Source of the DNA: Bacilli bacterium | GTDB taxonomy: Bacteria; Bacillota_I; Bacilli_A; RFN20; CAG-826 | Assembly (NCBI GenBank): GCA_041669225.1 | Contig: JBAYBO010000001.1 | Span: 1 to 43,092 of the forward strand | Reading direction: 5' to 3' | DNA: 43,092 bases | Shown here: piece after piece, positions 1 through 43,092 of the stretch | Layout: each line of letters begins with the position of its first letter | How positions within the stretch are numbered: the stretch's first letter is position 1 | Notes under the pieces: model-generated | The model's input: only the letters and a program-made list of their open reading frames with translations | Databases searched by the model: none | What the model was told of the DNA's origin: nothing | Program-made: the position numbers and the translations under genes

Positions 1-48
1 GTTAGTTAGCCATGTTATTTTACCATTAATGATAATGGTATGCCAAAC

Positions 49-750
49 TTATCTTTCCCCAATATCTGCTACTCTTGAAATGACAAGAACAGATAGTGAT
101 TTTGGGGAGTGGGCTTTTATTATGTTAATACAAGCCTTGATTGTGGATCCGGTTGTCATAACATCGTCAACGAGCAAAATTTGTTTGCCTGTTATTTTAA
201 CGTCACCATTCCAAGCAATAATGTCGCCAATTTTAGCGCGTTCCGCTTGCGCAAGATCAGATTGTTTTCGGTTTTCGGTTTTTATTAGTGCCTTAAGTAT
301 TTTTAGTCCTGTCCTTTTGAAAATTTCTTCAACTTGATTGAAACCTCGTTCTTCGTCGCGACTATAGTGACTTGGCGCGGCAATGATTGAATAGCCACGA
401 AAGTTACTTCTAATCCAAGGCAAATGATAGTCAAGAAAACAAGGGGCGATTTCAATATCGCCACAGCCCTTTAACTTATATAAAACTGACTGGAAAAAGT
501 CATTGTAATCATAAATTGCCCATCCATTCACACCACAAATCTTCACCTTCTCAAAAACGGACGAGAATTGTTCCTGACATTTTTGGCAAATACAAATATC
601 CTGATGAAATATCTGATGAAGATTAATATCTTTGATTGTTTCAAAGCACAGGCGACAGAGTCTTGTTTTTGTCGCGGATTTCGCGAAGGGCTTCATCCAT
701 CCAAATCGTTTTTTTATCTGATAGAAAAATAACTTCACCTTCTGGAGCAT
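49..750 (-). CDS. comFC: ComF family competence protein (ComFC-like, phosphoribosyltransferase fold)
   Basis: 233-aa ORF. N-terminal Cys pairs (CRLCFE...CQKCQEQF) are followed by the PRTase motif ILLVDDVMTTGSTI. It lies directly downstream of comFA. An AGGAAGGA SD sits about 7 nt before ATG 750. An alternative ATG at 696 would shorten the 110-nt overlap with comFA, so the start is uncertain. Confidence 0.8.
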   Translation of the reverse strand: MLQKVKLFFYQIKKRFGWMKPFAKSATKTRLCRLCFETIKDINLHQIFHQDICICQKCQEQFSSVFEKVKICGVNGWAIYDYNDFFQSVLYKLKGCGDIEIAPCFLDYHLPWIRSNFRGYSIIAAPSHYSRDEERGFNQVEEIFKRTGLKILKALIKTENRKQSDLAQAERAKIGDIIAWNGDVKITGKQILLVDDVMTTGSTIKACINIIKAHSPKSLSVLVISRVADIGER

Positions 751-1789
751 CTTTTTTCCTTCCTACCCTGCCTGCTATTTGAATAAGGGCACTAGTTGTA
801 TAGATTTTATGGTCGCTTTCGAACACAATAACTTGAAGATTTTTAACGGTTACTCCTCGTTCTAAAACGGCTGTTGTAACAAGGTATTTGTATTCGCCCT
901 TACGAAAATCATTAATGATTTCTTGACGGTTCTCACGCTTTGAGTGAACAAAAGTTCCACCTCGCACCCACTTTGTGACAAACGATGAAAGATCTTCGCA
1001 TTTGCTTATCGTTGGAGCAAAGATGAAAACCGGCTTATTTTGACTAATAAACAAACGTAATTTACGAATGAGAAAGAAATGTTTCAAAATACCGAGCATC
1101 AAAACAATATTTGGAAGAGGCAGCGGATATCCGTGATAGCGTTTATCAATGGCAATTACTTCTCCTCCTGTCGCTTTGAACTTTGATATTTTCGACGCGG
1201 ATAAAGTTGCGGACATCATAATAAAATTACCTTTACAACTGCGCTTAAACATCGCTTCTAAAACCATATCTCCATGAAACGGGAAGGCGTCGGTTTCATC
1301 CATGATAAGAAGGTCAAAATAGTGTTCATACCGATATAGTTGATGGCAAGTTAGAACAATAATCTCTCCCTGTAAATCCTCATTATTTCCACCATAAACC
1401 GCAACTATTTTGTTTCTCGGAAATACACTTTTTAGTCGCTTATGAATTTCAATTACGACATCGCGACGAGGTATTGCAAAACCAACTTGTTTTCCGGCAA
1501 TCAAAGCTTCTTTTATAACTTCAAAAACGAGTTCGGTTTTCCCTGCACCACACACCGCATTTATTAATACATTTCGCTTATCCTTAATTGCTCTTGTAAT
1601 TCGAGATGATGCCTCGATTTGTTCTGGCGAAAGTTTATAGCGCAAAACTAATTTTGACTGATATGATTTTAGATTATTTTCGGTCGCGCTTATTCCCGAA
1701 AAAACGATACACCTTCGACAATAAGGTTGACCATTTTTATAGCCGATATAGCGCGAATCTTCATTTCCACAAAGTGAGCATTTAAACAT
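641..1789 (-). CDS. comFA: ComFA-like DEAD-box helicase/translocase (late competence protein)
   Basis: ORF 641..2008 trimmed to ATG 1789, which has AGGTGA immediately upstream and removes the overlap with rpiB. N-terminal zinc ribbon CSLCGN...CRRC, Walker A CGAGKTE, DEAD-like box IMDETD, and helicase C-terminal motifs (TTAVLERGVT, QIAGRVGR). Confidence 0.8.
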   Translation of the reverse strand: MFKCSLCGNEDSRYIGYKNGQPYCRRCIVFSGISATENNLKSYQSKLVLRYKLSPEQIEASSRITRAIKDKRNVLINAVCGAGKTELVFEVIKEALIAGKQVGFAIPRRDVVIEIHKRLKSVFPRNKIVAVYGGNNEDLQGEIIVLTCHQLYRYEHYFDLLIMDETDAFPFHGDMVLEAMFKRSCKGNFIMMSATLSASKISKFKATGGEVIAIDKRYHGYPLPLPNIVLMLGILKHFFLIRKLRLFISQNKPVFIFAPTISKCEDLSSFVTKWVRGGTFVHSKRENRQEIINDFRKGEYKYLVTTAVLERGVTVKNLQVIVFESDHKIYTTSALIQIAGRVGRKKDAPEGEVIFLSDKKTIWMDEALREIRDKNKTLSPVL

Positions 1790-1862
1790 ATCACCTAATA
1801 TATAAGGAAGAAAAAATAAAAAGCCCCGATTTTCATCGAGGCCTAAACTTATAAATATAATG

Positions 1863-2306
1863 TTATTTGTCTTTTTCGATATTTTTAATGATTTCGACAC
1901 GGTTCGCGTGACGTCCACCAGTAAATGATGTTTCAAGAAAAATGTCGACACGACGGATGACATCGTCAAGTTCCATAAATTTTTGTCCAAAAGAAATAAC
2001 ATTAGCATCGTTATGTTCCCTTAAAAGACGAGAAACGGTGTCATTATAGCCAATACCGGCGCGAACGCCCTTAACTTTATTGGCCGCAATCATGACGCCT
2101 TCACCGCTTGTACACACTAATATACCGCGGTCGGCTTCTCCGCTAGAAACTTTTTTGGCAGCCGCAACAGCGTAATCAGGATAATTAACTGATTCATTAG
2201 AAAAAGTACCGACGTCTGTTACATGGAATCCACGTTTTTCTAGATGACGCCGAATCTCGTTTTTGTATTCGAATCCACCATGGTCAGAAGCTACTACAAT
2301 GCGCAT
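1863..2306 (-). CDS. rpiB: Ribose-5-phosphate isomerase B (RpiB/LacA/LacB family)
   Basis: MRIVVASDHGGFEYKNEI... is the typical RpiB N-terminus, and the protein is about 147 aa. A GGTGGTGA SD precedes ATG 2306. The longest ORF starts at 2318, inside the tsaC stop region. Confidence 0.85.
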   Translation of the reverse strand: MRIVVASDHGGFEYKNEIRRHLEKRGFHVTDVGTFSNESVNYPDYAVAAAKKVSSGEADRGILVCTSGEGVMIAANKVKGVRAGIGYNDTVSRLLREHNDANVISFGQKFMELDDVIRRVDIFLETSFTGGRHANRVEIIKNIEKDK

Positions 2307-2307
2307 A

Positions 2308-2913
2308 TTATTCACCACCAGTCACTTTCATAATATCATCTAAGGAAATATTTCCTTCCCTTAACATAACAATTTTATCATAAGCCGCGATAACTGTCGA
2401 AGGAGTCGCACCTTTTGATTTTCCCAGAACGACAGCAGCAATTTCATTATGAAACTCAGCTATCACTTCTTCACTTGTTGTAAATGGTTTTTGATCGGCG
2501 CGATTCGCACTTGGAACCAAAAGCGGTTTGCCAACTATGCGAATCATGTTACGAACATTTTCATCATCCGGGATACGAATGCCAATATGACCAGTGCCGA
2601 GATCAACCCATTTGGGAACACCTGGCTTAGTGTTTAAAATAATTGTTAATTCACCTGGCAAAAATCGTTGAATGATTCGTCTGGCTTGTTCGTTTACAAA
2701 GGCGTATTTATCGATGTCAGAAATATCTGCACACATTAAAGTGAAAGGCTTATCTGGTATCCGCTTTTTTATTTTAACTAAATTATCAAAAGCGTTTTCA
2801 GAGTCGTGAATAATTCCGAGCCCGTAAACCGTCTCGGTTGGAAAGGCAACTATTTTTCCGGCTTGAAGAAGTTTTGTTGCTTCATCAAATTTAATACTTA
2901 AAATATTTTCCAT
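2308..2913 (-). CDS. tsaC: L-threonylcarbamoyladenylate synthase, single-domain (TsaC/YwlC, YrdC-Sua5 family)
   Basis: 201 aa with the FPTETVYGLG motif and a YrdC-like fold signature (LLVPSANR). There is no Sua5 C-terminal domain. Conserved position between prmC and rpiB. Confidence 0.8.
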   Translation of the reverse strand: MENILSIKFDEATKLLQAGKIVAFPTETVYGLGIIHDSENAFDNLVKIKKRIPDKPFTLMCADISDIDKYAFVNEQARRIIQRFLPGELTIILNTKPGVPKWVDLGTGHIGIRIPDDENVRNMIRIVGKPLLVPSANRADQKPFTTSEEVIAEFHNEIAAVVLGKSKGATPSTVIAAYDKIVMLREGNISLDDIMKVTGGE

Positions 2914-2926
2914 TGGAATAATTTTA

Positions 2927-3772
2927 CTATGCTTCTATATGAATAGAAAGAATCCGATCCTTGTTATTAATATCTTTTGTTATTTCCCATTTCGCCTTGG
3001 GAATCATCATCTGAATAAGGGTTTCAATATTGTCCTTAATGTCATGGCCAATTTCAAAAACCATGGTAAATGGATAATTACATATCGCTTGATACATCAT
3101 AAAAATTTTTTTATAAAAACTTAATTCGCCGCTATCAACAAGAGCGAGGTATGGTTCATACTTGATAACACTCGGTTCAATCTCCATGAGGTTTGTAATA
3201 TAAGGGGGATTCGAAACAAGAACATCGATTTTAATATTTTGAAAAAGAAGTGGCTCTAAGACATCGCCCTGAATAAGTGAAATTTCTTCATTGTGCAATT
3301 TTGCATTTTCACTCGTTACTTCCAAGGCGTCTTTTGAAACATCGGTTGCGACTATTTTCGCTTTCGGAAAGGCTTTTTTTAGGGTGATAGCGATTATCCC
3401 AGAACCGGTACCAATATCGGCGATAGTCAGGTTATCGGGATTGTGACTCTGCTTAATGATTTGAATTGCTTTGCTTACAACTTCTTCGGTTTCCATTCGC
3501 GGAATTAAAACGCGGTTATCGACAAAGAAGTCGCGCTTCAAAAAACACGCTTTTTGAATAATATATTGATATGGTTCTCCATTTAGAAAACGTGCCAAAT
3601 AGGCTCTAAAAAGAGGCAAATCCCTGATTTCTTCATTTTTTTTCATATAAAAATCAGACATCTCATCATGTCCTTGAATTTCACAAATCAAAGCTCTTAA
3701 AGCGATTTCGTTCTTACGAGCAAACTCGGATTCACGAACAACGTTTTCGTATAAATCATAAATGCTCGGCAT
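2927..3772 (-). CDS. prmC: Release-factor glutamine N5-methyltransferase
   Basis: SAM-binding DIGTGSG and catalytic NPPY (VSNPPYI). It lies directly downstream of prfA with a 1-nt gap. Confidence 0.9.
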   Translation of the reverse strand: MPSIYDLYENVVRESEFARKNEIALRALICEIQGHDEMSDFYMKKNEEIRDLPLFRAYLARFLNGEPYQYIIQKACFLKRDFFVDNRVLIPRMETEEVVSKAIQIIKQSHNPDNLTIADIGTGSGIIAITLKKAFPKAKIVATDVSKDALEVTSENAKLHNEEISLIQGDVLEPLLFQNIKIDVLVSNPPYITNLMEIEPSVIKYEPYLALVDSGELSFYKKIFMMYQAICNYPFTMVFEIGHDIKDNIETLIQMMIPKAKWEITKDINNKDRILSIHIEA

Positions 3773-3773
3773 A

Positions 3774-4847
3774 TTATTCGCCCAACATTTTTTGTTGCTG
3801 GTCGTAATGAACTAAAGCATCGACAACCTCATCGAGGTCGCCTTCCATTATTCGATCAAGTTTTTGTAAATTAAGTGAAATGCGATGATCAGTCACACGG
3901 TTTTGCGGATAATTGTACGTTCTGATTTTTTCACTTCTTTCACCGGTTCCGACTTTTAGTTTACGTTCAGTACCCATTTTTTCTTCTTGCTCAGCCTGCA
4001 AGTTACTAAGAATTTTTGCTCTTAACATGCGCATTGCTATTTCACGATTTTGCATTTGCGATTTTTCTGTTTGACACGAAACAACAATACCGGATGGAAC
4101 GTGGGTAATGCGAACAGCGCTTTCGGTTTTATTAACGTTTTGACCACCCGCTCCTTGAGAACGATATGTATCGACTTCCAAATCACTTGCATTAATCACG
4201 ACTTCGATTTCATCTGCTTCAGGAATAACGAGGACTGTCGACGTTGACGTATGAATACGTCCAGAGGCTTCGGTGCGAGGAATTCTTTGAACGCGATGAG
4301 CACCGCTTTCAAATTTTAATTTAGAGTATACGCCGGCACCTTTAATCATAAAAGAAACAAGCGAATAACCACCGGCACCCGATGAGTTCTCATCAATCAT
4401 TTGGACTTTCCAGTTATTTCGTTCGGCGTACCTTGTGTACATGCGAAATAAATCACCGGCAAAAATATTTGCTTCATCGCCACCAACCGCTCCACGAATT
4501 TCGACGATGATATTTTTGTCATCGTTTGGGTCCTTCGGCACAAGCATTAGATGTAACTCTTCTTCAATTGCTTCAAGTTTGTGATTGAGTGTATGAAGTT
4601 CTTCTTTGCCGAGTTCTGCTAATTCATCATCGCTATCATCAATCATAGCGAGAGCTTCTCCGCGCTGGTTTAAAAACTTGGCATATTCATCATATTTATC
4701 GCAAATATCAGCTATGTTTGAGCGTTCTTTTGAAAGGCTTTTGAAATGCGAAATATCCCGCATAACATATTCATTAGCAAGTTCTTCATCAATTTCTGCT
4801 AAACGCTTCTTAGTCGCGTCTAGACGTTTTATCATGCTATCTTCCAT
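3774..4847 (-). CDS. prfA: Peptide chain release factor 1
   Basis: GGQ motif (GAGGQNVNK), a PxT-type tripeptide (PRT) and RF-1 family sequence throughout. A GAGGAG SD lies 5-6 nt before ATG 4847. The ORF track starts at GTG 4853. Confidence 0.93.
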   Translation of the reverse strand: MEDSMIKRLDATKKRLAEIDEELANEYVMRDISHFKSLSKERSNIADICDKYDEYAKFLNQRGEALAMIDDSDDELAELGKEELHTLNHKLEAIEEELHLMLVPKDPNDDKNIIVEIRGAVGGDEANIFAGDLFRMYTRYAERNNWKVQMIDENSSGAGGYSLVSFMIKGAGVYSKLKFESGAHRVQRIPRTEASGRIHTSTSTVLVIPEADEIEVVINASDLEVDTYRSQGAGGQNVNKTESAVRITHVPSGIVVSCQTEKSQMQNREIAMRMLRAKILSNLQAEQEEKMGTERKLKVGTGERSEKIRTYNYPQNRVTDHRISLNLQKLDRIMEGDLDEVVDALVHYDQQQKMLGE

Positions 4848-4946
4848 ATACACTCCTCAGCAGCGGTGTGATTATACCATATCCAACCTTTTCTATAAAG
4901 TGTTAGTTTTTTGGCTTAATATTAATATTAAAACGTGATTAATGTC

Positions 4947-4975
4947 TTTAATCAAACTGTATAAATATGTATAAT
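4947..4975 (+). promoter_or_regulatory. Candidate sigma-A promoter for dnaX operon
   Basis: Perfect -10 TATAAT at 4970-4975 with a weak -35 (TTTAAT/TTAATC) at 16-17 nt spacing. The AGGA SD and ATG 4994 follow. Confidence 0.3.
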
Positions 4976-4993
4976 TACCAATAGGATAAAGAA

Positions 4994-6808
4994 ATGGCAT
5001 ATAAAGCTCTCTACAGGACTTATCGCCCCAAAACCTTTTTAGAGGTGGCGGGCCAAAAACACATCGTTAAGACGATTGAAAATGCATTGGCTAACAACAA
5101 GATCGCTCATGCATATCTTTTTTGCGGTCCGCGCGGCACGGGCAAGACTTCCATGGCAAAACTTTTTGCTAAGTCTTTAAACTGTGAGGAAAGCTTTGGC
5201 CATCAATGCAATCAATGTGGCAATTGTCTCAGCGTTAACGATGGCTCTCATCCTGATGTCATTGAAATCGACGCCGCCAGCAACAATGGTGTTGAAGAAG
5301 TTCGCGACTTAATTGAAAAAGTCAAATACTTACCAATCAAAGGTAAATACAAAGTATATATTATCGACGAGGTTCATATGATGACCAGTGGAGCCTTTAA
5401 TGCTTTACTCAAAACGCTTGAAGAACCACCCGCTCATGTTGTTTTTATTCTAGCAACAACCGAGCCACATAAAGTCATACCAACAATTGTTTCGCGCTGC
5501 CAGCGCTATGACTTCACCAAAGTCGAAGATGACGCTATCCGCGAAAAAATGGTGGAAATACTTAATCTTGAGGAAATCAATTATGATATTCCGGCGATTA
5601 ATGCAATTATCGACCTCGCTGATGGTGGGGTTCGCGATGCGCTTTCAATACTTGAACACGTTCTAGCCTACGCAGGGAACACAATTAAAGAAAAAGACGT
5701 GTTTGATCTTTTTGGACTTGCCTCCACTAAGGAAAAATTAGATTTAGTTAAGGCTATTGCCAAAGGCGATGTTAAAGATGTTTTGAAAAGAATGGAATCA
5801 TTTATCGCTTCTGGCATCGATATCAAAAGGTTGACGACAAACCTTCTCGACGTTTTAAAAGATGCCCTTATTTATAGCAGAACCGAAGAACAAATTCTTC
5901 TTTCGGTTTTGACTGAAAAAGATGTTTTATCATTAATCGAATTAATAAGTGTTGATCGTTTAAACGAAATGATTGAAATACTGCTTAAAGCCCAAAATGA
6001 CTTTAAGGTTGTTTCAAACATTCGTTCGCTGTTCGAGTTAGTTTTACTTCGCCTTACAACTTCCTCAGTTAAAAAAGTGCCAATTGATGATGATACTGTT
6101 CATGAAATTAGAAAACCTGACAATAAGTCGATTGTTAAGCAAGAAGCCAAAAAGGAAGATTCAATTATAAAAAAGATTGAACCAGTCACAATCGATACAC
6201 TACAACCTGAGATAGAAAGACTAATTGAACAACCAAAAGCGATTGAGCCCGCACCACTTGTCGAAACGAATGGTTCGACAGTTCCATCGTGGCTTCTTGA
6301 AGACGAGATGGCAATTGACGAAAAAAATAGACCAGCAATCGAAGTCAAAAGCAAAGACAAGAATCAACCAAGCCAGTGCACAATTAATGTCGCTGGTGAG
6401 AAAAATACGCTTGATGATGAGACGCTGATAAAGATTATGGTTCTCGGAGATAAAGAGGAACGACAAAATATTAGCAAAAAATGGGATGAATTCAATGGTT
6501 TAGTCGCTCATCCCCGTTATGGACTAGTCGCATCTCTTCTTAAAGATGGAAGACCATATATCGTCGCTAAAAATGTTCTCGTTCTTGAATACGACTTCGA
6601 TTGTCTAGCAGAAAGAATTAACATTACGACCAACCAAGAAGCGATAGTCGAATTAATGAAGGGCATAGTCGGTCGCGAATTATTTGTTTATGCTATTGTA
6701 AGAAGCGAAGCTTTACGATTACAAAAATCATTCTTTAACCTTAGACAACTTAATCGCTTGCCAAAAGCAAAAGATATCCAATTAGACCTTAAAGGAGCAA
6801 CTATATGA
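4994..6808 (+). CDS. dnaX: DNA polymerase III subunit tau/gamma
   Basis: AAA+ clamp-loader N-terminus (GPRGTGKTS), zinc module CEESFGHQCNQCGNC, SRC motif (VSRCQRYDF), and a low-complexity linker followed by the C-terminal tau domain. Confidence 0.95.
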   Translation: MAYKALYRTYRPKTFLEVAGQKHIVKTIENALANNKIAHAYLFCGPRGTGKTSMAKLFAKSLNCEESFGHQCNQCGNCLSVNDGSHPDVIEIDAASNNGVEEVRDLIEKVKYLPIKGKYKVYIIDEVHMMTSGAFNALLKTLEEPPAHVVFILATTEPHKVIPTIVSRCQRYDFTKVEDDAIREKMVEILNLEEINYDIPAINAIIDLADGGVRDALSILEHVLAYAGNTIKEKDVFDLFGLASTKEKLDLVKAIAKGDVKDVLKRMESFIASGIDIKRLTTNLLDVLKDALIYSRTEEQILLSVLTEKDVLSLIELISVDRLNEMIEILLKAQNDFKVVSNIRSLFELVLLRLTTSSVKKVPIDDDTVHEIRKPDNKSIVKQEAKKEDSIIKKIEPVTIDTLQPEIERLIEQPKAIEPAPLVETNGSTVPSWLLEDEMAIDEKNRPAIEVKSKDKNQPSQCTINVAGEKNTLDDETLIKIMVLGDKEERQNISKKWDEFNGLVAHPRYGLVASLLKDGRPYIVAKNVLVLEYDFDCLAERINITTNQEAIVELMKGIVGRELFVYAIVRSEALRLQKSFFNLRQLNRLPKAKDIQLDLKGATI

Positions 6809-7110
6809 ACATGCAAAATTTATTAGCGCAAGCCCAAAAAATGCAGCGTGAACTAAAAAAAGCCCAGGAAGACTTAGCCCAGGAAGAGTTCTCTGTTTCA
6901 AAGGGTGGAGCAGTAACTGTCGTTTTTTATGGAGACCGCAAAATCAAAAAAATCGATATCGATTCCGCAGCTCTTGAAGTCGATAACAAAGAGATGATTG
7001 AAGAGATGCTTAAACTTGCCATCGATGAAGCGTTAAAGAATATCAAACTGGCCGAAGACGAAATTAATGTGCGCATTACGGGCCGTGCCGAAGGAATGTT
7101 AGGTTTCTAA
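6805..7110 (+). CDS. ybaB: YbaB/EbfC family nucleoid-associated protein
   Basis: 101 aa with the MQNLLAQAQKMQRELKKAQEDL... signature. Canonical position between dnaX and recR, with start and stop overlaps on both sides. Confidence 0.9.
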   Translation: MNMQNLLAQAQKMQRELKKAQEDLAQEEFSVSKGGAVTVVFYGDRKIKKIDIDSAALEVDNKEMIEEMLKLAIDEALKNIKLAEDEINVRITGRAEGMLGF

Positions 7111-7706
7111 TGAAAGATTTAAAATCTTTGACACGTTTAATCGAATCTTTCAACAAACTTCCGAGTGTCGGACGAAAATCAGCTGAAAGAATGGCTTTGG
7201 CCATTTTGGAAATGGATGAAGAAAACGTCAAAGAATTTTCTCTAGCTTTAGAAGGAGTAAAAAAAGCGATTCATTCCTGTCCCATTTGCGGTCTTTATAC
7301 TGAAGATGAAAAATGTGAAATTTGTTGCGATGAAGATAGGGACGAAAAGACACTTATTGTCGTCTCTTCTTACCGCGATGTTTATGCTTTCGAAAAACTC
7401 AATTCCTTCAAAGGTCGCTATCACATTCTCGGCGGAGTATTAAGTGCTGTCGCCGGAATTGGAATCGAAGACTTAAATATTGATTCGCTTTTAGAAAGAA
7501 TTGAAAACAATCATGTCCAAGAAATAATTTTGGCCACCAACCCGACCATCGAAGGAGAGACGACTGCGCTTTTTATTGGCAAACTACTCGAAGGTAAAGG
7601 CGTTGAAGTCACGCGACTAGCATACGGGCTTCCAATGGGTGGACACGTTGATTATGCCGATTCGCTAACACTTAACAAAGCGCTTGAAGGTCGCCGTAAA
7701 CTATAG
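7110..7706 (+). CDS. recR: Recombination protein RecR
   Basis: HhH N-terminus (LPSVGRKSAERMA), C4 zinc finger CPICG...CEIC, and a Toprim domain. Confidence 0.95.
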   Translation: MKDLKSLTRLIESFNKLPSVGRKSAERMALAILEMDEENVKEFSLALEGVKKAIHSCPICGLYTEDEKCEICCDEDRDEKTLIVVSSYRDVYAFEKLNSFKGRYHILGGVLSAVAGIGIEDLNIDSLLERIENNHVQEIILATNPTIEGETTALFIGKLLEGKGVEVTRLAYGLPMGGHVDYADSLTLNKALEGRRKL

Positions 7707-7717
7707 GAGGAATCATT

Positions 7718-8353
7718 ATGTTTATTACATTTGAAGGTCCAGAAGGTAGCGGTAAAACTAGTGTCGCTAACGAAATAGTCCGCATTCTTATATCCAAAGG
7801 ATATGATGTTTTGTATACTCGCGAACCAGGTGGAACGCCAATCGCCGAAGAAATTCGCAATATCATTCTCGATAAAAAGAATACTGCGCTTGACGCTCGG
7901 GCTGAGGCTTTACTTTATGCCGCTAGCCGCCGACAGCACCTTGTTGAAAAGGTTTGGCCGGCTCTTAACGAAGGTAAAATTGTTATTAGTGATCGTTTCC
8001 TCGATTCATCTTTAGCCTATCAAGGCGCTGGGCGAAATATCGGCGTTGACAATGTTTTAAATATCAATCTATTTGCCACCGAAGGCACATATCCGGATTT
8101 AACCTTGCTTTTTGACATAACACCCGAAAAGGGTTTGGAGCGCATTGCCATCAATAAAAAGAGAGAGGTTAACCGTTTAGATCTCGAGGCCCTTGATTTT
8201 CATCGTCAGGTTCGTGAAGCTTTTCTCGAACTGGCCAAAAAATATCAGGATCGCTATGTTATAATCGATGCTTCAAAAACCCTTCCGGAAGTTGTTGGGG
8301 CGGCTCTAAACGTGATTCAAAGTCGCTTGGAGCAAAAGCATGCTCGCCTCTGA
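7718..8353 (+). CDS. tmk: Thymidylate kinase
   Basis: P-loop FEGPEGSGKTS and the DRF/LID region (ISDRFLDSSLAYQG). An AGGAGGAA SD lies upstream. Confidence 0.93.
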   Translation: MFITFEGPEGSGKTSVANEIVRILISKGYDVLYTREPGGTPIAEEIRNIILDKKNTALDARAEALLYAASRRQHLVEKVWPALNEGKIVISDRFLDSSLAYQGAGRNIGVDNVLNINLFATEGTYPDLTLLFDITPEKGLERIAINKKREVNRLDLEALDFHRQVREAFLELAKKYQDRYVIIDASKTLPEVVGAALNVIQSRLEQKHARL

Positions 8354-9320
8354 ATACATTAAAAAATACCAAAGCGTTTTATATAAAGTTTTTTCAAACG
8401 CCATCCAAACCGATAAGCTGACCCACGCTTATCTTCTTTCTGGTGAGCCTGGTACGCCCCTTAAGGATGTCGCTTTATATCTTGCTAAATCACTCGTTTG
8501 CGATATGCCGGAACCTCTTGCGTGTGAAAGATGTTTAACATGTATTCGCATTGAAGACGGAAGTTTTGCGGACTTAATGATATACGATGGCCAAGAATCA
8601 ACGATTAAGAAGAACGATGTCAGCGAAATAACTTCTAACTTTGAAAAAACGGCTCTCGAAGCCAAAGGCATCATGATTTATATCCTTCATCTTGTGGAAA
8701 ATATGACGAGCGAGGCCGTTAATTCCTTGCTTAAGTTTCTTGAAGAGCCGGGTAAAAATGTCTATGCTTTCTTAACAACGGAAAATGAGGCCAAGGTTCT
8801 TCCAACCATCATTTCTCGGACGCAAGTACTACATTTAAAAACGATTGATAAACAACAACTTATTGAAGAGTCTATCAAGCAAGGTTGTCCTCGCGAAGAT
8901 GCCGAAATTCTCAGTTTCTTTTTAAATGATCCCACAACGATTCTCAAAACCTTTCAAAGTCAGGAATATATCGATGCGAAAACTGCTTTGATAAAACAAC
9001 TCGAGGCTTTGCGATATACAAAAGAAGAAGCGATTTTTGTCTCGCAAAAAGACATATCGCCAACCATCAGGAGTAAAGAAGCGGCTCGCTTTTACCTCGA
9101 TATGTTAACGATTGTTTTTCAAGACTTGCTGAATATCCGTGTTAACAATCGCATAACTTTAACTAGTTATGATAGTATATTACGTGAGTTAGCCAGGCGC
9201 CTGCCTCATCTTGATGAAACTTTAATCGAAATTATGACCTCACGTGGCAAGCTCGATTTAAATGTTAATGTGGCCCTGCTACTTGATCATGTCATCATTG
9301 CCATTACGAAGGAGAAATAA
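8340..9320 (+). CDS. holB: DNA polymerase III subunit delta-prime
   Basis: Clamp-loader fold with a degenerate P-loop (YLLSGEPGT, no Lys), zinc module CERCLTC and SRT motif (ISRTQVL). It overlaps the tmk 3' end by 14 nt. Confidence 0.88.
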   Translation: MLASEYIKKYQSVLYKVFSNAIQTDKLTHAYLLSGEPGTPLKDVALYLAKSLVCDMPEPLACERCLTCIRIEDGSFADLMIYDGQESTIKKNDVSEITSNFEKTALEAKGIMIYILHLVENMTSEAVNSLLKFLEEPGKNVYAFLTTENEAKVLPTIISRTQVLHLKTIDKQQLIEESIKQGCPREDAEILSFFLNDPTTILKTFQSQEYIDAKTALIKQLEALRYTKEEAIFVSQKDISPTIRSKEAARFYLDMLTIVFQDLLNIRVNNRITLTSYDSILRELARRLPHLDETLIEIMTSRGKLDLNVNVALLLDHVIIAITKEK

Positions 9321-10151
9321 ATGTCTATTAGAATCAACAACTATTTTATCGGCGTCCGCTTTTATAGCTCATCAAAAGCTTATTATTTCGGCGCAGAAAA
9401 TAATGATATTAAATTCGGTGACCACGTCGTTGTCGAATCAGTCCGTGGTTTAGAAATCGCCAAGGTCGCCATCGAACCTCAAGATATCGCTAAATACAGT
9501 TCGAGTCTTGAATTGAAACCCATTGAACGAAAAGCAAATGAAACCGATATGTTTGTTTTTGAAGAAAACAAGAAACGGGCTAGTGAAGCACTAAAATACT
9601 GCGCTCAGGAAATACAAAATCTAAACCTTGATATGCATCCCCTCGATGCTGAATACACGCTGGATGGTACAAAAATTACGATTACTTACGTCGCCGAGGA
9701 ACGCGTTGATTTTCGTGAACTTCTCAAAATTTTGGCTGGGCGCCTTCGCTGCCGTATCGAATTAAGGCAAATTGGCTCACGGGATAAGGCGAAAATGGTT
9801 GGAGGCATCGGTATTTGCGGTTTACCTTTATGTTGCTCAACGTTCTTGCATTCCTTTGATGGTATATCAATTAGCCGCGCTAAAAACCAAATGTTGTCGT
9901 TAAACATTCCCAAAATTAGCGGTCACTGCGGTAAACTCATCTGCTGCCTACTTTATGAAGATGAACAATATACAGAATTAAAGAAAGATTTTCCCGCTGT
10001 CGGTGAGCGTTTCATGCTTGATGGTTTATCCTACCGAATCAGTTCATATAATGTTCTTTCAAGGATGGTGCGCGTTGAATCACCGGAAGATGTCAGATTT
10101 TTACCCCTTGAAGACATCAAGAAATATATGAGGAGCAAAGATAAAAAATGA
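9321..10151 (+). CDS. ricT: PSP1-domain protein RicT/YaaT (stage 0 sporulation protein-like, Fe-S cluster Cys motifs)
   Basis: PSP1 C-terminal domain with Cys clusters CGLPLCCSTFL and CGKLICCLLYE. An AAGGAGAA SD lies upstream. Conserved position after holB. Confidence 0.85.
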   Translation: MSIRINNYFIGVRFYSSSKAYYFGAENNDIKFGDHVVVESVRGLEIAKVAIEPQDIAKYSSSLELKPIERKANETDMFVFEENKKRASEALKYCAQEIQNLNLDMHPLDAEYTLDGTKITITYVAEERVDFRELLKILAGRLRCRIELRQIGSRDKAKMVGGIGICGLPLCCSTFLHSFDGISISRAKNQMLSLNIPKISGHCGKLICCLLYEDEQYTELKKDFPAVGERFMLDGLSYRISSYNVLSRMVRVESPEDVRFLPLEDIKKYMRSKDKK

Positions 10152-10996
10152 GAGAATTGAACTTTAAAGGAACCACTCCTATTCTCTACATCATCGCCAC
10201 TCCCATCGGAAATCTCAGTGAGATGACTCCGCGGGCTTTAGAAATAATTAAGGAAATGGATTATATCGCTTGTGAAGATACACGTGTATCAGGAAAGCTA
10301 TTAAACCATTTTGAGATACAAAAACCTTTGGTTTCTTGCCGCGAACACAATGAAATATCTGGGGCGATCCGAATTATTAATGACTTAAAAAACGGTCAGA
10401 AGGTAGCATATCTTTCTGACGCCGGTTACCCTTCGATATCCGATCCCGGAAACCGTTTAGTCAATGAGGCTTTAGCAAGCGGTATCAAGGTATCAGTTAT
10501 TTCTGGCGCCAACGCCCTCATAAATGCATTAGTCGGTTCTGGATTAAACACTGAGCGATTTTATTTTCATGGGTTTTTGTCCCCGAAAGAGAAAGTTCGC
10601 CAAGAAGAGCTACGTAGTTTATTCAAGCGCCGCGAAACGCTTATTTTTTATGAAGCTCCACACCGCGTTTTAAAAACACTTGCGGACATGGTTAAAATTT
10701 TTGGCAACCGCAAGGCTTGTTTAGCGCGCGAACTGACAAAAAAACACGAAGAATTCATTCGAATGAATTTGATTGATTTATCAATGTTAGATAAAGAGAC
10801 TTTAAAGGGAGAGATGGTTCTTGTCATTGAAGGTAATAACGAAGAACTCGCCCCGCACATCAATGATGACGAGGTCCACAAAATGATATCCAACCTCATC
10901 GATATCGGCGTGACACCAAAAGATGCCATTAAGCAAGTAAGCGACTTACTGAAGTTAGCAAAAAATCACGTCTACAAAATTTATCACCGCAACTAA
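10148..10996 (+). CDS. rsmI: 16S rRNA (cytidine1402-2'-O)-methyltransferase
   Basis: Tetrapyrrole-methylase-fold N-terminus TPIGNLSEMTPRALEI...ACEDTR. ATGA start/stop overlap with ricT. Confidence 0.9.
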   Translation: MRELNFKGTTPILYIIATPIGNLSEMTPRALEIIKEMDYIACEDTRVSGKLLNHFEIQKPLVSCREHNEISGAIRIINDLKNGQKVAYLSDAGYPSISDPGNRLVNEALASGIKVSVISGANALINALVGSGLNTERFYFHGFLSPKEKVRQEELRSLFKRRETLIFYEAPHRVLKTLADMVKIFGNRKACLARELTKKHEEFIRMNLIDLSMLDKETLKGEMVLVIEGNNEELAPHINDDEVHKMISNLIDIGVTPKDAIKQVSDLLKLAKNHVYKIYHRN

Positions 10997-11014
10997 CGCC
11001 CTAAGGGCGTTTTT
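10996..11014 (+). terminator. Rho-independent terminator of the dnaX...rsmI unit
   Basis: ACGCCC-TAA-GGGCGT hairpin (10996-11010) followed by TTTT. It overlaps the stop codons of both convergent genes (rsmI TAA 10994-10996; yfhO-like TAG 11001-11003). Confidence 0.7.
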
Positions 11015-14000
11015 CATTTTCTAAATTTTCGAGTTTGATTTTCTTTTTTAAATCAAGAAAGGCGCCCAATCCAATTGCGCCCCCAAAGATTACGAAGCCG
11101 CTAAAAGCAATAACCAAACCTTCATTAAAATAAGGAGTGACGTATTTCATCTCGTAAGAGGTCGCGCCAGCTTTGGATACAAATCCGACAAAACCACCTT
11201 GGGCGTTATATGTTTTTAACTGCTCCTTATCGCCGTTTACGCCTTTTGCAAATACTTTCCAGCCATCACCGTAAGTAACTTGCGTGACGATAAAACGCTC
11301 CATGGGGAAATCACTTTTAAACGAGAAGTAATTAATGTCATAAATAACATCAGTTAAAGGATACTCGTTCAAAACCGCGAGCTTATTCAGGATATGATCA
11401 TATGTTTCAACATAAATCTCGCTATAGTTATAAACAACTCCATTCCCGGCTGGGACAATAATAACCTTTTTGACTGGTTCACTCGCGTAAAAGCCACGGA
11501 AATACTTTTTATCAGCTTCGTTGTTATTATGATAATCAGTTGTAATTACGCGACTTGTTGTCGGATCAGGGTTGCCTTCTTCATCGATGCCATCACCAAT
11601 TAAATAAATTCTTCCCCGGTAATCGGTATTTGGCATTTTAAGTGGATATTTAATCATGAAGTAAGAGGGCTCGGTTGTCAGGTAGCTTCCGCTTGAAGGA
11701 GTTAAGACAAGCTGCGTTTTATCACCGACGACGCGGTCTGCCGCTTCTGAAAAGGGGAAAGTTTCGTAATCATCCAAATAACGATCCGGTTGGCGGGGTT
11801 GGAAAAAGAAATCGGTATCGTACAAGGTGCGATTAATGCTAAGTTTACTTGCTTCCAAAGTCGGTGCGTTTTTCGGCAAAAAATGCGGATGCTCGGATAT
11901 TATTTCTAAGACGTCTTCGTCTTCTAAAATAGCTCCTTTTAAGTAGGCTTCCTCATTGCGAATAACATCGAAAGAGTGGTTCCCACTCGTATGAAAGTCG
12001 TTAAAGATGCGATTACCGCAACTTCGTTTGTAATATAAAGTGTCGAAACTAAAACCGAGTTCGACATGATTATCATTTTGGTATAGACGATAACCATCAC
12101 CGTCATTTTCATCATCGATACGCGTATATCCAAGGGGGGCGTTCATATCAATGACATAACTTTTCTGAACATCATTTTCCGTATAATAAAAAGTTGTTTC
12201 CGTTTCTTTAAATAAATAATATTTAACACCGAGAAAAGCATCGAGATTGTAGCGCTTTTCCTGCGCGCCACCAATCCAAGAAGTGTCGTGTTTAAAAATA
12301 TGGGACATTCTAACAAAATCGATGACATCATAGTTATAAAGAGAGTGAAATGTTGAGGTACCATTAAAGTTTTCGACGTTGGGAAGGTTATCATTACTTA
12401 GATAAGCTCTTGTTGATTGAAGACGGAAAAAACCATCGTCGCTTTCATTAACTTCTTGAATGATTTTTGTTTCGGTAACATAGTTATTAAACCCTCCACT
12501 AAGACTTCGTTCGTAGGAAATAACGCCATGACCGACCATAACCATATTACCCATCACAACTGCTTCAAGAGCAAGAGTGACGGTTAGTATTTTCGTAAGC
12601 CGTTCTTTTTTCCAGTTAAAGAAAAGAATAAGCCCAGTAATCATGCAGACGACTATTTGGTAAAAGAAAATCCAATACTCGCCTTCGTAGGGTCGTATTT
12701 GTTCAGAAACAATTTTCGAAACAAGACTATAAGCAACTAACATTAAGGTCAATGTCGAAATAAACGACACTAAGGCGTAGCCGGCTGGTATTTCTTTTCG
12801 TTCATCGAAATTTAGAGCCACATAAACAAGTATCGATACAACGGCAATGATTTGCCAACGGCTGTAAGGAACGGTAAAAACGTGCATGGCGTGATAGAAG
12901 AAAGGTGTAAATAAAGCAAAAATGAAAAATCCAATCGGAATAAAATGCGAAAACTTTTTCTTGCGAATCGAATTAAAAACGGAAACGAAAAGCATCATAA
13001 TGCTTGGCGTAAAAATGAAAATACTTCCAGCGAAGTTTTCAAAAGAAGTCACGGGAATCAAATTAACATATCGCCCAGAGATTGTCGGAAATAAAAACGA
13101 AACCAGCGGATATAAGACGCGGTATTCGGCGATTTCACTCTTATTATTTTTGCCCCAGTAATTAAGAATTAAATATTTAAGTTCGTCCCAATCGCGATTA
13201 ATAAAGGCCTCACGAAGGTCAAGAAGATAAGTTGCATCTTCAGCTCGAGGCGCTTGCATGGCGTTGATATAATTGGGAATCAAAATCCAGGCCGCCACCA
13301 TTAAGGCCACGGCAAAAGCGCCGACACCCCAACCAAGAATAATCCAGTTTTCTTTGCGTGTGTGTTGTTTGCGAAGCTGAAAAAAGCGAAATAGAGCATA
13401 TGCCACACCATAAAAACATATTGTGATAAGCAGGAAATAATGAGTAATCGCTATCAAAAATAAGCCAACAATCAAGGTATATGGCTTTTCGCGGTGAAGG
13501 ACCTTTTCGATGCCTAATAAAACAAGCGGGAAAAAAGCAATAACTTCAAAAAAGTTATTAAACCATAAATAATAAGCAATCCAGCCACAGAAGGCATAGG
13601 CAATTGCAAATAGGCGAGCCGTTCCTTCTTTGACGTCAAAGTGTTTTAAATAGAGGCGAAAGAAAAGACCGCCGACAACCATTCTGGCAATCATCGTTAC
13701 AGCGAGAAGATGGGGAATGAAATAACGAGGAAATAAAAGCATCGGAAGCATAAATGGCGAGAAGAGACCATAATAAGTGTTTGAGGTAATATTATCTGCG
13801 CCCAAAAAGGTATTGTGATCCCACATGACAAATTTACCGGTTTTAAAAAATGTCCACCAATCATCATAAAAGTTATAATGAAAGGCGACATATTGCTGTG
13901 TGTAGTCGCCGCCTAAAGGAACGCTGAAGTACTGCGTTAAAAGCGAATAACCATAAAAGCCAAGCCCGATAGCAACAAGAAACAATGTATAATAAAAAAG

Positions 14001-14072
14001 CGAGCCCCGGTCTTTTAGATAAGGCATTTTATTTAAAATGAATTGTTTAAACTGATACCACTTGCGCGCCAT
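11001..14072 (-). CDS. YfhO-family polytopic membrane protein (putative GT-C glycosyltransferase)
   Basis: 1023 aa. The N-terminal half is multi-TM with YfhO-like motifs (PLGGDYTQQY, HNTFLGADN, YGLFSPF). A large extracytoplasmic domain and a C-terminal TM anchor follow. Confidence 0.75.
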   Translation of the reverse strand: MARKWYQFKQFILNKMPYLKDRGSLFYYTLFLVAIGLGFYGYSLLTQYFSVPLGGDYTQQYVAFHYNFYDDWWTFFKTGKFVMWDHNTFLGADNITSNTYYGLFSPFMLPMLLFPRYFIPHLLAVTMIARMVVGGLFFRLYLKHFDVKEGTARLFAIAYAFCGWIAYYLWFNNFFEVIAFFPLVLLGIEKVLHREKPYTLIVGLFLIAITHYFLLITICFYGVAYALFRFFQLRKQHTRKENWIILGWGVGAFAVALMVAAWILIPNYINAMQAPRAEDATYLLDLREAFINRDWDELKYLILNYWGKNNKSEIAEYRVLYPLVSFLFPTISGRYVNLIPVTSFENFAGSIFIFTPSIMMLFVSVFNSIRKKKFSHFIPIGFFIFALFTPFFYHAMHVFTVPYSRWQIIAVVSILVYVALNFDERKEIPAGYALVSFISTLTLMLVAYSLVSKIVSEQIRPYEGEYWIFFYQIVVCMITGLILFFNWKKERLTKILTVTLALEAVVMGNMVMVGHGVISYERSLSGGFNNYVTETKIIQEVNESDDGFFRLQSTRAYLSNDNLPNVENFNGTSTFHSLYNYDVIDFVRMSHIFKHDTSWIGGAQEKRYNLDAFLGVKYYLFKETETTFYYTENDVQKSYVIDMNAPLGYTRIDDENDGDGYRLYQNDNHVELGFSFDTLYYKRSCGNRIFNDFHTSGNHSFDVIRNEEAYLKGAILEDEDVLEIISEHPHFLPKNAPTLEASKLSINRTLYDTDFFFQPRQPDRYLDDYETFPFSEAADRVVGDKTQLVLTPSSGSYLTTEPSYFMIKYPLKMPNTDYRGRIYLIGDGIDEEGNPDPTTSRVITTDYHNNNEADKKYFRGFYASEPVKKVIIVPAGNGVVYNYSEIYVETYDHILNKLAVLNEYPLTDVIYDINYFSFKSDFPMERFIVTQVTYGDGWKVFAKGVNGDKEQLKTYNAQGGFVGFVSKAGATSYEMKYVTPYFNEGLVIAFSGFVIFGGAIGLGAFLDLKKKIKLENLENEKRP

Positions 14073-14078
14073 AAAATT

Positions 14079-14087
14079 ATTCTAACA
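14079..14087 (-). promoter_or_regulatory. Extended -10 element (TGtTAGAAT) 6 nt upstream of the yfhO-like ATG; possible leaderless transcript
   Basis: The minus strand reads TGTTAGAAT-AATTTT-ATG, with no SD between element and start. Confidence 0.3.
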
Positions 14088-14128
14088 CAATAACATATGT
14101 TAACATAAATAAGTAAAGGAGATTAAAT

Positions 14129-14644
14129 ATGAAGATTTTGGAAGCGATAGAAAAACGACAATCAATTCGCGAGTTCACCGAAGAATTAGTGAATGAAGAA
14201 CATCAAAAAATTATTTTAGATGCAGCATATAATGCTCCAATTGGCCGAGCTGCTTATCACCGCTACGAATTAGTCATTATTAATCAAAAAGAAAAAATCG
14301 AGATTCTTGCCAATCTAATAATCGATGCCGCCAGCTTGTTGAAGCATCCGTTTTTCCATGCGCCACTTGTTATTTTCGTCACTGGAAAAAGCAATCGCGA
14401 ACGTCTTGATGGCTGTGACACCGGTTGTTTGATTGAAAACATGATGCTGGCTGCCACCAGTTTGGGGTTAGGTTCATGTTTTCTTTACACCATCTCCGAA
14501 ATCATGAATGGCCAGCCTAAACTTCTTGATACTTTAAAACTTAGCGATGAATACCGCGTCATGTCGGCAGTCGTCATCGGCCACCCTAAACAAAAAGACC
14601 TGACCAATAAGGTCAGGCCCGGAATAAAAACTAGAATTCTTTAA
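14129..14644 (+). CDS. Nitroreductase family protein
   Basis: 171 aa. N-terminus RQSIREFT and overall nitroreductase-fold pattern. An AAGGAGA SD lies upstream. Confidence 0.75.
   Translation: MKILEAIEKRQSIREFTEELVNEEHQKIILDAAYNAPIGRAAYHRYELVIINQKEKIEILANLIIDAASLLKHPFFHAPLVIFVTGKSNRERLDGCDTGCLIENMMLAATSLGLGSCFLYTISEIMNGQPKLLDTLKLSDEYRVMSAVVIGHPKQKDLTNKVRPGIKTRIL
14586..14617 (-). terminator. Candidate Rho-independent terminator of the DUF1538/PII operon, embedded in the 3' end of the convergent nitroreductase CDS
   Basis: On the minus strand, a CCTGACC-TTATT-GGTCAGG hairpin (14599-14617) is followed by TCTTTTTGTTT (14586-14598). It begins 34 nt downstream of the PII stop codon. Confidence 0.5.
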
Positions 14645-14650
14645 TTAATT

Positions 14651-14953
14651 TCAAAGACCGACAGTATGACTGACAGGCATCGAAAAAGCGATGCCTTTTC
14701 CATTTGTTTCAAGACCCGCAGCTTTATTAATGGCCTTTAAAACCGCTTCTTTAATTTCCTCTTCGACGAGGATGATCACGATTTCTTTTTCTGGGGAAAT
14801 GGAGAAACCAAAAAACTTTTCCATATCGGGATTCCCGGTTCCGCGACCGTGGAAAATCGTTCCACCTCGCGCCCCTTCTTTTCGGGCGGCATCCATCACT
14901 AAATCAGTGAAACCATTATTGACAATACAAATGATTACTTCGTGTTTTCCCAT
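14651..14953 (-). CDS. PII-like signal-transduction protein (short T-loop)
   Basis: 100 aa with a beta-alpha-beta PII-type core. A GRGTG segment replaces the long T-loop, and the C-terminal GKGIAFSMPV is equivalent to the GlnB GDGKIFV region. A GGAGA SD lies upstream, and the gene starts 2 nt after the upstream stop. Confidence 0.75.
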   Translation of the reverse strand: MGKHEVIICIVNNGFTDLVMDAARKEGARGGTIFHGRGTGNPDMEKFFGFSISPEKEIVIILVEEEIKEAVLKAINKAAGLETNGKGIAFSMPVSHTVGL

Positions 14954-14955
14954 AA

Positions 14956-15378
14956 TTAATCTCCTATCGTTCTTGTGTTAGACAAATATTTGTAAATTGA
15001 TAAACCTATAACCGAGGATATTTCGATTGAAAAAGCTATTCCTTTGCTTTCTTTTTTAAAGAAAACAGCAATATCCTTTTTTAATGCTTCTATTTTATCG
15101 GCTTTTACTATAGAAAAAACGATATCTTTCCGCACATCGCTAAGACCGAGCAAGTCATAAATTTCTCTTGTGCCCGTCCCTCTTCCACGAGTGATGATGC
15201 CAAGCCCGCTTTCATGTGCTTTCAAAATTCTCAAAACCTCTCTAGCGTGATTTTGATTAACAATCGTGATAAAAAATTTAAGTCGCGAAACTGAATTCGT
15301 CTTATCGTAAGGTTTGAACTTTGCCGGCGGATTAGATGCTGGTAAGGTCGTAATGTTTTCTATTTTTCTCTTGCTCAT
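14956..15378 (-). CDS. PII-like signal-transduction protein with ~35-aa N-terminal extension
   Basis: 140 aa and a paralogue of 14651..14953 (GRGTGT, SKGIAFSIEISSV). Its ATG overlaps the upstream TGA (ATGA at 15375-15378). Confidence 0.7.
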   Translation of the reverse strand: MSKRKIENITTLPASNPPAKFKPYDKTNSVSRLKFFITIVNQNHAREVLRILKAHESGLGIITRGRGTGTREIYDLLGLSDVRKDIVFSIVKADKIEALKKDIAVFFKKESKGIAFSIEISSVIGLSIYKYLSNTRTIGD

Positions 15379-16922
15379 TGCTCACCCTCAATTAAGTGAA
15401 TAATTTGATCGTCGTTTTCTTCAAAGAAACGAACTCTCGCCAATTTGATACGTCTTTGTTCTTTTATGGTCACATAAAGACCTAGTGCTTGAATCGTAAT
15501 AATAGGCATCATTGTTACTAAAGCGTTAACTCCGAAGGCATAAGTCATTATATCTTGTCCCGAGCTTTGATAAAAGGTGATGGCTGCTCCAATCGCAAAA
15601 GGCAAAACAAATGAGGAGTTCATCGGTCCGCTTGTAATGCGACCGGCATCAAAGGCCATCGCCGAATAAAATTTTGGGACAAAAAAGGCCAAAACTAAAG
15701 CAACAAAATATCCGCCAATAACAAACCAAAGAATGGGTATGCCTAACACAAGCCGCATCATCGCAAACGACATCGCAAGACCGGCACCAATCGCAATCGC
15801 AATCAAGACGGCAACTTTGCGAATCGCACCTTCAGTAATATTTTCTATTTGCGAGACTAAAACATGAATTGCTGGTTCAAGAAGAACGGCAGCCATTCCA
15901 ATAATCGCACCAAAAAGAATAACTAATCCTGATCCTCCAATAGCCATTTTACTTCCAATAATCCGACTAATTGGCAAAAAACCTAAATTTACTGCTGACA
16001 GAAAAATCACAAGGCCTAAATACGTATAAACAAGACCGGAAATTATTCTAATCAACACTTTAAGAGGTAGGTGTATAGCTATTGCTTGATAAATGAAAAA
16101 GAATGCAGTAATCGGCAAAATCGCGATTGCAACATTTAATACACTTGTCACCAAAATCCCGCCAAAAGACTGTGCGGCTTCCACTTCGTAAATAAAGGGA
16201 ATATCATCTATGAAAAAGGACATGATTAACACAACGAGGACTGGACCCAACGATGTAAGGGCGATTAAGCCAAAAGAATCCTCGTCAGTCTTTTTGCCAG
16301 AACGCGTCGTGGCAATACCAATGCCAAGGGCAAGAATGAACGGAACGGTAATCGTTCCTGCCGATGCTCCGCCAATATCAAAGGATAGAGGTATAAATGA
16401 AGGATTAACATAGTTAATACCAAGAGCTAAAGCAAATAAAAGACCATATAGCATGATGAGCCATATGATCAAGTTTTTTTGAAAGAGAATGCGCAATATT
16501 CCAACGACCATAAAGACACCAAAACCAACACCAATCAAAATAATAATGAGCCATTCATTGCTAATAAACGGCAACCATTGATTGCCAAGAGGAACTTGAC
16601 CAACCAGAACTCTTAAATCTGGCTCGGCAATAACGATGAAGGCACCAAGCAAAAAGAAAAGAAAAACCATTAATCCGATTTTTCTTTGACTAGTAATAGA
16701 GGCACCAATATATTCTCCGATTGGTGACATGGCCATATCCGTGCCAATCGTAAAAAATCCCATTCCTAAGGCGACCATGACGGCCGAGACAGAAAAAATA
16801 ATGACATCTTTATTGTTATCAATTCGAGCTAGACCACTAAAATGAATAATCAAAACGATCACGACCATCGGAAGCGTCGAGACAAAAGCCGATTTGAATT
16901 TGTGAAGCCAACTAAAAGACAT
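15375..16922 (-). CDS. Polytopic membrane protein with internal duplication (DUF1538-like putative transporter)
   Basis: 515 aa and highly hydrophobic. The two halves are homologous (AEPDLRVLVGQV vs LEPAIHVLVSQI; FDIGGASAGTITVPFILALGIGIA vs FDAGRITSGPMNSSFVLPFAIGAA). The family name is from memory and needs HMM confirmation. Confidence 0.7.
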   Translation of the reverse strand: MSFSWLHKFKSAFVSTLPMVVIVLIIHFSGLARIDNNKDVIIFSVSAVMVALGMGFFTIGTDMAMSPIGEYIGASITSQRKIGLMVFLFFLLGAFIVIAEPDLRVLVGQVPLGNQWLPFISNEWLIIILIGVGFGVFMVVGILRILFQKNLIIWLIMLYGLLFALALGINYVNPSFIPLSFDIGGASAGTITVPFILALGIGIATTRSGKKTDEDSFGLIALTSLGPVLVVLIMSFFIDDIPFIYEVEAAQSFGGILVTSVLNVAIAILPITAFFFIYQAIAIHLPLKVLIRIISGLVYTYLGLVIFLSAVNLGFLPISRIIGSKMAIGGSGLVILFGAIIGMAAVLLEPAIHVLVSQIENITEGAIRKVAVLIAIAIGAGLAMSFAMMRLVLGIPILWFVIGGYFVALVLAFFVPKFYSAMAFDAGRITSGPMNSSFVLPFAIGAAITFYQSSGQDIMTYAFGVNALVTMMPIITIQALGLYVTIKEQRRIKLARVRFFEENDDQIIHLIEGEQ

Positions 16923-16950
16923 AAATATAATTTACATTCCTTAACAATTA

Positions 16951-16980
16951 ATCTTAACATGATAATCAAATGTAGGTCAA
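16951..16980 (-). promoter_or_regulatory. Candidate promoter of the DUF1538/PII operon
   Basis: On the minus strand, TTGACC (16980-16975), an 18-nt spacer, then TGtTAAGAT extended -10 (16959-16951). AAGGAA lies 14 nt before ATG 16922. Confidence 0.4.
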
Positions 16981-17021
16981 ACGATATCAAGGAGGGTTAT
17001 TAGAAGAACTGCAAAAGCCGA

Positions 17022-17957
17022 TTATTTTTTCTTTTTTACAAAAAACAAATTTTTAAATTCATTCGGCATCATCGAAATAAATTTGTATTCTTTTTTCCTG
17101 ATCGGATGAATAAAAGTTAGTTCATAAGCATGAAGTCCAAGCCGTCTTAAAGGATCAGTGGGTTCACCATATTTATCATCGCCAACAACATAATGACCGA
17201 TATGTCCAAGTTGAACGCGAATTTGATTTTTCCGTCCTGAGGAAATATGAACATCAAGAAGTGAATAATCTTTATTTTGAGAGACGACCTCATAGCGAGT
17301 AATGCATTCTTTTCCAGCCTTTTTGTTAGGCGTAACATACATAAGATTGAGATTATTTTCGGCCAAAAAATGATGAAGGGTATCTTCTTTTTTTTCCATA
17401 ACGCCTTCTACAACGGCGTAATATCCGCGCGATGTGACAATGCTCGACCAATTCTTTTGCATAAGATCGCGAATGATGCTGTTTTTGGCCACCATCATAA
17501 CTCCAGAAGTGTCTTCATCAAGTCGGTGCACGACATAGATGCGATTATGCTTATCTTTTTGCTGAACATAGTCCATCAACATGCGATAGGCGGTCCGTCC
17601 TTTGATTTTGTCGCTGGCGACGCTTAAAAGTCCTGAAGGTTTATCAATAACAATAAATTCTTCGTCTTCATAAATAATTGGCAAGTTTTCTCTTTTTTTC
17701 GCACTGATGCGATTTTTAGAAACAATAACCGTATCTTCTTCGGCCAGCATAAAATTAAACTGGCTAATCGGCGCGCCATCAACGGCGATTTGGTGGTTAG
17801 CTAAAAGTCTTTTTACGTTGTTCCTAGAAAGAGAAGGAAGTTTTTCTAAAAGAAAGGGCAGGAGCTCACATGACTCTTTAACTAAAAACTCTTTGATGTT
17901 TTTAGGATCTACTTCTCTTCTTCTTGCCACTGGCTGACTTTTGTCATTTTTGTTCAT
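17022..17957 (-). CDS. RluA-family 23S rRNA pseudouridine synthase with N-terminal S4 domain (RluD-like)
   Basis: S4-like segment (LLANHQIAVDG), catalytic HRLDEDTSGVMMVAK and the C-terminal motif GRKNQIRVQL. Confidence 0.85.
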   Translation of the reverse strand: MNKNDKSQPVARRREVDPKNIKEFLVKESCELLPFLLEKLPSLSRNNVKRLLANHQIAVDGAPISQFNFMLAEEDTVIVSKNRISAKKRENLPIIYEDEEFIVIDKPSGLLSVASDKIKGRTAYRMLMDYVQQKDKHNRIYVVHRLDEDTSGVMMVAKNSIIRDLMQKNWSSIVTSRGYYAVVEGVMEKKEDTLHHFLAENNLNLMYVTPNKKAGKECITRYEVVSQNKDYSLLDVHISSGRKNQIRVQLGHIGHYVVGDDKYGEPTDPLRRLGLHAYELTFIHPIRKKEYKFISMMPNEFKNLFFVKKKK

Positions 17958-18813
17958 TGTTTATATATTCCATTATCCGAGGTAGAAGCTCGGTTGCGAC
18001 AGCTCTTCCTCTTTGATATACCTTTGCGAGTTCATCTTTATCTTTTTCGGTTCGTTTTAACATAATCGGAATTTGGGGACGGACGACAAAGGCCTTTCCA
18101 CTTTTTTCAAGCTCATCTAGAAGCTCCGCGTCTTGATTATATCGACGCGGATATTCGAGCGCGATTTCGATGAATTTAGGATATTTGCCATAAAGGGCTT
18201 TAAGCCCGGCTTTGTGTTGAGGCTTATCAAGGTCTTTGCGATATTTCTTATCGCGGGTTGTAATAACAATCATCTTATCAAAACCATCATCGAGCGCTTT
18301 TTGAAAGGGGATTGGGACTGAAATCCCACCATCAAGACAAGGTTCATCGCCGACCATGACCGGCGCACTCAGAAAAGGCAGGGACGATGAAGCGGCGATG
18401 GCTTTAAAAAAATCAGGAGTTTCATCTTTTACAAAGTAAAGAGGTTCGCCTGTTAGACATGAAGTCGTGGCCACCACAAATTTGATTAAACTTTCATCAT
18501 AAGTCTTGAAATCAAAAGGTAAAATCTCGGTTGACATCTCTCCAAACAAATAATCAAAGTTGAACAATGATTTTCTAGTTAAAAGGAACTTCGGATTCAC
18601 AAATTTCTTATCAGACATAAAATCAACAACGACCGACCGTGATCGTCCAACTTGCTTCGAAAGATAGCTTAAAGATATTAAAGCACCCGCCGATACACCA
18701 ACAACATATTGAAAGTACAAATTGTTTTCCATGAATACATCAAGAACGCCAGCCGTAAAAGCTCCACGCACCGCGCCTCCTTGTAAAACTAATGCCACTT
18801 TGTTGATATCCAT
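17944..18813 (-). CDS. Patatin-like phospholipase
   Basis: Oxyanion GGAVRG, nucleophile elbow GVSAGA (GxSxG) and catalytic Asp in DGG (CLDGGISVP). Confidence 0.85.
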   Translation of the reverse strand: MDINKVALVLQGGAVRGAFTAGVLDVFMENNLYFQYVVGVSAGALISLSYLSKQVGRSRSVVVDFMSDKKFVNPKFLLTRKSLFNFDYLFGEMSTEILPFDFKTYDESLIKFVVATTSCLTGEPLYFVKDETPDFFKAIAASSSLPFLSAPVMVGDEPCLDGGISVPIPFQKALDDGFDKMIVITTRDKKYRKDLDKPQHKAGLKALYGKYPKFIEIALEYPRRYNQDAELLDELEKSGKAFVVRPQIPIMLKRTEKDKDELAKVYQRGRAVATELLPRIMEYINNEQK

Positions 18814-18842
18814 ATGCTAGTTCATTGTATAACAACGGCAGC

Positions 18843-18869
18843 ATAAAGAAAAATGGAGAATATCTCCAT
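18843..18869 (-). terminator. Rho-independent terminator of the feo operon
   Basis: On the minus strand, an ATGGAGA-TAT-TCTCCAT hairpin (18853-18869) is followed by TTTTCTTTAT. It begins 2 nt after the stop of the small Cys protein. Confidence 0.7.
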
Positions 18870-18870
18870 C

Positions 18871-19059
18871 TTATCTTATTTTCCTTTTATTTCTGAATTT
18901 TCGCTTATAGTCTTTTAATAAACGATTCCCCTTAATGCCGTTTGCCTCTGGACAATTTCGGCAGCTGCCTTTTTCGCGATTGTGAATAAAGCCAAAATAA
19001 ACTATCAAACCAAGCATAATTATGACAATTCCTAAAATAACACCATCAACCCAGGTCAT
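18871..19059 (-). CDS. FeoB-associated small Cys-containing membrane protein
   Basis: 62 aa counted from ATG 19059, which overlaps the feoB TGA (ATGA). It has one TM helix, then GSCRNCPE (CxxC) and a basic tail. The longest ORF (start 19104) would overlap feoB. Confidence 0.6.
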   Translation of the reverse strand: MTWVDGVILGIVIIMLGLIVYFGFIHNREKGSCRNCPEANGIKGNRLLKDYKRKFRNKRKIR

Positions 19060-21086
19060 ATAATTAGCCATCCAATCAGGCCGACAAATGTTGCTAAAAC
19101 CCAAGCGATTCCGGTTTGAAAAGAGACGGCCTTAAGCATTGCTTTGGTTGAACCGAGTTCCTTACGCATCGCGCCAATCGCCGCAAAGCAAGGAGCACTA
19201 AATAGATTAAATATCATAAATGCATATGCACTCCATCCCGTAAAGAAAGAGAACATCCCGCTTTCAAAAATCGAAGCTCCACCACCTTCAAGGCCAGCTA
19301 TTACTTCAAGCGAACTGACAACTTGTTCTTTCGCGATCAATCCTTGAATAGCGGAAACCGTTGCGCCCCATGACCAAGTTCCACCAAGCATTGGATAGAA
19401 AATCCAAGCAAAAGCATTTCCAATTCCAGCAAGAATACTGTTTTCAATGTGATGATTAACACCATCAATATAATTGAAGCCCCACGTAAATGATGCTAAA
19501 AACCAAACCGCCACAGAACATAGGACGATGACCGTCCCTGCTCTTTTAATAAATGACCAGGTTTTATCAAAGACATCGCGAAAAACATATACTGCGCTCG
19601 GAGCGTGGTAATTTGGAAGTTCTGATAAATATGAAGATGTAGTACCTTTATAAATAAATCTTTTTAAAATCAAAGCCGAAATCAAAATGACGACAATCGC
19701 CATAAAATATAAACTGAGTGTTACAACCCACGCAAAGCTAGAGAAAAAGTAACCGGCGAATAAAGCGATGATTGGAAGTTTCGCAGAACATGGGACAAAT
19801 GGCGTTAATATCGTCGTCATCTTCCGTTCTTCTTCGTTTTCAACCGTCCGCGATGCCATTATACCCGGCACACTGCAACCACTTCCGACAATAAAGGGAA
19901 TAAGTGATTTTCCGCTTAGGCCAAAACGTTTAAAAATGCGATCTAGGAAGAAAGATATACGTGACATATATCCGGTTGTTTCTAATAATGCCAAGCAAAG
20001 GAAAAGAATAATTAATTGTGGTAAGAAGTTGCTAACAGCACCGAAGCCGGCAATGATACCATCAACGACCAAGGAGACCGACCACGGACTTGCACCTATA
20101 CCAGTTAGCCATGTGCTAAGTGAAGGCCCTAAGCCATTAATCACAAACAGTACTTCGCGTCCGAGAACATTGATTGTCTCTGCCCCACCAAAAAGAGCGG
20201 AGACAAAGTCGACAGTTAGCCCGCCAACAAGACCAACAGATAAGAAATAGACAATACCCATAATTAAAGCAAAAATTGGCAAACCTAAATATTTATGCAG
20301 AAAGATACGGTCAAGTTTATCAGTAACGGTCTCGCCTTTTTCTTTTTGCGTCGAACATTCTTCTTTGATTCTAACGATATGACGATAACGCTGATCAGCG
20401 ATTAACTGCTCGCTGTCCATTTTATACATTTTTTCTAGGTCGTTAATTTGCGAAACAATTTCATCACTTAACAGGGGGCGATAATCTCTGTCCCGCTCAA
20501 TTATTTTTACTGCCGAGAAACGTTTATGACCAACATTGATAGTTGAAGAAATATTTGAAATCACATTTTCAATTTCTTCATCATAAATGTAATCATGATG
20601 GTTTTTCTTATATTCTCTCGACTCTATTACCGCAACAAGATTATCAACACCAAGATTCTTTTTTGCCGAAATAGACACAATCGTCGTATTAAGTCGTTTA
20701 GACAACTTTTCAATATCGACAGTAATACCGCTTTTTTCTAAAACGTCAGCCATGTTCAAAGCAATCACGACATCAATATCTAACTCTAAAAGTTGTGTTG
20801 TTAGATAAAGGCTTCTTTCAAGACTGGTTGCATCGATGATATTAATAATCAAATCAAGTTTTTCTTCCATGGCAAATTGCCGTGAAATTTCTTCTTCGGT
20901 TGAATACGGAGAAAGAGAATAGACGCCCGGCAAATCAATGATTTCGATATCGGTGCCGATTATTCTTCCTTCTTTCCGTTCAATCGTGACTCCCGGCCAA
21001 TTTCCAACTTTTTGATTTGTTCCGGTTAAAGTATTGAAAAGAGTCGTCTTTCCTGAATTCTGATTTCCGACTAAAGCGATTTTCAT
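19056..21086 (-). CDS. feoB: Ferrous iron transporter FeoB
   Basis: N-terminal G-domain (GNQNSGKTT, DLPG) followed by a polytopic permease domain. 676 aa. Confidence 0.95.
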   Translation of the reverse strand: MKIALVGNQNSGKTTLFNTLTGTNQKVGNWPGVTIERKEGRIIGTDIEIIDLPGVYSLSPYSTEEEISRQFAMEEKLDLIINIIDATSLERSLYLTTQLLELDIDVVIALNMADVLEKSGITVDIEKLSKRLNTTIVSISAKKNLGVDNLVAVIESREYKKNHHDYIYDEEIENVISNISSTINVGHKRFSAVKIIERDRDYRPLLSDEIVSQINDLEKMYKMDSEQLIADQRYRHIVRIKEECSTQKEKGETVTDKLDRIFLHKYLGLPIFALIMGIVYFLSVGLVGGLTVDFVSALFGGAETINVLGREVLFVINGLGPSLSTWLTGIGASPWSVSLVVDGIIAGFGAVSNFLPQLIILFLCLALLETTGYMSRISFFLDRIFKRFGLSGKSLIPFIVGSGCSVPGIMASRTVENEEERKMTTILTPFVPCSAKLPIIALFAGYFFSSFAWVVTLSLYFMAIVVILISALILKRFIYKGTTSSYLSELPNYHAPSAVYVFRDVFDKTWSFIKRAGTVIVLCSVAVWFLASFTWGFNYIDGVNHHIENSILAGIGNAFAWIFYPMLGGTWSWGATVSAIQGLIAKEQVVSSLEVIAGLEGGGASIFESGMFSFFTGWSAYAFMIFNLFSAPCFAAIGAMRKELGSTKAMLKAVSFQTGIAWVLATFVGLIGWLII

Positions 21087-21088
21087 AC

Positions 21089-21379
21089 TTATTCAATGAC
21101 CTTTATATCAATCGAACGCATGTCCTTGCGACGAATGCATAATTCATAGCCGCGAAGACGAATATCAATCGGATCGCCAAGAGGGGCAATCTTTTTAATT
21201 TCAATAACAACCCCTTTGGTTATTCCCATGTCTAAAAGACGGCGGCGCAAAGCTGCATTGTCATTATGGAAATCAAGAACAACGGCTTTTTGGCCGCGAT
21301 CGAGATCGCTTAAATGACCTTCTTCACCAGTCTGAAGCCTAAGTCTTTTCCCATGTTGATGTCTCATTCGATTTTGCAT
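21089..21379 (-). CDS. feoA: FeoA family protein (with His-rich N-terminal extension)
   Basis: The FeoA SH3-like domain forms the C-terminal ~75 aa (GQKAVVLDF...LRGYELCIRRKDMRSIDIKV). ATG 21379 was chosen because the predicted -10 element ends 2 nt before ATG 21412. GGTGA lies 10 nt upstream of 21379. Confidence 0.8.
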   Translation of the reverse strand: MQNRMRHQHGKRLRLQTGEEGHLSDLDRGQKAVVLDFHNDNAALRRRLLDMGITKGVVIEIKKIAPLGDPIDIRLRGYELCIRRKDMRSIDIKVIE

Positions 21380-21414
21380 AAGCTTTCGTTCACCACATTT
21401 CGTGGTTCGCATAT

Positions 21415-21443
21415 ATATTAAGTTGGAAGAGCGGTTTAGTCAA
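21415..21443 (-). promoter_or_regulatory. Candidate feoAB promoter
   Basis: On the minus strand, TTGACT (21443-21438), a 17-nt spacer, then TAATAT (21420-21415). Confidence 0.5.
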
Positions 21444-21458
21444 TCGAAATTGTAAACC
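21433..21458. promoter_or_regulatory. Inverted repeat GGTTTA-N14-TAAACC flanking the feo -35 (candidate metalloregulator operator)
   Basis: 6-bp arms at 21433-21438 and 21453-21458 bracket the -35 hexamer in the divergent feo/DtxR-like intergenic region. The arms are short, so this is weak evidence. Confidence 0.25.
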
Positions 21459-21472
21459 ATAGTTAACTTTTT

Positions 21473-21501
21473 TTGTATTCAGGTTTTAGTGGTGTTATAA
21501 T
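21473..21501 (+). promoter_or_regulatory. Promoter of the DtxR/MntR-family regulator
   Basis: TTGTAT (21473-21478), a 17-nt spacer, then TGtTATAAT extended -10 (21493-21501). This places the TSS near 21508 and excludes the upstream in-frame starts at 21473 and 21500. Confidence 0.55.
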
Positions 21502-21526
21502 GAAGGCGAATAAACGGAATTCAACA

Positions 21527-21895
21527 ATGAAAAAAACTACAAAGGCGATTGAAGATTATTTAGAAGCTTTCTATATTCTTTATTTAAATAAAGAACCATT
21601 GGAATCCGCCCGCGTCTCGCGTCTTTTAGGTGTTTCGCGCCCAGCTGTTAATAAAGCCACTCACGAAATGATGAAATCAGGCTATATTAATAAGACTCCA
21701 TATTCAGAAATTGAATTTACTCCTTCAGGAAAACGAATAGCAAAAAAAGTTTATCATCGTCATACAACCCTTAAAAAATATTTGCTAAACCTTGGTGTCT
21801 CTGAAAAAAATGCCGACCGTGACTGTTGCTTAATCGAGCATGTTTTATCAGAAGAAACATTTAAAAAAATTGAAACTTTAGTTAAAGATAAATAA
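21527..21895 (+). CDS. DtxR/MntR-family metal-dependent transcriptional regulator (two-domain, no SH3-like C-terminal domain)
   Basis: AIEDYLEAFY...LGVSRPAVNKATHEM wHTH, then a dimerisation/metal domain (HRHTTLKKYL, CLIEHVLS). The start at 21527 is the first ATG downstream of the predicted TSS. Confidence 0.8.
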   Translation: MKKTTKAIEDYLEAFYILYLNKEPLESARVSRLLGVSRPAVNKATHEMMKSGYINKTPYSEIEFTPSGKRIAKKVYHRHTTLKKYLLNLGVSEKNADRDCCLIEHVLSEETFKKIETLVKDK

Positions 21896-21898
21896 AGT

Positions 21899-22342
21899 CT
21901 AACGGAAAACGTCTTCGGCATCGATGAACTTTTTTGTTTTTTCTTCTTTAGTTTTTACAAAACGGGCGACGACAAATAAATCATCATTTTTAGGATTAAG
22001 CTTAATGATTTTATCGACACGAACCACGAGATTATTTTTTGCTTCTTTAATTAGAATTGCTGATTCATCTATTTCGTGAGGCACATCAATAAATTTATCA
22101 ATTGAATCGCTATGTCCATTACCGAGTTTTAAGGCGATGGATTTTTGTTCGCGACTAAGGGCACTGACACCAATCACATCACCGACTTCAAGATTCTTTC
22201 CCGTGACGCTTTGCTCACCAATCAACAAACCAATCACATCATAATCAATCATCATCGACCAGGCACAAATCATCGCAAATTTGCGATTGTGTTTGATGTA
22301 ACAAACAGCGTTAGCCCCAGCGAGAAAAGCGTGTAACCCCAT
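21899..22342 (-). CDS. Flavin reductase-like (FMN-binding split-barrel) domain protein
   Basis: 147 aa. The pattern ...MICAWSMMIDYD...VSALSREQKSIALKLGNGHSDSIDKF... resembles the flavin reductase-like domain. The match is moderate and from memory only. Confidence 0.5.
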   Translation of the reverse strand: MGLHAFLAGANAVCYIKHNRKFAMICAWSMMIDYDVIGLLIGEQSVTGKNLEVGDVIGVSALSREQKSIALKLGNGHSDSIDKFIDVPHEIDESAILIKEAKNNLVVRVDKIIKLNPKNDDLFVVARFVKTKEEKTKKFIDAEDVFR

Positions 22343-22347
22343 AATAT

Positions 22348-23208
22348 TTACTTTTTAGAATCATCATATTTAATGATGCTTTGGTATAAATCGGGTCGTC
22401 GATCGCGAAAAACACCCCAGGCAATACGTTTCTTATCGATTAATTCTAGATTGAATTCAGCAACGGCGATATCTTCTTCAGTACGCGAAAGTTCAGCGAC
22501 AAGATTGCCATCTTCATCAGCAATAAAGCTACTGCCAAAAAAAGTCATACTGGAATTCTCATCGCTTTCGGTGCCGACGCGGTTCGAAGCAAGAACAGGA
22601 ATAATATTTGCGGCAGCGTGTCCCTTCATTGTGTTTTGCCAATGATCCTTTGAATCTTTTGGAAGAACTGGCTCGCTGCCGATGGCGGTTGGATAAACAA
22701 TCAATTGCGCGCCCAGCAACGCGAGGGAACGGGCAACTTCAGGAAACCACTGATCCCAACAAATCCCCACACCGACACGGCCGTATTTTGTCTTGAATAC
22801 TTTAAAACCGGTATCTCCTGGCGAGAAGTAAAACTTTTCTTCATAGCATTCACCAGTGGGGATATGAGATTTGCGATAAAGGCCAAGATTATCACCATCC
22901 GCATCAATCATAACCAAAGAATTAAAATGAACATTCCCGGCTTTTTCAAAGAAAGATAAAGGCAAGACAACATTAAGTTCTTTGGCTAGTTTCTGAAACC
23001 TTGAAATTGTTAGTGATGAGTCTAATTCTTCAGATAAATCAAAGTAATCATACTTTTCTTTTTGACAAAAATATGGTGTTTTAAATAGTTCAGGAAGCAG
23101 AATGACTTGTGCGCCTTTTGCAGCGGCAATTCGCACCATTTGTTCGGCTTTTGCAAGATTTTCGTCAATCTTCCAAGACATGCGAAATTGAGTAATGGCT
23201 ACTTTCAT
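22348..23208 (-). CDS. aguB: N-carbamoylputrescine amidase (nitrilase superfamily)
   Basis: LLPELFKTPYFCQ motif and catalytic Cys context GICWDQWFPE. The AAGGAGAA SD lies inside the last codons of the upstream gene, and the ATG is 2 nt after its stop. Confidence 0.85.
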   Translation of the reverse strand: MKVAITQFRMSWKIDENLAKAEQMVRIAAAKGAQVILLPELFKTPYFCQKEKYDYFDLSEELDSSLTISRFQKLAKELNVVLPLSFFEKAGNVHFNSLVMIDADGDNLGLYRKSHIPTGECYEEKFYFSPGDTGFKVFKTKYGRVGVGICWDQWFPEVARSLALLGAQLIVYPTAIGSEPVLPKDSKDHWQNTMKGHAAANIIPVLASNRVGTESDENSSMTFFGSSFIADEDGNLVAELSRTEEDIAVAEFNLELIDKKRIAWGVFRDRRPDLYQSIIKYDDSKK

Positions 23209-23209
23209 C

Positions 23210-25822
23210 TTAATTATTCTCCTTTTTAGTTTCAGGTATTTGCATAGTTATACAGTGAACGTTTCCACCGCCAAGCAGAATTTCGCGAGAAAATACTTGA
23301 ATAATCTTTTTATCCGGATATAGTTCGACAAATTGACTATAAGCTAGTTCGTCTTCTTTGACCCCAAAAGCCGGAAGAATGACAAAATTCTTTCCTTGAT
23401 AATAATTAATATAGGAGGCTGCTAAACGCATATTCGGTTCCCTTTTTTTAGCATTAGAGCGCGAACCGCGAATGCCTTTGGCTTCTTCCTTTGTCATATA
23501 CATCGGATGCGGAAGTCTAACTTTGACAATTTCAAACGGATTACCATCGGCATCCGTTTCGTTTTTCAGCACTTTATAGGCTGCTTGTGAATATCGATAT
23601 TGCGGATCACTGCGAACGGTTGTCCAAGCCAAAGCAACAACGCCAGGACGAATAAAGCACGCCATATTATCGACGTGTTCGCTCGTTTCATCTTGGTAAA
23701 TACCATTTTTCAGCCAAATAACCTTGCTTATACCAAGATTGGTTTTGAGTGTCTCTTCGATTTCTTGCTTATTCATATGGGGGTTGCGTCCCTTAGAAAG
23801 GAGGCACGCCTCAGTCACCAAGCATGTCCCAAGCCCATCGACATGAATACTTCCGCCTTCAAGAACAAAATCATCAATGTAATAACTATCGAGATTAAGT
23901 TTCTTTGATAAGAGGCTAGAAAGTCGATCATCGTCCAAATAGTTTGAGTACAGTCCGCCATGCTCCGTGCTCCAGGCATTAAAACGGAAGTCAACGGATC
24001 TTAGTTTAGAACCTTTTTTAACAAAAATCGGCGAATTGTCACGCGCCCAAGCATCGTTATACTTTATTTTGATAACGTCGACGTTCTCGATATTTGAAAA
24101 TTCGCCGGATGCGACATCATAAATGCTCGGATGGATTCCAACGAGCACGGGTTCAAACTGGGCGATAGCGCGAACGACATCTTTGTAAGCCTCGCGGGCC
24201 GGTTTGGCTCCATCTCTCCATGTATCTTTGCGAAATGGTAGAAGGATGAAGGTCGCCTGATGGGAGTCTCCTTCAAACGGCATCGAATAACCATCATTAT
24301 GAGGAGTTGTGATGCGCTTTGAGGAATAATCAGTATAAGCCTTTTGATAAGACGAGAATTTCTTCCAACGATCTTTATCGACAACATTAACGGTCCCATC
24401 ACTATAATCACTAATTAATGTGATTCCTGTTTGTTTATATGTCTTTATCCGTTCAATTAAATCGCTAGTAAAAATTTCTCCTGGAATAATCAAAGGAATG
24501 CCCGGAGGATATATCATAATTGATTCTTTCGATATTTCGTTCGCTGCATTCATAATTGAGATGCGTTTGCTAGGTGCATAAAAAGCCGAACGGGGTCTTA
24601 CTAATAAATATGGAAAGCCAACACTGAAGGAGTGACGAGGATAAGTAATTTTACGATTATAATGCTCACGGCTAATGTCTTTTAAAGCCGCAAAAAGATG
24701 CCTCAGGTGTTCTTTTTTTGTGCCGATGGCAAGAATTCCCAAAACAACGTATGTCTCGGCTAATTCAACCTGAATTCGATACTTCTCCTTAAGAAGATAA
24801 TATAAATCGAAGCCACTTAAATCGAGATGATCAAGTTCGAGAACAAGCTTGGTTTCATCATAATCGTAACAACCTTTTTGAAGAAAATGTTCGCGTCCGC
24901 GCGAAATGAAGCCCTTGATTTTTTCTATTTGTTCACGAGCATATTTGGCCAGTTCAAGAACGTTGTCCATTGCTTCCTGACCTTTGGTGGCGGCAAAATG
25001 ACGGGCTGCGTCAATACTAGCAATTAAAATGTTAGAAGGCGAAGTAGTGCTAATAATGCTCAAGGATTTTTGAACTTCACTTGGCGAAACGCGCTCACCT
25101 TGAAGGAGAAGGACGCTTGACTGTGTTAATGAACCACCTGTCTTGTGAAACGAAACACTGGAGAGGTCAGCACCACACTCCATCGCTGATAGAGGACCAT
25201 TTTTACTAAAGTAATAATGGGCGCCGTGGGCTTCATCAACTAAAACCGACACATTATGCGCATGGGCGAAATCGGTGATTTCCTTTAAATCATTTACTGC
25301 CCCAAAATATGTTGGGTTTATAACAAGCAGCGCTTTGGCGCTTGGGTAACGAATTATCGCTCGTTTATAATCAGCAACACTCGGCTGATTGGCAATTTCG
25401 AGCTGCCGATCGATTTTTGGCATTACATAAACGGGGATCGAACCAGATAAGACAAGCGCACTAATGATTGATTTATGAACATTACGAGGAAGAATAATCT
25501 TATCTTTGGCCTTGCACACCGACATAATCATGGCGATGATGCCACTCGTCGTACCATTCACCAAAAAGAAACTGTGATCAGCGCCCGCAAAATCAGCCAT
25601 AAGCTCTTGGGCTTGGGCAATAACACCAGTCGGGTGTTGCAATGAATCAAGTCCGATTGGAGCATTAATATCACTTTGAAAAGTTTTTCCGCCAAGGAAA
25701 TCTTTTAGTTTATTTTCAACATTGCCCATATGGTGTCCAGGGACATCAAAAGGCGATATTTTTTCGTTAACATATTTGATTAGCGCATCAAGAAACGGTG
25801 TCTGATTTTGGTTTAATTTCAT
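23210..25822 (-). CDS. speA-aguA: Fusion protein: Orn/Lys/Arg-decarboxylase-family (SpeA-type, PLP) N-terminal domain + agmatine deiminase C-terminal domain
   Basis: 870 aa. Residues 1 to ~490 are the decarboxylase: FDVPGHHMG, PLP-Lys in SFHKTGGSLTQSS, and the C-terminal PPGIPLIIPGE. Residues ~505-870 are the deiminase: GYSMPFEGDSHQATF..., AWARDNSPIF, and catalytic Cys in GGGNVHCITMQIP. There is a single uninterrupted frame. Confidence 0.85.
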   Translation of the reverse strand: MKLNQNQTPFLDALIKYVNEKISPFDVPGHHMGNVENKLKDFLGGKTFQSDINAPIGLDSLQHPTGVIAQAQELMADFAGADHSFFLVNGTTSGIIAMIMSVCKAKDKIILPRNVHKSIISALVLSGSIPVYVMPKIDRQLEIANQPSVADYKRAIIRYPSAKALLVINPTYFGAVNDLKEITDFAHAHNVSVLVDEAHGAHYYFSKNGPLSAMECGADLSSVSFHKTGGSLTQSSVLLLQGERVSPSEVQKSLSIISTTSPSNILIASIDAARHFAATKGQEAMDNVLELAKYAREQIEKIKGFISRGREHFLQKGCYDYDETKLVLELDHLDLSGFDLYYLLKEKYRIQVELAETYVVLGILAIGTKKEHLRHLFAALKDISREHYNRKITYPRHSFSVGFPYLLVRPRSAFYAPSKRISIMNAANEISKESIMIYPPGIPLIIPGEIFTSDLIERIKTYKQTGITLISDYSDGTVNVVDKDRWKKFSSYQKAYTDYSSKRITTPHNDGYSMPFEGDSHQATFILLPFRKDTWRDGAKPAREAYKDVVRAIAQFEPVLVGIHPSIYDVASGEFSNIENVDVIKIKYNDAWARDNSPIFVKKGSKLRSVDFRFNAWSTEHGGLYSNYLDDDRLSSLLSKKLNLDSYYIDDFVLEGGSIHVDGLGTCLVTEACLLSKGRNPHMNKQEIEETLKTNLGISKVIWLKNGIYQDETSEHVDNMACFIRPGVVALAWTTVRSDPQYRYSQAAYKVLKNETDADGNPFEIVKVRLPHPMYMTKEEAKGIRGSRSNAKKREPNMRLAASYINYYQGKNFVILPAFGVKEDELAYSQFVELYPDKKIIQVFSREILLGGGNVHCITMQIPETKKENN

Positions 25823-25897
25823 AGCACATAAATCTTATATTATCTTCACTATGTGCGCAACCAAAAGTAATTTTCATTGAAAATTATATAAAAGTAA

Positions 25898-26812
25898 CTA
25901 CTTCGAGAAATCAGTGAGAAAGAATTCGGCCATCGCCTCATTCGTCCTTTTCCCTTCTTTACTATCCGGCAAAACGAGATTATAGACATGAGCAACTTTC
26001 ATATCGAGGGATGGTTCAAATTGATAATGATGTGGTATTTCCTGTCTCAATAATTCATCGTGTAGCATAAAACTGTGTTTCTTTAGAAAGTCATAGTGAC
26101 AAGAAGAAACAAAAATCGGGTCTGGTTTTACCTTTTTAATATAGTAGGCCGGATTATTCATTTTCAAAAATTCTCCATCTAGATAATTGCTAGAAAAAAG
26201 GGTAGGCATCGCTGACTTATGAATAATGCGCTTAGCATATTCAGCGACTTCTTCAAAATCATACACCGCACAATTCATACCAACACATTTGATTTTGATA
26301 TTTGGTAGACGGTCAATTCTATAATATCTTTGTGCTTCTTTTGATTTAAAGACGAAATCGGTAAGAAGAGCAAGATGGCCACCGGAAGAATCGCCAAGAA
26401 GAATAAAATTATCAAAAAATAAGTCATATTTTTCTTTGTTTTTTTCAAGAAAATTCAAGGCGGTGAAAATATCAACAATTTGCTCATAGATACTCGTTCC
26501 TTTTTTTACGAGAGTGTAATTAATCGAAACAACTGAAAAACCTTTCGCAACAAAATATGAATTGAAAATGTAATTAAGACCTTTGTAACCAAAGGCATAT
26601 GAGCCACCGTGAATATCAAAAATAAGATGGTTGTTACTTTTCGCCGTTGGATGATAAATATCGAGAAGATGCTCAACATTGCCGTCGTCAACGTAAGGAA
26701 TGTCTTTCCAAACCCGCATTTCGGTGAATGGTTTCATCTTCTTGATGCGCTTGGCTTCGTAGATATCTAAAGTGCGCTTAAAAATTTTTAATGAGGGACG
26801 GAAGATAAACAT
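25898..26812 (-). CDS. Alpha/beta hydrolase (esterase/lipase-like)
   Basis: HGGSY oxyanion region and the GDSSGGH nucleophile elbow. A strong AAGGAGGTGA SD lies upstream. Confidence 0.75.
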   Translation of the reverse strand: MFIFRPSLKIFKRTLDIYEAKRIKKMKPFTEMRVWKDIPYVDDGNVEHLLDIYHPTAKSNNHLIFDIHGGSYAFGYKGLNYIFNSYFVAKGFSVVSINYTLVKKGTSIYEQIVDIFTALNFLEKNKEKYDLFFDNFILLGDSSGGHLALLTDFVFKSKEAQRYYRIDRLPNIKIKCVGMNCAVYDFEEVAEYAKRIIHKSAMPTLFSSNYLDGEFLKMNNPAYYIKKVKPDPIFVSSCHYDFLKKHSFMLHDELLRQEIPHHYQFEPSLDMKVAHVYNLVLPDSKEGKRTNEAMAEFFLTDFSK

Positions 26813-26890
26813 AAATTCACCTCCTTATTAATAAGTATTTGAAACGAAAATGTTGAAAGAACGCCTTGAATTAACGATGATGATATTCGT

Positions 26891-27379
26891 TTATTTTCTT
26901 TCGCGTATTTTTTGTGAGATAAACTCAGCTAAACCTTCAGGAACATATGGGGAGATGTCAGCATTAAAAAGGGCTAACTCTTTGATGTATGAAGCTGATA
27001 TGAAAAGATTATGACTCGATGGAAACATGACTAAAGTCTCAATGTTTGGATCACTCGTGTGGTTAAATTGAAACATCGTAATTTCGTTTTGATAGTCATT
27101 GACGTTTCTGACGCCGCGAATAATGACGCCCTCTTCTTTTTGACGAACATAATCAACAAGGATGAGATCGCTTTTTTCGATAACGACGTTTTTAATGTGG
27201 GCCGTTGCTTTTTTAAGCATTTCGACGCGTTCATCGGCCGTAAAAACATAATGCTTGTTTGGATTAACGGCCACCACCACAAAAATTGTTTCAAATAGTC
27301 GGGCGATGCGCTCGATGATGTCGATGTGTCCATTGGATACTGGATCAAAAGATCCGGGATAAATTGCTTTCTTAATCAT
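26891..27379 (-). CDS. coaD: Phosphopantetheine adenylyltransferase
   Basis: AIYPGSFDPVSNGHIDII (T/HxGH motif). 162 aa with a typical CoaD C-terminus. Confidence 0.93.
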   Translation of the reverse strand: MIKKAIYPGSFDPVSNGHIDIIERIARLFETIFVVVAVNPNKHYVFTADERVEMLKKATAHIKNVVIEKSDLILVDYVRQKEEGVIIRGVRNVNDYQNEITMFQFNHTSDPNIETLVMFPSSHNLFISASYIKELALFNADISPYVPEGLAEFISQKIRERK

Positions 27380-27497
27380 AATTTAATTTTATCACAACTA
27401 ATGTTGGTGATAACAATCATTAAATATATTTTTTGAGATTCTTCAATATGTATTGCATTTTGTGTTTTTGCTACATAATGAAAAGGGAGGTATGTTT

Positions 27498-28541
27498 ATG
27501 AAGAGAATAATATATTACATTACCGGCGCTACCGGACACCTCGGTCGGACTATCGCCAATCTTTTACTGGCTCTTAGAAAAACAATTGTGGCCTTTGTTC
27601 TTCCTCGCGACAAAAAGCGCAATTTTGACAATCAAGAACAGGGTGAGGTTCATTTTGTTGAAGGCGATATTCGAAAATTCGAGGATGTCGAGAAGTTTCT
27701 CGCGTTTAAATCTGAAAACACTAATCAAATAGTTATTCACTGTGCGGGAATTATCACGGTTGAAAAATCATTTAATCAACTCGCCTATGACGTTAATGTC
27801 ACAGGCACAAAAAACATTACCGATGTCGCAAAAAAACGAAAAGTAGAAAAATTCATCTATGTTTCAAGTGTTCACGCATTAAAAGAATTACCTAAAAAAG
27901 TACTTATCAGAGAGCAAAATCATTTTGATCCTAATGAGGTTAATGGTTTTTATGCAAAGACAAAAGCTGAGGCCAGCCAATACGTACTAGATGCCGCTAA
28001 AGAGGGACTTAATGCCATTATTGTTCATCCCTCAGGAATCATTGGTCCTAACGATGAGATGAATGGCCACTTCACATCAGTTCTTAAAAACTACCTTGAT
28101 GGTTCTTTATCTTCAATCGTTAAAGGTGGATATAACATTGTCGATGTCCGCGATGTTGCCGACGGAATTATCAAAGCCACTGAGCGAGGCGTCGAGGGCA
28201 AATGTTATCTCTTATCGGGTCAATATCATTCTGTTTACGAAATTATCGAGATTGCCAGTCGGGTTTCAAGACGCAGGAGAATTCGTAGCGTTCTGCCTAT
28301 CTGGTTTGTCAAAATGTTCGCTCCTTTAGCGGTTCTTTGGTCAAAAATTAAAAAACAACCGCCGATTTTCACTGCTTATTCGATGAATGCCTTGGTCTCA
28401 AATTCAAACTTTTCGAACGCGCTCGCCGTTCGTGAGTTAGGATTTTCTGTCCGTCCTTTTGATAACACAATTGAGGATACCATTAGAGATTTAATGTCGC
28501 GAAATGAAATAACGAATAAAAACAAAAAGAAGAGAAAATAG
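27498..28541 (+). CDS. NAD(P)-dependent epimerase/dehydratase-family SDR (dihydroflavonol-reductase-like)
   Basis: Rossmann ITGATGHLGR and catalytic YAKTK (YxxxK). An AAGGGAGG SD lies 8 nt before ATG 27498. The track start at 27453 is a TTG with no SD. Confidence 0.8.
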   Translation: MKRIIYYITGATGHLGRTIANLLLALRKTIVAFVLPRDKKRNFDNQEQGEVHFVEGDIRKFEDVEKFLAFKSENTNQIVIHCAGIITVEKSFNQLAYDVNVTGTKNITDVAKKRKVEKFIYVSSVHALKELPKKVLIREQNHFDPNEVNGFYAKTKAEASQYVLDAAKEGLNAIIVHPSGIIGPNDEMNGHFTSVLKNYLDGSLSSIVKGGYNIVDVRDVADGIIKATERGVEGKCYLLSGQYHSVYEIIEIASRVSRRRRIRSVLPIWFVKMFAPLAVLWSKIKKQPPIFTAYSMNALVSNSNFSNALAVRELGFSVRPFDNTIEDTIRDLMSRNEITNKNKKKRK

Positions 28542-28552
28542 ATATCTTATAA

Positions 28553-29725
28553 ATGTCATTATATAATAAGGACATGGTTGAAATGAAAAAGGTGAAAAAA
28601 GCTCTTTTTGCGAAGATTTATGCTTTAATTGCAATTATTTTTATATTCGCTGGATTAATCATAATCCGACTATTTGAACTATCTGCGGAATTTTGGACGC
28701 GAACTTACTATCGATTTTTGCAATCGACTTTCGGACCGCTTGTTAGTTGGATTCCTTTCTCAATTGCTGAAGTATTTTTTATTTTATTTGCATTAACAAT
28801 TATTGTTCTTCTTGTTTTTATTTTTGCCGATTTCGCTAAAAGAAAAGGACTCGAAGGACTTAATAAATCTCTCGCCTTACTCCTAGTTGTAGTTTCGACA
28901 TTTGCATATTACTTCTCGACGGCTGGGGTTGGATATGGTCGCTATCCAGTTGATATACCACAACATCAAGAAAATGTCGAAAGCAGCGAGTATGTTCCAA
29001 TCGTTGAGCACTTCTTAACAGACTTTAATGCTGTTGCGGACACTCTCGACTTCGATGTTAATGGAAGTGTCATCAAACCTTATACGATTTCTGAGTTAAA
29101 CATTATTCTTCAAAACGAATTCGAGGGACTGGAATCAGACTATTTCACTCGCTTTACTCCCAACGTCAAGCCGATGTTTTTATCATTTCTATTTCGGGAG
29201 TTCAATATCACTGGTATTTCGTTTGCCCCAACAACCGAACCAAACATAAATTATTTGACACCCGATTCGCAGCTCGTCTCGACGATGGCCCATGAAATCG
29301 CTCATTCTAAAGGCGCCATGCGCGAACAGGATGCGAATTTAGTCGCCGCCTATATTCTTCTTAATAGTGAGGAGCCTTATCTGCGTTATTCTGGCTACTA
29401 TACAACTTTTTATAGCATAATTTCTCTTGCAAACTTTGTTGGCGATGACCAAAAGTATAGTGAGCTTTATAACTCCTTGAGACCTGAAATTAAAAACGAT
29501 TATAAGTATTCGCGAGAATATTGGGCCGAGCACGATTTTCTAGACGATATGGCGACTTGGTTTAACAATTTGTATCTTAGCATCGTCGGAAACGAAGGAG
29601 TTTCTTCATATGTTGATAATCCAGACATCGATGAAACCACCGATCCTGATACCGGCGAAACCATTCAATATATAAAGGAGTTCTCGCCCTTCCAAAAGTT
29701 ATATTTCTATTTCTATTACGAATAA
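28553..29725 (+). CDS. Membrane protein with HEXXH motif (DUF3810-like putative zinc metallopeptidase)
   Basis: Three N-terminal TM helices, an extracytoplasmic domain and MAHEIAHSKG (HEXXH). The start is uncertain (ATG 28553, 28574 or 28583). The family name is from memory. Confidence 0.65.
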   Translation: MSLYNKDMVEMKKVKKALFAKIYALIAIIFIFAGLIIIRLFELSAEFWTRTYYRFLQSTFGPLVSWIPFSIAEVFFILFALTIIVLLVFIFADFAKRKGLEGLNKSLALLLVVVSTFAYYFSTAGVGYGRYPVDIPQHQENVESSEYVPIVEHFLTDFNAVADTLDFDVNGSVIKPYTISELNIILQNEFEGLESDYFTRFTPNVKPMFLSFLFREFNITGISFAPTTEPNINYLTPDSQLVSTMAHEIAHSKGAMREQDANLVAAYILLNSEEPYLRYSGYYTTFYSIISLANFVGDDQKYSELYNSLRPEIKNDYKYSREYWAEHDFLDDMATWFNNLYLSIVGNEGVSSYVDNPDIDETTDPDTGETIQYIKEFSPFQKLYFYFYYE

Positions 29726-30375
29726 TTAGTTATTTCGTTTAATGCAAGGCTCTTAAGATAAAGATAGCCCCTCGTTGTTTCCTCGCCAATACTCGTAATC
29801 GGCTGATTAAAAATAAGTAATAAATAATCGATATTTTCTAATTCAAAAACAATCTTATATTCGCTGTCATTTTGTGGGGACGAAATTATTTTTGAATTAA
29901 GTAATGCGTTGGAACTATCGTGAGCTTGAATTAAGTAATTATCATTAGTGAACTCGCCTACTGAGTATGTTTTGTGATTGAATGCGCCAAAGTTTATGTC
30001 GATTGATAAGGTTTCTTCATAATTCGGAACGAGAACTTCTATTTTTGAATCTAATGTATCAAAGCGAAAACCTTGTTCGACGATAAAGACTGGTTCTTCG
30101 CTGCCGATTGGTTCAAAAACATAGTTTTCGTCGAAAGTCGCCGTTTCGTCTGTGAAGTTAATGCCGTGAAGGACTCTGACCTGCGCCTCTTGATTATTAT
30201 CAAGACAACAAATTGTCCCGATGATAATTATAAGCAATAAGGTAATGGTAATAATGGTAATAAAAAGGGCCGGTAAATATGAAATAAACCGCCTTTTTTT
30301 CTTGAATCCAAATTCGTTGACGTTTTTGCTAAAAGAAGAGTCGCCTTCTTGGTTATACTGATTGTTTCCACTCAT
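29716..30375 (-). CDS. Hypothetical type-II membrane-anchored protein
   Basis: 219 aa counted from ATG 30375. It has a basic N-terminus, one TM helix (LPALFITIITITLLLIIIIGTICCL), then a beta-rich ectodomain. No recognisable family. Its 3' end overlaps the convergent DUF3810-like gene by 10 nt. Confidence 0.55.
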   Translation of the reverse strand: MSGNNQYNQEGDSSFSKNVNEFGFKKKRRFISYLPALFITIITITLLLIIIIGTICCLDNNQEAQVRVLHGINFTDETATFDENYVFEPIGSEEPVFIVEQGFRFDTLDSKIEVLVPNYEETLSIDINFGAFNHKTYSVGEFTNDNYLIQAHDSSNALLNSKIISSPQNDSEYKIVFELENIDYLLLIFNQPITSIGEETTRGYLYLKSLALNEITNYS

Positions 30376-30382
30376 CAACTTA

Positions 30383-30410
30383 ATTATAACCCATTAAGTT
30401 TTCTAAGCAA
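30383..30410 (-). promoter_or_regulatory. Promoter placing the TSS at or next to ATG 30375 (leaderless candidate)
   Basis: On the minus strand, TTGCTT (30410-30405), a 16-nt spacer, TATAAT (30388-30383), 7 nt, then ATG. No SD. Confidence 0.45.
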
Positions 30411-30423
30411 ATTCGCAAAAATA

Positions 30424-30687
30424 CTAGGCAACAGTCTTTTTCTTTTTAGGACCTTTAATTGCTACGATTAGACTTGGGATGAAAATAACTAAACCGATGA
30501 TAAAAAGAGCGACCCAAACAGCAACCATAACAATAAATATGACAAAAGCGATTGGGGCTAATGGATCAATACCCTCAGCGATATAGGCTAATAAATCCTG
30601 GACGGCTTGAATGCCAAAAATAACCGCGACGATTATTGCGGCGAGACCAACTAAAGCAAAGATAATGGCAAAGATGCGTTTAACCAT
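30424..30687 (-). CDS. Small hydrophobic membrane protein
   Basis: 87 aa with 2-3 TM helices and a Lys-rich C-terminal tail (KGPKKKKTVA). A GAGG SD lies 8 nt upstream. Confidence 0.55.
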   Translation of the reverse strand: MVKRIFAIIFALVGLAAIIVAVIFGIQAVQDLLAYIAEGIDPLAPIAFVIFIVMVAVWVALFIIGLVIFIPSLIVAIKGPKKKKTVA

Positions 30688-30753
30688 ATTAATACCTCGT
30701 GTGATTCATCGTGGCACAAAACAAATAAATGAACAAGATTTTATGATATAAAA

Positions 30754-32265
30754 CTAATTCCAAGGATTAGGAGCGCTCGCTTCGATAAATTGTTGATACA
30801 TGACATGGCGTTGGAAAATATCAGCGTCAGTGTGAATTATACTAGTATAATAGTTTTGCTCTCGATTATTAATAATATAAGTCGATGTAACAATTTGATA
30901 CATGTCATTATCCTCTAATGAGTATTTATTAAGCCCATCAATGAAAATGGTCAATGTTCCCCAAAGTTCCAACTGTTTTCCAGTTGCTTCGACTATTACC
31001 GTAGCATTATCAAAGGGGAAAGCTTTATACACATCAGCGTATGTAATATCACCGACATTCCATGCCGACCGTGATTCATTATACGATGAGCCAATAATGT
31101 CATAAGATTCAGAATAGGCATCCAATTGTGCTTGAAGGAACATTTGCTGAACGCTCAGTTTGCTAATTGTGCCGTCAATCGAAGCAAAGATAGAATCACT
31201 ATTAATCTCACCAATTTTATCGTTTTTCAGGGCGCGGAGACTTTCACTTTGAACGGGTCCATCCTGAGCGGGAGCATCTAAATAAGCATCATAAATGCTT
31301 TGCACAGCTTCATCTTCAACAAGTGTTATGCTTCCGTTTAAAAGATTCGTGTTTTTATAACCATTCAATGAATAGGATTCCTTGGCAGAATCATAAATGA
31401 ATTCGACCTCGCCAATCGCGCGACCATTCGACGAAGATTCGATTATCGGTACCGATTTAAAATCCGAATTTTTCATCGTCAGAACGGAATTATGATGGCT
31501 ATGTCCAGTAAAAATCGCGTCAACATAATCAGCGATTGATTTATCAACGCGTTTATCAACATCATGAGTTGAGTAAATGATAATATCAGAACCGGCTTGA
31601 CGAAGCCTTTGGGCTTCAGAGATGACCATTGAGGTGGCGTTGACAAATTCATAGCCCTCGACAATCGGACCGTCAATGGAATCATAAACGCCGTTATCAA
31701 TCGAACCGATAACACTAACGCGAGCAGGTCCGCGATTAAAAGTCGTTGATAGATAACCAAAATCATATTGACCTTCAGGATTTAAAATGTTTCCTGATAA
31801 GAAGGGAAAAGACCAATCTCCTTCCTCTTTGTTCATGGCGTAGGCGGCATTTTCTTTTAAAACATCAACGCCCCAGTCAAATTCATGATTGCCGATTGAC
31901 ATCGAATCAAAGCGCATTTCTTTCATGATATCTATCATGAGTTTTCCTTGGCTGATGTTTGAATCGAGACTTCCTTGAAACATGTCGCCCGAAGAAACAA
32001 GAACGACATTCGTATTCGCTTGTTCCCGTATGGTATTAACATAACCAGCTAAATAAGCCATGCCGGGTTCATTATCGTCTGGGCGATACTCAATTGAACC
32101 GTGTGTGTCATTAAGATGCAAAATCTTGATAATATCCCCGCTTTGAGGATCACCACTTTTTTGTTCATTATTTGGATCGGTAACGACCGGCGCCGCGGTC
32201 AGTTCACCATCACAACCAACTAATGCAAGAGCCAAAAGCGGTAAAAGTAAGATAATTTTCTTCAT
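30754..32265 (-). CDS. Lipoprotein, bifunctional metallophosphatase/5'-nucleotidase family
   Basis: Signal peptide with lipobox LALALVGC. Calcineurin-like motifs HLNDTHG, GDMFQGS, GNHEFD and GHSHH, followed by a 5'-nucleotidase C-terminal-type domain. Confidence 0.85.
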   Translation of the reverse strand: MKKIILLLPLLALALVGCDGELTAAPVVTDPNNEQKSGDPQSGDIIKILHLNDTHGSIEYRPDDNEPGMAYLAGYVNTIREQANTNVVLVSSGDMFQGSLDSNISQGKLMIDIMKEMRFDSMSIGNHEFDWGVDVLKENAAYAMNKEEGDWSFPFLSGNILNPEGQYDFGYLSTTFNRGPARVSVIGSIDNGVYDSIDGPIVEGYEFVNATSMVISEAQRLRQAGSDIIIYSTHDVDKRVDKSIADYVDAIFTGHSHHNSVLTMKNSDFKSVPIIESSSNGRAIGEVEFIYDSAKESYSLNGYKNTNLLNGSITLVEDEAVQSIYDAYLDAPAQDGPVQSESLRALKNDKIGEINSDSIFASIDGTISKLSVQQMFLQAQLDAYSESYDIIGSSYNESRSAWNVGDITYADVYKAFPFDNATVIVEATGKQLELWGTLTIFIDGLNKYSLEDNDMYQIVTSTYIINNREQNYYTSIIHTDADIFQRHVMYQQFIEASAPNPWN

Positions 32266-32603
32266 TTATTTCTCCTATTAGAATATTTTTCTCCATATGT
32301 TGTTTTAGCTACCAGTTTTGCGTTATTTAACGAACCACCGACAAGAAATAATTTAATTGTCGCCGGACAACACAATAAACCAGCGACGCTAACTTCTAAT
32401 TTTGGCAAATCTTCATTGACAGTTCGAATCGAAAAGCGAGTATCTTCATTAATTTCGAACTGGGCGGATTTCTGACCTTTAATCACACCAACGATTTCAC
32501 CATTAAAAAGAATTTCGACTTTAATATCACCGATCCATGTCGTCTGATCAGGACCAATAATGGTCACAAGTGAAGTTTCTGGGTGTTGATATTTCATATT
32601 CAT
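32262..32603 (-). CDS. Hypothetical small cytoplasmic protein
   Basis: 113 aa and beta-rich, with no recognisable motif. Its TGA overlaps the ATG of the nucleotidase gene (ATGA, 32262-32265). Confidence 0.5.
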   Translation of the reverse strand: MNMKYQHPETSLVTIIGPDQTTWIGDIKVEILFNGEIVGVIKGQKSAQFEINEDTRFSIRTVNEDLPKLEVSVAGLLCCPATIKLFLVGGSLNNAKLVAKTTYGEKYSNRRNK

Positions 32604-32609
32604 ATTCTA

Positions 32610-33338
32610 CTAGATATGGAACCTTCTTCCAAATTCCTTTGCAACAAGCTTAGGAGCAAAAATAACAAAAAACAGCAACGTAAGGAAGGAAAAAGAAGAG
32701 GCTGCAATCGACATAAATAGAGAGCCCAAAATATCTGGACCAAAGATATCAATCAAAATTAGGACAAAGGGTATAAATCCGATAAACGATAATGAGAACT
32801 GAGCGATGACATAATCATGCAGACGATGCCTCTGTGAGAGCATGGCGATATTAATCGCCAATATAAAAAGCATTAATGTCGCCGGCATCGCATAATCAAG
32901 TGACCATTTAGCAATTTCCGAAAAGTTTTCTAAAAAAAGTGAAGAAGTCATTGAAGGTGAGGCGGTCACAAAATTGATGACGATTAAAAGAGCGGAAAGG
33001 CCAATCGCGTGCAATAAGAGTTTTTGACCAAGGTGATCGGTTCTCCGCACCGTATAAAGACCAACTAACCAAGCATATAAGATTGCCACTCCAACAATTA
33101 ATGACCACAAGAAACCGTTCCAGGTTAGAAGGTTAATTAAAACACAAACGCCAATTGCCACAGGGGCGGCTATCGAAATGCCACGCGCCCATCTTTTTCG
33201 TAAATTAATAAACTTAATATATGATGGAAAAGGTTTTTTGGAGGCTGGTTCATCTCCGTGCTCGACTGGTCCATGGCAAAGAGGGCATTTCTCGCCTTTT
33301 GAAACGATATTAACTTTACAATCAGGACAAAAATCCAT
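32610..33338 (-). CDS. Zinc-ribbon membrane protein (DUF6320-like)
   Basis: 242 aa counted from ATG 33338. A GGGAGGAGG SD lies 9 nt upstream, inside the end of the preceding gene. N-terminal CPDC...CPLCHG zinc ribbon followed by about 5 TM helices. The family name is from memory. Confidence 0.65.
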   Translation of the reverse strand: MDFCPDCKVNIVSKGEKCPLCHGPVEHGDEPASKKPFPSYIKFINLRKRWARGISIAAPVAIGVCVLINLLTWNGFLWSLIVGVAILYAWLVGLYTVRRTDHLGQKLLLHAIGLSALLIVINFVTASPSMTSSLFLENFSEIAKWSLDYAMPATLMLFILAINIAMLSQRHRLHDYVIAQFSLSFIGFIPFVLILIDIFGPDILGSLFMSIAASSFSFLTLLFFVIFAPKLVAKEFGRRFHI

Positions 33339-33339
33339 C

Positions 33340-34635
33340 TTAAGCGACCTCCTCCCAGTAATTACTTTCAACTTCCACTTCTAATCCTAAATTAACTAAA
33401 TTACGAAAAAGTTGCATTGGAAGCAGCGTGTCGCGTGTCTCGCGAAGAACACTAATTGTCAAAATGTTATTAAAAGTAATGACACCGATTCCAAACGCGC
33501 AGTTGATATCGTTTGATAAGTTAAATTCAAAATCTTGAACATGTTCAGCCATCGACTGCGGAAGTTGAACAATACCAATGTTTGACATAGTCAAAGTGTT
33601 GAGTCTTCCCCCATACTTTGTCCCAGCAATAGTCATCGCGGGTTTTTTAAGAAATAAAGGGGTGAGGCGCATCGCCATATTTCGTTCGGCTTGCATATTA
33701 ACATTAATGTTTTCAACGATGCTTTCTTTTGAAAGACCTTCGCTAAAACTTTTTTTCACCTGCGTAAGTATTTCATCAAATTCTCCGCGCTTATCATCCT
33801 TCACAGTCGTGTGAAAGAAGAGAGTGAAGTTGCGAAGCGATTCTGATGGAAATAGACGTCGAAGGTTAATTGGTATACAAATATTAACACGATTATTTTT
33901 AATCATTCTCTCGCCGTACACTTGATAGACGGTTTGGGTTAATAAGGCTGAAAGATATTCGGTTACAGTCGCGTTATACTGCTTGGCCAAAGCATGTAAA
34001 GCGTTCGAATCAAGACGGCCATTAATAACACCGCGTCCTTGACCGCTTGGAAAGCGGGCATCTTTAATACTAAATGGAGTGGGGACAACATAGCGTTTAT
34101 GAGGATTCATCGTGGCGTATTTAAAGAAACTATCTTCCAATTCTTCGATTGATGGATCTTGGTCGACCGTTAAAACCAAGCCTTCGCTTTCCAAGTGATG
34201 ACCTTTTAATTCAAGATAACGATAAGTAAGGGCTTTTAAAAAAACGACTGCTCCGGTTCCGTCGGTTAAACTATGAAAAACTTCTAAACTAATCCGCTTT
34301 TCATAATAAAACACCGTAAAGCGAAAATAGTTATTACTATAATAGTCAATTGATTTGTTAATGCGACTATCTTCAGGGCGAACACGCGCCATTTTTTTAT
34401 TTTCTTCAAGATAATACCAAAAAACACCGTGCCGGACTCGCACAAACATCGCTGGAAAACGACTGCGCATATCGAGTAATGCCCGCTGCAAAACGTAAGG
34501 ATCAACCTCTTCTTTAAGATTAATCGCAAAACGAAATACACAGCTATTGCGACGACTTACCATCGCTGGATAAATTTTTGCGGCGTTATCTAAACGATAC
34601 CAATCTTGATTAATGCCATTAATTTTATTCTTCAT
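33340..34635 (-). CDS. HxxxDG acyltransferase of the condensation / alcohol-acetyltransferase / WS-DGAT-PapA5-like superfamily
   Basis: About 431 aa. N-terminus WYRLDNAAKIYPA and catalytic-type motif FHSLTDGTG (HxxxDG). The start is either ATG 34635 or GTG 34656. Confidence 0.65.
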   Translation of the reverse strand: MKNKINGINQDWYRLDNAAKIYPAMVSRRNSCVFRFAINLKEEVDPYVLQRALLDMRSRFPAMFVRVRHGVFWYYLEENKKMARVRPEDSRINKSIDYYSNNYFRFTVFYYEKRISLEVFHSLTDGTGAVVFLKALTYRYLELKGHHLESEGLVLTVDQDPSIEELEDSFFKYATMNPHKRYVVPTPFSIKDARFPSGQGRGVINGRLDSNALHALAKQYNATVTEYLSALLTQTVYQVYGERMIKNNRVNICIPINLRRLFPSESLRNFTLFFHTTVKDDKRGEFDEILTQVKKSFSEGLSKESIVENINVNMQAERNMAMRLTPLFLKKPAMTIAGTKYGGRLNTLTMSNIGIVQLPQSMAEHVQDFEFNLSNDINCAFGIGVITFNNILTISVLRETRDTLLPMQLFRNLVNLGLEVEVESNYWEEVA

Positions 34636-34642
34636 TTTTATC

Positions 34643-34660
34643 AGTCGTGTTAACACGACT
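34643..34660. repeat. Perfect 18-bp palindrome AGTCGTGTTAACACGACT
   Basis: Read directly from the sequence. It lies in the 61-nt spacer between the esterase stop (34697) and acyltransferase ATG (34635). No U-tract follows on the transcribed strand. Confidence 0.9.
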
Positions 34661-34696
34661 CGTTCATACTATACGTGATTGAGGACAATTCGTAAA

Positions 34697-35671
34697 TCAT
34701 TTTGCTAAGCGGAAGGCACGAGATAACGCCGAGATTCGCTTGGACATTACCTTTTGAACGAGCTTTTTGCCTTGCATAATATCAAAAGCATGAAACGCTC
34801 CTTCAATATAATTAAGTTCGACTTTAATACCGTTATTTTCAAGTTTCTTGGCATACTCAATGGCCTCATCGCGAAGGCAATCGTACTGACTTGGTTCGAT
34901 ATATGCGGGTGGGAGATTTTCGAAACAAGTTGAAACCGAAGGAGAAGCATATGAAAGCATGCCAAAATGACCATCTTGAAGATAAATTTTCCACATTTGC
35001 TTATTAAGCAAAGAATTCCATCCTGGTGCATCGAAATATTTTTTTATCGAGGCTGTTTTCTGTCGGTGATCAAGGGCTGGATAAATTAACATCTGAAAGC
35101 AGATTTTTGGACCTGAACGGTCACGGCTCATGTGTGTCATTGCCGCGGCAAGACCGCCACCGGCACTATCACCAGCAACCGCGATGCGATTTTTATCGAT
35201 GCCAAGACGTTTAGCGTTTCGGCAAACCCATAACAGGGCCGAATAACAATCTTCCACCGGATAAGGAAAAGAATATTTGGGAGCAAGCCGATAATGAACA
35301 AAAATAACTTTGGCCTTAGCTCCGTCTGCGTAGTCGCGGCTAACTTTATGATGATGACTCGCTTCTCGAATCATGAAACCGCCTCCATGTAAATACAAAA
35401 TGGCGGGGGCTTTTTCCTTTTCTATGTTTTTTGGCTCATAAATCGTTAACCGGATGGTTTTTCCGTCATAAGAGCGGATTCGTTTTTTGATCGTCCTAAC
35501 ACGCAGGTCAAGAACCGGGGCTTGTGTTGTAATCGCGGCGCCAGTATTACTCAGAGCAATTTTAACAGGCGTAATTTTTATCGAACCTAAAGTCATGAAG
35601 CGGGCGTAATCCTTCAACTCATCGGCAATCTGATATTTCTTATTCCAGGCGTCTGATACAATAGGTGCCAT
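34697..35671 (-). CDS. Alpha/beta-hydrolase fold-3 esterase/lipase (hormone-sensitive-lipase family)
   Basis: HGGGF oxyanion motif, GDSAGGG nucleophile elbow, and late Asp/His (CLRDE, FHAFD). A GAGGAA SD lies upstream. Confidence 0.85.
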   Translation of the reverse strand: MAPIVSDAWNKKYQIADELKDYARFMTLGSIKITPVKIALSNTGAAITTQAPVLDLRVRTIKKRIRSYDGKTIRLTIYEPKNIEKEKAPAILYLHGGGFMIREASHHHKVSRDYADGAKAKVIFVHYRLAPKYSFPYPVEDCYSALLWVCRNAKRLGIDKNRIAVAGDSAGGGLAAAMTHMSRDRSGPKICFQMLIYPALDHRQKTASIKKYFDAPGWNSLLNKQMWKIYLQDGHFGMLSYASPSVSTCFENLPPAYIEPSQYDCLRDEAIEYAKKLENNGIKVELNYIEGAFHAFDIMQGKKLVQKVMSKRISALSRAFRLAK

Positions 35672-35712
35672 AATTTCCTCTTACTATTTAGATTAGTCTC
35701 AATTCACCTTAT

Positions 35713-35721
35713 ATTTTACCA
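35713..35721 (-). promoter_or_regulatory. Candidate extended -10 (TGgTAAAAT) for the esterase-led cluster
   Basis: On the minus strand, TGGTAAAAT lies about 40 nt upstream of ATG 35671. The -35 is weak. Confidence 0.35.
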
Positions 35722-35758
35722 TGTTTATTAGTGAAAATATGGTTCGTTATCAAAGTTA

Positions 35759-35786
35759 TTGAAAAAGATTTAAAAAGGACTAAGAT
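35759..35786 (+). promoter_or_regulatory. Candidate promoter of the ArsB/NhaD-type permease gene
   Basis: TTGAAA (35759-35764), a 16-nt spacer, then TAAGAT (35781-35786). The predicted leader contains a small CCGAT...ATCGG hairpin. Confidence 0.35.
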
Positions 35787-35831
35787 TTATCTTACCGATG
35801 AAAAAGATCGGCTAAATAGTGGGTGCAAATT

Positions 35832-37136
35832 ATGGCATGGACAATTGCCTTATCGCTTCTTACAATCTTCACCATGATTGGCGCTTCATTGTTTAAGCCT
35901 AATCTAAAAATTCACAAATTAAGTATTAATACTTATTGGATAATTCCTTCGCTTGGTGCACTAATTTTATTAAGCGCCAGTCTAATAACGTTTCCTGAAA
36001 TACTTGCGGGTCTAACTGCCGACACGACAATTAATCCTTTAAAAATTTTGGCACTATTCTTATCAATGACACTCATGTCAATTTTTCTTGATGAAGTTGG
36101 CCTTTTCCGTTTCTTGGCAACTTACGCCCTCAAGAAAGCTAAAATTAATCAATTGACGATGTTCATTACTCTTTATGCTCTCGTCTCATTTCTAACAATT
36201 TTTACGAGCAACGACATTATTATCTTAACTTTTACGCCCTTTATTTGTTACTTTGCGAAACGCGCCAAGATTGATCCTATTCCATATTTGTTTGCTAGTT
36301 TTGTGGCGGCAAACACCTGGAGCATGATGTTGATCATCGGTAACCCCACGAATATTTACTTGGCATCAAGTCATGGCATTTTGTTTTTGGAATACGCCAA
36401 GGTTATGATTCTTCCTACAATTTTCGCTAGTCTTACATCTTTCGGGGTCCTTCTTTTAATCTTTCAAAAGAAACTGTCATCGCCGATTAGTGAGGAGGTG
36501 GAAACTGCGGCAATTAAAGATAAATTCATGTTATTCACGGGTTTGATTGCTTTGGGTGGTTGTACTTTCCTTCTAACGATATCCAATTATATTGAGCTTG
36601 ACATGTACCTTATTACGCTGATTTTTGCGACTTCTTTATTGGTTGTCATTTTATTATATAAAGCATTTAAAAAATCAAAACCGACCGAAGTAGCAATGAC
36701 CTTGCGCCGGCTTCCTTGGGATTTGATCCCTTTTATTATTTCGATGTTTGTTATTGTCTTGGCGCTTGATAAGCATGGGGCAACAAGATTCCTTGCTTCC
36801 TTCTTTTCTAATTCGCAACCGATTGTAAAATATGGTATTTCTTCATTTTTGATTGCGAACTTTATCAATAACATTCCCATGAGTGTTCTTTATTCCTCAG
36901 TAACTTCTTATGCCTCAAGTATCGTTACCACTGAAGCCGTTTATGCTTCGATTGTCGGAAGCAACCTTGGCGCGTTTTTAACTCCCATGGGCGCCTTAGC
37001 AGGAATGATGTGGATGGGATTATTAAAAAGCCATGGGGTTACGTTTTCATTCTTAAGTTTCGTGAAATATGGCGTCTTGCCCGCCTTTGTCGCTTTGGCA
37101 GCGGCCTTGCTCGGACTATTTATTGTTTTTATATAA
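35832..37136 (+). CDS. ArsB/NhaD-superfamily anion permease (citrate-transporter-like)
   Basis: About 12 TM helices and the IIGNPTN motif typical of ArsB/NhaD-type permeases. ATG 35832 is preferred over GTG 35823. Confidence 0.7.
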   Translation: MAWTIALSLLTIFTMIGASLFKPNLKIHKLSINTYWIIPSLGALILLSASLITFPEILAGLTADTTINPLKILALFLSMTLMSIFLDEVGLFRFLATYALKKAKINQLTMFITLYALVSFLTIFTSNDIIILTFTPFICYFAKRAKIDPIPYLFASFVAANTWSMMLIIGNPTNIYLASSHGILFLEYAKVMILPTIFASLTSFGVLLLIFQKKLSSPISEEVETAAIKDKFMLFTGLIALGGCTFLLTISNYIELDMYLITLIFATSLLVVILLYKAFKKSKPTEVAMTLRRLPWDLIPFIISMFVIVLALDKHGATRFLASFFSNSQPIVKYGISSFLIANFINNIPMSVLYSSVTSYASSIVTTEAVYASIVGSNLGAFLTPMGALAGMMWMGLLKSHGVTFSFLSFVKYGVLPAFVALAAALLGLFIVFI

Positions 37137-37139
37137 GAA

Positions 37140-37168
37140 AATGAGGATAACCTCATTCTTTAATTTTT
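37140..37168. terminator. Bidirectional Rho-independent terminator
   Basis: AATGAGG-ATAA-CCTCATT hairpin (37140-37157). It is followed by CTTTAATTTTT on the plus strand and by TTTCTTAT on the minus strand. It overlaps the stop codon of the convergent kinase gene. Confidence 0.7.
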
Positions 37169-37614
37169 GTAATTTGATTGTAAGAGGCAATAACTTCTTT
37201 AGAAGGCTTTTCGAACGAATCCTTCATGACCAGCATATCCTCATACGGAATCGTTAGATGGCGTTTTTCATTTCGTTCTAAGCAAACTTCAAACGGAATA
37301 TCAAAATAGACAAGCTCAATATTATTAAAAAGGTCGCGGAATATTTTTGCCCATCTCAGACGGCGAATATTCGCCGTCGCTGAAGAATCAGCAATAATCG
37401 TTGCATGCATTTTCGCTTTTTCCCGCACCAAACATTCAAACCTTTCCCAAACAACGTCTTCTTTAGAAAAGTCATCAACGCGACCAAAAAGTTCAAGTCG
37501 AACCTCATCGCTTGCGACAATAAAAGTATCAGGATGCTCTTTTAAATACTTCGCGGCATAAGTGCTCTTGCCCGAACCGGGTATTCCTGAAAGTACGATT
37601 AGCTTCTTTTCCAT
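37153..37614 (-). CDS. Stand-alone P-loop kinase resembling the kinase module of polynucleotide 5'-kinase (copy B)
   Basis: 153 aa. GIPGSGKST (K16/S17), SDEVR (D36, R39), IIADSS and ERNEKRHLTIP. Paralogue of 37599..38084. Confidence 0.7.
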   Translation of the reverse strand: MEKKLIVLSGIPGSGKSTYAAKYLKEHPDTFIVASDEVRLELFGRVDDFSKEDVVWERFECLVREKAKMHATIIADSSATANIRRLRWAKIFRDLFNNIELVYFDIPFEVCLERNEKRHLTIPYEDMLVMKDSFEKPSKEVIASYNQITKIKE

Positions 37615-38084
37615 GTATCCTTGTCTTCTTCTTTGATGACGATAATTGAGTCAAAACTATTATTCACTTCTTCATTTGGCTCTTCAAGCAGTTTAAACAT
37701 GCCGGCCATCGGGTTTAATGGAACTATTCGTTCGCGATTGATGTTTCTTTCCCAGCAAACAGCAAAAGGCATATCAAAATAGACAAGCTCAATTTTATCG
37801 AAAAAAGCTCGAAAAGCGTTATACCATTTCATGCGTAAGGTATTTGTTAAAGCTGTTGAATCAGCAATGACGATTTCATTTTCTTTTGTTGCGTTCTTAA
37901 CCCAATTTTCAAACTCTTGCCAAACAAGCGTTTCCTGTGATCCGTCACACGTATTTCCGGTCACAGATTTACGAACGACATCGCTTGAAACAACAGCGAC
38001 TTTCGGCAAAATATTTTGAACGCCTAAAGCATAAGTCGTTTTGCCTGATCCGGGAATGCCGGACAGGATAATTAGTTTAGTCAT
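37599..38084 (-). CDS. Stand-alone P-loop kinase resembling the kinase module of polynucleotide 5'-kinase (copy A)
   Basis: 161 aa. GIPGSGKTT (K15/T16), SDVVR (D35, R38), VIADST and ERNINRERIVP. A GGTGAGG SD lies upstream. The 3' end overlaps copy B by 16 nt. Confidence 0.7.
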   Translation of the reverse strand: MTKLIILSGIPGSGKTTYALGVQNILPKVAVVSSDVVRKSVTGNTCDGSQETLVWQEFENWVKNATKENEIVIADSTALTNTLRMKWYNAFRAFFDKIELVYFDMPFAVCWERNINRERIVPLNPMAGMFKLLEEPNEEVNNSFDSIIVIKEEDKDTWKRS

Positions 38085-38169
38085 GATTATACCTCACCAT
38101 CATAAATGATGGATATCAACAATAAATACCATACCAAATGTAAATTTGTTTCTCAATAGCGGAATATAA

Positions 38170-38886
38170 TTATGCTTTATTAATCGGCTTTTTTTGTTGC
38201 TTGCGTTTATTAACAAAATGAAAAATAAGAACAGCAATAACGCTAATTATGGCTGTGCCGAAAAAGACGCTTAACGAAATCCATAGGTTATCTTCAACGA
38301 GATAGTGACCAACGATTGTCGAAGAGATAATTTTTGGAATACGTGCAAGTGTAGAAAGAAGTAGAAACTTCCAAAATTTTATTTTTAGAGTCGGGGCAAA
38401 ATAAGTCGCGGTGTCCACCGGTAATCCCACAACTAAATAAACAACAAAAACACCAAGTGCCACCTTTTTCTCGTCTTGAAGAAAAGCATATTTTTCAAAA
38501 TAGTTCCTTTTGATAAAAAGCTTCACAAATGGTATACCCACCCATTTGGCAAGATAATAGGCGACAGTCGTTCCGGCAACCACACCGATGAGGGCAATCG
38601 CCAAACCGAGAAACGGACCATAAGCCATTCCTAGAAAGAGTTCGACGACTTCTCCAGGCAGGATGGAGATAACAACTTGAGTAAATTGAATGAGGAAAGC
38701 AAGTCCATAACCCAAAATTCCCAATTCGTTCATATCATCGCGCAGGGCCTGACGATTAGATACATCAAGCAATGAATAGAAGAAGTTAAAATAAGCGATA
38801 AAAAAACCAAGAAGCGTGCCAAAAACAACTATAAAAGCAATAACTTTTATGATTGTCGCGCTTTTTTCTGATAGTGATATTTTCAC
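38170..38886 (-). CDS. TVP38/TMEM64-family (DedA-superfamily, SNARE-associated) membrane protein
   Basis: 238 aa with 5-6 TM helices and the core LPGEVVELFLGMAYGPFLG...AGTTVAYYLAKWVG. Confidence 0.75.
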   Translation of the reverse strand: MKISLSEKSATIIKVIAFIVVFGTLLGFFIAYFNFFYSLLDVSNRQALRDDMNELGILGYGLAFLIQFTQVVISILPGEVVELFLGMAYGPFLGLAIALIGVVAGTTVAYYLAKWVGIPFVKLFIKRNYFEKYAFLQDEKKVALGVFVVYLVVGLPVDTATYFAPTLKIKFWKFLLLSTLARIPKIISSTIVGHYLVEDNLWISLSVFFGTAIISVIAVLIFHFVNKRKQQKKPINKA

Positions 38887-38909
38887 GACGATATTATACC
38901 ATTTTAAAT

Positions 38910-39752
38910 TTACAAAATTGTTGTCTGCTCTTCGCTTTGTTTGCTGGTAGGATTAACAATGTCGTAGGCCATTGGCTTTCCATAAAATTCCTCGTATTTT
39001 TGAACGCATAGTGAATAATTCTCATCGCGTAAATAATCGACATTTTCCTTCACGCTTAAATTATCCTTTGGATAAATTGGGGGCATAATATGAACGGTAA
39101 CAACCTTGCTTTTGACGATTTTCGCCCGTAACCCTTTTGGGTCTGAGAAAGTTAAAAAGATAGGTATAACCGGAGCGTTTGAGGTCGCCGCAAAATGAAA
39201 CGCGCCATTGCGAAAGGGGCGCGGTTTCTCATACATCCACCACTCTGCTTCCTCAGGATAAAATAAGACGAAATTTCTTTTCTTAAGCAATTTATCAATC
39301 GCCTTGCGAAGATTGACCATCGCTCGGATATTCGCGCTTAAGGGCAATGCCCCTCCGGCTCTTAAACATTTTCCAAAAAACCCCTTTTTGTTGTTGAACT
39401 CGCCAACGACAATATATAGGCGATGGCCAAAAAGGGCGTTGCGAACCATTAGGTTGTCAAAGTTATTTACATGATTGCATGTCACAATCGCTGATTTGAT
39501 TTTCCGCAGATTTTTCCGACCTTTCACTTTCATATTAAAAGCGAGTCCATTGATGAAAATACCGACTAAAACCACTACAAAACGCATAATTAAATGAAAT
39601 ATGCATTCAAAAAAACGCGTACAAAGATGTCGATAGTTTTCATCAACTGGGTCGTAACTATCGGCATCAATAGGCTCAGCCGTGAAGTGAAAATCACCTC
39701 TTTGTTCGGCTTCGCGAATGCGCGTTAACAATTCTTCTTTTGGAAGTCCCAT
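38910..39752 (-). CDS. Lysophospholipid (PlsC-type) acyltransferase
   Basis: HX4D motif (CNHVNNFD), a downstream FYPEE block and one TM helix ahead of the catalytic domain. Confidence 0.75.
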   Translation of the reverse strand: MGLPKEELLTRIREAEQRGDFHFTAEPIDADSYDPVDENYRHLCTRFFECIFHLIMRFVVVLVGIFINGLAFNMKVKGRKNLRKIKSAIVTCNHVNNFDNLMVRNALFGHRLYIVVGEFNNKKGFFGKCLRAGGALPLSANIRAMVNLRKAIDKLLKKRNFVLFYPEEAEWWMYEKPRPFRNGAFHFAATSNAPVIPIFLTFSDPKGLRAKIVKSKVVTVHIMPPIYPKDNLSVKENVDYLRDENYSLCVQKYEEFYGKPMAYDIVNPTSKQSEEQTTIL

Positions 39753-39754
39753 TA

Positions 39755-41041
39755 CTATTTATCCTTTTTAGAAGTGTAGGCAATCCGATCGACATTATCC
39801 CATTCGAGATTATTTGTGGCCGTAAAGATTCGAATGAAAATCCAAACGAACTCAGCCAACACTAAAGGATTGAGAAAGATGACAGCAAGTGTTTCTAAAA
39901 CGCTCATCTTAATAGCTTTACGATCGACAACAAGAGTAAGGATGGTGAAGATGAAAAGCGCGCCATAAATCATGCCTATTGCGATAAGCGCAACTCTTAA
40001 TGCTGACCACCACAGGGGTTGGAAAAAGATAGCATAAGCTCCAGCAGCAAGAAGGCATACAATACCAAACACTAAACTGATACCAGCAAAAACAAAAACT
40101 GGCAAAAGCGAATAGAGGAAATCAAAATTCTTCCAAACAATTTTGCCTTCTCCAAACGTTTTTTTGACGATCGCTTTACGATATTTTTTATTGCATTGAG
40201 TGTATCCAGTTAGCCACCGCATCCGCCGCTTAAATGAAACGCGGTGTTCTACCGCTTCTTCGGTATAAACAATCGCGTGGCAATAGTACATAGATGAGTA
40301 TCCGCGTAAAAGACAGTCCATCATCATTTCATAATCTTCAGTCAAAGTGCGATAGGGCCATCCGCCCAAATCTTTGATAACATCAGCGCGGACCATCATT
40401 CCCGTGCCACACATGCTCACGGGAATGTCGTGCAACGTACGATGACGATTACCTAACTCATCGACCATTGCGTAAACAAGAGATGTGCAATTGCTAAATA
40501 GTGAGCGGTCGTCGCGATTCGGGGATTCCCAATTCTTGATGCGCTTTTTTCCAACAATGATTTGGCGATCGCTTGCTAAAGCGTTATTCATTTCCAAAAG
40601 AAAATCGGGATGAGCGAGATTGTCGGCATCAATAATGATAAATGCGTCATATTTATACGGAGTTTCCTTAAGTATCCTTTTTAAAGCACCATCGAGTGCT
40701 TCGCCCTTTCGCGTTTGATCGGGAACAACATGAATAATCGCAGCGACGGATTTTCTTGCCATCTCAATTGTCGGATCGCGCGAATCTTCGACGATAACAT
40801 GGACATCAAAGAGTGAGCGGTCATATGTTTGCATATTTAAAGAATCTAAAAGAGCTTGTATTGATTTGCTTTCGTTTTTCGCCGGCACCAAAACGGCCAA
40901 ACGATTCTTCGTTTCGTTTATTAGTTTCGGCTGTTTTTGAAAGGCCGCAAAATAATAGGCGATTCGCGGAATATATAGGATTAAGAGTAGAAGACAAACC
41001 AAAAGATAAATTCTTAATGCATTATCAATAATTATTTCCAT
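39755..41041 (-). CDS. Membrane-embedded family-2 glycosyltransferase of the synthase type
   Basis: 428 aa. One N-terminal TM helix, a GT-A domain (VPAKNES, IIIDADN, LTEDYE, KRRMRW resembling the Q(R/Q)xRW motif), then about 4 C-terminal TM helices. Confidence 0.8.
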   Translation of the reverse strand: MEIIIDNALRIYLLVCLLLLILYIPRIAYYFAAFQKQPKLINETKNRLAVLVPAKNESKSIQALLDSLNMQTYDRSLFDVHVIVEDSRDPTIEMARKSVAAIIHVVPDQTRKGEALDGALKRILKETPYKYDAFIIIDADNLAHPDFLLEMNNALASDRQIIVGKKRIKNWESPNRDDRSLFSNCTSLVYAMVDELGNRHRTLHDIPVSMCGTGMMVRADVIKDLGGWPYRTLTEDYEMMMDCLLRGYSSMYYCHAIVYTEEAVEHRVSFKRRMRWLTGYTQCNKKYRKAIVKKTFGEGKIVWKNFDFLYSLLPVFVFAGISLVFGIVCLLAAGAYAIFFQPLWWSALRVALIAIGMIYGALFIFTILTLVVDRKAIKMSVLETLAVIFLNPLVLAEFVWIFIRIFTATNNLEWDNVDRIAYTSKKDK

Positions 41042-41060
41042 TGTTTTTAACCTTTATTAC

Positions 41061-41462
41061 TTAACTTAAAATAGCACTTAAAAGAGCTTCCTGACCTTCA
41101 TGGGTATTCGATTTCGAAAGATCTTCGCGAAGACGCAGGAAGATTTCGCCAATATATTGGACGACATCTTTACCTTTATCAGTTAAAAAGATTTGACACT
41201 TACGTACGCTGTCGCAAGTCCGATCAATTAGATTCTTGTCTTTTAGTAATTTTAAAGCCCTTGTTGTAAGCGAAGCATCATTACTAGAAAGGGCATTCAA
41301 TTCTTTAATTCTAAGTTGTCCGTTATTTGCTAAAAGTAAGAGATAAGTCGTATGTTGCAAAGAAATACCCTGACTGCTTAGATCACGATTGACGGCATCC
41401 TTTAGTTGCTTGATGGTCCGTCGATACATGATAAACTTATCGTTCCATTCTTTCATATTCAT
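41061..41462 (-). CDS. MarR-family transcriptional regulator
   Basis: wHTH pattern (LQHTTYLLLLANNGQLRIKELNALSSNDASLTTRALKLLKDKNLIDR). ATG 41462 lies 7 nt after the GGGGGA SD. The ORF track starts at 41468. Confidence 0.8.
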   Translation of the reverse strand: MNMKEWNDKFIMYRRTIKQLKDAVNRDLSSQGISLQHTTYLLLLANNGQLRIKELNALSSNDASLTTRALKLLKDKNLIDRTCDSVRKCQIFLTDKGKDVVQYIGEIFLRLREDLSKSNTHEGQEALLSAILS

Positions 41463-41485
41463 AGTCATTCCCCCATGACTATCGC

Positions 41486-41514
41486 ATTTTATAATTTTTC
41501 ATTGACTAAGTCAA
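41486..41514 (-). promoter_or_regulatory. MarR-operon promoter with -35 embedded in palindrome TTGACT-N-AGTCAA (candidate MarR operator)
   Basis: On the minus strand, TTGACT (41514-41509), a 17-nt spacer, then TAAAAT (41491-41486). The 13-bp palindrome spans 41502-41514. Confidence 0.55.
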
Positions 41515-41542
41515 CGAATAATCATTTCGACCGCCATTCACC

Positions 41543-41562
41543 AAAAAAGACACTATGTGTCT
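41543..41562 (-). terminator. Rho-independent terminator of the glycosylase gene
   Basis: On the minus strand, an AGACAC-ATA-GTGTCT hairpin (41548-41562) is followed by TTTTTT (41543-41548). Confidence 0.7.
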
Positions 41563-41585
41563 ATTCTTATAAAAGCAAAAAAATA

Positions 41586-42113
41586 TTAAGTATTAATTGA
41601 AGACAAAACGTCGTGCAAAACAGCCTTCCACGCACTCACTAAATCATCAAGTTGCATCTTGGCGTTAGCTGGACTTGTGGAGGGGGCTTGTACGACCGGA
41701 ATATCAATATCGGAAAAGAAACGTATATATTCATGATAGGCTTTCGCGCCGTTACAAATTACTTTCTTTATTCTTGCCTTAGAAAATATTTCGTGGAGGT
41801 TAGAAGGTTTTACATCGCTAATCTTCGCGTCGCTTGAGCCAAGAATCTGACAATATCCAATTGAATCATGGAGAGCGAGATGGTGTTGAAGCAGCAGTTC
41901 CTTTTTCTTTTCCCAAGGAATACTAACAAAATCAGTTTCAAAAATCACACTCATCATTTTATAAAAACGATTGTTGGGATTCGCATAATAATAACCATCT
42001 GCCACCGCTTTTACCGAGGGGAAACTTCCAAGAATCAATACAGTTGAATTCTCATCATAAAGGAGGGGGAAGGGGTGGCTAAGAGAGCGGATTTTTGCTT
42101 TATTAACTGACAT
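41586..42113 (-). CDS. DNA-deoxyinosine (hypoxanthine) glycosylase, UDG superfamily
   Basis: ILGSFPS motif followed by YYANPNNRFY. 175 aa. Confidence 0.75.
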   Translation of the reverse strand: MSVNKAKIRSLSHPFPLLYDENSTVLILGSFPSVKAVADGYYYANPNNRFYKMMSVIFETDFVSIPWEKKKELLLQHHLALHDSIGYCQILGSSDAKISDVKPSNLHEIFSKARIKKVICNGAKAYHEYIRFFSDIDIPVVQAPSTSPANAKMQLDDLVSAWKAVLHDVLSSINT

Positions 42114-42120
42114 ATCACTA

Positions 42121-42129
42121 ATTATACCA
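42121..42129 (-). promoter_or_regulatory. Extended -10 (TGgTATAAT) 7 nt upstream of ATG 42113; leaderless candidate
   Basis: The minus strand reads TGGTATAAT-TAGTGAT-ATG. The only SD-like string (AAGGAGGA) is about 20 nt from the ATG and upstream of the -10. Confidence 0.4.
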
Positions 42130-42157
42130 ATATCCTCCTTATAAAATATGAAATATG

Positions 42158-42179
42158 AAAAAAACCGCTATTAAGCGGT
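42158..42179 (-). terminator. Terminator-like hairpin (minus-strand polarity) between divergent genes
   Basis: ACCGCT-TAAT-AGCGGT hairpin (42164-42179), followed on the minus strand by seven T (42158-42164). On the plus strand only CTTTAATT follows. Confidence 0.45.
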
Positions 42180-42189
42180 CTTTAATTAT

Positions 42190-42711
42190 ATGCTGTTATA
42201 TAAGACTAATGCTCATAGAGAATTTGTTAATATAACGGATGATGTATCACGAATAATAGAAAAAAGCGAAATTTTTGAAGGAATCGTTCTTGTTAATGCC
42301 ATGCACATAACGGCTAGTGTTTTTATTAATGACGACGAAGTCGGGCTTCATCATGACTTTGAAAGATTCCTGGAGAAACTCGCTCCGGAAAAGCCCTACA
42401 ATCAATATGAACACAATGGTTTCGAAGATAACGCCGACGCTCATTTAAAAAGACAAATTATGGGCCGAGAAGTCGTTGTAGCCATCACCGAGGGAAAATT
42501 AGACTTTGGTCCGTGGGAGCGAATCTTCTATGGTGAATTCGACGGCATGCGTAAAAAACGCATTCTCGAAAAATTATCGGCGAATAAATTAATTAACACC
42601 CAAATAGAATTGGGCTTCAGCGACATAGTAGGTTTCTTCGCTTGGATTGAAGATTCCGGAAATACCAACAAAATACACATCAAAGTCATTGCTGGCAGGT
42701 GTGTATTTTAA
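42190..42711 (+). CDS. yjbQ: YjbQ/UPF0047 family protein (secondary thiamine-phosphate synthase-like), probably frameshifted near the 3' end
   Basis: Family pattern [13 protein letters not shown]...[18 protein letters not shown]...[20 protein letters not shown]. After codon 126 the +1 frame reads KIIGE-stop (TAA 42585-42587), a family-typical C-terminus. The in-frame ORF instead runs 123 nt into the convergent gene. Confidence 0.75.
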
Positions 42712-43092
42712 ATCTGTGTATAAATCAAGAGAAAAGTCGGATGTTACATCGAGGCGAGTATAGAAGGACTCAATGACTTCACCCATGTCGATTTCGACAT
42801 AGTCGACAGCGTCTTTGCTCAACGACCAAATACATATCTCGTCGTCGTATTGATAAGTGTATATGCCTTCCGACTCGTCGTAACTAAGCAAAGAGGGGAC
42901 ATATACGAAATCGGTATATGTTCCGGCATTCATGACTTCAAAATCAATAATGCTGAAATTGGCATAATACGTTAATGGAATATGATCATTGGCATAATAG
43001 TTATAAAGTTCAAAGCCAAACACTTCTTCGAAATCATCAAGAACAAAATCGTCAGGCAAACAACGAATGCGGTCATAGCCTAAATCGCCAAA
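42589..43092 (-). CDS. Hypothetical acidic protein, 5'-partial (frame open to window edge)
   Basis: The frame stays open from 43092 down to TAA at 42589-42591. The composition is rich in Asp, Glu and Tyr, with no recognisable motif. Confidence 0.5.

Follow-up and report, generated by a model that had tools for sequence, protein, structure and literature searches.

A DUF1538-family membrane protein and two PII paralogues: a module that looks like a sensor-controlled ion transporter

We believe that three adjacent genes on the minus strand of a 43,092-nucleotide stretch of Bacilli DNA ('the window'; contig JBAYBO010000001.1) encode one membrane complex, in which a heteromeric pair of PII-family proteins binds and controls a secondary transporter of cation/proton type; a reading to which we assign a probability of roughly 55%. 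From the observed gene structure, homology, folds, conserved gene order, gene fusions and charge topology we infer the physical complex itself, the regulatory role of the pair, the class of ligand and the cation substrate. Few signal transducers are as widespread as the PII proteins, and in both GlnK–AmtB and SbtB–SbtA a PII or PII-like protein plugs or 'locks' the neighbouring transporter.

Working along the direction of transcription, we see an open reading frame for a 515 amino acid DUF1538 membrane protein (positions 15375–16922), followed by those for PII-A (14956–15378; 140 aa) and PII-B (14651–14953; 100 aa). Read base by base, the stop codon of the DUF1538 gene and the start codon of PII-A overlap as ATGA at 15375–15378 (GAGGGTGAGCAATGA), with a Shine-Dalgarno-like GAGG lying upstream; translational coupling is thus visible in the window sequence at this junction. 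Just 2 nt separate PII-A from PII-B, which has its own GGAGA (GGAGATTAATTATG). The open reading frames and both junctions therefore bear out the three-gene layout, the overlap and the 2-nt gap given in the original prediction. Ahead of the DUF1538 gene, a gap of 99 bp contains a promoter-like site at 16951–16980, minus strand (TTGACC, an 18-nt spacer with TG, then TAAGAT), found by consensus scan and sequence reading and to be taken as a pattern match only. At the other end, 31 nt past the stop codon of PII-B, there is a terminator-like hairpin on the same strand (14596–14620; 10-bp stem plus T-run), which falls within the 3′ end of a convergent nitroreductase gene. An Rfam scan of the window returned no match. 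For 31 related loci that have a long leader ahead of DUF1538, it gave no element attributable to the module: a glmS ribozyme and a T-box turned up there, but both are part of neighbouring genes. We also found no nif genes near the trio.

The membrane protein matches Pfam family PF07556 (DUF1538) in two separate stretches (E = 2e-102; 341.4 bits, where the cut-off is 22.6), as the original prediction had guessed; this is its sole Pfam match, and places it with neither Amt nor SbtA. Its two halves align with each other at 25% identity over 191 residues (E = 1e-9), which, together with the double PF07556 match, upholds the proposal that the protein is built from homologous repeats. Both of the motifs originally quoted are present in both halves (AEPDLRVLVGQV and LEPAIHVLVSQI; FDIGGASAG...P and FDAGRITSGP), with the dot-spacing in the pattern first quoted being slightly off. 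The NCBIfam model for UmpA covers residues 19–236 (108.7 bits) and that for UmpB residues 257–490 (122.3 bits); judged by sequence, the protein is an UmpA-like half fused to an UmpB-like half, in that order, but with both scores far under the respective equivalog cut-offs of 490 and 500 bits it is a member of the family rather than an UmpAB equivalog.

An AlphaFold2 model of this protein (pLDDT 86.2; pTM 0.85) describes a 7 + 7 transmembrane inverted repeat, with both termini predicted to be cytoplasmic. Repeat 1 (residues 1–237; positions 16212–16922, minus strand), defined by the alignment of the halves and the model, contains seven predicted transmembrane segments, with the conserved motifs AEPD (99–102) and FDxGG (181–185) located at breaks in the modelled helices. 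Repeat 2 (residues 253–487; 15462–16166, minus strand), defined by the same evidence plus a charge count, has a further seven predicted segments in the opposite orientation, and its motifs EPA (349–351) and FDxG (424–427) also coincide with modelled breaks; invariant columns were taken from an alignment of 76 DUF1538 proteins. The charge distribution agrees with this topology, with K + R at 20.4 on segments predicted to lie inside versus 4.3 outside, and with homologous loops of the two repeats oppositely biased. Searching the PDB with the sequence produced zero matches, even at E ≤ 10, and a Foldseek comparison of the model with the PDB nothing at E ≤ 1e-3; we regard the pyrophosphatase, GltPh and ClC entries that it does list, at TM-scores of 0.1–0.2, as noise.

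In our working model the protein would be a secondary transporter with two broken helices per repeat. The most plausible role for the conserved carboxylates of these helices (E100/D102/D182 and E349/D425) is to make up a cation/proton site, as might be expected for a relative of UmpAB. That five such membrane-embedded carboxylates should sit at helix breaks favours a cation over an anion. UmpAB of Halomonas zhaodongensis, the sole DUF1538 member to have been assayed, is a two-component Na+(Li+, K+)/H+ antiporter described in one heterologous-expression study (PMC5484666); this report, and the existence of NCBIfam models, makes outdated the earlier statement that no experimentally assigned function is known for the family. 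As circumstantial evidence, DUF1538 ranks with the cation-transport systems Mrp, Kdp and Trk as one of the Pfam features that predict growth pH (PMC13255231). UmpAB shares with the window protein its Pfam family, UmpA-then-UmpB order and seven transmembrane segments predicted per half (PMC5484666), but differs in that the window protein is a single fused chain, distant in sequence, with an extra conserved cytoplasmic tail. The distance matters: scores against the UmpA and UmpB models are 85–132 bits for the window protein and for every relative sampled, so that transfer of function from UmpAB is weak, and a true UmpAB equivalog with a PII neighbour did not appear among the split-type loci (0/10 representatives above 132 bits). 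It is thus possible, if on balance improbable, that the same PII-pair-regulated transporter carries something else (ammonium, a divalent metal, bicarbonate, a polyamine or another solute linked to carbon, nitrogen or energy status); PII-family proteins classically govern nitrogen- and carbon-linked transport, and neither a neighbouring gene nor a riboswitch, in the window or the related loci, pins the substrate. The carboxylates, the activity of UmpAB and the pH association all pull the other way, towards a monovalent cation/H+ exchanger.

Of the two small proteins, PII-A has no Pfam match of any kind, P-II (PF00543) included. Its AlphaFold2 model does, however, contain a β-α-β-β-α-β core (residues 33–119) for which the best Foldseek matches belong to the PII superfamily (SbtB, GlnK1, PstA, PotN and CPII), with probability 1.00 and TMt values of 0.6–0.8 against SbtB, GlnK1, PstA and CPII. 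Outside or within this core we note GRGTG at 65–69, a conserved C-terminal helix bearing YKYLSN, and, as first proposed, an N-terminal extension, here of about 30–32 residues; the extension is disordered in the model, and its sequence is conserved only among close relatives. On sequence and model PII-A is a divergent, 'degenerate' PII-like paralogue, and its kinship with PII-B, suspected from the outset, is upheld both by direct comparison (32% identity, E = 5e-11) and by hhalign of the family profiles (probability 99%, E = 8.9e-18).

PII-B, by comparison, passes the Pfam P-II threshold (33.3 bits versus a cut-off of 25), and its profile matches 32 PII chains in the PDB, the best being NifI1 (9p1x_H; E = 2e-9). 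The subfamily is marked by the motifs GARGGT (27–32), GRGTG (36–40), PEKE (54–57) and GKGIAF (85–90). The T-loop is indeed short, being five residues shorter than that of GlnB/GlnK, which runs to about 20 residues, and close in length to that of NifI1; GRGTG, though, lies at the base of the loop and does not replace it, as had been thought. The B-loop is of canonical length. Canonical T-loops can be modified at Tyr51 or Ser49; here the position of Tyr51 is occupied by Phe or Ile. Comparing the residues that bind ATP, ADP and 2-oxoglutarate in canonical PII proteins (G27, T29, G35, G37, R38, Q39, K58, G87, G89, K90, R101 and R103), we find that the glycines, T29 and the equivalent of K58 are kept, whilst R38, Q39, K90 (now Ile), R101 and R103 are absent; in canonical PII proteins the ATP phosphates and 2-oxoglutarate are held by the five that are absent here. 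With its glycine scaffold and K58 equivalent, PII-B would probably be the ligand-sensing subunit, its effector probably of adenine-nucleotide type rather than the classical MgATP/2-oxoglutarate.

The loss of these side chains could also be read differently, with the PII-like proteins acting as obligate structural subunits (for instance a cytoplasmic 'cap' on which assembly or stability depends) and not as ligand switches, effector binding having been lost in PII-A and perhaps also in PII-B. The marked degeneracy of PII-A and the existence of a covalent transporter–PII-A fusion (see below) would suit such a role, which we nevertheless consider unlikely: invariant G27, G30, T32, R37, G38 and G87 of PII-B surround the canonical inter-subunit ligand cleft, one split DUF1538 pair lacks any PII gene, and UmpAB is active in E. 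coli in the absence of a co-expressed PII gene, with no PII partner mentioned (PMC5484666); this last point being consistent with a PII contribution that is regulatory, not catalytic.

The module extends well beyond the window. In 80 of 80 species-representative loci, a relative of the DUF1538 protein is followed directly downstream, on the same strand, by PII-A and then PII-B (63 with separate genes, 14 with a PII-A–PII-B fusion plus one where this is probable, and two cut by contig ends); the original prediction, which was to fall if the trio proved not to be conserved as a unit, passes this test at the species level. Counted by species-level locus, the module occurs well over a hundred times, in gut Firmicutes but also outside them. 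Distant, split DUF1538 pairs, which occur on plasmids of Alphaproteobacteria, in Bacillus dakarensis and on many metagenome contigs, have downstream of them a single PII gene, two of these or a tandem, and the UmpA-type gene precedes the UmpB-type in 21/21 loci. For at least one such pair (L100), PII genes are absent up to a distance of 800 nt. The PII link runs through most of the DUF1538 family but is not absolute. An extra PII open reading frame upstream in two loci (L097 and L098) proved to be a canonical GlnB-like gene that lies at a distance of about 3 kb and has nothing to do with the module.

Gene fusions add a physical dimension to this synteny. About 47 of the best 150 PII-A profile matches are PII-A–PII-B tandem proteins, and a 654-aa fusion of transporter to PII-A occurs in one lineage, in two independent assemblies, with PII-B next in each; a word-indexed protein search returned no fusion proteins. 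Natural fusions of both types support a direct physical partnership. They also bear on stoichiometry, as the widespread PII-A–PII-B fusions imply a 1:1 ratio, with which the single hetero-trimer originally envisaged fits poorly. Coincidental adjacency, or an artefact of annotation devoid of functional link, is scarcely credible and effectively refuted, given the constancy of order and strand, the recurrence of the link in five architectures from different phyla, and gene fusions of three kinds. Nor do we find it at all probable that the main role of the DUF1538 protein is that of an anchor or 'transceptor', with substrate flux setting the sequestration of the PII pair at the membrane and, through it, the control that the pair exerts on some other cytoplasmic target. 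PII biology does offer a precedent, in the control of DraG by AmtB–GlnK sequestration, and further targets could be invisible to synteny; set against this, a PII-A fused to the transporter would be prevented from release, and no further conserved gene accompanies the trio in the 80 loci, the surroundings showing nothing beyond antisense shadow ORFs, ABC transporters of a generic kind and, in nine close relatives, rluA.

A candidate point of contact is provided by the C-terminal tail of the DUF1538 protein (residues 488–515; 15378–15461, minus strand), in which a basic stretch is followed by the acidic motif DDQIIH (504–509; 15396–15413). The inside/outside bias in K + R places the tail in the cytoplasm. 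It is modelled with low confidence, and is thus likely to be disordered, yet I507 and I508 are invariant in the 76-sequence alignment. The tail motif and A-type PII occur together (92/97 against 0/38); a co-occurrence confounded with clade, that is, with the division between fused and split transporters. There are also clades, such as Peptostreptococcales (L083 and L084), in which a fused transporter lacks the tail. In our preferred reading of a gated cation/proton transporter, PII-A and PII-B would both be cytoplasmic and bind the transporter directly, 1:1:1 per gene product, with PII-A probably an adaptor seated beside the acidic IIxF/L tail; ligand occupancy would then alter the grip of the pair on the cytoplasmic face and so turn transport on or off, as happens in GlnK–AmtB and SbtB–SbtA.

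The parallel with those two systems lies in a small PII-family gene adjoining that of a transporter (co-transcribed there, and presumably here) and in SbtB and GlnK1 being the best structural matches of the PII-A model. It ends with a DUF1538 partner that is related to neither Amt nor SbtA and has no fold match in the PDB, with two non-identical paralogues in place of one, and with the shortened T-loop and missing ATP/2-oxoglutarate side chains. NifI1/NifI2 also comprises two adjacent, distinct PII paralogues working as a pair (joint action here being suggested by the fusions), and NifI1, whose T-loop is similarly short, is the PDB chain closest in sequence to the PII-B profile; its target, however, is nitrogenase rather than a transporter, NifI forms a 2:1 heterotrimer as opposed to the 1:1 implied here, and it retains the ADP/2-oxoglutarate residues. 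The c-di-AMP-binding PstA/DarA and PotN share the PII-like fold, PstA and PotN being among the Foldseek matches of PII-A, but PstA/DarA combine their short T-loop with a long B-loop, sequence-profile matches to PstA/YaaQ are not significant (E = 0.2–0.8), and the partner of PotN is the ATPase of a polyamine ABC transporter operon. In the literature on DUF1538/PF07556/UmpAB and PII-like proteins we found no description of a DUF1538–PII link; matches to Borrelia BB0017 and to Methanococcus concern other families.

Going further, one might see here a second widespread class of heteromeric PII after NifI1,2, in which a tethered, degenerate PII-A recognises the C-terminal acidic IIxF/L peptide, PII-B senses an effector outside the canonical set (for example c-di-AMP or some other adenine nucleotide), and the two together gate a cation/proton exchanger with a 7 + 7 inverted-repeat fold that has no solved relative; a proposal that we offer as speculative, and in its full detail doubtful.

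To our knowledge, only a handful of PII transporter targets are understood (AmtB, SbtA, NrtABCD and PotABCD), and NifI1,2 is the single known case of a heteromeric PII complex. The module described here joins a transporter family, for which there is one functional study and no solved structure, to a pair of distinct PII paralogues. Understanding it would add a new class of PII target and would test whether heteromeric PII complexes are commoner than the one known case. It would also provide the first structure-function handle on transporters of the DUF1538/UmpAB type, which may have a part in the pH and salt homeostasis of anaerobes; the module looks like an as yet unstudied sensor-controlled ion transporter, conserved across many gut bacteria.

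Read in the direction of transcription (minus strand), the trio opens with the gene for a 515-aa DUF1538 membrane protein (15375..16922; ORF call and Pfam), followed by those for two small PII-like proteins, PII-A (140 aa, 14956..15378; ORF call) and PII-B (100 aa, 14651..14953; ORF call and Pfam); an ORF scan of the window shows the three to be closely packed. At the base level, the TGA stop of the DUF1538 gene overlaps the ATG of the PII-A gene (GAGGGTGAGCAATGA), whose start is preceded by a GAGG Shine–Dalgarno-like site, and a 2-nt gap lies ahead of the PII-B gene (GGAGATTAATTATG), which has a GGAGA of its own; the layout set out in the original prediction (515, 140 and 100 aa, an ATGA-type overlap and a 2-nt gap) is confirmed by both approaches. 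A pattern scan places a promoter-like TTGACC-18-TAAGAT within the 99-bp gap upstream, and a 10-bp hairpin with a T-run lies 31 nt beyond the last stop codon, which together make the trio look like its own transcription unit, ending within the 3′ part of a convergent nitroreductase gene (14129–14644, plus strand; ORF call). The terminator-like hairpin falls in the last ~50 nt of this ORF (14596–14644), and the 3′ ends of the two transcription units overlap.

Two further minus-strand regions of the window may be recorded here. At 11001–14072 is a very long YfhO-family membrane protein (1023 aa), whose best stretch takes in the first ~280 residues only of an 835-position Pfam model; its large C-terminal part is without assignment. 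Within 22348–25822, an 870-aa ORF in which an Orn/Lys/Arg decarboxylase (OKR_DC_1) is joined with an agmatine deiminase (PAD_porph) adjoins a CN_hydrolase (N-carbamoylputrescine amidase-like) gene; the region resembles a route from arginine to putrescine in which two of the enzymes are, unusually, fused.

The guess that the membrane protein belongs to DUF1538 is borne out by its match to Pfam PF07556 in two stretches (E=2e-102), and its two halves prove homologous, as had been proposed (25% identity across 191 residues, E=1e-9). In an AF2 model built with 76 homologues (pLDDT 86.2, pTM 0.85), each repeat has two helix-break-helix elements in addition to its five long helices; model and alignment together place invariant motifs at the breaks, AEPD (99–102) and FDxGG (181–185) in repeat 1, EPA (349–351) and FDxG (424–427) in repeat 2. 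Counted over the 76 sequences, Lys + Arg comes to 20.4 on predicted cytoplasmic segments vs 4.3 outside, and the bias of a loop in one repeat is opposite to that of its homologue in the other; the charge pattern supports an inverted repeat of 7+7 TM segments, both termini being intracellular, in agreement with the seven TMS predicted for each subunit, UmpA and UmpB, of UmpAB. Since neither a sequence search nor a Foldseek search of the model (nothing at E<=1e-3; TM 0.1–0.2) found a match in the PDB, the predicted fold stands without a solved relative, subject to the lower sensitivity of Foldseek for membrane proteins made up entirely of helices.

NCBIfam relates the N-terminal half to UmpA and the C-terminal half to UmpB, both far under the equivalog cut-offs. 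Complementation of E. coli KNabc, together with assays on everted vesicles, showed UmpAB of Halomonas zhaodongensis to be a heterodimeric Na+(Li+,K+)/H+ antiporter (PMC5484666); this single study of a distant relative outdates the earlier statement that no DUF1538 function had been assigned by experiment. Given the UmpAB precedent and the conserved carboxylates at the helix breaks, the DUF1538 protein would be a secondary transporter and, most likely, one that exchanges cations and protons. DUF1538 also counts, with Mrp, Kdp, Trk and Kup, as one of the Pfam features that best predict the optimal pH for growth (PMC13255231), which lends circumstantial backing to cation/proton exchange; that the same PII–transporter architecture serves another substrate is somewhat unlikely.

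PII-B matches Pfam P-II (33.3 bits vs a cut-off of 25), and in the PDB its family profile finds 32 chains of canonical PII proteins; the top one (9p1x_H, E=2e-9) is NifI1 in a methanogen nitrogenase–PII supercomplex. PII-A gave no match in the Pfam search; in its AF2 model (pLDDT 74) the N-terminus (residues 1–32) is disordered, residues 33–119 form a β-α-β-β-α-β core whose T-loop holds a short helix, and a C-terminal helix follows. The top 50 Foldseek matches of this model are all PII-superfamily or PII-like-domain structures (probability 1.00), among them SbtB, GlnK1, PstA, PotN, CPII and a NIF3-related protein. Both are PII-fold proteins, PII-B by profile match and PII-A by model and Foldseek, and their proposed paralogy is upheld by pairwise (32% identity, E=5e-11) and family-profile comparison (hhalign 99%, E=8.9e-18). 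Public annotation calls PII-A ‘hypothetical protein’ only, and relatives of PII-B ‘P-II family nitrogen regulator’.

Alignment with GlnB, GlnK and NifI1 reveals a T-loop just five residues shorter than in GlnB/GlnK and of about NifI1 length, at odds with the original prediction that a GRGTG segment takes its place; the B-loop is of canonical length. Retained are the glycine scaffold (G27, G35, G37, G87 and G89 equivalents), T29 and the K58 equivalent; absent are R38, Q39, K90 (now Ile/Leu) and R101/R103. With the relevant basic residues missing, MgATP/2-OG bound in the canonical way is an unlikely effector, and the retained glycine-lined cleft makes an adenine-nucleotide-type ligand plausible. 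The motifs GA+GGT, GRGxG, PEKE and GxG(I/L)(A/G)F are common to DUF1538-linked PIIs, including single PIIs beside ‘split’ transporters (halves encoded by separate genes), and the proteins form a distinct PII subfamily; PII-A is its divergent member, having lost GA+GGT and acquired a conserved helix, YKYLSN, at the C-terminus.

Scanning a single genome for each GTDB species gave 80 loci (38–45% identity), mostly from gut Firmicutes, a few being labelled Bacteroidales, Fibrobacter or Sphaerochaetaceae. Synteny bears out the trio as a conserved unit: order and strand are kept in 80/80 of these species-level loci, a PII-A-type and then a PII-B-type ORF lying downstream of the transporter, as separate genes in 63, as an A–B tandem protein in 14 (plus one probable), and cut by contig ends in two. 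No other gene family is conserved beside the trio across the 80, and a merely coincidental adjacency is hardly credible. Seven Firmicutes-like loci (L023, L030, L041, L045, L077, L080 and L062) sit in MAGs labelled Bacteroidales, Bacteroides, Alistipes shahii, Fibrobacter or Sphaerochaetaceae; horizontal transfer could account for this, as could contigs sorted into the wrong bins.

Among more distant members, Methylocystis and Chelativorans plasmids carry a split DUF1538 pair and then one PII gene, Paraclostridium and Peptoclostridium a fused transporter with a 222-aa tandem PII, and Bacillus dakarensis split transporter genes with two PII genes. A metagenome scan seeded with split-type subunits added 80 further loci, and the pooled, partly redundant set (n=167; 80 genome, 80 metagenome and seven plasmid/contig loci) divides into fused transporter with separate A and B (65), fused with tandem PII (45), split with one PII (24), split with tandem PII (18), split with two PII (5), and fused with a lone A-type ORF, PII-B being lost at the contig end (3); two scored as fused with one B-type PII (L093, L095) are really split loci with ORF artefacts. 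The remaining five have no PII within 2 kb downstream: three are contig ends, and in L128 the B subunit is fragmented and a PII ORF lies 2.3 kb off. The last, high-GC L100, holds a genuine split pair (231 + 231 aa; 3264–5495) with no PII in the at least 800 nt downstream; its relative L097, with the same upstream gene, retains a 122-aa PII, and L100 appears to have lost its PII partner naturally. The DUF1538–PII link is near-universal, not absolute.

In the B. dakarensis locus (L085, 1–6369), the two DUF1538 and two P-II genes lie directly 3′ of ybbR(cdaR)–glmM–glmS, the tail of the operon for c-di-AMP cyclase, and a glmS ribozyme lies at 1854–2023; c-di-AMP is a candidate ligand, though this adjacency was seen once and may be chance. 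Separately, tmk in the window runs directly into holB (7718–9320, plus strand) with no gene in between, so that its organism is without darA at a position which, in Bacillus subtilis, is that of darA/yaaQ, a c-di-AMP-binding PII-like gene.

The PII-A profile, searched exhaustively with HMMER, returned 919 clusters (50% identity, E<=1e-10), ~47 of the best 150 being two-domain tandems. One 654-aa protein from the profile search (P0332) consists of a complete transporter joined by a ~35-residue linker to a PII-A domain; the protein is identical in two separately assembled samples (L168 and L169), and a separate 120-aa PF00543 gene follows each copy, the two genes together occupying 3001–5329 in both. 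The chain of natural fusions (half A–half B, transporter–PII-A, PII-A–PII-B) argues for one physical complex of the three gene products at 1:1:1, in which the transporter C-terminus would lie near the PII-A N-terminus, and the PII-A C-terminus near the PII-B N-terminus; the disordered N-extension of PII-A resembles what is left of a tether. A 1:1 A:B ratio misfits a single heterotrimer like that of NifI (2:1), and with it the hetero-trimer first envisaged, and suggests A3B3 or a comparable assembly.

The transporter’s C-terminal tail, low-confidence in the AF2 model and likely disordered, contains an acidic motif, (I/V)(I/V)x(F/L/M/V), that is invariant and reads DDQIIH in the window protein. 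Of 97 non-identical loci with an A-type PII domain, 92 have the motif (four of the five misses being near-variants), against 0 of 38 with B-only PIIs (Fisher p=1.8e-28, a value that ignores phylogeny and is confounded with fused vs split transporters), a lead that the tail may be a docking peptide for PII-A. That the DUF1538 protein serves to anchor the PII pair at the membrane, with the pair acting on other targets, is very improbable.

The best-supported reading is a secondary transporter under the control of a heteromeric PII pair, which would bind its cytoplasmic face with PII-A as ‘adaptor’ and PII-B as ‘sensor’; its substrate, ligand and gating are what we infer. UmpAB is active in E. 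coli without any PII gene (PMC5484666), which fits a regulatory rather than catalytic role for the PIIs; that they are purely structural subunits is rather improbable.

The trio would work like GlnK–AmtB and SbtB–SbtA (PII with transporter) and resembles NifI1,2 in its two PII paralogues, yet belongs to none of these, because its membrane partner is of another family with an unmatched fold, its T-loop and ligand residues differ, and so does the stoichiometry implied by its fusions. Public annotation already puts ‘DUF1538’ beside ‘P-II family nitrogen regulator’; a literature search on the link found no paper describing or testing it. Strong comparative evidence argues that the trio is a real, widespread module, and one that offers clear experiments.

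Follow-up and report, generated by a model that had tools for sequence, protein, structure and literature searches.

One reading frame for two enzymes of putrescine synthesis: a predicted arginine decarboxylase-agmatine deiminase fusion in uncultured Bacilli

Background

Can two consecutive enzymes of the arginine-to-putrescine pathway reside in a single bacterial polypeptide, and if so, does their union do more than save a stop codon? The question is raised by the window analysed here, a stretch of 43,092 nt of contig JBAYBO010000001.1 from a Bacilli bacterium (GCA_041669225.1), in which a first-pass annotation had read an arginine decarboxylase (ADC) and an agmatine deiminase (AguA) joined in one 870-aa protein and followed by N-carbamoylputrescine amidase (AguB). 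The same annotation had held that in characterised systems these enzymes are separate proteins, and this agrees with published work: the aADCs of Bacillus subtilis, Streptococcus pneumoniae and Clostridium difficile are separate proteins (PMC8503589), as are the enzymes of the plant ADC/AIH/NCPAH route. The host is an uncultured, small-genome member of the Bacilli, from a lineage with genomes of ~1-1.5 Mb.

Results and discussion

Reality and distribution of the fused gene

The features of the locus are collected in Table 1. The fused speA-aguA gene is a single uninterrupted ORF with no stop inside, and both domains were recovered in Pfam and NCBIfam scans, in keeping with the original reading of one frame joining two complete domains. 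The domain boundaries given there were correct to within ~10 residues, and the two diagnostic motifs lie where they had been placed, SFHKTGG at residues 224-230 (K227) and GGGNVHC at residues 851-857 (C857). The window is part of a metagenome-assembled genome (86 contigs, 87.9% complete), which raises the suspicion that an assembly or sequencing artefact has merged two neighbouring genes. However, the junction contains no indel, and a search for the same domain architecture found the fused frame open in 99 of the 401 genomes sampled across the order, roughly one in four of its sampled species, as well as in at least 120 clusters of proteins (90% identity) from several sources. Because the open frame is conserved in ~100 independently assembled genomes, an artefact is effectively ruled out, and its likelihood is negligible. 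Recoding or a split gene was also considered, as many of the fused tblastn matches carry '1 TGA' or '1 TAA' flags, and was rejected: the 12 matches that were checked show no internal stop, and the sole stop aligned among them, at query position 868, is the one that ends the gene. No paper describing an ADC-AguA fusion was found in the full-text literature searched, in which subscription journals were thinly covered. The novelty lies in how familiar enzymes are arranged, not in their chemistry.

Table 1. Features of the fused speA-aguA locus and its surroundings (positions in the window)
Feature	Position	Strand	Basis
147-aa ORF, weak flavin-reductase-like match	21899..22342	-	PF01613, 18.9 bits, under the cut-off of 27
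aguB, N-carbamoylputrescine amidase, 286 aa	22348..23208	-	TIGR03381
Fused speA-aguA gene, 870 aa	23210..25822	-	ORF listing, Pfam and NCBIfam scans; frame likewise open in 99/401 genomes of the order
GGAG Shine-Dalgarno of aguB, within the final codons of the fusion gene	23219..23222	-	Read from sequence
C-terminal agmatine deiminase (AguA) domain	23234..24310 (residues 505-863)	-	TIGR03380, 3H7C alignment, Foldseek, motifs
Connector	24287..24379 (residues about 482-512)	-	Gap-free alignment, invariant columns, structure model
N-terminal wing-less ('ancestral form') AAT-fold PLP decarboxylase domain, most likely ADC	24338..25822 (residues 1-495)	-	Pfam, motifs, tree position among speB-linked homologues
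Upstream region of the fusion gene, candidate own promoter with very short leader	25823..25886	-	Sequence; 7-species comparison
Alpha/beta-hydrolase esterase (BD-FAE family), 304 aa	25898..26812	-	PF20434, 90.9 bits

The agmatine deiminase domain, aguB and flanking sequence

The C-terminal domain matches the agmatine deiminase equivalog TIGR03380 (NCBIfam) over model positions 1-356 of 357, scoring 428.5 bits (cut-off 381.8), and Pfam PAD_porph over residues 514-863 with 347.5 bits. Arabidopsis AIH (3H7C) is 42% identical to it (E 3.5e-91), and C857, H716, D718 and D595 line up with the AIH motifs. We take these four residues to have the catalytic roles assigned from the AIH and AgDI structures. 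They fall within the motifs WARD (592-595), H716-x-D718 and GGGNVHC, which together with EGGS (655-658) are invariant in the family. The predicted model of the domain has the pentein (alpha/beta propeller) fold, superposing in Foldseek on 3H7C, 1VKP, 2JER and 6NIC with TM scores of 0.94-0.95 (target-normalised) and an rmsd of 1.4-1.7. All of the catalytic and cofactor motifs of both domains of the fused protein are present and do not vary across 84 fused homologues.

The aguB product scores 444.2 bits against TIGR03381 (cut-off 410.25, NCBIfam), and its translation contains E40, K113 and C150, presumably the nitrilase-type Glu-Lys-Cys triad. Its ATG (23208-23206) lies 1 nt beyond the TAA stop of the fusion gene (23212-23210), and its Shine-Dalgarno sequence was indeed found, as annotated, within the last codons of the fusion; aguB is translationally coupled. 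In every fused locus compared whose DNA extends far enough, aguB is directly downstream.

The fusion gene itself lacks a Shine-Dalgarno sequence. Upstream of it are a palindrome, TAATTTTCA-A-TGAAAATTA (25886-25868), a weak -35 element (TTGGTT, 25864-25859), a 16-nt variable spacer and a -10 element (TAATAT, 25842-25837) that ends 14 nt before the ATG; these blocks, unlike the spacer, are conserved across seven species of the genus. The arrangement suggests that the fusion gene may be transcribed from a promoter of its own, giving a very short leader, an assignment that is tentative because a consensus promoter scan did not detect the candidate. A conserved hairpin abutting the start codon is unlikely, as its 5' arm falls in a stretch that varies freely among the seven species, and this stretch is better read as promoter spacer than as a conserved structure.

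The 147-aa ORF begins 5 nt after aguB, and copies with 72% identity follow aguB in genus mates; none was found after aguB in other genera, and its membership in the same unit is uncertain. The esterase gene lies upstream on the same strand, 75 nt ahead of the fusion gene, and homologues with 34-35% identity are also found upstream in three other loci (L008, L016 and L017). It is a mere neighbour, with no demonstrated link to the putrescine pathway.

The decarboxylase domain and its substrate

The N-terminal domain matches OKR_DC_1 (PF01276) at residues 8-311 with 241.5 bits and OKR_DC_1_C (PF03711) at residues 372-454. It contains the motifs NGTTSG (89-94), VDEAHGAH (195-202) and SFHKTGG, and both the PLP-binding lysine of S-x-H-K (K227) and the fold-type-I aspartate of D-x-A-H (D196) are invariant in the 84 fused homologues. 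The wing-less form is marked by these two Pfam domains in about 480-490 aa and by the lack of an N-terminal REC 'wing', and the window's domain agrees with it: because the decarboxylase domain begins at residue 8, there is no space for a wing, and the nearest solved structure is the wing-less 2X3L.

Based on gene context and phylogeny, this domain is most likely an arginine decarboxylase. Alternatively, its substrate could be ornithine or lysine, or it could be an enzyme like YaaO, with the AguA domain acting on environmental agmatine. The decarboxylase subfamily is without a curated equivalog model, every match of the domain to the NCBIfam decarboxylase models being far below its cut-off; ancestral-form ODC, LDC and YaaO paralogues exist; and gene context has misled before, as with a Leptospirillum decarboxylase adjoining speD/speE that turned out to be a lysine decarboxylase. 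Set against this, the domain nests among homologues tied to agmatinase or to aguA-aguB: genes of the arginase family (agmatinase) come after its closest unfused decarboxylases (loci L031, L033 and L034), and aguA-aguB come after its unfused relatives in loci L026 and L027. It is distant in the tree from P0138, a representative of the Fusobacterium-type aODC-arginase proteins. Thymidylate kinase (tmk), the marker of the YaaO paralogue, does not adjoin the fused gene and was absent among the scanned neighbours of six stand-alone copies. The Bacilli enzymes assayed by Li et al. 2021 had ADC activity only (PMC8503589). The window's genome (87.9% complete) contains a single OKR_DC_1 gene, and neither a second candidate ADC nor an AR-fold decarboxylase or arginase was found in it. 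A substrate other than arginine is therefore quite improbable.

Gene context, rather than a tree that includes assayed enzymes, is the basis on which orthology of the domain to characterised aADCs is proposed. Arginine specificity is supported indirectly, because the nearest stand-alone decarboxylases adjoin agmatinase; the sister speA-aguA-aguB loci and the assayed Bacilli enzymes point in the same direction. The first-pass annotation had gone further, arguing that fusion to AguA itself marks the decarboxylase as arginine-specific. This stands for the window's protein, because both active sites and aguB are intact there, but as a general argument it is weaker than assumed, given a fused sub-lineage with a dead AguA domain (described below), the F. 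nucleatum aODC and the Leptospirillum LDC.

The connector between the domains

The segment between the two domains had been described as a short Ser/Tyr/Lys-rich linker. It does join the domains, but it is not loose: its length is fixed, with no gaps or indels in an alignment of 138 fused sequences, W486, P507 and D510 are invariant, and Y492, D498 and Y499 are conserved at 90% or more. In a structure model of the fused protein as a monomer (pTM 0.81; pLDDT 84-93 over blocks 471-520), it appears as two short helices, at residues 487-491 and 493-502. A tail homologous to it was found on the unfused ADCs of L026 and L027. The connector is probably a conserved helical element of fixed length rather than a floppy linker.

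Origin of the fusion

In the ADC tree, the fused domains group together as one clade (SH-aLRT 89), whose sister is a group of loci with overlapping genes (support for the joint clade, 95). In these sister loci, L026 (Bacillales bacterium SUG1176) and L027 (uncultured bacterium O27_L1), the ADC domains are 58-60% identical to the fused ones, and the gene order, the coupled aguB and a W-x-x-[YF] motif in the ADC tail are shared with the window. They differ in that the ADC stop is kept and aguA begins in another frame, about 8-30 nt inside the ADC gene, giving two proteins from separate, overlapping speA and aguA genes. The fusion would most likely go back to a single event in an ancestor belonging to this order of Bacilli with small genomes, probably the loss of a stop or frame offset between already overlapping speA and aguA, with a rigid connector formed from the ADC C-terminal tail and the AguA N terminus. 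Monophyly of the fused AguA domains was not rejected (p-AU 0.11). In the AguA tree, unfused sequences fall among the fused ones with weak support, and for this reason some unfused relatives may stem from later fission of the fused gene.

In a sub-lineage nested inside the fused clade, the two domains are still fused although none of the AguA catalytic residues is left, and aguB is absent from both of its loci that extend downstream. Its existence indicates that the fused state can persist without a coupled reaction, and that fusion alone is no proof of function.

Comparison with known systems

The SP_0916-type aADC route of S. pneumoniae (PMC7531197; also listed in PMC8503589), likewise from the class Bacilli, employs the same chemistry, and its three enzymes come from matching families: the ADC is of the wing-less AAT-fold type, the agmatine deiminase has the pentein fold and the N-carbamoylputrescine amidase the nitrilase fold. 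There they are three separate polypeptides, whereas in the window the first two form one chain with a conserved rigid connector; the window's case also differs in that no spermidine-synthesis genes were found downstream. In S. pneumoniae, aguA and aguB share a locus with the gene for the SP_0916-type aADC.

Among fused decarboxylases, the Fusobacterium nucleatum aODC is joined to an inactive arginase/agmatinase homologue in a protein of 783 aa (Li et al. 2021, PMC8503589). Unlike the window's protein, it is an ODC, its partner is an inactive domain of arginase fold, and it is confined to the Fusobacteriaceae; the representative P0138 carries PF00491 and falls far from the window's clade, while the C-terminal domain of the window's protein is PAD_porph and not of the arginase fold. 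SpeD-SpeE and CASDH-CASDC fusions, as reported from Green et al. 2011 in PMC6356823, also place consecutive polyamine-pathway enzymes in one polypeptide, but these catalyse diamine-to-triamine steps and occur in different taxa. A second kind of decarboxylase-AguA fusion, of 1050-1061 aa, was found in a few Clostridia-type MAG clusters (P0231 and P0293-P0297). Here too a decarboxylase is N-terminal to a full AguA domain (TIGR03380, 445 bits), but it is of the non-homologous alanine-racemase (AR) type, with sub-threshold best NCBIfam matches to biosynthetic ADC. These proteins further differ in having an extra middle region of ~250 aa and no adjacent aguB, and their AguA domains form a separate clade.

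Pathway, end product and coupling

It is very probable that the window encodes a bifunctional ADC-AguA enzyme that forms, with AguB, a two-gene route from arginine to putrescine, and that the fusion had a single origin in the order. The N-terminal PLP domain, with Lys227 as the Schiff-base lysine, would decarboxylate L-arginine to agmatine; the pentein-fold domain (Cys857, His716, Asp718) would convert agmatine to N-carbamoylputrescine and ammonia; and the translationally coupled AguB would free putrescine. As these three steps are contained in the fusion and AguB, two genes would hold the whole route, and the earlier statement that the three activities together lead from arginine to putrescine is supported. 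SpeE, SpeD and AR-fold decarboxylase genes were not found in the window's genome or in three genus mates, an absence that is provisional because the window's genome is 87.9% complete. Because genes for spermidine synthesis were not found, the polyamine pathway probably stops at putrescine.

The route might alternatively be catabolic or protective, releasing nitrogen or contributing to pH homeostasis while putrescine is excreted. It consumes one proton and releases two molecules of ammonia, and no putrescine-using enzyme was found. We nevertheless regard this as unlikely: the partner enzyme here, AguB, is the biosynthetic one, no antiporter gene adjoins, and the energy-yielding agmatine deiminase system, in which AguA works with a putrescine carbamoyltransferase, a carbamate kinase and an antiporter, requires that carbamoyltransferase, of which none was found in the genome (87.9% complete). 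The classical catabolic system is rejected because the only OTCace-family gene of the genome is OTC/YgeW-like (227 bits against the TIGR04384 cut-off of 500) and belongs to a ygeY-type cluster located on a different contig.

The likely benefits of the fusion would be a fixed 1:1 stoichiometry and the immediate removal of agmatine beside a decarboxylase of a strongly product-inhibited type, aADC-type enzymes being subject to such inhibition (Li et al. 2021, PMC8503589), and agmatine may, as first proposed, be channelled between the fused domains. In a more far-reaching form, which we put forward tentatively and hold to be doubtful, the protein would be a two-enzyme machine of fixed geometry. 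Its helical connector would set the AguA site by the decarboxylase exit, such that agmatine is used before it can inhibit or escape; selection for coupling would have been strong enough to produce the AR-fold-AguA fusion independently; and the dead AguA domain would be a structural or regulatory pseudoenzyme. It is also quite plausible, if short of an even chance, that the fusion is functional but brings no kinetic coupling, being a neutral or economical change of frame in shrinking genomes with agmatine diffusing freely. The sister speA and aguA genes already overlap by about 8-30 nt and would thus need only one indel to become fused; genome sizes are small (about 1-1.5 Mb); and the dead-AguA lineage tolerates the fused state without coupling. 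Yet the fixed length and invariant residues of the connector, with the confidently modelled domain arrangement, point to selection on geometry, and both the independent fusion of a non-homologous AR-fold decarboxylase to AguA and the strong product inhibition of this decarboxylase type speak against a fusion devoid of kinetic consequence.

Implications

Fused proteins of this kind are at present labelled as 'agmatine deiminase' only (NCBI) or as 'lysine decarboxylase' (JGI). With such labels, the capacity for putrescine synthesis is mis-scored in metabolic reconstructions, and the group affected is a large set of uncultured Bacilli from gut, rumen and groundwater. The fusion provides a Rosetta-stone style link that helps to assign an ADC role in a decarboxylase family where sequence does not reveal specificity, and the fused enzyme offers a simple system for testing whether fusion relieves product inhibition. 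Taken together, the overlapping genes, the fusion and the fused form whose second domain is dead make up a compact natural series for the rise and decay of enzyme fusions.

Gene structure and neighborhood

The first-pass annotation described one uninterrupted frame joining a decarboxylase to an agmatine deiminase, and this holds in full: the ORF listing gives a single minus-strand frame of 870 codons, and a Pfam and NCBIfam domain scan places both enzymes along it, with the two active-site motifs where they were first read (see table). Both partners are intact. The C-terminal domain exceeds the NCBIfam agmatine deiminase equivalog cut-off (TIGR03380, 428.5 vs. 381.8 bits); Arabidopsis agmatine deiminase (3H7C, E 3.5e-91) aligns with it at each of the W-x-R-D, EGGS, H-x-D and GGGN-x-HC blocks, and residues D595, E655, H716, D718 and C857 are invariant across 84 fused homologues. 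The AlphaFold model of the fusion has a mean pLDDT of 85.1, and its AguA domain superimposes on solved agmatine deiminases with TM-scores of 0.94–0.95; no PDB chain was found to span both domains (best query-normalised TM-score 0.45). The whole-chain pTM of 0.81 suggests that the domains would hold a defined mutual orientation. The junction had been called a short Ser/Tyr/Lys-rich linker, which fits the window's sequence, but across the fused family the connector behaves like structure in alignment and model: it is constant in length, with W486, P507 and D510 invariant and Y492, D498 and Y499 at least 90% conserved, and it is modelled as two short helices at pLDDT 84–93.

The aguB ATG lies 1 nt past the fusion TAA, with its GGAG within the last codons of the fusion as originally noted, and its product exceeds the cut-off of the N-carbamoylputrescine amidase equivalog TIGR03381 (444.2 vs. 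410.25 bits). AguB E40, K113 and C150 are presumably the nitrilase triad. A 147-aa ORF with a sub-threshold flavin-reductase-like match begins 5 nt after aguB and is co-linear with the operon within the genus only (72% identity). Immediately upstream of the fusion gene is a BD-FAE-type alpha/beta-hydrolase esterase gene, whose homologues (34–35% identity) occupy the same position in other lineages (L008, L016 and L017), hinting at a recurrent neighborhood with no obvious polyamine link. There is no SD upstream of the fusion ATG. Comparison of seven species of the genus identified four conserved blocks around a freely varying spacer; a conserved −10-like block ends 14 nt ahead of the ATG. A promoter consensus scan did not flag the blocks, which look like a candidate operator and promoter with a very short leader. 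A hairpin proposed for this region was rejected: its 5' arm falls within the freely varying spacer, and the hairpin lacks conservation across the seven species.

Features of the fusion gene, its neighborhood and compared loci
Feature	Position	Basis
speA-aguA fusion gene	window 23210..25822 (-)	ORF listing
OKR_DC_1	fusion residues 8-311	Pfam
OKR_DC_1_C	fusion residues 372-454	Pfam
PAD_porph	fusion residues 514-863	Pfam
Agmatine deiminase equivalog TIGR03380	fusion residues 505-863	NCBIfam
SFHKTGG motif	fusion residues 224-230	alignment of fused sequences
GGGNVHC motif	fusion residues 851-857	alignment of fused sequences
Connector helices	fusion residues 487-491 and 493-502	AlphaFold
aguB	window 22348..23208 (-)	NCBIfam
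147-aa ORF	window 21899-22342 (-)	
Esterase gene	window 25898-26812 (-)	
Palindrome TAATTTTCA-N-TGAAAATTA, in the window TAATTTTCA-A-TGAAAATTA	within window 25823-25886 (-)	7-species comparison
Block TTGGTTGCG	upstream of fusion gene	7-species comparison
Block ATAATATAAGATTTA	upstream of fusion gene	7-species comparison
Block TGCTATG	upstream of fusion gene	7-species comparison
speA/aguA overlap, unfused	L026 7380-7620; L027 7400-7600	
ygeW/ygeY-type cluster	contig C6, L058:4177-8998 (-)	

Distribution

A search of a large protein collection for the same domain architecture returned at least 120 protein clusters (90% identity) of 860–900 aa, all carrying PF01276 and PF04371, at 62–91% identity and drawn from NCBI, ENA, JGI and Logan assemblies. 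Among GTDB species genomes, seven of the eight in the window's genus carry the fusion as an open frame, as do members of other genera and families. Of 401 evenly sampled genomes from the order, 99 gave a full-length match in one frame, with two more cut by contig ends. Many rows were flagged "1 TGA" or "1 TAA"; none of the 12 sequences fetched had an internal stop, any aligned stop being the gene's own terminator. Residues 470 to 530 align without a single gap in 138 fused sequences. Across these sequences, the fusion is not an artefact. The window's genome is a MAG of 1.075 Mb in 86 contigs (87.9% complete), and genomes in the order are mostly 1–2 Mb. Related records are labelled as uncultured Bacilli, Erysipelotrichaceae, Acholeplasmataceae or Bacillales MAGs and are rumen-derived where a source is given; elsewhere, isolate names point to environmental metagenomes. 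Fused proteins are labelled "agmatine deiminase" or "lysine decarboxylase" in databases.

Substrate of the decarboxylase domain

The NCBIfam decarboxylase models describe long "winged" forms, and the matches of the fusion's N-terminal domain all fall far under their cut-offs. Because no curated model settles its substrate, phylogeny and gene context were used. The wing-less, "ancestral" AAT-fold family defined by Li et al. (2021; PMC8503589) includes arginine, ornithine and lysine decarboxylases (ADC, ODC and LDC) and the non-polyamine paralogue YaaO, whose gene typically lies just upstream of tmk; the Bacilli ancestral-form enzymes assayed in that work had ADC activity only. The window's genome contains a single OKR_DC_1 gene, and no AR-fold decarboxylase, arginase or agmatinase was found in it at 87.9% completeness. 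Stand-alone homologues in the order are 44–52% identical to the fusion's decarboxylase domain. Around six of these, neighbor scans found an arginase-family gene directly following, with overlapping ORFs, in three (L031, L033 and L034), metK upstream in three (L032, L034 and L035), and no thymidylate kinase gene. The speB-linked stand-alone genes form successive outgroups of the fused clade in the ADC-domain tree, and the Fusobacterium-type aODC-arginase representative (P0138) falls far from it.

The best reading of phylogeny and context is that the N-terminal domain is an ADC. Context can mislead, since a decarboxylase adjoining speD/speE proved to be an LDC (PMC8503589). It had also been argued that the fusion itself points to arginine specificity of the domain, which is suggestive but not conclusive because a fusion can persist with an inactive partner. 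One sub-lineage (P0122 and P0289–P0292), nested in the fused clade with P0122 beside the relative G027 in the ADC tree, keeps the fused frame of 850–866 aa and an ADC domain 59–62% identical to the window's, as close to it as that of active fused proteins and with all PLP motifs. Its C-terminal domain is 17–24% identical and altered in every catalytic block, with Cys and His lost: WARD, EGGS, EHVD and NVHC of the window protein become NAS[ED] or similar, PxRS, Y[KH][LF]SD and NL[SR][ED]. Of the three loci of this lineage (L041, L042 and L043), the two with downstream DNA (L041 and L042) lack aguB and have an HTH regulator instead. This AguA domain looks like a pseudoenzyme kept after pathway loss, and the fusion can thus outlive its coupled reaction, similar to the F. 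nucleatum aODC with an inactive arginase domain (PMC8503589).

Origin of the fusion and other fusions

Two loci, L026 and L027, are not fused: the ADC ORF has its own stop, aguA begins in another frame within the final 8–30 nt of the ADC gene, and aguB is next. Their ADC tails carry a V-x-V-I-D-x-x-x-W-x-x-Y motif corresponding to the first half of the fusion connector, and they are sister to all fused sequences in the ADC tree (SH-aLRT 89 for the fused clade, 95 for the joint clade). In the AguA tree unfused sequences fall among fused ones with weak support, and forcing the fused domains together costs 3.8 log-likelihood units (p-AU 0.11). The fused family reduces to about two representatives at 50% identity clustering, which fits one compact origin. 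Both trees are unrooted, and a later fission is an alternative; given the sister overlapping loci, the ADC tree and the low cost of AguA monophyly, the simplest history is that two overlapping genes fused once, with L026 and L027 likely retaining the pre-fusion arrangement.

A second type (P0231 and P0293–P0297, 1,050–1,061 aa, from a few Clostridia-type MAG clusters) comprises an alanine-racemase-fold decarboxylase, a ~250-aa middle region and a full AguA (445 bits). Its decarboxylase best matches biosynthetic ADC in NCBIfam, sub-threshold, and its AguA domains group in a clade of their own with full support. aguB is not adjacent in its loci (L044 and L045); a small GNAT-family gene is next in L044. 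Here a non-homologous decarboxylase became joined to AguA independently. Stand-alone relatives of ~690 aa combine this decarboxylase with a GNAT-like C-terminus. Other joined proteins observed were an NNMT/PNMT-type methyltransferase with an ancestral-form decarboxylase (P0141, 734 aa), a 5-formyltetrahydrofolate cyclo-ligase with AguA (P0237, 556 aa), and an AguA whose 400-aa N-terminal region has no Pfam match (P0213, 754 aa). Known fusions of other consecutive polyamine enzymes include SpeD-SpeE and CASDH-CASDC, as cited in PMC6356823, and a fusion of aODC to an arginase homologue is also known (PMC8503589). The full-text literature searched yielded no description of an ADC-AguA fusion.

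Pathway role

A catabolic agmatine deiminase system was excluded, as the only carbamoyltransferase found in the window's genome, at 87.9% completeness, is OTC/YgeW-like (227 bits vs. the 500-bit putrescine carbamoyltransferase cut-off) and adjoins a YgeY-family hydrolase. The latter is selenium-metabolism-linked (693 bits); with the genes of a PLP enzyme resembling cysteine synthase and a second enzyme resembling threonine synthase, these genes make up a ygeW/ygeY-type cluster in a 1-Mb genome. No argininosuccinate synthase was found in this genome, and arginine is therefore probably imported. Spermidine synthase, AdoMet decarboxylase and AR-fold (CASDC-type) decarboxylase were not found in this genome or three genus mates, and the family-level and order-level relatives G015 and G027 gave only marginal Spermine_synth matches, barely over the cut-off. 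Since no downstream polyamine genes were found, putrescine is likely the end product, provisionally given the 72–94% completeness of the genomes searched. Decarboxylases of the aADC type are strongly inhibited by their product (PMC8503589). A tethered AguA would remove agmatine where it arises.

Follow-up and report, generated by a model that had tools for sequence, protein, structure and literature searches.

Gene arrangement at the locus

Five co-directional open reading frames lie on the minus strand between positions 30754 and 35671 of the window, the whole 43,092-nucleotide stretch of Bacilli DNA that was analysed (Table 1). An initial annotation had described them as one tightly coupled cluster, and the motifs and junctions that it claimed are borne out by the coordinates and the sequence. 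The acyltransferase (AT) gene ends in a TAA stop codon (33342–33340), and after a single nucleotide the ATG of a gene for a DUF6320 membrane protein follows at 33338, with its Shine-Dalgarno sequence in the coding end of the AT gene as described. A 6-nt gap separates this gene from the 113 amino acid open reading frame, which in turn is joined to the nucleotidase gene via an ATGA overlap.

Table 1. Features of the locus, in the order in which they are read on the minus strand.
Feature	Position	Strand	Description
HSL-family (family IV) esterase	34697..35671	-	324 aa, cytoplasmic; Abhydrolase_3 match; facultative third part of the proposed module
Promoter-like site TTTACG-17-TATAGT	34668..34696	-	Putative, from consensus scan; begins directly past the esterase stop codon
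Perfect 18-nt palindrome AGTCGTGTTAACACGACT	34643..34660	.	In the 61-nt spacer between esterase and AT genes
Acyltransferase (AT)	33340..34635	-	431 aa from ATG; condensation/CAT fold (predicted); core part of the proposed module
Shine-Dalgarno sequence GGGAGGAGG of the DUF6320 gene	33348..33356	-	Within the 3' end of the AT coding sequence
DUF6320 membrane protein	32610..33338	-	242 aa from ATG; PF19845; core part of the proposed module
Orphan protein	32262..32603	-	113 aa (or 111 aa); cytoplasmic; outside the conserved module
5'-nucleotidase-type lipoprotein	30754..32265	-	503 aa; Metallophos + 5_nucleotid_C; outside the conserved module

The spacer between the esterase and AT genes does contain the perfect palindrome noted in the initial annotation. 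It lies 7 nt past the -10 hexamer of the putative promoter-like site (9 of 12 matches in the consensus scan) and 7 nt ahead of the AT start codon, and it is unique in the genome even with up to three mismatches allowed. Among five relatives from the same genus, four retain the -35 hexamer; the -10 hexamer is exact in four, with one change in the fifth, while the spacer between them is variable; the 7-nt arms of the palindrome are invariant and its central 4 nt vary. Upstream of AT genes from other genera the palindrome was not detected. It is a candidate operator or 5'-terminal mRNA hairpin. Since a conserved promoter-like element and palindrome stand between the two genes, the esterase may be transcribed alone, separately from the AT gene.

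The acyltransferase

The HSLTDG motif claimed for the AT is present at residues 121–126 (positions 34275–34258) of an open reading frame of the expected length. All 21 homologues compared (36–81% identity) retain H121 and D125, an N-terminal signature, W-x-x-LDNAAKIYP, is invariant throughout the family, and no signal peptide was seen when the N-terminus was read. The AlphaFold model (pLDDT 87, pTM 0.89) has a two-lobed, condensation/CAT-like fold. A Foldseek search of the PDB with this model gave 252 matches at E≤0.001, the best 50 of which are all condensation (C) domains, PapA5, BAHD, TRI3 and similar proteins; NRPS C domains, AzeD, PapA5, BAHD and TRI3 match with E values of 1e-14 to 1e-17 at 11–15% identity. 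By predicted fold and conserved HxxxD the AT belongs to the CAT/condensation-fold acyltransferase superfamily, acyl transfer itself being its predicted activity.

Assignment within this superfamily goes no further. The AT scores above the gathering cut-off of Pfam AATase (PF07247; 28.6 bits against 22), although this match covers only model positions 281–468 of 500, in the C-terminal half, and leaves the N-terminal lobe that carries HxxxD unaligned. We rejected a PapA5-type identity because the PapA_C (PF16911) score of 21.4 bits falls short of the cut-off, 30, and an identity as WS/DGAT because there is no Pfam match to that family at E≤0.01 and the motif, FHSLTDG, has a single histidine rather than HHxxxDG. 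Searching PDB sequences, PapA5 included, with the AT family profile at E≤1 returned nothing beyond two chance-level matches. The initial annotation had considered that the protein might group with a well-characterised family; in the family-model, PDB-profile and Foldseek searches it groups with none, and it is without a close characterised relative. Some sources label its homologues 'NRPS condensation-like uncharacterized protein'.

The best structural matches are NRPS C domains and their stand-alone relatives, TomBC (8rz6), SrfA-C (8f7f) and AzeD (8s6l), with E values of 1e-16 to 1e-17 and a TM-score of up to 0.65 for AzeD, and the AT has the two-lobed fold and HxxxD in common with C domains. 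It was nevertheless rejected as an NRPS condensation domain: it has no match to Pfam Condensation (PF00668) at E≤0.01, a single histidine in its motif and a distinct family signature, and no adenylation or carrier (A or T) genes lie beside it and its DUF6320 partner in about 117 loci, thioesterase genes likewise being absent nearby. The same evidence bears on the idea that the AT forms amides as a condensation enzyme, which would N-acylate an amine (an amino acid, polyamine or amino lipid) to give a lipoamino acid or N-acyl amine that is inserted or exported with the help of DUF6320. The C-domain matches, among which LgrA also falls in the range of about 1e-16 to 1e-17, and the label of the homologues speak for this. 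PapA5, BAHD HCT and TRI3 match about equally, however, with E values around 1e-14 to 1e-15 and TM-scores that are as high or higher, and the only families matched by sequence are the O-acyltransferases AATase and PapA_C. In addition, the A-T didomain gene of this genome does not track the AT among related genomes, and the recurrent partner of the AT, discussed below, belongs to an esterase family known to hydrolyse carboxyl esters. We consider N-acylation unlikely.

The DUF6320 membrane partner

The first reading of the membrane protein as DUF6320-like proved correct, with a full-length match to PF19845 (positions 1–186 of 186; 119.4 bits against a cut-off of 29.9). The proposed N-terminal ribbon is also present as a Cys4 zinc ribbon, C4xxC7...C18xxC21. 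Instead of the estimated five or so transmembrane helices, the structural model (pLDDT 86, pTM 0.73) has six, followed by a C-terminal amphipathic helix ending in RRFHI. Lysine and arginine residues are confined to segments predicted to be cytoplasmic, and the predicted topology is N-in/C-in with ribbon and tail in the cytoplasm. Across 30 homologues the four cysteines and P152 are invariant and no invariant polar residue occurs inside the helices, which leaves a role in transport or catalysis without support. No PDB fold matched the model at E≤0.001, and we found no paper that mentions DUF6320.

Conservation of the AT-DUF6320 pair

The co-occurrence of these genes across genomes had been suggested as a check on the cluster, and for the AT and DUF6320 it holds. 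In 41 related genomes DUF6320 is immediately downstream in every complete AT locus, and a sample of 399 Bacilli genomes has 55 AT and 49 DUF6320 matches, 47 of each forming adjacent same-strand pairs. We also assembled 119 AT genes in 117 dereplicated loci, mostly from Bacilli and Clostridia. The next gene is DUF6320 in 94 of the 119, the two are fused in 2, and in 3 the contig leaves no room; approximately 17% of AT genes are without a DUF6320 neighbour, and one high-scoring AT paralogue adjoins DUF1538/PII genes instead. The median spacing of 2.5 nt, with 53 of 62 pairs at 20 nt or less, is as expected for translationally coupled genes. The AT and DUF6320 genes, in this order, form a near-obligate pair, and the pairing, noted at the outset as lacking a described function, has not been described before. 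The remaining neighbours differ freely among lineages and no PKS, NRPS, carrier or ligase genes accompany the pair in the sampled loci, making it a self-contained unit.

Three proteins join the two partners in one chain: L050 (666 aa), in which Pfam recognises PapA_C (32.6 bits, above the cut-off of 30), AATase and DUF6320, and L034 (638 aa) and P0053 (631 aa). The zinc ribbon is gone from two of the three, and in a sub-lineage whose DUF6320 is ribbon-less the AT has an additional N-terminal segment of about 90 aa. Both patterns fit the ribbon as a docking element. They also bear on a different role for DUF6320, that of an anti-sigma-like zinc-ribbon membrane sensor that would sequester the AT and release or activate it on a membrane signal. 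In its architecture, a polytopic membrane protein that binds zinc at a cytoplasmic N-terminus is reminiscent of anti-sigma factors, and the helices are without conserved catalytic-looking polar residues. Permanent fusions, however, are easier to reconcile with a constitutive tether than with regulated release, fusion goes along with loss of the ribbon, and the sampled loci share no conserved neighbouring gene for a sigma factor or regulator. A regulatory function is in our judgement distinctly improbable.

The esterase

The upstream gene was correctly identified as an HSL-type esterase. It matches Abhydrolase_3 (E=8e-59, 199 bits) and has HGGG at 95, GDSAG at 167, and the catalytic residues D264 (in DCLRDE, 264) and H294 (in FHAF, 293), which together place it in the HSL family (family IV). 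The NCBIfam model for LipP1-type HSL enzymes matches at 2.7e-69, under the model cut-off, and since no NCBIfam equivalog cut-off (LipP1, chloramphenicol hydrolase, Aes) is reached, no specific subfamily was assigned. Reading of the N-terminus revealed no signal peptide.

An esterase homologue is adjacent, fused or nearby at 29 of 115 AT genes: upstream on the same strand in 20, fused in 5, divergent in 2 and nearby in 2. The five esterase-AT fusions (722–755 aa) come from five genomes, and one of them, L110, was confirmed by Pfam. On the AT tree the esterase link requires at least 11–14 gains or losses, compared with a mean of 24 for shuffled labels. As the genome has just two Abhydrolase_3 genes, of which this esterase is one, chance adjacency to the AT gene is unlikely. 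In two loci a non-homologous esterase, of the pectin-acetylesterase family, is found downstream of DUF6320. The esterase is therefore a recurrent but facultative third part, present here and in roughly one lineage in four overall; as three quarters of the loci do without it, it is not essential.

An AT beside an HSL-type hydrolase could also be read as neutral-lipid storage, with the AT as a WS/DGAT-like synthase of wax ester or triacylglycerol, the esterase as the mobilising lipase and DUF6320 as an anchor to the membrane or lipid body. WS/DGAT enzymes likewise use HxxxDG chemistry for acyl-CoA-dependent ester formation at the membrane, and in mycobacteria HSL-type lipases are encoded beside Tgs-type acyltransferases. 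Against this stand the missing family match and the single histidine described above, as well as differences in gene context and in the biology of the hosts, which are anaerobes with small genomes. This genome (88% complete) yielded no ketoacyl synthase and has four DegV/FakB genes, which suggests that fatty acids are scavenged and not stored in surplus. For storage, a fusion of synthase and lipase would also be odd. We regard lipid storage as very doubtful.

The 113 amino acid protein and the nucleotidase

The two remaining genes were read correctly but do not belong with the others. The 113 amino acid protein, reported as being without a motif, has no match in Pfam or NCBIfam. A word-based search found 13 relatives, all at least 56% identical, and a profile search of 1.84 billion representatives gave two clusters below E=1e-10. 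The gene is present solely in loci of the genus, so that here the co-occurrence check failed; it is a genus-restricted orphan, added within the genus. The nucleotidase is, as annotated, a lipoprotein metallophosphatase/5'-nucleotidase, of the calcineurin-like phosphoesterase type, with Metallophos and 5_nucleotid_C both above the Pfam cut-off, a lipobox LVGC at residues 15–18 ending at Cys18, and the metal-binding motifs NDTHG, GDMF and GNHEF. Its NCBIfam matches are UshA- and CpdB-like, every equivalog being under cut-off.

If all five genes formed one pathway, acylation or lipid remodelling would be coupled to the 113 amino acid protein and an extracellular 5'-nucleotidase. The tight packing of the four downstream genes in the genus, and the retention of the arrangement in five other species, are consistent with this. 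The linkage is not specific, however, because an entire 11-gene block, from an SDR gene to kinase genes, is syntenic within the genus. The 113 amino acid gene is never present outside the genus and is essentially without homologues, and of about 110 loci outside the genus just 2 (L018 and L023) have a homologue of the nucleotidase in the vicinity of the pair. The nucleotidase is a local neighbour, tied to the pair by genus-level synteny only. The cluster as first drawn is not upheld, and a five-gene pathway, already largely refuted by gene distribution, has next to no probability.

A proposed membrane acylation module

The initial annotation had proposed a membrane-associated O-acylation or ester-remodelling module. 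Its forward enzyme, reverse enzyme and membrane partner are supported, and the membership of the nucleotidase and the 113 amino acid protein is not. Given the conserved AT-DUF6320 pair and an esterase that recurs and is at times fused, this is the best reading of the locus. We think it somewhat probable that the conserved unit is a three-part module of AT, DUF6320 and HSL-type esterase that adds acyl groups to a lipophilic alcohol, and removes them from it, at the membrane's inner face.

In such a module the six-helix DUF6320 protein would hold the soluble AT at the cytoplasmic membrane face. The fusion patterns suggest docking through the cytoplasmic zinc ribbon, possibly also through the C-terminal K/R-F-H tail. 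With acyl-CoA or acyl-ACP as thioester donor, the H121/D125 dyad of the AT would then acylate the hydroxyl of a lipophilic, membrane-resident acceptor, which DUF6320 may present to the AT, or it may take the product away. The cytoplasmic esterase would remove the same or a competing ester, giving a cycle of acylation and deacylation for editing or remodelling. We infer the ester rather than amide chemistry, the donor, the acceptor and which way the cycle runs. Two opposing enzymes combined in a single polypeptide could cycle futilely; alternatively, the esterase may make the acceptor ready for acylation or have some other ester as its substrate. Within the genus, the AT, DUF6320, 113 amino acid and nucleotidase genes are closely spaced downstream of a promoter-like site and palindrome of their own, with the last two genes as lineage-specific passengers.

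The sterol acetylation-deacetylation cycle of yeast Atf2 and Say1 is similar in pairing an HxxxD alcohol acyltransferase with a deacylase of the HSL/AADAC type that works on a membrane lipid. The AT scores above the cut-off of AATase, the family model of Atf2, by a match to the C-terminal half of the model only, and the esterase domain of the L110 fusion scores 50.4 bits on Say1_Mug180 (PF10340; cut-off 21). The esterase of the window has no match to PF10340 at E≤0.01 and was rejected as a Say1 steryl acetyl hydrolase. The system of the window is, in contrast, bacterial and probably cytoplasm-facing, its zinc-ribbon six-helix partner has no yeast counterpart, and sterol is the yeast substrate. 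A second hydrolase in the window (25898–26812) is borderline on Say1_Mug180, at 20.6 bits against 21.

PapA5 (1q9j) and the mycobacterial polyketide-associated acyltransferases are free-standing O-acyltransferases of the condensation fold as well, forming esters of envelope lipids at the membrane, and PapA5 resembles the AT in structure (Foldseek E about 5e-15, TM-score 0.54–0.61, identity 11–12%). Unlike the mycobacterial enzymes, the pair is without a PKS or MmpL context, and where they work with membrane partners or transporters, the AT has a small DUF6320 protein in place of an RND transporter. The previously unstudied module is widespread in bacteria, and its parts are sometimes fused.

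RESULTS

Organization of the gene cluster

All five co-directional genes that the initial annotation had placed at 30754-35671 were recovered by an ORF listing and by reading the minus strand, and the junctions it described were confirmed by the latter. The HSL-type esterase carries the motifs HGGG (residue 95), GDSAG (167), DCLRDE (264) and FHAF (293). It is separated by a 61-nt spacer, which contains the perfect palindrome AGTCGTGTTAACACGACT (34643-34660), from a condensation/CAT-fold acyltransferase (AT) with the motif HSLTDG at residue 121. The ORF listing also gives an alternative longer AT frame from a GTG at 34656, with its start inside the palindrome. A single nucleotide separates the AT stop from the membrane-protein ATG, and GGGAGGAGG lies at 33356-33348. 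The small ORF follows after a 6-nt gap and is joined by an ATGA overlap to the nucleotidase gene, the product of which has the lipobox LVGC at residues 15-18. The membrane protein had been likened to DUF6320 (PF19845), an identity that the HMM assignment bears out. No convincing terminator was found between the five genes, and terminator-like sites occur at chance level.

Features of the gene cluster and of the modelled DUF6320 protein
Feature	Position	Strand	Description
Esterase	34697-35671	minus	324 aa; Abhydrolase_3 8e-59
Promoter-like site TTTACG-17-TATAGT	34696-34668	minus	starts right after esterase stop
AT	33340-34635	minus	431 aa from ATG; AATase 28.6 bits (cut-off 22)
Zinc-ribbon membrane protein	32610-33338	minus	242 aa from ATG; DUF6320 119 bits
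Small protein	32262-32603	minus	113 aa; no family match
Nucleotidase lipoprotein	30754-32265	minus	503 aa; Metallophos and 5_nucleotid_C
DUF6320 zinc ribbon	residues 1-25		model
DUF6320 transmembrane helices	residues 46-71, 78-97, 103-126, 144-168, 170-195, 204-227		model
DUF6320 C-terminal amphipathic helix			ends in RRFHI; model

Genes that accompany the acyltransferase

An 11-gene block running from an SDR gene to two kinase genes is kept in five other species of the genus. As the whole block is syntenic, linkage inside the genus is uninformative. Among 41 relatives, ten genomes besides that of the window have a complete AT locus, and in all 10 DUF6320 lies directly downstream of AT; another AT is truncated where its contig ends, and distant paralogues are all that one genome has. 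When 399 Bacilli genomes were sampled evenly, there were 55 AT matches and 49 DUF6320 matches, of which 47 form pairs lying side by side on the same strand with AT first, and the pair is carried by approximately 13% of these genomes. A scan of species-representative genomes contained at least 590 AT loci, the best 80 of which belong to Oscillospiraceae, Christensenellaceae, Ruminococcus, Lachnospiraceae, Clostridium, Izemoplasmatales, Acholeplasmataceae and one Spirochaetia MAG.

After pooling and dereplication the set comprised 119 AT genes at 117 loci. DUF6320 is the next gene on the same strand for 94 of these, is fused to AT in two and is absent from 20, while the remaining three have no room for it on the contig. 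The median spacing from AT stop to DUF6320 start is 2.5 nt. The esterase is found less often, being directly upstream on the same strand of 20 AT genes, fused to five, adjacent and divergent in two and nearby in two. When approximately 1,500 neighbour proteins from the 117 loci were clustered, nothing besides AT, DUF6320 and the esterase was conserved in more than 15 loci, and the largest remaining cluster consists of generic ABC ATPases. Mapped onto the AT tree, the esterase link requires at least 11-14 changes, compared with a mean of 24 for shuffled labels, indicating that it is inherited in clades, yet has been gained or lost many times. The window AT groups with two genomes of the same family, whose esterase gene adjoins AT but is divergently oriented.

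The proposed co-occurrence across genomes thus holds for the AT/DUF6320 pair but not for the 113-aa gene, which was found in genus loci only. Its product is highly conserved within the genus, and when 1.84 billion representatives were searched with its profile, there were only two real clusters. Only two other loci have a nucleotidase homologue close to the pair. Against this distribution, a single pathway made up of all five genes is extremely improbable.

Three further observations were made on these loci. A PlsC-type acyltransferase (PF01553) of 370-440 aa lies a few genes from the pair in six loci (L010, L011, L022, L047, L068 and L128), which adds a weak hint of lipid context. Three loci from Izemoplasmatales and relatives (L037, L038 and L061) carry an AT paralogue, with E values of ~1e-150 to the family profile, that lacks a DUF6320 neighbour; genes for a DUF1538-type membrane protein and for a PII-like protein follow it instead, and this pair is present in the window at 14651-16922. 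Finally, AT matches in two sampled genomes of one Bacilli family (G372:C60:13554-14834 and G263:C71:26872-28155) contain 1-2 in-frame TAG codons in the alignment. These may be alignment overhangs, and ORF calling gives full-length frames at both loci.

Fusion proteins and esterase replacement

Esterase and AT form single open frames of 722-755 aa in five genomes (loci L087, L094, L104, L110 and L123). The esterase domain of L110, from an Oscillibacter MAG, matches both Abhydrolase_3 (7e-49) and the Say1 family Say1_Mug180 (PF10340, 50 bits). AT is also fused to DUF6320. The 666-aa fusion at L050 keeps the ribbon and matches PapA_C, AATase and DUF6320 in Pfam; those at L034 (638 aa) and in the sampled protein P0053 (631 aa) lack the zinc ribbon but retain the conserved YP motif that precedes the first helix. 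That the ribbon has been lost from these two fusions points to it as the docking piece. A ribbon-less DUF6320 is also found in a sub-lineage (L011, L032 and L040), paired with an AT extended at its N terminus by ~90 aa that have no Pfam match. At loci L033 and L048 a gene of the pectin-acetylesterase family (PAE, PF03283) with a GDSAGG motif lies directly 3' of DUF6320, and is a non-homologous esterase in the module-partner position. Taken together, the two kinds of fusion, the esterase swap and the tree mapping argue from sequence that esterase, AT and DUF6320 are one functional unit in which the esterase is optional.

Protein models

The AT model, built from 21 sequences (pLDDT 87, pTM 0.89), has a condensation/CAT fold. 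Foldseek matched it to NRPS C domains, AzeD, PapA5, the BAHD enzyme HCT, TRI3 and a mannosylerythritol-lipid acyltransferase (E 1e-14 to 1e-17, 11-15% identity, TM 0.5-0.65), while the family profile gave only chance-level matches to PDB sequences. H121 and D125 are among the invariant residues, as is an N-terminal W-x-x-LDNAAKIYP signature. NRPS C domains are among these fold matches, but AT has no match to the Condensation (NRPS) family, and we consider it unlikely that AT is an N-acylating enzyme. WS/DGAT is likewise without a match, and storage-lipid synthesis of that type appears less likely still. AT scores 21.4 bits against PapA_C (PF16911) in Pfam, below the cut-off, matches AATase (PF07247) over half its length only, and matched no NCBIfam model. 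Since every characterised family tested either fails or gives a half-length match, AT is a new form within a known superfamily, with an undescribed partner.

The DUF6320 model, from 30 sequences (pLDDT 86, pTM 0.73), combines the zinc ribbon with six helices and an amphipathic tail. Lys and Arg are confined to the N-terminal part, residues 98-102 and 166-172, and the tail, a placement that indicates an N-in/C-in topology. The ribbon and tail are therefore predicted to face the cytoplasm, where AT and the esterase would be expected; reading of their N-termini gave no signal peptide on either. The only invariant residues of DUF6320 are four Cys and P152, with P38, W78 and W145 nearly so. A fold search against the PDB gave no match at E<=0.001, and the top hits, 14-3-3 proteins with TM ~0.2, are meaningless. 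That DUF6320 acts as a regulator is doubtful, at odds only slightly worse than those of the N-acylating role of AT.

A conserved site before the AT gene

The promoter-like site is followed by 7 nt, the palindrome, a further 7 nt and the AT start codon. Its -35 hexamer is kept in four of the five genus relatives, and its -10 hexamer is exact in four and has one change in the fifth. The 7-nt arms of the palindrome are kept in all five, and the 4-nt centre and the spacers vary. This conservation marks the region 34643-34696 as the phylogenetic footprint of a putative regulatory element. The palindrome could act as an operator across the point where transcription starts, or form a stabilising hairpin at the 5' end of the mRNA. 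AT genes outside the genus lack it in their upstream regions, in which the inverted repeats found are mostly terminator-like. A repeated operator was rejected, the palindrome being unique in the genome at <=3 mismatches.

Host genome and surroundings

The window comes from a 1.08-Mb, 88%-complete Bacilli MAG. Close homologues carry the label 'Bacilli bacterium' or 'Erysipelotrichia bacterium'. No match to ketoacyl synthase (PF00109) was found in this 88%-complete genome, which has four DegV/FakB genes and one ACP gene. With the caveat of an incomplete genome, the missing synthase and the four DegV/FakB genes suggest dependence on exogenous fatty acids and a host that scavenges them. The window itself is rich in envelope-lipid genes, including YfhO, a MarR / GT2 / PlsC / VTT (DedA-type) set, a cytidylyltransferase, a 3-beta-HSD-like SDR with DUF3810, and a second alpha/beta hydrolase. 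This hydrolase (25898-26812, minus strand), 4 kb from the module, matches BD-FAE (1e-25) and Abhydrolase_3 (2.7e-10) and scores 20.6 bits against Say1_Mug180 (cut-off 21); the cytidylyltransferase-like gene (26891-27379) adjoins it. The genome has only two Abhydrolase_3 genes, and both are in the window.

On contig 3 of the same genome (10170-12173; L132:5171-7177) a 668-aa A-T didomain protein (AMP-binding and PP-binding) is encoded beside cysteine-synthase-like and hexapeptide-transferase genes. The didomain protein is conserved in the family. It was rejected as a dedicated acyl donor because its distribution is uncorrelated with that of AT across the 41 relatives.

DISCUSSION

Of the readings considered, a membrane-docked acylation/deacylation module has the best support. 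DUF6320 would tether AT at the inner membrane face, AT would take the acyl group of a thioester donor and place it on a lipophilic acceptor, and the esterase would take off the same ester or a competing one. Four elements of this reading are inferred: the donor, the acceptor, ester or amide chemistry, and what the helices do. The module is self-contained, as its neighbours vary and do not include carrier, ligase or PKS genes; this speaks for common donors and for an acceptor that is membrane-resident or exogenous.

Functionally, the closest known system is the acetylation-deacetylation cycle of yeast Atf2/Say1; structurally and by context, AT is closest to the free-standing PapA-type acyltransferases of mycobacteria. 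We found no mention of DUF6320 in the literature, nothing relevant on COG4908, and PF07247 in plant, fungal and yeast contexts only. It is conceivable, at a low probability, that the module is a bacterial counterpart of Atf2/Say1, a steroid-type alcohol O-acyltransferase/deacylase for sterols, bile acids or similar exogenous polycyclic alcohols. Two Christensenella MAGs carry it (L095 and L104), the latter as the esterase-AT fusion, and in gut Clostridia such as these it could be the enzyme behind 3-O-acylated bile acids. The Say1_Mug180 score of the homologous Oscillibacter fusion (L110) fits this reading. According to a 2025 review (PMC12345280), the enzyme for these compounds has been identified only in Bacteroides uniformis, and two reviews name none for bile-acid 3-O-acylation in Christensenella.

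The interpretation first proposed for this cluster is supported in part. The esterase, AT and DUF6320 are a real, unstudied module, and the 113-aa and nucleotidase genes are genus-specific passengers. For annotation this means that three genes of the five form a group, and that association is no basis for naming the nucleotidase or the small ORF. The window adds a module in a very small, probably fatty-acid-auxotrophic Bacilli genome, and the genus-conserved promoter-like site and palindrome before the AT gene. The wider comparison adds the pattern of ribbon loss in fusions and a case of non-homologous esterase replacement.

The module joins a known catalytic fold to a membrane partner without a fold match and often to a deacylase, sometimes in one polypeptide. 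The AT/DUF6320 pair reaches hundreds of Bacillota species, including human-gut Oscillospiraceae and Christensenellaceae and very small Acholeplasma-like genomes. If the sterol or bile-acid reading were true, the module in the 1-Mb window genome would handle scavenged host or environmental lipids. Solving the module would give a function for DUF6320 and a new way to tether a soluble acyltransferase at the membrane, and its products could prove to be bacterial ester lipids of a new class, or acylated host metabolites.
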